A DNA stretch of 37,154 nt from a virus (taxonomy: Duplodnaviria > Caudoviricetes). A program made the translations under genes and the position numbers. Location of the stretch: positions 1-37,154 of the IMG/VR virus record IMGVR_UViG_3300032234_000156. One strand, 5' to 3'. The notes beneath the pieces are model-generated. The model ran no database searches. It saw only the letters and a program-made list of their open reading frames with translations, and had not been told where the DNA came from. This document shows positions 1 through 37,154 of the stretch, piece after piece. Position 1 is the first letter of the stretch; every line of letters begins with the position of its first letter.

Positions 1-18
1 AATTAGAATGTTTAATTA

Positions 19-121
19 TCCCTCTGCACTCAGTTGTAACAAGGCTACATGTTACCTTGCTATGGGATTAATGTTTTCATTACAACTGCTCACCCTTGGG
101 AAGTGAGTTATGGTGCATTAG
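19..121 (-). ncRNA. candidate twister-like self-cleaving ribozyme (P1-type order, long P5, weak or absent P1)
   Basis: The minus strand reads UAA-UGCA-CC-AUAA-CUCAC-UUCCCAAGG-GUGAG-[CAGUUGUAA...UUACAACUG]-AG-UGCA-GA-GGG-A. Pairings: P2 117-114/28-25, P4 107-103/93-89, P5 88-80/39-31, pseudoknots CCC/GGG and CC/GG. The order matches twister (UAA..P2..T2..P4 loop UCCCAAGC..P2'-GA-GGG). Deviations: CC/GG in place of GC/GC, a 9-nt L4 and no clear P1. Confidence 0.55.
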
Positions 122-231
122 TACTCTCACAAGGTTGCAACCCTTGTAGGTAGTCATCCTATTAAGTGATTGCATTACTAAACTGACTAAGTCTAATAGC
201 ATCCTATCCTTACCTGCAATTGGATGAGAGT
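122..231 (-). ncRNA. tRNA-like cloverleaf RNA (non-canonical, ~110 nt)
   Basis: 7-bp acceptor-like stem ACUCUCA(231-225)/UGAGAGU(129-123). 5-bp T-like stem CAAGG/CCUUG with 7-nt loop GUUGCAA. D-like arm UCC-AAUUGCAGGUAA-GGA, 8-bp arm UAUUAGAC/GUUUAGUA with 7-nt loop, extra arm UAGG/CCUA. The 3' end is A-C-U-A. It lacks the canonical UUCRA T-loop. Confidence 0.45.
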
Positions 232-255
232 GTATAGTAGTTCATTACATAGCTA

Positions 256-294
256 AGAGGACCCCGCAGCTCTAGACGCCACCGCGGGTTCTCT
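256..294 (-). other. GC-rich hairpin upstream of the tRNA-like RNA
   Basis: AGAGAACCCGCGGU / GCUGCGGGGUCCUCU imperfect inverted repeat in an AT-rich context. Confidence 0.5.
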
Positions 295-308
295 AATCCT
301 CCTACTAT

Positions 309-446
309 TTATTCTTCTTCATCATCAGGAAGACTAACATAGTAGCCTCCATACATCTCTGCCACATGCTCAGGATACTCACTATGATCTCTGAGGTCAT
401 TGATTTCTTGCAGTAGTTCTTCTCTACTCTTTCTTGATAGTCCCAT
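309..446 (-). CDS. small acidic hypothetical protein (45 aa, MGLSRKSREELL...DDEEE)
   Basis: ORF read by hand, ATG 446 to TAA 309, in line with neighbouring minus-strand genes. Confidence 0.6.
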   Translation of the reverse strand: MGLSRKSREELLQEINDLRDHSEYPEHVAEMYGGYYVSLPDDEEE

Positions 447-464
447 GATTACTGAATTATATTG

Positions 465-659
465 TTAATGTACGTTTTGCTTACCATAGCACCCTGTGTG
501 AAAGATGCGGGCAAAGAATGCCTTCCTATGAGCCTTGCGGTAATGTTTCTTATAGTTATATCCCTTATCATCCCTTCCCTCTGCATGCTGAGGTAACTCT
601 GTAGCTGAATAAGAAGAGAAAGAAATAAAGGTAATAAGAAGAAAGCTTAATAGTTTCAT
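465..659 (-). CDS. small exported/membrane protein with N-terminal signal peptide
   Basis: MKLLSFLLITFISFSSYSA resembles a Sec signal; basic C-terminus; A-rich leader. Confidence 0.7.
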   Translation of the reverse strand: MKLLSFLLITFISFSSYSATELPQHAEGRDDKGYNYKKHYRKAHRKAFFARIFHTGCYGKQNVH

Positions 660-786
660 AGCAATTAAAAATTAAAATGTTGTTAAGTGTGTGTTTGTTT
701 GTGTGAAGGTTGATAAAGAAAAGTAGGGGAGGTGAGGACCTACATACACATAGATCCACACATCTCCCTGACTTTCAGCAAGTTAA

Positions 787-1110
787 CTACCCTCCTGTTA
801 ACTTATCTAGACCACTTTTAGCTAATAAATCACCAAAGTTGCCTCCATATTGCTTAACAAGGCTAGCTTGTTTATCCAACTTACTCATATCTGGCACAAT
901 ATTACCATTGCTTGTGATAATTAACTCACCCACTTCACCTACGTAACGTGTTGTAAACCAGAGTGGTGTACCATCTTCTTGCTCTCTGTAATAGCTACCT
1001 TGAGCCTTCTTATAGGCTGCTAATTCTGCTGTTTCCCCGCTAACTGAATAGACGAATGTAGGGTTTCCTGCTTTACTCTTGTAAGTACGGATTGATTTTA
1101 CTTTTAACAT
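787..1110 (-). CDS. hypothetical early protein, paralog of 2100..2417
   Basis: 107 aa, near-identical blocks with the second copy (GNPTFVY, YYREQEDGTPLWFTTRY, ITSNGNIVPDMSKLDKQASLV). Confidence 0.9.
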   Translation of the reverse strand: MLKVKSIRTYKSKAGNPTFVYSVSGETAELAAYKKAQGSYYREQEDGTPLWFTTRYVGEVGELIITSNGNIVPDMSKLDKQASLVKQYGGNFGDLLAKSGLDKLTGG

Positions 1111-1155
1111 AACTGATTGTTTTTAAGTGTTATAAATTGATTCCTGACTAAAGGG

Positions 1156-1170
1156 GAATTAAGAATAGAT
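1156..1170 (-). promoter_or_regulatory. conserved 15-bp motif copy 1 (candidate early promoter)
   Basis: + strand GAATTAAGAATAGAT; five copies lie upstream of minus-strand gene blocks. Confidence 0.55.
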
Positions 1171-1279
1171 AGTATCTAAAATATAACTCTCTGTCTATCA
1201 AGGAGTTGTACGGCAATACCTGAACTATCTCTTTAACTTTCATTCCCATTAGCATATACTATGATTCCTAAGAAAAAGG

Positions 1280-1294
1280 GAATTAAGAATAGAT
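1280..1294 (-). promoter_or_regulatory. conserved 15-bp motif copy 2
   Basis: + strand GAATTAAGAATAGAT, identical to copy 1. Confidence 0.55.
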
Positions 1295-1372
1295 TTTAGC
1301 TTTTAGCTTTTTATGTTTTTCTCCGTGCTGAGACAAAGAAAAGTAGTACTTTTATATGCATATACGAAAAAC

Positions 1373-1582
1373 ATGAGATATAAAGATAAATACCCTAACA
1401 TCAAGAAGGCTAATCTGACAATAGAAGACATAGCCTCCATCTTTAATTATAAGACTACAATGGCCTTAAGAACTAGTACTAAGTACCATACTATAATGGG
1501 TGGTGTGGATAAGATACTGGCAATAGCTAATGAGCAGCACGCCTCTGCCTTGAGTGATATAGTTAAGAACCTAACTTCTTAG
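1373..1582 (+). CDS. small putative DNA-binding (HTH-like) protein
   Basis: Likely start ATG 1373 (MRYKDKY); LTIEDIASIFNY resembles an HTH helix; the only plausible plus-strand gene in the early block. Confidence 0.55.
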   Translation: MRYKDKYPNIKKANLTIEDIASIFNYKTTMALRTSTKYHTIMGGVDKILAIANEQHASALSDIVKNLTS

Positions 1583-1870
1583 ACGCTTAGTACCTCCTCT
1601 ACCATTCCTGGCTCTGTTTTTACTCTGCTTCTCCTTCTTGAGGCCACCCTTACCATGAGACATGTCTGCTCCGTCCTTATTACCATAGGTACCAGCATCC
1701 TTGTTAGCCTTGTTGAGCTTAGCACGGTACTTCTTCCTAGCCTCTGTCTTGTGATACTCAGTGTTATAAGCATCTTTCTTAGCTTTAGCCTCTGGATTAT
1801 TCCTAAAGTAAGCAGCAGATTTGCTCTTACCTCTGCTTGTACCTGCTAGTTTATTTCTTTTGCTTGCCAT
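1571..1870 (-). CDS. basic protein with degenerate HNH-like motif
   Basis: Likely start MASKRNK (ATG 1870). DGADMSH...SKNRARNG resembles short phage HNH-like proteins. Preceded by GTATATTA. Confidence 0.7.
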   Translation of the reverse strand: MASKRNKLAGTSRGKSKSAAYFRNNPEAKAKKDAYNTEYHKTEARKKYRAKLNKANKDAGTYGNKDGADMSHGKGGLKKEKQSKNRARNGRGGTKRLRS

Positions 1871-1875
1871 ATAAC

Positions 1876-1883
1876 TAATATAC
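1876..1883 (-). promoter_or_regulatory. GTATATTA motif (candidate late promoter)
   Basis: Same octamer as upstream of the plus-strand late operons. Confidence 0.45.
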
Positions 1884-1969
1884 AAAAAAAATTTAACATT
1901 TTTAGCCTCTGCAACTAGGGAGGAAATGTAAGATGATAGTAATATCCCCATTTCTTCCCTGTTCATCAG

Positions 1970-1984
1970 GAATTAAGATAAGAT
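1970..1984 (-). promoter_or_regulatory. conserved 15-bp motif copy 3
   Basis: + strand GAATTAAGATAAGAT. Confidence 0.5.
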
Positions 1985-2099
1985 TACCCATTTTACCACC
2001 CCATTTCTACCACTATGTTAGCAATATCACCATAAAATCCTGTGTATCAGTGAGTTATAAGAAAAAAAAGAAAGGGCGTTAGCCCTCTCTTCTCCTCAA

Positions 2100-2417
2100 T
2101 TAGTCATTGAGTTTACCTAATCCCTGCTGAGCAAGAACATCACCAAAATTACCACCATACTGGGCAACAAGACTTGCTTGTTTGTCAAGTTTGGACATGT
2201 CAGGAACAATGTTACCATTACTAGTAATTAACAAGTCACCAGTTTCACCAATGTATCTTGTAGTAAACCATAATGGAGTACCGTCTTCTTGTTCACGGTA
2301 GTAAGTACCCTGTGCCTTTTTGTAGGCTACTAGGTCTTCTGTAGAACCGTTTACAGTGTAAACAAACGTTGGATTCCCTGACTTAGACTTGTAAGTTCTG
2401 ATGCAATTTACTTTCAT
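2100..2417 (-). CDS. hypothetical early protein, paralog of 787..1110
   Basis: True start likely MKVNCIRTY at 2417, by alignment with the paralog. Confidence 0.9.
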   Translation of the reverse strand: MKVNCIRTYKSKSGNPTFVYTVNGSTEDLVAYKKAQGTYYREQEDGTPLWFTTRYIGETGDLLITSNGNIVPDMSKLDKQASLVAQYGGNFGDVLAQQGLGKLND

Positions 2418-2489
2418 CTTAAAATAGATTAAAGTGTGAATAAAATATATTAAAAATAAAAAGGGAAGAAACCTCCCCTTTATCATGAA

Positions 2490-2627
2490 CTAGTTCTTGA
2501 CTAATTTACCATTAACTAGTTTACCTACCACACTAGTAGTAGCGTTATCTTGTCTACGTCTAGCTACCCAGAAGTTAACAGTTACATACTCAACCCCATT
2601 TTTGCTGTAGTTAAATTCTCTTTTCAT
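2490..2627 (-). CDS. small hypothetical protein (45 aa, MKREFNYSKNG...)
   Basis: Fills the interval between two repeat copies. Confidence 0.7.
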   Translation of the reverse strand: MKREFNYSKNGVEYVTVNFWVARRRQDNATTSVVGKLVNGKLVKN

Positions 2628-2685
2628 CTTACTTAGAATTAAATTAATAATATATTAAAAAGAAAAAGGGAAAAATCCCTTCTCT

Positions 2686-2931
2686 TTAGCTGTAGTTGAG
2701 CGTGTAGTTATAAGCTTCCATTGCTAACATACCCATGCACTGTGCCATTGCTTTACTTCTGTTGCTTACTACTTTGTACTTACTCCTGTCTGTTTGCAGG
2801 AAGTTACAGCGTTCATATGCCTTATCTATAGCATGGTATATACTCACTGCCATAACATGCGTATAGTACACACATTCTTTACCATTGCTGATATATTGTA
2901 CAGCAACCTTCATTACTCTATGATTCTCCAT
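2686..2931 (-). CDS. hypothetical protein
   Basis: 81-aa ORF between repeat copies. Confidence 0.8.
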   Translation of the reverse strand: MENHRVMKVAVQYISNGKECVYYTHVMAVSIYHAIDKAYERCNFLQTDRSKYKVVSNRSKAMAQCMGMLAMEAYNYTLNYS

Positions 2932-2964
2932 AATATTATTTAAAAAGAAAAAGGGATTACTCCC

Positions 2965-3183
2965 TTATTGATTCCATTTCTTCATGCTATATAACCTACA
3001 CATCTCACTTATTGCTTTTTTACATAAGTCCATTTGAAGAGCACGAGTTGTCTTAGCATCTCTATACCATACTTTTTGATTAAGCTCTTCTAATTGAGGT
3101 ACTAGTTCATTATATAAATGAATATACTCAGGTTTGCTTTTCATTATCTGCAAACAGTCACTAACATAACGTAAATCTTCCAT
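2965..3183 (-). CDS. hypothetical protein
   Basis: Start corrected to MEDLRY (3183), just downstream of a repeat copy. Confidence 0.8.
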   Translation of the reverse strand: MEDLRYVSDCLQIMKSKPEYIHLYNELVPQLEELNQKVWYRDAKTTRALQMDLCKKAISEMCRLYSMKKWNQ

Positions 3184-3215
3184 AATAAATAAATTAATTA
3201 AAAAGAAAAGGGGAA

Positions 3216-3497
3216 TTACTTCCCTCTTCTTATGTCTGTGAGCCACTCCCAGTCTGGTTCTTCACCCATTCCAGCTATATTACTGTCTGTAATAATCTTT
3301 AGCTCCTTTCTAAGCATCTCTAGAGCATACACACTACCTGCATAGCGTAGAGCAATGTTTTTATACCCACGTCTGCTATATTGGTCTTCATCTACGCTAT
3401 CATAATACTTCTGGTCATACTCATTAAGTTGTGCAGTATATACCTCTATACGTGCGTCAATTTTAGCCATTATGCTAATTAAAGTTCCTGTATCCAT
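3216..3497 (-). CDS. hypothetical helical protein
   Basis: Start corrected to MDTGTL (3497), just downstream of a repeat copy. Confidence 0.8.
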   Translation of the reverse strand: MDTGTLISIMAKIDARIEVYTAQLNEYDQKYYDSVDEDQYSRRGYKNIALRYAGSVYALEMLRKELKIITDSNIAGMGEEPDWEWLTDIRRGK

Positions 3498-3538
3498 AAT
3501 AAATAATTTAAAAAAGAAAAGGGATATACCCCTTCCTT

Positions 3539-3799
3539 TTACAGACAATCACCAACAGTAATAACAGGCTTACCATCAACCCAGTCTCTGTCCATCTTAA
3601 ACCAGTGGTTAGCATAGCTATCTTTTTCCATGCATCTACAGGTAACACACTCTTCATTGAATGTACCAAAGAACGCATACTTATTACCATCAACATAAAA
3701 GTTTCCAGCTACGCCAAATAAACCTCTGTTAAGAGTCCTCATAGGAAATGTGTTGTTTACAGCCTCTTCTAAGGCAACTCTAATTGCTTCCATAATCAT
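3539..3799 (-). CDS. hypothetical protein
   Basis: 86-aa ORF between repeat copies (alternative start 3793). Confidence 0.8.
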   Translation of the reverse strand: MIMEAIRVALEEAVNNTFPMRTLNRGLFGVAGNFYVDGNKYAFFGTFNEECVTCRCMEKDSYANHWFKMDRDWVDGKPVITVGDCL

Positions 3800-3844
3800 A
3801 TAAATTAATTAAAAAGGAAAAGGGACTTACCCCTTTCCTACTAA

Positions 3845-4003
3845 TTACTTAGCGTTGCTATAGTTCTTAAGCGGTATAGCGTCTACTAATTCACCATTGA
3901 GGTTGTATATGCGCTTAACGTGCTTATTATTACTATAGGAGATATACTTACTTACATAGAATATCCCGTCAATCTTCTCAATTACTGCCTTACGTGTCTT
4001 CAT
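3845..4003 (-). CDS. small hypothetical protein (52 aa, MKTRKAVIEK...)
   Basis: ORF read by hand between repeat copies. Confidence 0.7.
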   Translation of the reverse strand: MKTRKAVIEKIDGIFYVSKYISYSNNKHVKRIYNLNGELVDAIPLKNYSNAK

Positions 4004-4056
4004 AACTTTATGACTTTAATTATTAATTAAAAAAATAAAGGGATCATCATAACAAG

Positions 4057-4071
4057 AAATTAAGAAAAGAT
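4057..4071 (-). promoter_or_regulatory. conserved 15-bp motif copy 4
   Basis: + strand AAATTAAGAAAAGAT, extended TAACAAG flank shared with copy 5. Confidence 0.55.
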
Positions 4072-4223
4072 CAAAAACAAAAAACACACTCTGTGTTGAG
4101 TAGTACATTAAGTAGTACCATTGTATTTTGCAACCTCTGTGTGCTCTGCATGCTCGCTGTGTGGAGAGATGATAGTAAATTCAACTAACCAACTGAATAA
4201 AAAAGGAGCCTTAGCTCCTTAAA

Positions 4224-4406
4224 CTATCTCTTGAACTCAATGATTGTAAATGCCTCATCCTTAATAGCTTGCGCTATCTTATATCTAGCATATAGGTCAA
4301 TGTCATTGTTATAGTTCTTCTTGTCATTATCAGGCATGATAGACCATAGTAATGCAATGTCTAGTGTTGTTTCCTCAGCTGGGAGAAATAAGAGTGTATT
4401 TGTCAT
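4224..4406 (-). CDS. hypothetical protein
   Basis: 60-aa ORF between repeat copies. Confidence 0.75.
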   Translation of the reverse strand: MTNTLLFLPAEETTLDIALLWSIMPDNDKKNYNNDIDLYARYKIAQAIKDEAFTIIEFKR

Positions 4407-4446
4407 AGCGTTTAATTAAAAAGAAAAAGGGCCTAAGCCCTTGATC

Positions 4447-4758
4447 TTATTTCTTGTTAGCATAGAATTTGATATCTAGCTGTTGTTGGTGGTATTTATG
4501 AGCAGCAGTATGTAGCAGCTCAATGATCTCACAGTATTGCTGAGAGTTGACAGCACCACCAACTGTAAGGATAGAGTGTTCATCCCAATATGTACGTTTG
4601 CATGTCTTGGTTGCTCTATAAGTAGCTATATTATAACCACTATTGCTTAGTAAGTCACCAACAAGTTTAGCATCTTCAGTGCTCATGGCAAAGCGCATTT
4701 TAAATACGTTAATGTTACCAATAGATTTCACGCCAAATTTAATTTCTTTAAGTTGCAT
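4447..4758 (-). CDS. hypothetical protein
   Basis: 103-aa ORF between repeat copies. Confidence 0.8.
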   Translation of the reverse strand: MQLKEIKFGVKSIGNINVFKMRFAMSTEDAKLVGDLLSNSGYNIATYRATKTCKRTYWDEHSILTVGGAVNSQQYCEIIELLHTAAHKYHQQQLDIKFYANKK

Positions 4759-4801
4759 AATTCTTAATTTAAGTTAATATTAATTAAAGAAAAAAAGGGA
4801 A

Positions 4802-4948
4802 CTAATTCCCTTTATTCAATATAGCCTGTGTGCTAAACAACAGGCCTAATGCTAGCATAGCACCAAACTCAGCAAGTTCATAATGTAAACACAATAGTGT
4901 CATGACAAAGCAGCCTGCTGCAATCATTAACTTAGTTCTTCTTTCCAT
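4802..4948 (-). CDS. small membrane protein (48 aa, two hydrophobic segments)
   Basis: MERRTKLMIAAGCFVMTLLCLHYELAEFGAMLALGLLFSTQAILNKGN. Confidence 0.7.
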   Translation of the reverse strand: MERRTKLMIAAGCFVMTLLCLHYELAEFGAMLALGLLFSTQAILNKGN

Positions 4949-4988
4949 ATCTTTTATTTAAAAAAGAAAGGGGAAGATCCCCTTTACA

Positions 4989-5141
4989 TTACAACAGCCT
5001 TCTTGTCAATCCAAGAGCGAAGGATGATAATAAGAACTGTACAGCAGCTACTACACCTATTTCTTGATTGTCAGAGAAGACAACAACAGACAGCGATGCT
5101 ACCATGCATGCTGCAAACAAAACGCTAACAAATGTTTTCAT
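4989..5141 (-). CDS. small membrane protein (50 aa, two hydrophobic segments)
   Basis: MKTFVSVLFAACMVASLSVVVFSDNQEIGVVAAVQFLLSSFALGLTRRLL. Confidence 0.7.
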   Translation of the reverse strand: MKTFVSVLFAACMVASLSVVVFSDNQEIGVVAAVQFLLSSFALGLTRRLL

Positions 5142-5152
5142 AATTTAACAGT

Positions 5153-5299
5153 TTAATTTTTAAATACTTCACATAACACTATAGGCATAAACAATGCTGG
5201 AATAGCAATCAACCCTAACGCATAAGGTGTTACGTACATTAACAAGATTGGTATTAGTACTAACAATACTGTAACCAATACGGCAAGAAACTTTTTCAT
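5153..5299 (-). CDS. small membrane protein (48 aa, two hydrophobic segments)
   Basis: MKKFLAVLVTVLLVLIPILLMYVTPYALGLIAIPALFMPIVLCEVFKN. Confidence 0.7.
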   Translation of the reverse strand: MKKFLAVLVTVLLVLIPILLMYVTPYALGLIAIPALFMPIVLCEVFKN

Positions 5300-5342
5300 A
5301 ATAATTATTTAAAAAAACAAAGGGACCTAAGTCCCTCAGTTG

Positions 5343-5699
5343 TTAGAATGGTAGATCATCTATGCATCTACGATTACCTTCCTCAAATGGATTGCATAGC
5401 CTGTCATATTCCTCATCAGTGATAGCACCATAGTGTCTAAGCACATCAGCATCTAGATCATAACTACAACCATCACAGAACAAGTCAGCTCTCCAACCTA
5501 CTACATTGCAGAAAGCATAGTCTTCACCTTGTTCTATCTCTTCTATAGCATCTACATCTACATCGCCACCACAGCAGATGCACTTAGCATCTAGGTGACG
5601 TATCATATCACCATTACTTAACTTAGTAATGTTATCAATGATATGCTCAATAGACTGACGCTGCTCAGCAGCCTTGTTAATAAACTCAGATATTAACAT
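5343..5699 (-). CDS. acidic, Cys-containing protein with SSB-like C-terminal tail
   Basis: CICC...CDGC possible Zn site; ends in IDDLPF. Confidence 0.8.
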   Translation of the reverse strand: MLISEFINKAAEQRQSIEHIIDNITKLSNGDMIRHLDAKCICCGGDVDVDAIEEIEQGEDYAFCNVVGWRADLFCDGCSYDLDADVLRHYGAITDEEYDRLCNPFEEGNRRCIDDLPF

Positions 5700-5780
5700 A
5701 ATAAACAGTGGTGCTTTAACCTATACCAGCTAACCAAAGGTTGTTATTTAAAAATAAAAAGGGACACACGTCCCTAATTA

Positions 5781-5987
5781 TTAGAATGGCAAGTCATCAT
5801 CAGGTGTTGTAATAACAACACGCTTACTTACTGCTGGTGTTCTTAGAGGAACCTCACGATTTATCCACGCATTGTGTGCCTCGCTAGAATATTCCTTAAG
5901 TCCTTGTTCTTTACAGAACTCATAGTACTCATCAGGTCCTATGTTATCATATGGGTTATAACCCATGTACTCCATTAAAATGCTCAT
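5781..5987 (-). CDS. small acidic protein with SSB-like C-terminal tail
   Basis: 68 aa, ends in DDDLPF. Confidence 0.8.
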   Translation of the reverse strand: MSILMEYMGYNPYDNIGPDEYYEFCKEQGLKEYSSEAHNAWINREVPLRTPAVSKRVVITTPDDDLPF

Positions 5988-6128
5988 AACTATTAATTAA
6001 ATATAAAAAGGGACCATACCTTTTATATATATTATAACCTTGTCACTAGCTAGCTTGTGTGCCTTGGCCTGCGTGCCTTGCCAGACATATAATAGTAACT
6101 AGACATGTAGATCATAGAGAGTAACAAG

Positions 6129-6143
6129 AAATTAAGATTAGAT
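6129..6143 (-). promoter_or_regulatory. conserved 15-bp motif copy 5
   Basis: + strand AAATTAAGATTAGAT at the head of the whole minus-strand module. Confidence 0.55.
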
Positions 6144-6333
6144 AGATAGAACATCAACATTTTCTACCAAGCATGCTTTTGTGATTGGATGGTAGGTTTT
6201 AGCAACTTGCCTGGCAAACAAGGGGGGTAGCCCCAAAGCTGTGTGATGGCGGGGGCGGTGTGTATATAGAGTCTCTCCCCACACTTACACAATAGATTTT
6301 TAAAAAGGCGAGGTGTTAATTAAAAATTATTTT

Positions 6334-6341
6334 TATATTTG
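6334..6341 (+). promoter_or_regulatory. Bacteroidota-type -7 promoter element TAnnTTTG
   Basis: TATATTTG; the same element occurs at 7065, 8383 and 16497, and TAAATTTG at 24544. Confidence 0.55.
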
Positions 6342-6383
6342 TTACTCCTTTTTTTCAATCACAATTTAGAGTTAGTTGGAAAG

Positions 6384-6414
6384 ATCCTCAGTTCTACAGG
6401 CTGGGGATTTTTTT
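6384..6414 (+). terminator. intrinsic terminator
   Basis: ATCCTCAG/CTGGGGAT stem + T tract; same stem as 9194-9217. Confidence 0.75.
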
Positions 6415-6427
6415 ATATATTTACAGT

Positions 6428-7060
6428 ATGGCTTATATAGAACATAATTTTTTTCCTCTTAAGGTATATGTGCGCAATGAGTATATGTACCAGCATAAAC
6501 AAGGTCAGGGGGAGTTTACCCCAGGGGTAGTTATTTCAGTAAGATGTATGCCGGGGCAAGCTGCACTGTTCCAGGTACTCTTAGATAATGGCGTACTTAG
6601 AGATAAGTTACCTTCTCATGCTTTACTTACTGAGCCTAAACTTCCAGATCCAGACCTACCTTTCCATTATCTGCAGATATGGAATTGCTTTTCATATAAC
6701 TTTACACTACTGCATTTATCTTATCTGTATGATACTCCTGTAGAAGTTTATATGAAAGACAGAAAGTTTCACCCAGGAAACTATTATGCTACAATTAACT
6801 GGGGGTCTAATGATATGAACACAGATTTGTCTCTAGCAGAAGATTCATTAGAACACAAGTCTCATCATATTATTTTGTTAGATAACGGACAAATTGCACT
6901 ACAGCCTAATAATAGGATTAAGTGGTCAGAACCTAGCTTTGTTACTAAGCCATTTCCTGAGAAACCAGATTACCTAGTTAACAAGGATTATTATAATTGT
7001 GAAGGTTTTGAAAAATGGAACACAGAAGATTCTGAAAGGATGTTCTATGATAATGAATAA
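6428..7060 (+). CDS. phage hypothetical protein
   Basis: 210-aa ORF; no catalytic motif recognised. Confidence 0.85.
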   Translation: MAYIEHNFFPLKVYVRNEYMYQHKQGQGEFTPGVVISVRCMPGQAALFQVLLDNGVLRDKLPSHALLTEPKLPDPDLPFHYLQIWNCFSYNFTLLHLSYLYDTPVEVYMKDRKFHPGNYYATINWGSNDMNTDLSLAEDSLEHKSHHIILLDNGQIALQPNNRIKWSEPSFVTKPFPEKPDYLVNKDYYNCEGFEKWNTEDSERMFYDNE

Positions 7061-7114
7061 TTGTTATATTTGTAATGTCACTAATAAAAGATAGTCAATA
7101 ATCTGACATTGCTG

Positions 7115-7145
7115 AATCCCTTGGTAAATATATCAGGGGATTTTT
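7115..7145 (+). terminator. intrinsic terminator
   Basis: AATCCCTTGGT/ATCAGGGGATT stem + T tract. Confidence 0.7.
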
Positions 7146-7174
7146 GTATATTATATTATACCTAATCTTTTTAT

Positions 7175-8035
7175 ATGATTGAAAAGCTAGCCCGCAATAT
7201 TCATAAGTTTACATTTACAAATAAAACTTGTGAGGTTGCTTTACTCTCAGACATACACTGGGATAATCCACACTGTGATAGAAAGCTTCTAAAAAAACAT
7301 CTTGATTATTGCTTAGAGAAAAACATACCTATAGTAGTTATAGGAGATATGTTTTGTTTAATGCAAGGTAGAGGTGATAATAGAAGGAACAAATCAGACA
7401 TTAGACCTGAGCATAACAATGCCAGGTATCTAGATTCAGTTATAGAAACTGCGGTAGAGTGGTTCTCACCTTATGCCCCTGTACTTAAGCTAATTACTTA
7501 TGGTAATCACGAGACTGGTATTATTAAGTATAAAGAGACTGATGTACTACAAAGGTTTGCTACGTTGTTTAACTATAAGAATCAATCTGTTCTAGAGTTA
7601 GGTGGTTATGGTGGTTGGATAGTTTACAGTTTACCTGCAGGAGGTAGTTCACACATATCATTTAAGCATAAGTATTTTCATGGTTCAGGTGGTGGAGGTA
7701 TTGTTACTAAGGGTGCTATTAATCTTACCCGTGCTCTAGAAATTTATGAAGGTTTTGATATTTTTTCTATAGGTCATATACATGAAAACTCATCACGTAA
7801 TGATGTTAGAGAATATCTAGATACGCATACTGGGAACAATGAAATTAAAAAAAGATACATACATCACTGTATTACTGGTACTTACAAGGAAGAATATGAA
7901 GATGGTTTTGGAGGATGGCATATAGAAAGAGGTGCTCCAGCTAAGCCTTTAGGGGGTAGAATACTAAAACTATCAGTACATAAGAATAAATCTGATACAA
8001 CAAAGATGGCAGATAGTTATTGTTTTCCAATATAA
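7175..8035 (+). CDS. calcineurin-like metallophosphoesterase
   Basis: Motifs SDIH, IGD, YGNHE, FHG and GHIH in canonical order. Confidence 0.9.
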   Translation: MIEKLARNIHKFTFTNKTCEVALLSDIHWDNPHCDRKLLKKHLDYCLEKNIPIVVIGDMFCLMQGRGDNRRNKSDIRPEHNNARYLDSVIETAVEWFSPYAPVLKLITYGNHETGIIKYKETDVLQRFATLFNYKNQSVLELGGYGGWIVYSLPAGGSSHISFKHKYFHGSGGGGIVTKGAINLTRALEIYEGFDIFSIGHIHENSSRNDVREYLDTHTGNNEIKKRYIHHCITGTYKEEYEDGFGGWHIERGAPAKPLGGRILKLSVHKNKSDTTKMADSYCFPI

Positions 8036-8036
8036 T

Positions 8037-8243
8037 TTGTATATTATACACATGAGAATATATATTATAAAGTCAGGTAAGGAATATGAGGCTAGTATTC
8101 CTGCCCCAGATCCAGATACTGAGCAAGTTATGTGTATGCTTGAAAAGATGACTACAATAATGGAGTTACCACAAAAGGAAGTAGAAGAATACATTCTAGC
8201 GTGGGCTGAAGAAATTAAAACAAATAAAGATGGCAAAGCTTAA
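8037..8243 (+). CDS. hypothetical protein (start may be ATG 8052)
   Basis: Short acidic ORF; its TAA overlaps the next gene. Confidence 0.6.
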   Translation: MYIIHMRIYIIKSGKEYEASIPAPDPDTEQVMCMLEKMTTIMELPQKEVEEYILAWAEEIKTNKDGKA

Positions 8244-8370
8244 AGATTCAACAGTAAAAGCATACAAGTCTACAAAGGTATCTAGACCAGGTGTGCATGC
8301 AAAAACTAAGACTAGTAAATTAAAATCTAGTAGAAATTATAAAAAAAGTTACAGAGGTCAAGGTAAGTAA
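8230..8370 (+). CDS. small basic protein ending YKKSYRGQGK (46 aa)
   Basis: ORF read by hand; the YRGQG C-terminus recurs in small phage proteins. Confidence 0.7.
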   Translation: MAKLKDSTVKAYKSTKVSRPGVHAKTKTSKLKSSRNYKKSYRGQGK

Positions 8371-8454
8371 TAAAATATTTTATATATTTGAATCTCTCAA
8401 TCTTCATTCTGCTTTAAGTTTTGAGTGTTATTTAAATTGATAATTTGACGAGAT

Positions 8455-8485
8455 AAGCTCCTTGGAAACTTGGAGCTTGTTTTTT
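8455..8485 (+). terminator. intrinsic terminator
   Basis: AAGCTCC/GGAGCTT stem + T tract. Confidence 0.7.
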
Positions 8486-8498
8486 AAACCAACTTGTT

Positions 8499-8756
8499 AT
8501 GCCTCTTAAATATGTTAAGAAACCTATTGTCATTGAAGCAGTAATCTGGGATGGCAACAATAGAAAAGAAATCTATGACTTCTGTCCTAAAGCTGAATTT
8601 AATTATGAGTTTGGTAACAGTAACCCTAAGCTTACATTAGAAACTTTAGAAGGAGTGATGACTGCATCTATAGGTGACTATATTATTAAAGGGATCAAGG
8701 GAGAATATTATCCTTGTAAACCTGATATATTTTTATTAACTTATGATAAATATTAA
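8499..8756 (+). CDS. conserved phage protein (KKPxxIEA...TLEG...GDYII...YPCKPDIF family)
   Basis: Recognisable widespread phage motif set; function unknown. Confidence 0.85.
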   Translation: MPLKYVKKPIVIEAVIWDGNNRKEIYDFCPKAEFNYEFGNSNPKLTLETLEGVMTASIGDYIIKGIKGEYYPCKPDIFLLTYDKY

Positions 8757-8910
8757 AGATGTATTGGTATGAAGACAAAGACGAAGACCAAACCCAAGCC
8801 AGCTGGATGCGGGTGTGGGTAAATATTTTATATGAGGGAAGTAATTGGGAATGGGTAGGGTGTTGTACAGAACCCTTATTTTTTGTTTATGAATATAAAG
8901 AAAGAGAAAC

Positions 8911-9165
8911 ATGGTAAATGAAATGAGAATACCAACATTTGGAGAAGATTTAATTGGGATAGACACATCAATTGAAAATCCAACAGAGGTAGAAAGTATT
9001 AAAATTAAGTTTGCTGAAATAGCAGAACTTATAAAAAACTCTTATGAGACAGAAAGATCTCCAGTAAAAAGCTTATTGTTTGATCACGCAGTAGGAGAGT
9101 TAGTATCAGCTCAGCTAGCAGTTGAGAAAGTACTAACCTATAAACATTGGGCATCAGATAAGTAA
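8911..9165 (+). CDS. helical-hairpin protein, possible Acb2/Tad1-like nucleotide-signal sponge
   Basis: TFGE..IGI....V..IK.KFA...I...A..EL..AQL...K.LT pattern resembles Acb2/Tad1-like hairpins, but is divergent. Confidence 0.45.
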   Translation: MVNEMRIPTFGEDLIGIDTSIENPTEVESIKIKFAEIAELIKNSYETERSPVKSLLFDHAVGELVSAQLAVEKVLTYKHWASDK

Positions 9166-9191
9166 GATAGCGTAATCTCCCCTAGGTAAGG

Positions 9192-9226
9192 AAATCCTCA
9201 GATTTATTTCTGGGGATTTTGTTTTT
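9192..9226 (+). terminator. intrinsic terminator
   Basis: AAATCCTCAGA/TCTGGGGATTT stem + T tract. Confidence 0.75.
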
Positions 9227-9239
9227 ATAAAAGTTTTTA

Positions 9240-9247
9240 GTATATTA
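9240..9247 (+). promoter_or_regulatory. GTATATTA motif (candidate late promoter)
   Basis: Also at 7146, 8039, 14572, 24553, 28620, a variant at 33094 and on the minus strand at 1876. Confidence 0.5.
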
Positions 9248-9272
9248 AGTATATAACTTATTATTTGTAATC

Positions 9273-9797
9273 ATGCCAACACCTACATTTCCATATACAT
9301 GGCAGTATAATAATCAGCCAATAGAAGTCTTAGGTCAAAACCTTTCACTTGTTACTCCTGGAATTAGACCATATAAATCCTGGACTGTAAGGTTATATGC
9401 TAACGGTCCTATTTCTCCATATGAACCTGTTTATGTAGGTAAGGTATTTGAAAATACTTTAGATTCACCAGTTATTATAGAAAACAGTAGCATATTACAA
9501 GGAAAGGTGGATATTAAATGTCCAGATTTTAAGTTTGATCAAAATGGTGAAAGCAATTTTACAGTTCATGGAAAATTTGGATTGTGTGGCACTATGTACG
9601 AAGTTGATCCAATGATGATGAAGTTTATTGGACTACGGGTCTCTGCATATGGTGCACCTACTCCACAAGATCCATATGCATTTCCAGTAATTGAGCTATT
9701 ATCACAAGAATATGATGCTATAACAAATACTGTTACTACAGTAGAGTTTCTTACAGTAACAAATCTATTTGATATTGAAATAAGAGTATATAATTAA
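9273..9797 (+). CDS. putative virion fibre/decoration protein
   Basis: Shares YK...ENTL...E[IV]RVYN domain with 9817..10326. Confidence 0.65.
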   Translation: MPTPTFPYTWQYNNQPIEVLGQNLSLVTPGIRPYKSWTVRLYANGPISPYEPVYVGKVFENTLDSPVIIENSSILQGKVDIKCPDFKFDQNGESNFTVHGKFGLCGTMYEVDPMMMKFIGLRVSAYGAPTPQDPYAFPVIELLSQEYDAITNTVTTVEFLTVTNLFDIEIRVYN

Positions 9798-9816
9798 AAC
9801 ATAATAATAAATAATC

Positions 9817-10326
9817 ATGGATATTTTAAACTGGATATATTTAAAGAGACAGCAGTTAATCAAGCGTACTCTTAACAACCCTGAAACAGATTTAGTTGTG
9901 CTAGGCGCACAAGTACCTTTTTCAAAAAGAGATGATGGGTACCAAACATATGCAATGACTGTTGATGACTTTGCATCTTCAGCAAGAGGATATAAAAACT
10001 ATATTGCGTTGATAAATCAAACAGATACAGATCCACCAGTAGCTACAGTATTAGAAAACACACTAGGTGTTACTGCTACATATGATTATGATGGACCAGG
10101 TTTATATTATATAACATTTGATCAAGCATTATTTACTAATCAGAATAGTTATATAACAATCTCACAAAGCACATATGTAAATGGGGCTAATGATATATGT
10201 ATAACTCAGGCAGGTGCTGTATTTTTTAACGTACTTGAGTTAACATCATATGCGGCTACTGTACCTGCTAATGATGTAATTGGTGGTTCAGCACCATGTA
10301 TACTAGAAGTTAGAGTTTATAATTAA
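9817..10326 (+). CDS. putative fibre protein, shared N-terminal module copy 1
   Basis: MDILNWI...LG...RDDGY...DF N-terminus; beta-rich C-terminus. Confidence 0.7.
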   Translation: MDILNWIYLKRQQLIKRTLNNPETDLVVLGAQVPFSKRDDGYQTYAMTVDDFASSARGYKNYIALINQTDTDPPVATVLENTLGVTATYDYDGPGLYYITFDQALFTNQNSYITISQSTYVNGANDICITQAGAVFFNVLELTSYAATVPANDVIGGSAPCILEVRVYN

Positions 10327-10335
10327 TTTTAAGTC

Positions 10336-10485
10336 ATGAAAACATTTTCTAAAGAAACATTACTTGCAGAACTTATAGAAAGATATAAGTATTTAAAAGA
10401 TAGAAATGCTACTGCAAAAAGAATTTATGCTAGAATTATAGCAAGTCAACCTAAAACAGAAGGCGATGTTGAACAATCTAACTAA
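10336..10485 (+). CDS. small hypothetical protein (49 aa)
   Basis: MKTFSKETLLAELIERY...; read by hand. Confidence 0.55.
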   Translation: MKTFSKETLLAELIERYKYLKDRNATAKRIYARIIASQPKTEGDVEQSN

Positions 10486-11308
10486 TTTCTTCAACCTCAT
10501 TAGAGGGAGACAAATGAAGACAACTCCTGAGCCTGAAGATTTAATTATCTTGGGTACAAGAGATCCTAGATACGATGGTGGATATAAACCTACTGGTATT
10601 AAAGTATCTGACTTTACAACAGGCTTACAATCTGATAGATTAGTAGCTGGTAATAGAGAAGTTGTACTAACTGATTTTGTTTACCAAGCAGAATTAACAT
10701 TTGATGCAGGTACTGCAGTAATTCAAACATCAGGTACTGGTTCTGATTTGTATATCAGAACAGTTGATGGTGATGATATCTTTATTGAATCAGGTGATGA
10801 TATTACATTAAGAGGTGATAAAGGTACTTATGATGCTGAAGCTGAAGGCGGTGATATAAATCTTTACGCTGGAGATGGGTCAGATGCTGATACAAATGAT
10901 GCTGGTTCTGGTGGAGATGTTAGGATTGAAGCAGGTGATGCTGGTAACAGTGTATCAGGTAATCAAGGAGAAGGTGGTTTTATAACTATTCAAGGTGGTT
11001 ATACTACAGCAAATGGTTTACCCGGAGGGGATGTTAGTCTTGTTTCAGGTAATAGCGTAGATAATATATCTGGTGATGTTATTATTCAAGGTAACTTTAC
11101 ATGGACATTTAATACATATAAAGCTAATCTTCAGTTTCCAGCAGTAACTTTAGCTACATTACCAAGTGCAGCTGGAGTACCTGGAGCAAGAGCAGTGATT
11201 GCTGATTCTAATGTACCAGCACCAGGAAACTTTGGTGCTATTGCTGCTACAGGAGGTTCTGCTATAGTTCCTGTATTTTCAGATGGTGTGAATTGGTTAA
11301 TAGGATAA
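10466..11308 (+). CDS. putative fibre protein with Gly-rich GGD[IV]x[IL]xAG repeats, shared N-terminal module copy 2
   Basis: Repeats GGDINLYAG, GGDVRIEAG, GGFITIQGG and GGDVSLVSG are typical of trimeric fibre shafts. Confidence 0.75.
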   Translation: MLNNLTNFFNLIRGRQMKTTPEPEDLIILGTRDPRYDGGYKPTGIKVSDFTTGLQSDRLVAGNREVVLTDFVYQAELTFDAGTAVIQTSGTGSDLYIRTVDGDDIFIESGDDITLRGDKGTYDAEAEGGDINLYAGDGSDADTNDAGSGGDVRIEAGDAGNSVSGNQGEGGFITIQGGYTTANGLPGGDVSLVSGNSVDNISGDVIIQGNFTWTFNTYKANLQFPAVTLATLPSAAGVPGARAVIADSNVPAPGNFGAIAATGGSAIVPVFSDGVNWLIG

Positions 11309-11310
11309 TC

Positions 11311-11940
11311 ATGGATATTTTAAATTTTATTTCTTGGATTCGTGGGGGTAGACAAGTTACTACTGTAGACCCTGCCAAAACACTTTTACCTGTAGGTTTA
11401 AAAGACAATAGGAGAGATGACCAATATTTAGCAGGAGCAATCTCTGTTGAAGACTTTGCTGCTGTAGTAGGAGAACCTTCTGTAACTTTTGTAGAAGGGT
11501 CGCTTGATCCAGAAGTGCAAGCAACAATGACTCCTATAACTGGAACTATTACTACTTCAAATGGTGATGTGTATGATAGATACAAAATTCAAGGAGTAGC
11601 TACCTTATCAGGAGCTACAACTTATGCATATCTTATTGGTGTAGTTTTTGGTTCAGATCCTCTATTAAGAGTAAAAGAAGATACTACTGTATTAGCGGTA
11701 GATACTACTGTTTATGACACAGTAGCTTCAGCTATGAATTTTAATGTTCTTGTAAAAGATGGAACAGGTGGTTTAATCTCTACAGTATCAGCATTTATTG
11801 CAGATGATAATACAATCTCAGCTCCTGAAGATCATTGGTTTACTTTAGTTATGACAGCATCTGCACCTTTTGAAGCACAGGTTGTTATTGATTTTACAAT
11901 AGCAGTGCCACAGGGAACGGTAATAGAATTTATTAATTAA
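11311..11940 (+). CDS. putative fibre protein, shared N-terminal module copy 3
   Basis: Start corrected to MDILNFISW (11311) by alignment with 9817. Confidence 0.7.
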   Translation: MDILNFISWIRGGRQVTTVDPAKTLLPVGLKDNRRDDQYLAGAISVEDFAAVVGEPSVTFVEGSLDPEVQATMTPITGTITTSNGDVYDRYKIQGVATLSGATTYAYLIGVVFGSDPLLRVKEDTTVLAVDTTVYDTVASAMNFNVLVKDGTGGLISTVSAFIADDNTISAPEDHWFTLVMTASAPFEAQVVIDFTIAVPQGTVIEFIN

Positions 11941-11949
11941 TAAGCAGTT

Positions 11950-12066
11950 ATGAAAAAGACTAATTTAAATGAATACTTGCTTGCTAAATATGGTGATAGA
12001 GTAAAAAATATTGATAAAAAGTTTACTGAACAAAAAGCAAAGTATGTTCAACAAGTTAAAAAATAA
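11950..12066 (+). CDS. small hypothetical protein (38 aa)
   Basis: MKKTNLNEYLLAKYGD...; read by hand. Confidence 0.55.
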   Translation: MKKTNLNEYLLAKYGDRVKNIDKKFTEQKAKYVQQVKK

Positions 12067-12071
12067 AAATT

Positions 12072-12452
12072 ATGTCAATAGGAAATTTAAAAGATTACGG
12101 TAATAAAGGAAATAACTTTCCTTTTCAATTAAAAGTATTGGAAGGATTGCAAGCTGTTGTAGATGGTAATTGTTGTCAAGATATACTAGCTTTATTACAA
12201 GATATTGAAGCCTACTTAAGACCTGGATCTAGAAGAGTAAATGTTGCCTCTTCAACAGGTACAGGTTCAACACCAGCAGGAGCATTTAGTGCATCAATTG
12301 CTAATGTAGGAACTGCAGCAGGAACTGTAAACGGTATATCTATACCAGCAGGAACAACACTTAACTTTGATGCAGGAGTACTAAACAGTACACTTGGTTC
12401 AATTACCTATAATGCTACAGGTACAACATTCATAGTAACTTATATTAACTAA
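12072..12452 (+). CDS. putative virion structural protein
   Basis: Gly/Thr-rich beta C-terminus; lies in the structural operon. Confidence 0.7.
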   Translation: MSIGNLKDYGNKGNNFPFQLKVLEGLQAVVDGNCCQDILALLQDIEAYLRPGSRRVNVASSTGTGSTPAGAFSASIANVGTAAGTVNGISIPAGTTLNFDAGVLNSTLGSITYNATGTTFIVTYIN

Positions 12453-13702
12453 TGAGCACTATTATTTCATCTAGTGGGTTAAGTAATTTTAATATACTTA
12501 ATAATCTACCTATGCTTGCAGATGCATTTGGTAGATTGAGAGTATCAGAGCCTTTAACTCTATTTGATTCTTCTCATAGATACAAAGACAATGGTCTATG
12601 GGCTACATCAACAGCAAGTGGAGGAGCAGCTGTATTTAGTGCAAATGAAGGACTAGTAAACCTAAATGTAGATACTACAAGTGGTTCACAAGTACTGAGG
12701 GAAACATTTAAAGTAATGTCATATCAACCAGGTAAGTCATTACTAGTACTAAATACATTTGTAATGGCTCCTGCTCAAACCAATCTAAGACAGAGAGTAG
12801 GTTACTTTGGTACACAGAATGGAATATACATTCAGTTAAACAATAGTACTTTAAGCTTTGTAGAAAGAAGTCTAGTCACAGGTGTAGTTACAGAAACAGT
12901 TGTTAATCAATCTTCTTGGAATGCTGATACTTTAGATGGTAATGGTCCATCAGGAATAACTTTAGATATTACTAAGGCTCAGATTCTTTTCATGGATATT
13001 GAGTGGTTAGGAGAAGGTACTGTAAGATTAGGATTTGTAATAGATGGTAACTTTATTGTATGCCATAGATTTAACCATGCTAACCTTATTACTTCTACTT
13101 ATATCACTACAGCTTCCCTTCCATTAAGATATGAGATAACTAATACAGGAGTAACAACTAGTCCAAGTACATTAAAACAAGTTTGTTCTACTGCAATATC
13201 TGAAGGAGGTTATGAACTAAGAGGTGCACAACAAGCAGTTGGAACACCTATCACAACACCTAAAACATTTGCTGTAGCAGGAACTTATTACCCAATGGTA
13301 GGACTTAGACTTAAAACTACTGCATTAGATGCTATAGTTATAACTACAGCGGTATCTTTATTAGGAATTGGTAATGGTAAAAACTATGCATGGAGAATTG
13401 TGCAATCTGCTACAACAACAGGAGGATCTTGGGTTTCAGCAGGAACAGATTCATCTGTAGAATATAACCTTACAGGAACATCTGTTACTGGTGGTAGAAT
13501 ATTAGCGCAAGGATATGTAAATTCATCTAATCAAGGTTCTCCAAGTATCAATATATTAAAAGAAGCAATATTTGCTAGTCAGTTAGAAAGAAATACTTTT
13601 ACAAGTACACCTCTTGAATTGGTTATTGAAATGGCTATTGATGCTACAGGAGGAACTTTAGGAGCATACGTTTCATTAGATTGGGAAGAAGTAAGCAGAT
13701 AA
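12452..13702 (+). CDS. putative virion structural protein (DAFGRLRVS family)
   Basis: DAFGRLRVSEP, YQPGKS and DIEWLG.G.VR.GF motifs recur in aquatic phage proteins; Thr/Gly-rich. Confidence 0.75.
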   Translation: MSTIISSSGLSNFNILNNLPMLADAFGRLRVSEPLTLFDSSHRYKDNGLWATSTASGGAAVFSANEGLVNLNVDTTSGSQVLRETFKVMSYQPGKSLLVLNTFVMAPAQTNLRQRVGYFGTQNGIYIQLNNSTLSFVERSLVTGVVTETVVNQSSWNADTLDGNGPSGITLDITKAQILFMDIEWLGEGTVRLGFVIDGNFIVCHRFNHANLITSTYITTASLPLRYEITNTGVTTSPSTLKQVCSTAISEGGYELRGAQQAVGTPITTPKTFAVAGTYYPMVGLRLKTTALDAIVITTAVSLLGIGNGKNYAWRIVQSATTTGGSWVSAGTDSSVEYNLTGTSVTGGRILAQGYVNSSNQGSPSINILKEAIFASQLERNTFTSTPLELVIEMAIDATGGTLGAYVSLDWEEVSR

Positions 13703-13712
13703 AATATAAGCA

Positions 13713-14303
13713 ATGAGTACAAGAATAGATATAAAACCTAAATCTGATCCACCTGTAGGAGCTACTCTAATGAAGACAGGTCAGACTACATCTTACCGTA
13801 CTGGTGATGATGGAGATATAGAAGCTGGTAGAGCTACTTCATTTAGTGTACTTGCAAGTAATAATCCATTTGGTAATACTGATAGATTTACAGATGAGTT
13901 AGGAGGTCAAACATATGCTAACAATATAGTTATTGATTGGTCTACTTATAATGATAAAAATGTACTTGGTTATTACAGAGTTATCAGTGGTAACATAATA
14001 TGGAATGATGCAATTGATCAATCATTAGCATTAAGTGTAGGAACTTACACAACTGGATGGAGATTAGCTAATAAAAAAGAAATTCTAAATGTATGCAATG
14101 ATGAATTAGCTGACAGTTTTAACTACGCTCCATTTAGTTTTACAGGATTTACATATTGGTCCTCCACAACTTGGAAAAATACAACAACTAATGCATTTAC
14201 AATATCTGCTGCTGGAATATGTTCAATAGCTGCTAAATCGGGTGCATCAGGCAGAAGATTTTCAGTAAGAACTTTTACTGTAACTGGAACAACTTTAACT
14301 TAA
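13713..14303 (+). CDS. DUF1566/Lcl-like C-type-lectin-fold protein, candidate receptor-binding protein
   Basis: KTGQTTSY..GDDG, W.DA, GWRL.N..E and YWSSTT motifs. Confidence 0.75.
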   Translation: MSTRIDIKPKSDPPVGATLMKTGQTTSYRTGDDGDIEAGRATSFSVLASNNPFGNTDRFTDELGGQTYANNIVIDWSTYNDKNVLGYYRVISGNIIWNDAIDQSLALSVGTYTTGWRLANKKEILNVCNDELADSFNYAPFSFTGFTYWSSTTWKNTTTNAFTISAAGICSIAAKSGASGRRFSVRTFTVTGTTLT

Positions 14304-14309
14304 AATATT

Positions 14310-14540
14310 ATGGCAACTTATAAATTCCCGCAATTTAATGTAGAAATTGTAGATCCTACAATAGAAGTACTAGTAATACATGATACTATTGCTGCTAAAA
14401 CTTGTAGTGTAGATGTATTACTTTCTACAACTACAGCTAATTTTGGTATTACTCTAGATGGTTTTACTTATGTTTCAGATTGGAATGATGAAGAAGTAGA
14501 GATATGGACTATGGTAGAGTTAACCAAGTACGAAGTTTAA
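14310..14540 (+). CDS. small acidic protein, possible fibre chaperone
   Basis: 76 aa, directly after the putative receptor-binding gene. Confidence 0.65.
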   Translation: MATYKFPQFNVEIVDPTIEVLVIHDTIAAKTCSVDVLLSTTTANFGITLDGFTYVSDWNDEEVEIWTMVELTKYEV

Positions 14541-14608
14541 CTATTTGTGTTGGCATTTTACAAAAAAATTAGTATATTATATATATGTATATTTAACTTT
14601 TTATAATA

Positions 14609-14899
14609 ATGACAACTGACCCATCAACAACAATACTTCTATACGGAATAGGTGTAATTGTAGCAATAATAGGATACTTTTTAAGAGCAGCTCATATGGA
14701 TCTTAAAAAAGTAATGGATAACCAAACTAAAGTACTTGAAGAACAAGGAAAATTAAAAGGAAAGATTGAGTTAGTTGAACAAGAATCAAGATTAAAGTAT
14801 CAAGCTCTTATGGAGCAAACACAATTAGAGATAAAAAACCTAGCTAAGAATGTAAGTGATTTATCTGTAGCTGTAAAAGAATTAATTATACACAGATGA
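14609..14899 (+). CDS. membrane-anchored coiled-coil protein (holin/antiholin-like)
   Basis: One N-terminal TM segment + coiled coil; first gene of the lysis cassette. Confidence 0.7.
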   Translation: MTTDPSTTILLYGIGVIVAIIGYFLRAAHMDLKKVMDNQTKVLEEQGKLKGKIELVEQESRLKYQALMEQTQLEIKNLAKNVSDLSVAVKELIIHR

Positions 14900-15078
14900 T
14901 GAATAGGTATTATAGACCAACGCCAATTAAATGGAGAAAGCTAGGAGATGCACTTTTGGCAGCTAGCACAACTATTACTACATTTGCAATCTATGAACAA
15001 GTAGAATGGTTAGCATATGTAGCTCTAATAACTGGTGTTACGGGTAAATTCTTAACTAACTTGTTTGTAAAGAAATAA
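14896..15078 (+). CDS. putative holin
   Basis: 60 aa, two hydrophobic segments, Met-Met start, upstream of the amidase. Confidence 0.65.
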   Translation: MMNRYYRPTPIKWRKLGDALLAASTTITTFAIYEQVEWLAYVALITGVTGKFLTNLFVKK

Positions 15079-15107
15079 CAAGTTTAATATAAATCAAAAT
15101 CAACAAC

Positions 15108-15407
15108 ATGGCAAAGAAAAAAGTAAAAGATGTTGATGTAACCTTGGAAACAGATAAAGCAAAGGTTACTGTACAGAAAAAAGAAAAGAAAGTTAAAGTT
15201 GCAGTGGATACTCCTAATGTGGATGTAACATTTAACAAAGAAGACGAGAACAACAAAGAGTTTATATTGGATAGCAAAAAACTTGATGTTACCGTAAAGA
15301 AAGAAGAAGATAAAACTACAGTAGAAGTAAAATCAGAGAAAGGTTTTCTTAAGCAAGTAGGTAAAGTTCTTTCTAAAGTAGTTCTTAGAAGATTCAAAAA
15401 AAACTAA
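15108..15407 (+). CDS. hypothetical lysis-cassette protein with beta-repeats and a cationic amphipathic tail
   Basis: Repeated D-x-x-x-[VL]-[DK]-V-T units; ends GFLKQVGKVLSKVVLRRFKKN. Confidence 0.75.
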   Translation: MAKKKVKDVDVTLETDKAKVTVQKKEKKVKVAVDTPNVDVTFNKEDENNKEFILDSKKLDVTVKKEEDKTTVEVKSEKGFLKQVGKVLSKVVLRRFKKN

Positions 15408-15409
15408 TC

Positions 15410-16090
15410 ATGTCAACATTAGATGTATCAAAAATAAAGCAGTACCCTCTTAAGGAAACGCAATATGTGAAAGAGGATACTACTAAGAGACAGATAGTGC
15501 TTCATCATACAGCAGGAAACTCTTCTGCTGTAAATACCATGATTAACTGGAATAATGATGATAGAGGTAGAATAGCAACATGTGTAGCTATATCTGGTAA
15601 AGGATCTACTAATTCTTATGACGGTGAAATAGTTCAAGGATTTCCATCTAAAAACTGGGCATACCATTTAGGAGTTAAACAAGAAGTATTTGCTGCCTAT
15701 GGTGTTACTTATCAGAATCTAGATAAACTAGCTATAGGAATTGAGATATGCAACTGGGGACCTCTTACAAAGAAAGGTAGTAAGTTCTATAACTATGTAG
15801 ATAGGGAAGTTCCAAGAGACCAGGTATGTACACTAGATACTCCATATAAAGGATATAAGTACTGGCATGCTTACACAGATGCTCAAATAGAAGCAGTAAG
15901 GCAGTTACTTGTATATTGGAAAGGAATACACAGTATTGATATTAAGTATAAAGAAGCTGATATGTGGGCTGTTTCTAAACCTGCATTATCAGGTGTGCAA
16001 GGAGTTTACTCACACAACTCTTATAGAAACGATAAGACAGATGTATCTCCTCAACCTAAGTTAATAGCAATGCTTAAAACTTTAGTATAA
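15410..16090 (+). CDS. endolysin, N-acetylmuramoyl-L-alanine amidase (Amidase_2 type)
   Basis: IVLHHTAG, WAYHLG, IGIEICNWG, YTDAQIEA and SH...KTDVSP Zn-amidase motifs. Confidence 0.9.
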   Translation: MSTLDVSKIKQYPLKETQYVKEDTTKRQIVLHHTAGNSSAVNTMINWNNDDRGRIATCVAISGKGSTNSYDGEIVQGFPSKNWAYHLGVKQEVFAAYGVTYQNLDKLAIGIEICNWGPLTKKGSKFYNYVDREVPRDQVCTLDTPYKGYKYWHAYTDAQIEAVRQLLVYWKGIHSIDIKYKEADMWAVSKPALSGVQGVYSHNSYRNDKTDVSPQPKLIAMLKTLV

Positions 16091-16248
16091 TGAAACTAAG
16101 AAACAATTGGAAAGCAAAAAATAAACAGTGGGATAAGTTTATGGTCAAACTTAGAATAAGTAGCCTAGACATATTTACTGTTGAAATTGATATCTCTAGA
16201 GAGTTTTATATGATAACTATATTGAATTTATGTATTAAAAACAGATAA
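16090..16248 (+). CDS. small hypothetical protein (52 aa)
   Basis: TAATG coupling to the amidase; MKLRNNWKAK... Confidence 0.65.
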   Translation: MKLRNNWKAKNKQWDKFMVKLRISSLDIFTVEIDISREFYMITILNLCIKNR

Positions 16249-16249
16249 T

Positions 16250-16414
16250 ATGAAAACTACACCAAATACTAAGAAAGGAAAAAGATTATATGAAATGGGA
16301 GCAATTGATGCTACATCAATAGTTACATACCCAACATCATCTATTACAATGTTAGACGGATACTTAGGTAAAAACTCTAAGCTTAACAACGTTAAGTCTA
16401 AGAATAGCAAGTAA
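16250..16414 (+). CDS. small basic hypothetical protein (54 aa)
   Basis: MKTTPNTKKGKRLYEMGA...; ends before a terminator. Confidence 0.6.
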   Translation: MKTTPNTKKGKRLYEMGAIDATSIVTYPTSSITMLDGYLGKNSKLNNVKSKNSK

Positions 16415-16434
16415 TCCTTTAACTAATTAATTGT

Positions 16435-16466
16435 ATAGGTCTCTAAATCAGGGGCCTATTTTTTTT
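16435..16466 (+). terminator. intrinsic terminator
   Basis: ATAGGTCTCT/AGGGGCCTAT stem + T tract. Confidence 0.8.
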
Positions 16467-16526
16467 GTAAATATTTTATGTTTAAATATTTTTAGATATA
16501 TTTGTATATATTTAATTAATTAAGTT

Positions 16527-16775
16527 ATGTCAGAAAATGTAAACCAACAACAAGAACTGACTCAGGAACAAATTGCAGAGTTAAAAGCAAAAACTCTTGC
16601 ATTTTACAGAGACAGGATTCCATTTATGGAAGTGCAACTTCAATTTGAAACTCTTGATGCAGATATTGAAGAAGCAAAATTAAGAGCCTTTATTGCCAGA
16701 CTAAAGATGGCACAAATTACAAATCCTCCATCAGAAGAGGACACAGAAGAAATAACTCCTGAAAAAGAAAAGTAA
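16527..16775 (+). CDS. hypothetical coiled-coil protein
   Basis: 82 aa, after TATATTTG at 16497. Confidence 0.8.
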   Translation: MSENVNQQQELTQEQIAELKAKTLAFYRDRIPFMEVQLQFETLDADIEEAKLRAFIARLKMAQITNPPSEEDTEEITPEKEK

Positions 16776-16777
16776 TC

Positions 16778-17149
16778 ATGCCTAAAGCTAATTTAGTTGA
16801 AAAAAGAATTAGAATGAGTAAACGTGATATTATAAGATATCAGTTACTTACTCATTCATTTATCAACTCAATATCATATAGTGAGGCAGAATTAAATTGT
16901 TTAACTCTTTTGGGAGTTATGGGTGAAACTGATCTTTCATCATTTTGTGATTATGTAGTTGATGAGAATATATTTAAGGTATCTCAAACTGCTAGAAACT
17001 TTCTTACTAAAGCTGAAAAGATGAGCTTAATAGAAAAGAACGGTACTAGTAGAAAAAAGATTAAACTTAAAGATGATCTTAAAGTGCAGACATCAGGTAA
17101 TATTGTTTTAGATTATAAAATAGTATACATTGATACCCAAGAGTCATAA
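16778..17149 (+). CDS. hypothetical protein, possibly winged-helix DNA-binding
   Basis: SEAELNCL...SQTARNFLTKAEKMSLIEK resembles a wHTH. Confidence 0.6.
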   Translation: MPKANLVEKRIRMSKRDIIRYQLLTHSFINSISYSEAELNCLTLLGVMGETDLSSFCDYVVDENIFKVSQTARNFLTKAEKMSLIEKNGTSRKKIKLKDDLKVQTSGNIVLDYKIVYIDTQES

Positions 17150-17519
17150 AATATTTATTAAGCCTACAGCAGAAGAACTGTCAGTGTCTGAAACACTGGT
17201 AGAAGATGTTGTTGAATTTTTTTACAGTGATGTAAGAAGGACACTTAATGAATTAAAATCATTTAATGTTAAGATTGATAATCTTGGTACTTTTAAGATA
17301 AAAGAGAAAGAACTTGGTAAACTTAAAAGCAAATTAGAAGGTCACTTAAAAGCTTTAGAAGATCCTGAAAGTTTTAATCAAATGAGAATCAGAAAGGATG
17401 TTAAGATAAAGTATGATAAGATACGTAAAGTAAGTGAACTTATTAATGCTGAAAAAGAAAGAAAAAAGGAACACAAAAAAACCAAACATGAAAAGAATCA
17501 AGGAAATTTGGAAAAATAG
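17130..17519 (+). CDS. HU/IHF-like DNA-binding protein
   Basis: AEELSVSETLVEDVVEFFY...VKIDNLGTFKIK matches the HU/IHF pattern; such genes precede terL in crAss-like phages. Confidence 0.7.
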   Translation: MIPKSHKIFIKPTAEELSVSETLVEDVVEFFYSDVRRTLNELKSFNVKIDNLGTFKIKEKELGKLKSKLEGHLKALEDPESFNQMRIRKDVKIKYDKIRKVSELINAEKERKKEHKKTKHEKNQGNLEK

Positions 17520-17898
17520 AAAACTCATCTGGGAAGGAATGATGAATACTATTTTTAGAAAAAGATATGTAGAGAAAGTATCTGCAGAAAGAATGGAGAT
17601 ATGTAATGCGTGTGAGTTTTTAGACCTAGAAGGTAAAGACTGTGCAGCATACGGAACACAGCCTTGTTGTGGAAACTGTGGATGTTCTTTAGCATTTAAA
17701 ACAAGATCTTTAGCCTCAGAGTGTCCATTAGGTAAATGGGATGCTGTAGAACCTGAAGAAGAGGAAACTGAAGAGATAGATTTAGAAAACATGACAGATC
17801 AAGAAAAAATTGCATTTGTAATAGAAGTATTAGAGTCGTGTGAAATAAATTTATCTACGGTTATTAAGAAGCTTAATACCTATGTAAAAGATGAATAA
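17488..17898 (+). CDS. Cys-rich putative Zn-binding protein
   Basis: Likely ATG 17488; R..IC..C, CGNCGC.L..K.RS...CPLGKW. Confidence 0.75.
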   Translation: MKRIKEIWKNRKLIWEGMMNTIFRKRYVEKVSAERMEICNACEFLDLEGKDCAAYGTQPCCGNCGCSLAFKTRSLASECPLGKWDAVEPEEEETEEIDLENMTDQEKIAFVIEVLESCEINLSTVIKKLNTYVKDE

Positions 17899-17910
17899 AT
17901 AAAATATACT

Positions 17911-18747
17911 ATGGCAATTCAATTCACAGCAGCAGATCATAAATATTCAAGTCTAGACAATTCAGAACCTATAGAATGGATAAGTGTAACAAGTCTTATA
18001 AGTTTATTTAAGAAACCATTTGACAAAGAAGCACAAGCAGCAAAGTCTTCTAAAAACAAAAAATCTAAGTGGTATGGTTTATCAGCAGAAAAGATTTTAG
18101 AACTGTGGGAGACTAACAATCATCTTGCACTAGATCTTGGTACATGGTATCATAATCAAAGAGAAGCTGATCTTCTTTCATGTGATACAATAGGTAGATT
18201 TGGTATTGACTTACCTATCTTTAAACCTATTGAGCAAGACGGTGTTAAAATAGCACCAGATCAAAACTTAGTTGAGGGAATATATCCTGAACATATGGTA
18301 TATCTAAAGTCTGCAGGAATATGTGGACAAGCAGATAGAATAGAAGTCATAAGGAATACAGTAAATGTACATGACTATAAAACTAATAAAGAGATACGTC
18401 AAGAATCTTATAGAAACTGGAATGGTGAGTCTGAAAAGATGTTGGGACCATTAAATCATTTAGATGACTGTAATTACATTCATTACTCTCTACAGCTTTC
18501 TATATACATGTATATCATATTAAAGCACAATCCTAACCTAGTGCCAGGGGATATTATATTAGAACATATTATATTTAAAAGAGAAGGAGAAGACATATAT
18601 GGTAATCCTATATATTTAAAAGATGATGATGGCAACCCAGTTGTTGAAAAAGTTGTAACTTATGAGTTACCATATATGAAAAAAGAAGTAACTTATATTA
18701 TAAAGCATTTGCAAAATAATCCTGAACTTAAAAACAAAAAGAAATAA
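17911..18747 (+). CDS. PD-(D/E)xK nuclease superfamily protein
   Basis: SVT.LI, GT..H, E, GQAD, DYKT and Y.LQL..Y motifs. Confidence 0.85.
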   Translation: MAIQFTAADHKYSSLDNSEPIEWISVTSLISLFKKPFDKEAQAAKSSKNKKSKWYGLSAEKILELWETNNHLALDLGTWYHNQREADLLSCDTIGRFGIDLPIFKPIEQDGVKIAPDQNLVEGIYPEHMVYLKSAGICGQADRIEVIRNTVNVHDYKTNKEIRQESYRNWNGESEKMLGPLNHLDDCNYIHYSLQLSIYMYIILKHNPNLVPGDIILEHIIFKREGEDIYGNPIYLKDDDGNPVVEKVVTYELPYMKKEVTYIIKHLQNNPELKNKKK

Positions 18748-18748
18748 T

Positions 18749-18997
18749 ATGTTAGTAGAATTAAGAGGTCTCCTTATTGATAAAAGTTTAGTTGACTTAG
18801 GTATAGATCCTTCATCTTCAAATGAGATAGAGGTAAGATTAGTATTTCAAAAATCTGCAATTCATGGAGTTAGAGAAGTTCTTGATGATGATGGTAATGT
18901 CATCTCTGGTGAATGTATAATCTATACTGCGTGCAATGAAACTTTTGTAGTAAGAAATTCATTTGATGAACTTAAAAAGATAATGAATGACAATTAA
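18749..18997 (+). CDS. hypothetical protein
   Basis: 82 aa, translationally coupled. Confidence 0.75.
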   Translation: MLVELRGLLIDKSLVDLGIDPSSSNEIEVRLVFQKSAIHGVREVLDDDGNVISGECIIYTACNETFVVRNSFDELKKIMNDN

Positions 18998-19508
18998 ACT
19001 ATTTGAAGTAGAGAATGGGGTAGTTAAGGCTACTGAGCATTGTCATACAATTAAGTGGCTACAGGATATTATGATTAATTATCCTGACACTTATCTTAAG
19101 ATATATACTTATATATTCTATTTAACGTGCCCTAATCCAGAACTAAATCCTTTCTTTAACGTACCTGAAGATGATAAAGAGGATCTGATACTTGAGGCAG
19201 TTGGTGTAGATATACCTACAGATGGAGCACTTATTGTTAATGCAATCAGAAAATGTACAGAGCTATATACAACTCCTACACTCAGAGCATATAATGGTAT
19301 ATCTAAGATGTTAGATAAATTAAGTTATTATATGGAAACTGCTCCTATTACAGCGGGTAGAGATGGTAACATAAATTCATTACTTGCTGCAGCTAAAAAC
19401 TTTCAGGCCATTAGAGAAACATTTAAAGGAGTTCTTAAAGACTTAGAAGCTGAACAAAGTAAAACATCTGTAAGAGGAGGTCAAAACTTAGGATATGATC
19501 AGTTATAG
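18987..19508 (+). CDS. conserved protein upstream of terL (possible small terminase)
   Basis: Overlaps the terL start; helical, ends VRGGQNLGYDQL; call rests on position only. Confidence 0.55.
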   Translation: MTIKLFEVENGVVKATEHCHTIKWLQDIMINYPDTYLKIYTYIFYLTCPNPELNPFFNVPEDDKEDLILEAVGVDIPTDGALIVNAIRKCTELYTTPTLRAYNGISKMLDKLSYYMETAPITAGRDGNINSLLAAAKNFQAIRETFKGVLKDLEAEQSKTSVRGGQNLGYDQL

Positions 19509-21708
19509 TGAACCAGAATTTGAGATACCTACATGGGACAATGGTGTATGGACTACATCTACATTTGATACTAGACAAGACTTTGTAGATTTCCTAACTC
19601 CATTATTTAAAGAACCAGGTCAATATGAGTTTGATGAAACCTCATATATGTTTAATGAACAGGCTAGGAAATTTAAAGAGAATGGAGAGATATACTGTAC
19701 TTATCAGTATATGACTAAAGACTTTATCAACTACTGGAATGACCAGAAAGATAAGTGTAGGAAAGGAGTTATCTTTAAGAGTAATGGTAAGACTTGGTAT
19801 TTAGCTAGAGATTACTATATGTGGCTAAACTTTCTCCCAATATTTGACAAGGAGAAAAAGAACTTTGACTTTGCTACTGTACGTGATGCACAGTATCATT
19901 TGGCATTATACGAATGTCTTGCAGAGTTGAACTACAAACATGCATCTATATTAAAGAAACGTCAGATAGCTTCCTCATATTTTCATATGGGTAAGTTTAT
20001 TAATCAGATATGGTTTGAACCTGGGGTCATCTTAAAGCTAGGTGCGTCACTTAAAGATTACATTGGTCTTGAGGGTTCATGGAAATTCTTAGATGAGTAC
20101 CGTGCATTTCTTAACTCTAAGACTGCATGGTATAGACCTATGAATCCAGGTAAGGTATTAACTTGGCAGCAAAAGATTGAGGTAACTGAGAACGGTAGAA
20201 AGCAGGAGAAAGGTCTCAAAGGGATGTTACAAGGTATGTCCTTTGAGCAATCAGATACTAAAGGTGTAGGGGGTCCATGTTCTTACTTCTTCTATGAAGA
20301 GGCAGGGATTGCTCCTACTATGAATAAAACATTTGAGTATCTAAGGCCAGCAATGCAATCTGGAGAGATTACTACAGGACTTTTTATATGTGCTGGATCT
20401 GTGGGTGATTTATCTCAGTGTAAGCCTCTGGAAGACTTTACTATGCATCCTGATGCAAATGGAATGTATGCAGTAGAATCAGACTTAATAGATGACACTG
20501 GAGTAAGAGGGCGTACAGCTTTGTTTATTCCTGAGCACTGGTCTATGCCACCATATATAGATGAGTATGGTAACTCACTAGTTAAAGAAGCATTAAAAGC
20601 AATAGCATCTATACGTGAGGATTGGAAAAAGAATCTGTCACCTGAAATATATAGGTTGCGTATATCACAGCATCCAATAAATATAAAAGAAGCATTTGCA
20701 TTTCGTGATGAATCTATCTTTCCTCTATTACTTGTTGCTCAGCAAAAGAAACGTGTGGAGGACAAAGAGTTTCCATATGAACATATAGAATTAGAGAGAT
20801 CAATCACAGGAGATATTAATGCTAAGCTATCACGAAGATTACCTATTATGGAGTTTCCTGTAGATAAGAAGCGTGAAGATAAAAGAGGTGTATTGGTAGT
20901 ATATGAAAGACCTATTGAGGGTGCAAAGTGGGGAACTTACTATGCATCTATTGACCCTGTTGGTGAAGGTAAAACAACAACCTCAGATTCACTCTGTTCA
21001 ATATACGTATATAAGAATCCAACTGAAGTAACTAGAATTACAGATAAGGGTGTTGAGAATTTAGCAGAAGGTGATAAGATAGTAGCATCCTGGTGTGGAC
21101 GTTATGATGATATAACTAAAACACATGAACAGCTAGAGCTTATCATTGAGTGGTATAATTCATGGACCATTGTAGAGAATAACGTATCTCTATTTATCCA
21201 ATACATGATAGAGAGGAAGAAACAGAAGTATCTAGTACCTAAGAGTCAAATTGTATTCTTAAAAGACTTAGGTGCTAATAAGACTGTATACTCAGATTAT
21301 GGTTGGAAAAATACAGGAACAATATTTAAAACTCATTTATTAAGTTATTTAATTAGTTGGCTTACAGAAGAAACAAATCAAGAAACAGATACTGATGGAA
21401 CTGTACTTTCTACTACCTATGGGATAGATAGAATAACAGACTACATGGCACTTGTAGAGATGGAACAGTATAGACCAGGTGTCAACGTGGATAGACTTGT
21501 TTCCTTAGCAGCACTGATTGCATTTGCAAAAGTTCAATTATCTAACAGAGGATTTGCAAAACGTGTTGATGACGTGAGGACTAAAAACTTGCAAAAGTCA
21601 GAAAATTTGTATAAATTAAATAATAGCCCCTTCAGGCATATGGGTAAGGCAAGAGGGAGCAATACACATAATAGATTACCTAGGATACCATATAGAAGAT
21701 TAAAATAA
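19495..21708 (+). CDS. terL: terminase large subunit
   Basis: Walker A-like LKKRQIASSY, Walker B FFYEEAG, RNase H-like nuclease ASIDP...SDS and VDR; adjacent to portal. Confidence 0.92.
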   Translation: MISYSEPEFEIPTWDNGVWTTSTFDTRQDFVDFLTPLFKEPGQYEFDETSYMFNEQARKFKENGEIYCTYQYMTKDFINYWNDQKDKCRKGVIFKSNGKTWYLARDYYMWLNFLPIFDKEKKNFDFATVRDAQYHLALYECLAELNYKHASILKKRQIASSYFHMGKFINQIWFEPGVILKLGASLKDYIGLEGSWKFLDEYRAFLNSKTAWYRPMNPGKVLTWQQKIEVTENGRKQEKGLKGMLQGMSFEQSDTKGVGGPCSYFFYEEAGIAPTMNKTFEYLRPAMQSGEITTGLFICAGSVGDLSQCKPLEDFTMHPDANGMYAVESDLIDDTGVRGRTALFIPEHWSMPPYIDEYGNSLVKEALKAIASIREDWKKNLSPEIYRLRISQHPINIKEAFAFRDESIFPLLLVAQQKKRVEDKEFPYEHIELERSITGDINAKLSRRLPIMEFPVDKKREDKRGVLVVYERPIEGAKWGTYYASIDPVGEGKTTTSDSLCSIYVYKNPTEVTRITDKGVENLAEGDKIVASWCGRYDDITKTHEQLELIIEWYNSWTIVENNVSLFIQYMIERKKQKYLVPKSQIVFLKDLGANKTVYSDYGWKNTGTIFKTHLLSYLISWLTEETNQETDTDGTVLSTTYGIDRITDYMALVEMEQYRPGVNVDRLVSLAALIAFAKVQLSNRGFAKRVDDVRTKNLQKSENLYKLNNSPFRHMGKARGSNTHNRLPRIPYRRLK

Positions 21709-24473
21709 TGGAAATTTTAAATGCGCTTCAATTAAAGAAAGGTAAAAGAGCTGAATATAATCGTTTAGGTAATATTACTCAGCCCTTACAGTTTTTGCCT
21801 GCAAAAGAAAAAGATGATGACTGGACAGCCTGGAATATGGACTGGCTAGAATGGCAAGGACTTAAGCATATACGTAGAAATGCCCGCAGACTTATGAAGA
21901 ACTATAAGCTTGCAAAAGGTATCATTGACAAGACAGATTATCTTATTGAAGAGGATAATGAATATAGAGATATAGTTGATACTCTAGCTAGAGAAGATCT
22001 GGGAGCAATGGAGTTGAAATTCTATCCTATTGTACCTAGTGTAATCAAAGTTCTTACAGCAGAATTTGCTAAAAGAAATACTCGTGTAAACTTTAGAGCT
22101 GTAGATGAGTATACCTACAATGAAATAATGGAAGGTAAAAGAGCAGATATTGAAGATGCTCTTGTAAAAATGGCTGAGCAAAAAATGGCCATGCAAATGA
22201 TGGAGATGGGAGCTGATCCTAATGATCCTGAAATTAAGGAGAAAATGTCTCCAGAGAATATTAAGTCATTACCAGAGATACAAGAGTTCTATTCTAAGAG
22301 CTATGTAAGTATGGCAGAACAATGGGCTTCTAAACAACATCTTATTGATGAAGAAAGATTCATGATGGATGAGTTAGAAGAAAGAGCTTTTGAAGATGTA
22401 CTTATTACAGATAGAGAGTTCTGGCATTTTAAAATGTTAGAAGATGACTATAACATTGAGTTGTGGAATCCTGTACTTACATTCTACCATAAGTCACCAG
22501 ATGTAAGATATATATCTCAAGGTAACTGGGTAGGTAAAATAGAAATGTTAACTGCAGCTGATATCATAGATAAGTACGGATGGGTTATGTCTGAAGAACA
22601 ACTAGAATCTATTGAGGCAATATATCCAGTAAGATCAGCAGGTTATCCGATACAAGGATACCAGAATGATGGTACTTACTATGATGCTACAAGATCACAT
22701 GACTGGAACGTAAACAGACCTTCTTTAGAGTACAGACAGTTTACTTCTATGTATGATAACTTTGTCTATAATGGTGGAGATATCATTAACTGGATCATGG
22801 GTGAGTCTGAAGACTACTATGATATGGGTACTGCGCATATGTTACGTGTAACAACTGCATATTGGAAATCTCAGCGTAAAGTAGGACACTTAACTAAGAT
22901 AGATGAGACTGGTCAAGTTGAAACTTCTATAGTAGATGAGTTCTACAGCATCATAGACAAGCCAATGTATGATACTACATTCTTTAAGAATAAAACTAAA
23001 GATAACTTAGTATTTGGTGAACACATAGATTGGATATGGATTAACCAAGTATGGGGTGGTGTTAAGATTGGTCCTAACATGCCATCATGGTGGGGTATGC
23101 AGAATCCTGGAGGTATTAATCCAATATACTTGGGTATTATGCAGAATAGGATAAGACCTATGAAGTTCCAGTTTAAAGGAGACAGTACGCTTTATGGTTG
23201 TAAACTACCTGTTGAGGGTAGAGTATATTCAGATAGAAATACAAGGTCAATATCTCTTGTAGACTTAATGAAGCCATTCCAGATTGCATATAACATAGTT
23301 AATAACCAGATAGCTGACATCTTAGTAGATGAGATAGGTACAGTTATACTATTAGATCAGAATACACTACCTCAACACTCACTAGGTGAAGACTGGGGTA
23401 AGGGTAACTTGGCTAAAGCATATGTAGCAATGAAGGACTTTGGTATGTTACCATTAGATACTTCAATTACTAATACGGAGAATGCTCTTAACTTCCAGCA
23501 CTTCCAGGTGTTAAACCTTGAGCAGACCCAACGTATGCTATCACGTATCCAGCTTGCTAACTTTTTTAAGCAACAAGCATTTGAAGTTATTGGTGTTACC
23601 CCACAAAGGCTAGGACAACAATTAGGACAAACAAACACAGCTACAGGAATAGAACAGGCAGTAGCGGGTTCATATGCACAGACTGAACAATACTTTAGTC
23701 AGCACTCAGACCACTTAATGCCTAGAGTACATCAGATGCGTACTGACTTAGCTCAGTATTACTATTCTACTAAGCCATCAATAAGAATGCAAATCACTAC
23801 ATCTAATGATGAGAGAGCAAACTTTGAGATCAACGGTACAGATTTACTACTTAGAGATATCAATGTATATTGTAATACAAAAGCTAATCATAGATATATT
23901 ATAGAGCAAATGAAACAACTTGCTGTATCTAATAATACATCAGGCGCATCTATATATGATTTAGGAAACATCTTACAGACAGACTCAATTGGTCACTTGA
24001 ATAACATCTTAAAAGACATTGAGAATAAACAGAAAGCTCTTAAGCAAGAAGAATATGCTCAACAAGAGAAGATGAAACAGATGGAACTAGAAGCTATTGC
24101 TACAGAAAAAGCAGGTGAAAGAGAGTTTGAATCTCTTGAAGCTGAAAAGAATAGAAGAAAAGACCTTCTTGTTGCTGAGATTAAATCTGCTGGTTATGGT
24201 GCAATGCAAGATGTAAATCAAAACTTACAATCTGACTATGCTGACCAAATGGAAATTATTAGAAAAAGTGATGAGTATAATCAAACTATAAACTTTGATA
24301 GAGAAAAAGAAATAAACAAGAATAATCAGTTTAGCCAAAAGGTAAATCTTGAGAAAGAAAAGATGCAAAACCAGGTTCAGATGAAACAAATGGAGATGGA
24401 TATTGCTAAGCAAAACAAGAATAAATACGATGTTGGAGCAACTGAAAAACCTAAAAATAAGAAAAAGAAATAA
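21708..24473 (+). CDS. portal protein
   Basis: 921 aa directly after terL, coiled-coil C-terminus, SLVDLMKPFQIAYN and IGVTPQRLGQ portal-like blocks. Confidence 0.85.
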   Translation: MEILNALQLKKGKRAEYNRLGNITQPLQFLPAKEKDDDWTAWNMDWLEWQGLKHIRRNARRLMKNYKLAKGIIDKTDYLIEEDNEYRDIVDTLAREDLGAMELKFYPIVPSVIKVLTAEFAKRNTRVNFRAVDEYTYNEIMEGKRADIEDALVKMAEQKMAMQMMEMGADPNDPEIKEKMSPENIKSLPEIQEFYSKSYVSMAEQWASKQHLIDEERFMMDELEERAFEDVLITDREFWHFKMLEDDYNIELWNPVLTFYHKSPDVRYISQGNWVGKIEMLTAADIIDKYGWVMSEEQLESIEAIYPVRSAGYPIQGYQNDGTYYDATRSHDWNVNRPSLEYRQFTSMYDNFVYNGGDIINWIMGESEDYYDMGTAHMLRVTTAYWKSQRKVGHLTKIDETGQVETSIVDEFYSIIDKPMYDTTFFKNKTKDNLVFGEHIDWIWINQVWGGVKIGPNMPSWWGMQNPGGINPIYLGIMQNRIRPMKFQFKGDSTLYGCKLPVEGRVYSDRNTRSISLVDLMKPFQIAYNIVNNQIADILVDEIGTVILLDQNTLPQHSLGEDWGKGNLAKAYVAMKDFGMLPLDTSITNTENALNFQHFQVLNLEQTQRMLSRIQLANFFKQQAFEVIGVTPQRLGQQLGQTNTATGIEQAVAGSYAQTEQYFSQHSDHLMPRVHQMRTDLAQYYYSTKPSIRMQITTSNDERANFEINGTDLLLRDINVYCNTKANHRYIIEQMKQLAVSNNTSGASIYDLGNILQTDSIGHLNNILKDIENKQKALKQEEYAQQEKMKQMELEAIATEKAGEREFESLEAEKNRRKDLLVAEIKSAGYGAMQDVNQNLQSDYADQMEIIRKSDEYNQTINFDREKEINKNNQFSQKVNLEKEKMQNQVQMKQMEMDIAKQNKNKYDVGATEKPKNKKKK

Positions 24474-24595
24474 TTATAGCTATTTAGTAAAAAACTTTTA
24501 AATGTATAATTATAATTAATTAAATATATAAAAGTTAACTCACTAAATTTGTGTATATTATAAGTAAGTCAATCACATAAAATAACCAAAGTATT

Positions 24596-25849
24596 ATGCC
24601 AACAAATGAAAACACAAATGTCCAAGAAGTTGAATTTGACAACTTGGAAGATTTGTTAGGCGTAGGAAGTGAAAGTATAATGGTTCCAGAATCTTCTAAA
24701 CAAGAAGAGGAAAAGAAACCAGGAATGTTTTCACCAACTACAACTGACACTACGTTCCTTGACAAACCAGTTACTACTACTGCTACAACAGACAGTAATA
24801 GTGGTGAAGCTGCAAAAACAGTTGATGCTCCTACATTAGAGGATCTAAATCAACTCATTGAAGAATCTTTTTCTGATGATAATCCTAAGAATACAGGAGG
24901 AAGACCATCATTGTCTAAAGATGTAATGATTGAAACAGCTAATAAACTTATAGAAAAAGGTTTACTGTTTCCGTTTGATGATGGGAAGAAGCTAGATGAA
25001 TACTCAGCTGCTGATTGGGAAGAGTTACTTGAAGCTAACTTTAAAGAAAGAGAAGAGAGACTTCTTGAAGAAGTACCTGCTAGTTTCTATGAGAGTTTAC
25101 CACAAGAACTTAAACAAGCCTATGAGTATGTAGCTAATGGAGGTACAAATCTTAAAGACATGTTTAGAGCATTAGCTTCTACACAGGAAATTAAAGATTT
25201 AAATCCTAGATCTGAAGAAGGACAAGAAGATATAGTAAGAGCTTATCTTCAAGTTACTAGATACGGCACTCCTGAAGAAATTGAAGAAGAGATTGTTGCT
25301 CTAAGAGATAGAGGTGATCTTGAAACAAAAGCAATGAGATTTAAACCACGTTTAGATCAAATGCAAGAACAAATCATCCAGCAGAAAGTACAACAACAGC
25401 AAGAGGCTAAGGCTAAGCAACAAGAGCAGGCTAGAGTATATCAAGAAAATGTATATAAAGCATTAGATACAGATAACTTAAATGGATTGCGTATAGATAA
25501 CAAAACGCAAAACATGTTGTACTCAGGACTAGTAGCTCCTAATTACCCATCTATAAGTGGAAAACAAACAAACTTGTTAGGACACTTATTAGAGAAGTAT
25601 CAGTGGACTGAACCTCGTCATGACTTAATTGCAGAAGCTCTTTGGTTACTTGCAGACCCAGATGGGTACAAAAACAAACTAAGAGAAAATGCAGAGAAAG
25701 ACGCAACTCAAAAAACTGTAAGAATGTTAAAGACTGAGGAAGCAAATAAAATATCATCTTCTGTAAGAGATGAAGACGATGCACCTGCAGCTAGACAAAC
25801 TGCGTCAAGAACATTAAATAGAACTAAGAAAAACTTCTTCGGAAGATAA
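24596..25849 (+). CDS. putative scaffold/head assembly protein
   Basis: Acidic, coiled-coil, between portal and capsid genes. Confidence 0.65.
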   Translation: MPTNENTNVQEVEFDNLEDLLGVGSESIMVPESSKQEEEKKPGMFSPTTTDTTFLDKPVTTTATTDSNSGEAAKTVDAPTLEDLNQLIEESFSDDNPKNTGGRPSLSKDVMIETANKLIEKGLLFPFDDGKKLDEYSAADWEELLEANFKEREERLLEEVPASFYESLPQELKQAYEYVANGGTNLKDMFRALASTQEIKDLNPRSEEGQEDIVRAYLQVTRYGTPEEIEEEIVALRDRGDLETKAMRFKPRLDQMQEQIIQQKVQQQQEAKAKQQEQARVYQENVYKALDTDNLNGLRIDNKTQNMLYSGLVAPNYPSISGKQTNLLGHLLEKYQWTEPRHDLIAEALWLLADPDGYKNKLRENAEKDATQKTVRMLKTEEANKISSSVRDEDDAPAARQTASRTLNRTKKNFFGR

Positions 25850-25899
25850 TTAATAAGTAATAACATAAGTAATAATTAACAAACAAAAACAAATCGCAA

Positions 25900-27528
25900 A
25901 TGGCAACTCCAGTTTTAAACAATGGTATATTCCTGCGTGATACTAACTACCAAGCTAGTTCTCACGTAGATTCATACCACCTTGTAAACATGCTGAAAGA
26001 TGCTGAGCCTATGGATTTAGGCCCTGTTGATATTTGGGCAATGACTCAAAAAGTTGAAATGCCTTTATATCAAATGTCATCTTTTGGCGGTAAAAACATT
26101 ATTAATGTGGACAATGTACGTGGTGAGTACAGATGGCAAACTCCTGTAGCGCAAGATCTTCCTTACATCGTTGAGGATATTGAGCCTGCAAATCTTGCTA
26201 AAGGTATTGACGGAACTACATTTAAAATCAAATTGAACAAACGTGAATTTGGACATGGTGATATCATCACTTATGACAAGTTTAACGGATGTGAACTTTA
26301 CATTGTACCTACTGAAGACATCTTACCTATTGGTGATGGATTCATCTATACAGTACAACTTGTAAACAATGACAACTACAAATTCTTGGAAAACAAGTAT
26401 TTGACTAGTGGTACTAAAGTATTCCGTAAAGGTTCTGCTAGAGGTGAGTATGGTGAAAGATTTTCTGATATCCAAACTAAGTCTGGATTCCGTGAATTTT
26501 ATAACTTCGTAGGAGGTGCTGAAGCTCACGTTCACTATTCTATCTCTTCTCGTGCAGACATGATGATTAAAGGAGGTATGAATGCAGATGGTACAGTTCC
26601 TGTAACTGAGATCTGGCGTAACTTTGACAAATCTATGGATCCATCTGTCTCTAACATTGAGGACATGGTTGCTAGAATGGGTAAAGATTATGTTAAGCGT
26701 GCAGTTGCTAATGGTGACTTATCACGTACATTCTTGACTTCTATGGAAGCAGCTCACTTGACTAAGATTGCTACTGACATTGAAACTTACTTAATGTGGG
26801 GTCATGGAGGTAGAGTACGTCAAGATGGTCCAGATGATATCAGATTATCTGTGGGTCTTTGGAAACAGTTAGACAGCTCTTTCAAAAGAGTATATAACAA
26901 ATCTAGCTTCTCTCTTGAATTATTCCGTTCTGAGCTTTATAACTTCTACGCTGGTCGTGTGGAGTTCCAAGGTCCAGATCCTAACAGACAACTTATTGTA
27001 CAAACAGGAATTGGTGGAATGAGAATGGTAAATGAGGCTATTAAGCGTGAGGCTGTTGCATCAGGTTTAGTAATCCAAGCTGCTGCTAACAACGGTATTG
27101 GAGCTATCTCTGGACAAGCAATGGACTTAAACTTTGGATTTGCATATACTTCTTACGTTATTCCATTCTTGGCTAACGTTAAGTTTGTATTGAACCCAGC
27201 GTTTGATAACATTCACACTAATGACATTGAAAACCCTATCATTGATGGTAACCCATTGTCTTCTTACTCATTCATTATCTTTGATATCACTGATAACACA
27301 AATGATAACATCTACTTGTTGAAATTACAGTGGGATAATCAATTGAAGTGGTGGTACCAAAATGGTACTATGGACTACATGGGTAGATCACAAGGATTCC
27401 AGTCTTCTGGACAGTTCAATGGTTATAGAGTTTACATGACTCAAACTATGCCTGCAATCTGGGTAAAAGACCATACTAAGGTTCTTAAGATTGTTATGAG
27501 AAACCCAATCACTGGTGGATCATTCTAA
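25900..27528 (+). CDS. major capsid protein
   Basis: 542 aa in the crAss-like position, codon choice typical of high expression (CGT, TTC, AAC), strong terminator directly after. Confidence 0.85.
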   Translation: MATPVLNNGIFLRDTNYQASSHVDSYHLVNMLKDAEPMDLGPVDIWAMTQKVEMPLYQMSSFGGKNIINVDNVRGEYRWQTPVAQDLPYIVEDIEPANLAKGIDGTTFKIKLNKREFGHGDIITYDKFNGCELYIVPTEDILPIGDGFIYTVQLVNNDNYKFLENKYLTSGTKVFRKGSARGEYGERFSDIQTKSGFREFYNFVGGAEAHVHYSISSRADMMIKGGMNADGTVPVTEIWRNFDKSMDPSVSNIEDMVARMGKDYVKRAVANGDLSRTFLTSMEAAHLTKIATDIETYLMWGHGGRVRQDGPDDIRLSVGLWKQLDSSFKRVYNKSSFSLELFRSELYNFYAGRVEFQGPDPNRQLIVQTGIGGMRMVNEAIKREAVASGLVIQAAANNGIGAISGQAMDLNFGFAYTSYVIPFLANVKFVLNPAFDNIHTNDIENPIIDGNPLSSYSFIIFDITDNTNDNIYLLKLQWDNQLKWWYQNGTMDYMGRSQGFQSSGQFNGYRVYMTQTMPAIWVKDHTKVLKIVMRNPITGGSF

Positions 27529-27539
27529 TATATCACAAC

Positions 27540-27576
27540 AGGAGAGAGGGGCACTATTGTCCTTCTCTCTTTTTTT
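27540..27576 (+). terminator. intrinsic terminator after the capsid gene
   Basis: GAGAGAGGGGCA/TGTCCTTCTCTC + T tract. Confidence 0.85.
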
Positions 27577-27596
27577 AACAATAAAACCAACAAATT

Positions 27597-28610
27597 ATGA
27601 GTTACACAATGGTATCAAATGGGCAGACAATAACTGGTCCCATTTCAATTAAGCCTATTACTAATCCTGATGTGGATAATATGGGCCTTCAAATCTATGA
27701 CTTAGCTTTATTTCCTGGAACATTTCAAGAAGAGCAATTAGCTTGTGTTGAAAGAAACGGAGTAAAGAGATATGTCACAGGACTTAATGAGTTTGCACCT
27801 GAAATTAAAAACATTAAGGATCCTGAACTAAAAGCTGCAGTAATTAAAGATATTAGAGAAACTGTAGCTCAATTAGAAAAAGAATTAGCTTCTAACTTTC
27901 TTGAACCAGATGATGCAGATTTCTGGACTAAAGTAAAATTACTTAAACCAGACAATGATGAGTTTTGGGAAAAGATTACTGTAAGATGTGGTAATGATCC
28001 AGTGTATCTTAATCCTGCAGGTGATCCTTTTGACTTAATTAAACTTAAAGCAATTGAAGCAGGAGCATTTTCTATTGTAGCAAAGAGCTGGGAAGATGCA
28101 CAGAATATGGCAAGACCTCCTAAGTTCTACTTAGATAAAACAATTGATTCTGTTGCTACAAGAACTCAAACTAAGAAATTACGTAACAAAGCACTTAGTG
28201 AACTTGATAAGTTATATACTAAAAACATTACTAAACTTATGTATGTATGTAAAGTTGTTGATGTTCATAGTGCACAATATAAGAAATCTACACCTATTGA
28301 TATCATGTATGAAAACATGGACGTATATATCAATGGTGAGGGTATTGAAAGAAATGAGCTAAGAGCTGCTGAATCATTCTTGAAAGCTGCTGAATTAGAC
28401 ATGGAAACATTAAAACTAAAATCATTAGTAAAAGATGCAAGCTTCTTTAAGATGTTGGCACCAAGAGCTGATGGTATGATATATCACATTCCTTCTTCTA
28501 CTATGCTTGGACGTAACCCATCTGAGGTAGTTGAATACTTAAGAAATCCTCTCAATGAAAATATTTTAATTGACTTGATGAATAGTATAGAGGATTATTG
28601 GAATGACTAA
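27597..28610 (+). CDS. conserved head-module protein following the capsid gene
   Basis: 337 aa; position as in the crAss-like capsid gene block. Confidence 0.7.
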   Translation: MSYTMVSNGQTITGPISIKPITNPDVDNMGLQIYDLALFPGTFQEEQLACVERNGVKRYVTGLNEFAPEIKNIKDPELKAAVIKDIRETVAQLEKELASNFLEPDDADFWTKVKLLKPDNDEFWEKITVRCGNDPVYLNPAGDPFDLIKLKAIEAGAFSIVAKSWEDAQNMARPPKFYLDKTIDSVATRTQTKKLRNKALSELDKLYTKNITKLMYVCKVVDVHSAQYKKSTPIDIMYENMDVYINGEGIERNELRAAESFLKAAELDMETLKLKSLVKDASFFKMLAPRADGMIYHIPSSTMLGRNPSEVVEYLRNPLNENILIDLMNSIEDYWND

Positions 28611-28648
28611 AATTTTTTTGTATATTATTATATAGTAAAAACAATTAT

Positions 28649-28810
28649 ATGGCAGCTAATAAGAATAAACCTGTATTTGCTTCTAAGAAGGCTACAGGAA
28701 GAGTAGGAGGAACAAATGCACCAGTATTTGCAACTAAAAACCCTACAGGCAATAAGAAAATCTCTCAAGGTAGTAACATACCTAAGAGAGCTATGGGAAG
28801 AAAATCTTAA
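28649..28810 (+). CDS. small basic protein (53 aa) with an internal PVFA repeat
   Basis: MAANKNKPVFASKKATG...NAPVFATKNPTG; follows GTATATTA at 28620. Confidence 0.7.
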   Translation: MAANKNKPVFASKKATGRVGGTNAPVFATKNPTGNKKISQGSNIPKRAMGRKS

Positions 28811-28814
28811 TGTT

Positions 28815-29051
28815 ATGAAATGCATGTCTTGTGGTGGTACTACTGCTCTTAAAGTAGGACCAGTAAGAAAAAAAGCAGGAGGTATGACTACCATGAAAAA
28901 AGGTGGTTCTACTAAAGATAAAAATTGGATACAGGGTGCAGTTAATCCTAAACATAAAGGATACTGCACTCCTATGTCTAAGCCTACCTGTACACCAAGG
29001 CGTAAAGCATTAGCAAAGAGATTTAAAGCAATGGCAAAAGCTAGAAAGTAA
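28815..29051 (+). CDS. small basic protein
   Basis: Start corrected to MKCMSCGG (28815); contains KKAGG and MKKGG. Confidence 0.75.
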   Translation: MKCMSCGGTTALKVGPVRKKAGGMTTMKKGGSTKDKNWIQGAVNPKHKGYCTPMSKPTCTPRRKALAKRFKAMAKARK

Positions 29052-29052
29052 C

Positions 29053-29166
29053 ATGGCTAAAGTTAAAAAAAATAAACCCGCTAAGTCCTTTCCAAGGTCA
29101 GCTCCACTTTCTGCATCTAAGAAAGTTGCTGTCATATTAAAAGGAGGAAGTACAAAAGGAAAGTAA
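29053..29166 (+). CDS. small basic protein (37 aa)
   Basis: MAKVKKNKPAK...ILKGGSTKGK; TAATG coupling to the next gene. Confidence 0.7.
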   Translation: MAKVKKNKPAKSFPRSAPLSASKKVAVILKGGSTKGK

Positions 29167-29504
29167 TGCCAAAAGACGCATGTTATCATAGTGTAAAAGC
29201 ACGTTACGATGTGTTTCCTTCAGCTAGGGCTTCTCAAGCTATTGCTAAATGTAGAAAGAAAACTGGCAATGTAAAGAAGACTAAGAAGGGAACAGAGCTT
29301 AAAAGATGGCAAGCAGAGAAATGGCAAGATACTAAGACAGGGAAACCCTGTGGGGCTGGCGGAAAGAATGAATACTGCCGCCCCACTAAGAGGGTGTCAA
29401 AGGACACTCCTAAAACTAAAAGTGAATTAACTCCTTCTAAACTAAAAGCTAAGAAGGCTGAGAAGTCTAGAGTAGGTATGGGAAGGAGAGTAAAAAATGT
29501 ATAG
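29166..29504 (+). CDS. basic phage protein (DACY...PSA.AS...KCRK; LKRW..EKW; YCRP family)
   Basis: Motifs recur in aquatic phage proteins; function unknown. Confidence 0.85.
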   Translation: MPKDACYHSVKARYDVFPSARASQAIAKCRKKTGNVKKTKKGTELKRWQAEKWQDTKTGKPCGAGGKNEYCRPTKRVSKDTPKTKSELTPSKLKAKKAEKSRVGMGRRVKNV

Positions 29505-29506
29505 TT

Positions 29507-29749
29507 ATGGCAATTAAGAAAACAACAACTACAAAGAAAACACCTGCTAAGAAATCATCTTCAGCTAGTATATCTATAGGCTTAGGTAATAAAGCTGAGA
29601 TGAGAAAGTGGGAAATTGAATCTGCTATGAGTACTTTGAAGAGAGCAGCAGAAATTCAGAAAGATGCTAAGATGATGGCTGATGTAAAAAAAATGGCAAT
29701 GGAGCAAGCAAAGATGTTTACTAACCTTGCCAATGGTAAAATGAAATAA
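29507..29749 (+). CDS. basic hypothetical protein
   Basis: 80 aa, Lys/Met-rich. Confidence 0.8.
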   Translation: MAIKKTTTTKKTPAKKSSSASISIGLGNKAEMRKWEIESAMSTLKRAAEIQKDAKMMADVKKMAMEQAKMFTNLANGKMK

Positions 29750-29750
29750 A

Positions 29751-30332
29751 ATGAAAAAACAACTTCAAAAAGCTCGATTAGGAAAAATAATTAAAAGAGA
29801 TAAAGAAGTTATAAAAACTCCTGCAGGAAAGAATATATATAGAAGTAAGTATAATAAACTAACTGGTAGGACAAAAGAGGTAGAGAAAGATGTAGAGTAT
29901 AAAGATAAAGATCTATCAACACCAAAAATAGTTTACAAAAATATAACTATTGTAAAAAGAGATAAAGACAAGAATTGGAAGTCAGAGAAAAATACAATGA
30001 GTTTAAAAAAAGATGGTAAGCTTACTAAGAAAAATATTGAATATAAAACCTATAAGCCAGGAGGAACAACTAAAAAAGTAAAAGTTACTGCTGGCGGTGA
30101 AAAACATGTAGTCTATAAAAAGACTACTAAAAAAGGTGAAGGAAAGGTTGGTCATATCATGGTCAACCATCCTACCAAAGATAAAGGTCAGTGGGATACA
30201 ATAGATCTTACTGCTAAAGGAAGAGCTAAAACAGTTAAGGAAGGTGTAGCAGCCACTAAGAAATGGCATAAAGACAATCCTGACTATAAGTATAAAGGTA
30301 AAAAGAAAACTAAGAAAAATGGCAAAAAGTAA
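29751..30332 (+). CDS. Lys-rich hypothetical protein
   Basis: 193 aa; YKPGG separates two halves. Confidence 0.8.
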   Translation: MKKQLQKARLGKIIKRDKEVIKTPAGKNIYRSKYNKLTGRTKEVEKDVEYKDKDLSTPKIVYKNITIVKRDKDKNWKSEKNTMSLKKDGKLTKKNIEYKTYKPGGTTKKVKVTAGGEKHVVYKKTTKKGEGKVGHIMVNHPTKDKGQWDTIDLTAKGRAKTVKEGVAATKKWHKDNPDYKYKGKKKTKKNGKK

Positions 30333-30513
30333 AGCACAACAAGCAGCAATAGCTGTAGCTATGAAGAAAGCTGGTAAGAAGCCAAAGATGGCAGCTGGAG
30401 GTACTTTAAAACCTGTTAACTCTTCTAAGAATCCAGGTCTTTCTAAACTTCCTACAGAAGTAAGAAATAAAATGGGATTCCAAAAGAAAGGTGGTAAAAC
30501 TAAAAATAAATAA
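30319..30513 (+). CDS. small basic protein
   Basis: MAAGG and KKGG motifs flank NPGLSKLPTEVRNKMG. Confidence 0.8.
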   Translation: MAKSKAQQAAIAVAMKKAGKKPKMAAGGTLKPVNSSKNPGLSKLPTEVRNKMGFQKKGGKTKNK

Positions 30514-30515
30514 TA

Positions 30516-30797
30516 ATGGCAAAGACAGCAGCTTGGACTAGAAAAGAAGGGAAAGATCCTAAAGGTGGTCTTAATGCTAAAGGTGTTGCTTCCTACAGGA
30601 GAGAAAATCCAGGGAGTAAGCTTAAAACTGCTGTTACTAAAAAACCTTCTAAGCTCAAGGCAGGAAGTAAAGATGCTAAGAGAAGAAAATCATTCTGTAG
30701 TAGAATGAAAGGTATGAAAAAGAAACTAACAAGCTCTAAGACAGCTAATGATCCTAACTCAAGGATTAATAAGTCTCTGAGAAAATGGAATTGTTAA
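30516..30797 (+). CDS. basic phage protein (DUF6321-like)
   Basis: AW.RKEGK.PKGGLNAKG...RRKSFC.RM...SLRKW.C; family name recalled, not searched. Confidence 0.75.
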   Translation: MAKTAAWTRKEGKDPKGGLNAKGVASYRRENPGSKLKTAVTKKPSKLKAGSKDAKRRKSFCSRMKGMKKKLTSSKTANDPNSRINKSLRKWNC

Positions 30798-30807
30798 TTT
30801 ATAGATA

Positions 30808-30921
30808 ATGAGAAAAGAAACTAAAAAACCTATTGTACAAGCTCTTCTTATGAAGAAAGGAGGTACTACGTCTGTTAAAAAAACAGCTGTAAAAAAACCA
30901 AAAACTAAAAAGACTAAGTAA
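30808..30921 (+). CDS. small basic protein (37 aa)
   Basis: MRKETKKPIVQALLMKKGGTTSVKKTAVKKPKTKKTK. Confidence 0.65.
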   Translation: MRKETKKPIVQALLMKKGGTTSVKKTAVKKPKTKKTK

Positions 30922-30946
30922 TAATAACTATATATTTTTTTGTAAA

Positions 30947-31741
30947 ATGAAAACAATGATAAAAAAGAAAATGCAAGATGGCGGCAATACCAGAAAAAAA
31001 GCCAGATTGGAAAAAAGATCAGCTAGAGTAATGACTAAAGCTAAAAAGACTTATAAAGAAGCTGAAGGTGCAAAACAAGATGCTATGAAGTCAGGAATGG
31101 CTTCAGATGTACAAGGTGCAAATCAACTTTTTTCTAGAGCAGAAAGACAAGGCAATAGAGCTAAAAAAATAAGAGCTAAAGCTGCTACGTTAAAAAGTGG
31201 TGGTTCTACATCTATGAAAAAATATGCTGCTGGAGGAATGACAACTAAGAAAAAAATGAAAGCTGGCAGTACTACAAGAACATGTCCTAGCGGATTTACT
31301 TTAGTAGATGGTAAGTGTGTTGATATGTCTGGAAAAGAAGCATCATACCCATACATAGCTCCTTCTGGTGCAATGTATACTAACAGAGCAAACATGGTTG
31401 CAGGAAAACCAACAAATCCTCTTAGTACAGAGGGTAGAAAAGCTATGGAAGGTGTAGATAGAAAAACTTTAACAAGAGATCAAATGAAAGCATTAGGTAT
31501 TCGTAAAGCTGGAGGTAGTACTCCAATGGCTAAGAAAAAATTAGGCGGGGTAACTGCTAAAAAGAAAATGCAAGCTGGAGGTGCATCTAAAATGTCTACA
31601 GGTACTAAGCAATGTGGACCTGGTGATGGAAGTTGTAAAGAAGTTAGATCTGGTAATATCTTTCAAAGATTGGGAGATAAAATGAGAAGAAAAAAATCAA
31701 GCAATTTTAGCAAACCAAAACTAAGAAGAACTAAAGTATAA
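30947..31741 (+). CDS. Lys-rich segmented protein with repeated xxxGG motifs
   Basis: MQDGG, LKSGG, YAAGG, MKAGS, RKAGG, KKLGG, MQAGG. Confidence 0.85.
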   Translation: MKTMIKKKMQDGGNTRKKARLEKRSARVMTKAKKTYKEAEGAKQDAMKSGMASDVQGANQLFSRAERQGNRAKKIRAKAATLKSGGSTSMKKYAAGGMTTKKKMKAGSTTRTCPSGFTLVDGKCVDMSGKEASYPYIAPSGAMYTNRANMVAGKPTNPLSTEGRKAMEGVDRKTLTRDQMKALGIRKAGGSTPMAKKKLGGVTAKKKMQAGGASKMSTGTKQCGPGDGSCKEVRSGNIFQRLGDKMRRKKSSNFSKPKLRRTKV

Positions 31742-31905
31742 TGCCTAAAGCAAAACTAGGATCTGGTGCTAGATTTAAAGCACTGTCCAAGAAGATACAA
31801 AAAGCAGGTAAGTCTAAAGATGCAGCAGACGCAATTGCTGCATCTATTGGACGTAAAAAATATGGTAAAAAGAGGTTTCAACAACTCGCTAAGAAAGGTA
31901 AATAA
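31741..31905 (+). CDS. small basic protein (54 aa)
   Basis: MPKAKLGSGARFKAL...AIAASIGRKKYGKKRF; TAATG couplings at both ends. Confidence 0.75.
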   Translation: MPKAKLGSGARFKALSKKIQKAGKSKDAADAIAASIGRKKYGKKRFQQLAKKGK

Positions 31906-32606
31906 TGAATAACATAACCATACAGTTAAAGATTAAAGAAAGACTTAATAAGTTGGACAGCCAAGATTATGATAATTTTGAGCAGTGGCAAATTATTGAG
32001 GCTTTCAATAAAGGAATGAGTGCATGGTGTAGAAGAAACCTTGTTGGTAACAACATGTCTAAAACAGGAGATGAAGCTACTAAAAGAAGAATAGATGATT
32101 TACAAATTCTTCTTAGCGAGATACCTATTACATTACAACAGAAAGATCTATATTTTGAACTGCAGAACTTACCTGAAGATTACTTTGAGTGGAAAAGGGT
32201 AAGTGCAAAATCACAAAAAGGTTGTTGTGATAACAGACGTATGGTAATATACTTAGCAGAAGAAGCTAATGTAGACTTGTTATTAAGAGATGTATTAAAG
32301 AAACCTAGCTTTGAATGGGGAGAAACATTCTGCACATTGAGAGGAGGGAGCTTAAAGATATACACTAATAATGAGTTTAGTATACCTGAAGCTAAGTTAA
32401 CTTACTATAGACAACCAAGAAGAATCCAAATACTTGGAGTAATAGATCCTTACACTAATGTTGCTTCTACAGCAGAAGTAGAGTGTGAGTTTAAAGATGA
32501 TTTAGTAGAGTTATTTGTTGACGAGGCTGCTAAGATACTAGCAGGAGATATAGAATCAATTAATCAAATAACTATACAAGGTAATTCAGTAGAAAATAAT
32601 AACTAG
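31905..32606 (+). CDS. putative head-tail connector/ring protein
   Basis: LNKLDS...FNK...E..KRRIDDLQ.L...LP.DY...LTYYR.P...CE pattern and position as in crAss-like ring proteins. Confidence 0.65.
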   Translation: MNNITIQLKIKERLNKLDSQDYDNFEQWQIIEAFNKGMSAWCRRNLVGNNMSKTGDEATKRRIDDLQILLSEIPITLQQKDLYFELQNLPEDYFEWKRVSAKSQKGCCDNRRMVIYLAEEANVDLLLRDVLKKPSFEWGETFCTLRGGSLKIYTNNEFSIPEAKLTYYRQPRRIQILGVIDPYTNVASTAEVECEFKDDLVELFVDEAAKILAGDIESINQITIQGNSVENNN

Positions 32607-32611
32607 AAATA

Positions 32612-33070
32612 ATGCAACAACCAAGAGTATTAAAAAGAGACGCTCCTTCATCTAACACAGCTGCAAGCTATTCAGCTCCAGCTACAGGATCAGTAGATTC
32701 AATGACAGCTGCATGTGTGTCTGAATTAATGAATGCTGCTACAGCTTTTCATAAATTACATTTAAAAGTAACAGGTACAGGATCATATGCTGCACACAAA
32801 GCATTAAATGATTTATATGATGCTCTACCAGGACATGCTGATGATTTAGCAGAAGGGTTCCAAGGAGCTTCTGAAAAACTTCTTTCATACACTGAAGCAG
32901 CACCTAAGAAATTAGATTCAGTAGACGCTGCTGTAAGTTACTTAAAAGAAATGTATGACATGGTAACTGGCCTACAGGCTAAGATGCCTTACTCAGAAAT
33001 AGTAAATTCACTTGACACAGTTAAAGACACTTTAAACTCTGCTAAGTATAAATTACTTTTCTTAAAATAA
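32612..33070 (+). CDS. ferritin/Dps-like protein (DUF5856-like)
   Basis: FHKLHL...YAAHKAL.DLYD...D.LAE..QG...KYKLLFL four-helix iron-binding pattern. Confidence 0.8.
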   Translation: MQQPRVLKRDAPSSNTAASYSAPATGSVDSMTAACVSELMNAATAFHKLHLKVTGTGSYAAHKALNDLYDALPGHADDLAEGFQGASEKLLSYTEAAPKKLDSVDAAVSYLKEMYDMVTGLQAKMPYSEIVNSLDTVKDTLNSAKYKLLFLK

Positions 33071-33134
33071 TTTGGATATTAGGAATCTATTTCCTATATT
33101 ATGTATATATGTTTATTAACTAAATTAAAACACA

Positions 33135-34832
33135 ATGGCTTATTTTAATCATTCGTTCCAGAAATTCTTTCTAGGAACAGGGGTATCTCAGGCAACTTCA
33201 CCAGGAGCAGGAGAGATACCTTCAGTAATTACTGGTGTGGAGTCTGATGGTGGTTTTGTTACCACTACTGGAGTTTACACTTACCAATTAAATGAAATGT
33301 CTCAAGGTGTTGCAACTTATTTTCAAAGTTCACTACCTACAGGCTTTCCAGCAACAATAACTAATTATCAAAATGGTTATTTTGGAATTTTTGATCCTAA
33401 GACTAATAGATCAATTGCTCCTGAAAACTGTTGTAATGTTTATATTGCTGGTTCTGCAATTTATTCTAACGACAAAATTGGACCTTTCCACGGAGGTTAT
33501 CAAGAGACTAACAAGTCTAAGATGATCAACCCACGTTATGTACAAAGCTTCTACAGAGTAGATCCTTGTACTCCACAAAATGCTGTTCTTCACGTAGGTT
33601 CTACTTTCTGGACTGCAGGTGGTGGTGTAATTGATGTTGATACTTTAGTAGCTGGTACAGGATATGCTAATGGTACTTATACAGTTGAAGTAACTGGTGG
33701 TGCTGGTACAGGTGCAATTTTAGAAATTGTTGTAACAGGTAATACAGTTGATTCTGCTACTATAGTTAATCCAGGAAAAGGATATGCAGTAAATGATACA
33801 CTAACTTTAGTAGGTGGTAACAATGACGCTACAGTTGATGTTGCAGATGTTACTATTGCTAACGTAGATCCTATTACAGGATTTGGTGGTGGTTCTTGCT
33901 GCCATGAGTTCTTGTGTGGTGAGACTTACTACTTACGTTTAGATATCAAAGGTTCTCCTGCATTACGTTTCTTAAATCACAATGCATACTACAATGCTGA
34001 AGCATACACAGGATGTTGTGATCCAGCTTCTATTGCTCCTACTGCAGTTGACTCAACTGAAGTTATGATCAAGTGGGCTAATGCATTCTTAAGATACCCA
34101 TTAACTAATCCATTTATCCAAATCATCATCCAAGATGAGGCTGGTGTTCTTTGGTATGCTCCAGGAACTTCTGCTGCTGAATTAGCTGCATTAGGTGGAG
34201 ATTCTTGGGATAACTATGTATCTCCAGGACACGTAGATGGAGCATGTGCGGGATTAATTATCCAAGGTGCTTATGTAGATACTAAATTTGGTAATTGTTC
34301 ATTCCAAATTTCTGACTTCTATGAAAAAGAGCCTGTACGTCTTTATGCTTCTGAAGTAGATGTAAATGGTGATCCATGTGAGTTTACAGGATTATGTGTA
34401 GTTAATGAGTGTTTCCCACGTCAAGCAATGGGCTTTGGTGAAACAGTTTTACGTGACTTGATTCTTTCTGAACAATATCGTCAAAACTTCTTCTCTACAG
34501 ATATTCGTATCAGGGAGATTACTCAAGGTAATCAAATGTTAAATGTTATTGATCGTAATGCTTTGTATACACGTTACTACTTGTTACACAGTGTTCCAAG
34601 ATTTAACAACCCTACTGGTACATTTGATAATGACAGATATTTGTTAGAGTTTGTAACTAATGGTACTTTAACTGGATTTGAAACTACAGTTAATAACTGG
34701 TTACAAGGATGTGGTACAGAATGTGCATTTGAAGAGTTTGTATGTGAAACTGAATGTCAAGTTCCTATTACATTCCCTAAGACTCCAACTACTCCGTATC
34801 TTTTTGAAGCATACGCTGGAAGTCCTGCATAA
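33135..34832 (+). CDS. abundant virion structural protein, Cys-rich
   Basis: 565 aa, own candidate promoter and terminator, high-expression codon choice. Confidence 0.75.
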   Translation: MAYFNHSFQKFFLGTGVSQATSPGAGEIPSVITGVESDGGFVTTTGVYTYQLNEMSQGVATYFQSSLPTGFPATITNYQNGYFGIFDPKTNRSIAPENCCNVYIAGSAIYSNDKIGPFHGGYQETNKSKMINPRYVQSFYRVDPCTPQNAVLHVGSTFWTAGGGVIDVDTLVAGTGYANGTYTVEVTGGAGTGAILEIVVTGNTVDSATIVNPGKGYAVNDTLTLVGGNNDATVDVADVTIANVDPITGFGGGSCCHEFLCGETYYLRLDIKGSPALRFLNHNAYYNAEAYTGCCDPASIAPTAVDSTEVMIKWANAFLRYPLTNPFIQIIIQDEAGVLWYAPGTSAAELAALGGDSWDNYVSPGHVDGACAGLIIQGAYVDTKFGNCSFQISDFYEKEPVRLYASEVDVNGDPCEFTGLCVVNECFPRQAMGFGETVLRDLILSEQYRQNFFSTDIRIREITQGNQMLNVIDRNALYTRYYLLHSVPRFNNPTGTFDNDRYLLEFVTNGTLTGFETTVNNWLQGCGTECAFEEFVCETECQVPITFPKTPTTPYLFEAYAGSPA

Positions 34833-34848
34833 TTAATTTAACACAAAT

Positions 34849-34892
34849 AGAAAAGGGAGAGTGGGAGTTAGTCTCTCCTCTCCTTTTCTTTT
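34849..34892 (+). terminator. intrinsic terminator
   Basis: GAAAAGGGAGAG...CTCTCCTTTTC inverted repeat + T tract. Confidence 0.75.
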
Positions 34893-34904
34893 ATATTTTT
34901 CAAC

Positions 34905-35450
34905 ATGGCAAATCACGTATTAAGTTTAGAAGTTCCTGATGTAATGAATACTTGTATAATCAAATTATTTGATACAAGTGTATATGCTACTGGAATGCCT
35001 GTAATATGTCCTACATTAGCTATTACAGTTCCTGGGTTTGTATACTCATCAGAAATTTCTGTAACACAAAACTTTAATGAAACTATTACAGCGTGTGACT
35101 TAGGACTTCAGACTACTGGGTGTGATTTGTCACAATATGCAAATTTACCTGATGGTATTTATGTAATTAGATATAGCGTGTCTCCTAATGAATATGTATA
35201 CGTTGAGTATAATCATTTAAGAATTACTCAAGCTATGCTTAGATATCAAAAGATACTTTGTGATTTGGATGTAGCAGATTGCGAACCACCTGCACAAGTA
35301 CAAGAGAAACTAAGACAACTTCAAAAGATACGTAGTTATTTTAGTGCTGCTAAAGCAAAAGTAGAAGTATGTCATGAACCTAAGAAAGGTATGCGCATTT
35401 ATAACTATGCTTTGAAGCTATTAGAAAAAATGAATTGTAAAAATTGTTAA
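34905..35450 (+). CDS. putative structural protein
   Basis: LPDGIYVIRYSV beta-sandwich-like motif followed by a helical C-terminus. Confidence 0.75.
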   Translation: MANHVLSLEVPDVMNTCIIKLFDTSVYATGMPVICPTLAITVPGFVYSSEISVTQNFNETITACDLGLQTTGCDLSQYANLPDGIYVIRYSVSPNEYVYVEYNHLRITQAMLRYQKILCDLDVADCEPPAQVQEKLRQLQKIRSYFSAAKAKVEVCHEPKKGMRIYNYALKLLEKMNCKNC

Positions 35451-35469
35451 TCCATTTAAAACCAACGAA

Positions 35470-35652
35470 ATGGCAACATGTCAAAACTGTAACAAAAAAT
35501 TAAGCTGTGGGTGTCAAAAAAGAACTGCATCTGACGGCAAAAGTGTATGTAGTAATTGTATAGGTAATTATGAAATGAGTGTTAAGAAAAATATTCAAAT
35601 TAATAAACCTGCACAATTAGCAAATGTATGGAGAACAAAGCCAAATAAATAA
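35470..35652 (+). CDS. small Cys-rich protein
   Basis: CQNC...CGC...CSNC. Confidence 0.7.
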   Translation: MATCQNCNKKLSCGCQKRTASDGKSVCSNCIGNYEMSVKKNIQINKPAQLANVWRTKPNK

Positions 35653-35658
35653 CATATA

Positions 35659-37154
35659 ATGAACGATTACTATTTATATCTCCCGTGTCCTGGAAGTTCT
35701 GGTATACAGTTTTATTCTAATGTAAATCCAAATAACTATGTTGGACCAATAATTAGATTTAATACAAATACAGGAGCATCAAAGATACAACTTGGTAATT
35801 GTTTTAGTGTAAGTATAGTAAGTGCAGAGTTTCCTCCTCCAGGATTAGTTAATATAGATTGGAATGCTGTAACATACAGTATCTTTAATATATGTACTGA
35901 ATGTGAGGAATTAGTAGAATGTACAGGATGTCCTCCAGGATATACGTTTGATGGAACTGATTGTGTAGCTACTGAACTTATTCCTGCCACATATTCTGGT
36001 GGGACTTTAACTTTAGAACCTGGCGCAAGAACATCTATATATGGATTATTTGGTTTAAGATTATATCCAGATATTACAGCTGTTGTTCCTGTAGTAGGAA
36101 ATGGTGCTGCATATAATGTAGTAGGTACAGCAGGTAATGTTATTCCTATAATCAATTCATTAAAGAATGCTTTATGGGGTGGAGCTGGAATAGGTGTATG
36201 TGATACTGGTTGTACAGGAGGAAGATTAAATGACGTAGGTCTTTGGGGTCCTGGAGCTGTATATGATGCAAATGGATGTACAAACCCAGGAATACAAATG
36301 TACCCACAAGGTAATTGGATAGAAATAGATTATTGTTTTAATTCTGGTCCTGTTACTAAACAATTTTTAATTGGGGTTGCTGGTGATAATAAAATTAAGA
36401 TAACACTAGATAGTGTTGATATTATTACACTAGATGCTACTAACAATGGATGGAATGGTCCTTATCAATACTGGCATGTATTTCCTATAACTATAAGTGC
36501 AGGAAATCACACATTAAAAGTATCTGGATATAACCTAGCTGATGTTGCAAATTTTGGTGCTGAAATATATGATATTACATTAGGAGCATTCCAAGCTAGT
36601 TTAACTACACCAGCTGTAGGAACAGATTGTGGTAACTTACCTTCTGATATTGATCCATATATAATTTTCTCTACAAGGGATTTTGTAGGGCAAGTTATTG
36701 CAGATCCAGATAATCCTGGAGTATGGTCTTGTCCTGTTGGTACAATAGATTACTGTAATGGTGGTCCTCAGTGTTTAACTGAAGTAACTATAGCTCCTGA
36801 AAATTGCGCATACATACTTACATCATGTTGTAATTCAAATCTTACATACATTGCAGATATATCAGGATTTACAACTCCAGGAGTATATTATTATACAGGA
36901 ATAGACAACGTTGGTATTCCATATGGTTGTTATGATATACAGGAATACACAGGTGCATCAGTAATATCTACTGCTATAAGTTTAGATTCTTTACTTGCTA
37001 CTGCTTGTGGTAATTATCCATGTGATATATTCTGTTTAGATTGTAATTGTTATAGGGTTAGATTTAAACCTGCAAATATACCAGGTGGTTCAGGAAGTAC
37101 AACTATTTCATACTATACATGTAATGATAGCGGAGCAGCTCCATTACCTGTGGG
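35659..37154 (+). CDS. large Cys-rich structural/adhesin-like protein (partial, runs off the window)
   Basis: ATG 35659, frame open to the window end (missing from the ORF track). CPPGYTFDGTDC module; a GVAGDN...GNHTLKVSGYN segment resembles a PA14-like beta domain. Confidence 0.8.
   Translation, partial: MNDYYLYLPCPGSSGIQFYSNVNPNNYVGPIIRFNTNTGASKIQLGNCFSVSIVSAEFPPPGLVNIDWNAVTYSIFNICTECEELVECTGCPPGYTFDGTDCVATELIPATYSGGTLTLEPGARTSIYGLFGLRLYPDITAVVPVVGNGAAYNVVGTAGNVIPIINSLKNALWGGAGIGVCDTGCTGGRLNDVGLWGPGAVYDANGCTNPGIQMYPQGNWIEIDYCFNSGPVTKQFLIGVAGDNKIKITLDSVDIITLDATNNGWNGPYQYWHVFPITISAGNHTLKVSGYNLADVANFGAEIYDITLGAFQASLTTPAVGTDCGNLPSDIDPYIIFSTRDFVGQVIADPDNPGVWSCPVGTIDYCNGGPQCLTEVTIAPENCAYILTSCCNSNLTYIADISGFTTPGVYYYTGIDNVGIPYGCYDIQEYTGASVISTAISLDSLLATACGNYPCDIFCLDCNCYRVRFKPANIPGGSGSTTISYYTCNDSGAAPLPV

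Follow-up and report, generated by a model that had tools for sequence, protein, structure and literature searches.

Near one end of the window, the whole 37,154-base stretch of viral DNA analyzed here, two structured RNA elements lie end to end on the minus strand, and the locus raises the question of whether they make up one dedicated system or are two modules that have come to be neighbors. The original prediction described an RNA with tRNA geometry fused to a twister-like ribozyme, and a coordinate check finds both elements as claimed, on the minus strand, with every named piece in place. It went on to propose that the ribozyme acts as a counterpart of theta ribozymes and releases a decoy for anticodon nucleases or similar defenses. 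The explanation we favor, and consider probable, is instead that the RNA array of the phage has been shuffled and that two of its separate modules, a likely active twister variant and a four-way RNA other than tRNA, became neighbors in that way and not as a dedicated pair. Each element belongs to a family with its own conserved stems, the two families are distributed independently, and fusions between them are rare.

The window is a whole viral contig with an estimated completeness of 31%. It carries terminase, portal and major head genes, its gene order and size suggest a crAss-like phage, and BLAST against named phages returned no match. Both RNA elements sit at the contig end, downstream of small ORFs on the same strand. 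The nearest of these, at 309-446 (minus strand, 45 aa, with an acidic tail), lies directly upstream of the RNA array and has no relative among the fetched loci; between it and the first RNA is a G+C-rich hairpin (240-300, minus strand, z -1.4) that is unmatched in 122 loci. A scan for promoters and terminators over positions 1-1400 gave chance-level results only. No RNA data set is listed as holding the sequence; one run with a small share has reads over parts of the twister only, in two contigs from other sequence contexts, and is uninformative on ends or expression. Stable tRNA-like RNAs are known from phages T4 and T5, on which our literature search gave nothing. The same search found neither RNA family, nor a twister-tRNA pair, described, although large supplements of candidate motifs (e.g. 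PMC8040213) may hold these motifs.

The downstream element has the anatomy of a twister ribozyme. Read along the minus strand, it opens with UAA at 118..120 (U120, A119, A118), where the twister literature places the predicted cleavage between 120 and 119. The 5' half (89..117) holds one strand of P2, the CC strand of pseudoknot T2, P4, and a loop L4 that carries the CCC strand of pseudoknot T1 and the GG strand of T2. An auxiliary P5 (31..88, paired 88-80/39-31 around a variable insert at 79-40) leads to the 3' half (20..30), with the second P2 strand at 28-25, the predicted general base G24, and the GGG strand of T1 at 22-20. The pairings are P2, 117-114/28-25; T2, 113-112/95-94 (CC/GG); P4, 107-103/93-89; and T1, 100-98/22-20 (CCC/GGG). 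Both N-A-A at the cleavage site (120-118) and the general-base G after P2 are present in this copy, and the twister part of the window folds better than its shuffles (z -2.6). At the position of the P1 3' strand (14..19, minus strand), in-register pairing is absent, with a run of 0, a loss that the original prediction had not remarked on.

Scans of viral contigs with motifs from the two twister halves returned at least 120 loci from the 5' half (about 410 estimated) and at least 120 from the 3' half. A structural descriptor gave 126 unique hits, from which three look-alikes were dropped to leave 123 unique copies; in 200 loci it hit 49 times, compared with three times in the same loci after block shuffling. 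In this set P1, P2, P4 and T1 covary, with counts that are inflated by related copies among the 123. Double-sided changes occur at T1 in five copies (CAC/GUG in three, UCC/GGA in two) and at P2 in six, and P4 is represented by 21 sequence types. The catalytic A, A and G were preset in the descriptor, and their presence in every copy adds no separate evidence. For P1 the mean run is 2.6 pairs, compared with 1.3 for mismatched flanks, and none of 2000 shuffles reaches 2.6; the run is 0 in 25 of the 123 copies, the window copy included.

The T2 pairing of CC with GG, in place of GC with GC, had been singled out in the original prediction. The pairs themselves are correct: the strand facing GG is CC in 118 copies, UC in four and CU in one, and never forms GC/GC (n=123, with pairability required by the descriptor). 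Only wobble changes, and no double-sided ones, are found at T2 across the 123 copies. This is no departure from known twisters, since it fits the published “NC” pattern (available text of PMC11662667), and we reject it as a novelty.

Neither element was detected by Rfam or ARAGORN. Rfam searches that included RF03160 left the twister unscored in the window and its own genome, even at E 10, and at that same level gave no twister or twister-sister match in 11 loci, among them twisters with a short P5. The likeness to type-P1 twisters with P0 and P5 (RF03160; available text of PMC5408937 and PMC11662667) nevertheless extends to the order of elements, the UAA start, P2, P4, T1, a putative T2 that would fit “NC”, the G after P2, the optional P5, a helix in the upstream P0 slot, and a family P1 that covaries. 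What sets the phage family apart, besides the lack of a score from the Rfam model, is a T2 fixed as YC/GG, a short linker (3-4 nt) before P4, one extra U before the L4 loop, and a long and variable P5; the window copy has in addition lost P1. The 3' element is very likely to be a twister ribozyme, as first proposed, and we hold with high confidence that the family as a whole is a twister variant.

A cut at 120/119, leaving an ...A-C-U end with a 2',3'-cyclic phosphate, is supported in that it would follow from twister chemistry. P1 is dispensable in twisters in vitro, and a P1-less twister requires only one upstream nucleotide (PMC5408937, with PMC11662667 also reporting the former, each in the text available), and the window copy most likely cuts despite its missing P1. 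We think it unlikely that this copy is instead misfolded or decaying and rarely cuts. That possibility is raised by the absence of P1, by a damaged core in another fused lineage, and by a competing long-range fold that occupies about half of the ensemble; in the fused context the probability of P2 drops from 0.99 to 0.41, pseudoknots ignored. Yet no core position is disrupted and both pseudoknots are preserved, the loss of P1 is of the tolerated kind, and the upstream stem could fold first during transcription.

The upstream RNA, also on the minus strand, is closed by a 7-bp stem (231-225/129-123), whose 5' strand at 225..231 is acceptor-like. Next comes a conserved small hairpin at 213..224, consisting of a U, a 2-bp stem CC/GG and the loop AAUUGCA, in the place of a D-arm, followed by a variable, exchangeable arm at 147..212, here 66 nt and in the family 5-156 nt. 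A 5-bp hairpin at 130..146 (146-142/134-130) has T-arm geometry and a 7-nt loop, GUUGCAA, at 141-135. The 3' strand of the closing stem, with A122 and C121, completes the element at 121..129. The family tail is A-C-N-A, and in the window its last two positions overlap the U and A of the twister. The 7-bp stem, 5-bp stem and 7-nt loop on which the comparison with tRNA had been based are thus all present, although the closing stem of the family is 8 bp and the outer pair is broken (C-A) in the window copy.

A scan for the hairpin alone found 73 real examples among 120 matches listed, giving 72 unique copies; one probable look-alike was left out of a 71-copy set used for covariation. The descriptor for this RNA demanded pairing, and only compensatory changes count as evidence: in the 71 copies, double-sided changes compensate at six of the eight positions of the closing stem. 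After that stem the family order is U, a 2-bp stem, the loop AA(UU)GCA, the exchangeable arm, and a 5-bp stem with the loop RUUGCAA. The smallest copy is in L146, where the arm is 5 nt. When the search started from 3' halves alone, the GCA core was found in 96 of 98, and conversely the hairpin follows 87 of 116 5' cores, the rest being 16 without flank and 13 without the hairpin. Scans by the 5' core alone and for permuted forms are dominated by chance matches, with 6 of 120 loci passing the descriptor and none new in the second. The window copy alone folds no better than its shuffles (z -1.4), and its 5-bp hairpin has a pairing probability of 0.23; comparison among copies, and not folding energy, is therefore what supports the cloverleaf. 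In 185,579 species genomes, matches are confined to three assembled-genome contigs, which makes the RNA essentially viral. In L079, L613 and L637 another module, which begins similarly but has a 3-bp stem and a loop of its own, lies upstream of the RNA, about 85-105 nt before the T-like arm.

By its sequence, the upstream RNA is not a tRNA. ARAGORN called no tRNA in the window, and Rfam, including RF00005, gave nothing there at gathering score and two irrelevant matches at E 10. In tRNA, the T-loop has the consensus UUCRA and the D-loop carries GG; neither is found in any of the 72 copies. The arm at the anticodon position is unconserved, and anticodon-like loops number only four, all different, in 71 copies; position 73 is paired in the family. 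True tRNA identity is rejected on these grounds: no UUCRA, no D-loop GG, no anticodon arm. Comparison of its copies places it in a strongly conserved four-way-junction family, so far uncatalogued. The fold can be read in two ways, of which the tRNA mimicry first suggested is one.

The first of these readings, to which we give somewhat less than an even chance, is a non-catalytic, tRNA-shaped scaffold, made of acceptor and elbow with an exchangeable arm, that proteins of host or phage would handle or bind as if it were a tRNA. The stacked helix of 8 and 5 bp and the existence of the minimal L146 copy speak for it, and the A-C-N-A tail is the best argument for tRNA-like handling: the fourth base is A in 58 of 72 copies, against a background of 36%, and CCA is found in 12 of 72. 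The features shared with tRNA and with tRNA-like domains such as that of tmRNA are the stacked acceptor-like and T-like helices, a reduced D-like arm, a replaced anticodon arm and this tail. The lack of both tRNA loop consensuses, the paired position 73, the silence of ARAGORN and Rfam, and the capping of the acceptor-like helix in the variants described below all weigh against it, and neither a tag nor aminoacylation determinants are seen.

The second reading starts from the loop GUUGCAA, which matches the UGCAA of twister-sister ribozymes and not the UUCRA of tRNA. In four-way twister-sister, P2 is stacked on P3 and P4 on P5, with A7 docked in a UGCAA loop (available text of PMC5660989); by inference, its fold would amount to a tRNA cloverleaf in which the D-loop is opened and the acceptor capped. 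The GCA of the small hairpin could form a 3-bp loop-loop pairing with UGC, a fit in sequence with both sides nearly invariant, and the most likely fold of the upstream RNA has the GCA loop docked into the UGCAA loop, an arrangement common to tRNA and twister-sister. In sequence, the upstream RNA is a better fit to the twister-sister core than to tRNA. A doubtful possibility is that it is a circularly permuted, P1-less twister-sister relative that ends in P5 (the strand at 225..231), with the hairpin at 213..224 as L1/P2 and a self-cut at 221/220, a candidate site inferred from the numbering in PMC5660989; the locus would then hold two tandem ribozymes around an exchangeable arm.

The agreement with the four-way form, in the numbering of PMC5660989, includes the cyclic order of helices and their stacking partners, the GCA strand, and positions G5, C6, A7 and A63. 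Pair 8-61 is G-C in 69 of 72 copies, whereas two have the A-U of twister-sister; the G9-C60 pair is found in 68, and the UGCAA loop on its 5-bp stem, which corresponds to SL4, in 70, with its G-C closing pair in 69. A C62A twister-sister is active in vitro, so A at 62 is tolerated (PMC5660989), and the surrounding arrays are rich in ribozymes. Several points do not agree. G59 is U in all 72 copies, the extruded G35-U36 is missing 3' of the loop and two extra nucleotides (R-U) stand 5' of UGCAA instead, P2 is 2-3 bp and not 5, the P1 that closes L1 is absent from the common form, and U64 is present in only 22 of 72 copies. RF02681 has no match in the window, in its own genome or in five variant genomes, though a permuted form would not fit that model because of the permutation. 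Docking of a loop through an intercalating A is common in RNA and may arise convergently. With G59, the 3' G35-U36, the length of P2 and P1 all mismatched, we do not file the RNA as twister-sister; relative to RF02681 and to the TS-like ribozymes of PMC11620745 (available text), it differs further in ending with P5 and in matching no model.

Targeted scans recovered 11 unique opened variants, in L053, L065, L079, L172, L221, L611, L613, L636, L637, L660 and L688. Each has its acceptor-like helix capped by a loop and a long outer helix, followed by a run of U, that opens the small loop where twister-sister has P1. The opened fold is favored over the closed fold by 5-7 kcal/mol. These variants favor the twister-sister relative, but they share junction sequence and may represent only one to three lineages, their P1 register is not uniform, and the core GG/CC pair probability reaches 0.5 in only 4 of the 11. 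They bear on the scaffold as well: a capped acceptor cannot take CCA, which speaks against an essential end. A screen of 76 unique matches gave no opened variant without the upstream strand, truncated and look-alike rows aside. In L079 a twister lies within a few bases downstream of the opened variant.

We regard self-cutting by the upstream RNA as improbable. The larger picture in which it would figure, equally speculative, is of a widespread phage family of permuted, P1-less twister-sister at the border between tRNA and ribozyme, in which cuts at 221/220 and, by the twister, at 120/119 would excise a 101-nt RNA. If both cuts are true, that RNA would carry a 5'-OH and a cyclic phosphate, ends ready for ligation, along with the exchangeable arm. 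Should the upstream RNA self-cleave at all, the rare twister-sister class would gain a permuted member without P1, and catalysis by a tRNA-shaped fold would be demonstrated; should it not, it would be a tRNA-shaped scaffold of the phage.

Whether the two elements belong together can be judged from how often they are linked. Within the flanks fetched for the 72 upstream RNAs, a downstream twister accompanies 37, with spacings of 2, 2, 5 and 5 nt and then of 63-575 nt, while the remaining 35 have none, 11 of these with less than 300 nt of flank. The two copies spaced by 2 nt are the window and L516. A complete scan of viral contigs for fusions, with fixed motifs that would miss diverged pairs, found five contigs, one direct and four spaced by 3 nt, two of which are identical. 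Direct fusion is known from the window and L700, and near fusion from L701-L704. Against estimated totals of about 146 stretches bearing the RNA and about 270 bearing the twister, fusion is seen in about 3% and 2%, respectively. Five relatives identified by a neighboring protein, two of them complete genomes, have the twister in four cases and the upstream RNA in none. The fusion is not conserved in related genomes; a lack of linkage there, which the original prediction itself had named as refuting it, is largely borne out.

The slot in front of the twister is, moreover, shared. Upstream sequences of 107 twisters fall into 79 clusters; the upstream RNA precedes four of the twisters, and other modules precede five, four, four and three. 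A helix ends within 6 nt upstream in 64% of the 107 twisters, compared with 28% of control offsets, and this helix slot, by its location, is the known optional P0 position (available text of PMC11662667). Upstream hairpins on average lower twister cleavage, from 0.85 to 0.40 (PMC11662667). At least five other modules recur in the 60 nt upstream of twisters (L034/L113/L136/L146/L540; L017/L072/L103/L543; L001/L098/L240; L024/L104/L115; L071/L084/L190), with no Rfam match in the loci scanned.

That the pair is a selected twister counterpart of theta processing, maturing a tRNA decoy against anticodon nucleases or similar defenses, seems to us very improbable. In its favor, the predicted cut comes 2 nt downstream of position 73, within the 5-nt limit applied to theta ribozymes, a P1-less twister would need no more than one nucleotide of upstream sequence, and direct and near fusions do occur. 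Theta ribozymes, however, are HDV-like, with activity shown, and 58% of their occurrences are associated with tRNAs (available text of PMC10879173), whereas of the phage twisters, whose self-cleavage is predicted, only about 2% have the tRNA-shaped RNA 5 nt or less away. ARAGORN places no tRNA that close to any of 142 twister halves; the shortest distance is 84 nt, and 13 of 217 loci hold any tRNA. The window has twister anatomy and no HDV-family Rfam match. The cut would also cost the tail its conserved A at the fourth place, with U standing where C would be, so that nothing indicates A-C-U to be a mature form. Nor does the decoy have a substrate, given an unconserved arm of 5-156 nt and a few unrelated anticodon-like loops. 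With fusion rare, gene-level relatives lacking the RNA, no real tRNA involved and other modules in the same slot, both the dedicated theta-like pair and the anticodon decoy are unsupported, and we reject them, the former for unconserved linkage and the many other modules in its slot, the latter for an anticodon arm absent from the family. Of the original prediction, the observation is confirmed and the interpretation is supported in part, for the very likely twister identity and its predicted cut.

How the fusion came about is suggested by the tails themselves. UAA is found at the matching place in 9 of 72 tails, two being the fusions, and from such a tail a single recombination would be enough to produce a fusion. 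Recombination at the UAA common to the usual tail of the RNA and the start of the twister is the likely origin. Direct fusion has at least two origins, marked by the different arms of the window and L700, and close spacing (4 of 37) is commoner than a uniform spread predicts; selection may therefore have acted in a few lineages. In the account of shuffled modules that we prefer, the array would be transcribed together with the small minus-strand genes upstream, the twister would cut at 120/119 and fragment the transcript as it would behind any module, and the upstream RNA would be its optional P0 neighbor, a by-product set free with A-C-U and a cyclic phosphate at its end. Of all this, the fusion highlighted at the outset is the least general part. 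The twister family, by contrast, adds some hundreds of phage ribozyme candidates missed by Rfam and points to a use, the cutting of long early transcripts behind structured RNA modules.

Other features of these arrays were recorded. L657, L663 and L676 are near-identical metagenome contigs in which the upstream RNA is directly joined to a twister with an altered 5' half; that half is predicted to pair over the strand of the catalytic G, and the damaged twister is likely inactive. Hatchet ribozymes were noted in the arrays of L045, L017 and L702-L704, with matches above gathering score at L045:453-615, L017:273-439, L702:2157-2293 and L704:2243-2401. Ribozymes are reported to cluster (available text of PMC10085705), and Hatchet in the same arrays for that reason raises the prior for cleavage by the upstream RNA. 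A pistol-like match below threshold lies at L041:1662-1719. In L121, a complete relative with two twisters and without the upstream RNA, 17 tRNA matches cluster at 59-2228. The window regions 787-1110 and 2100-2486 are two paralogous small genes; one tandem pair of genes in L121 and L122 is matched by each of them, with 53-60% identity.
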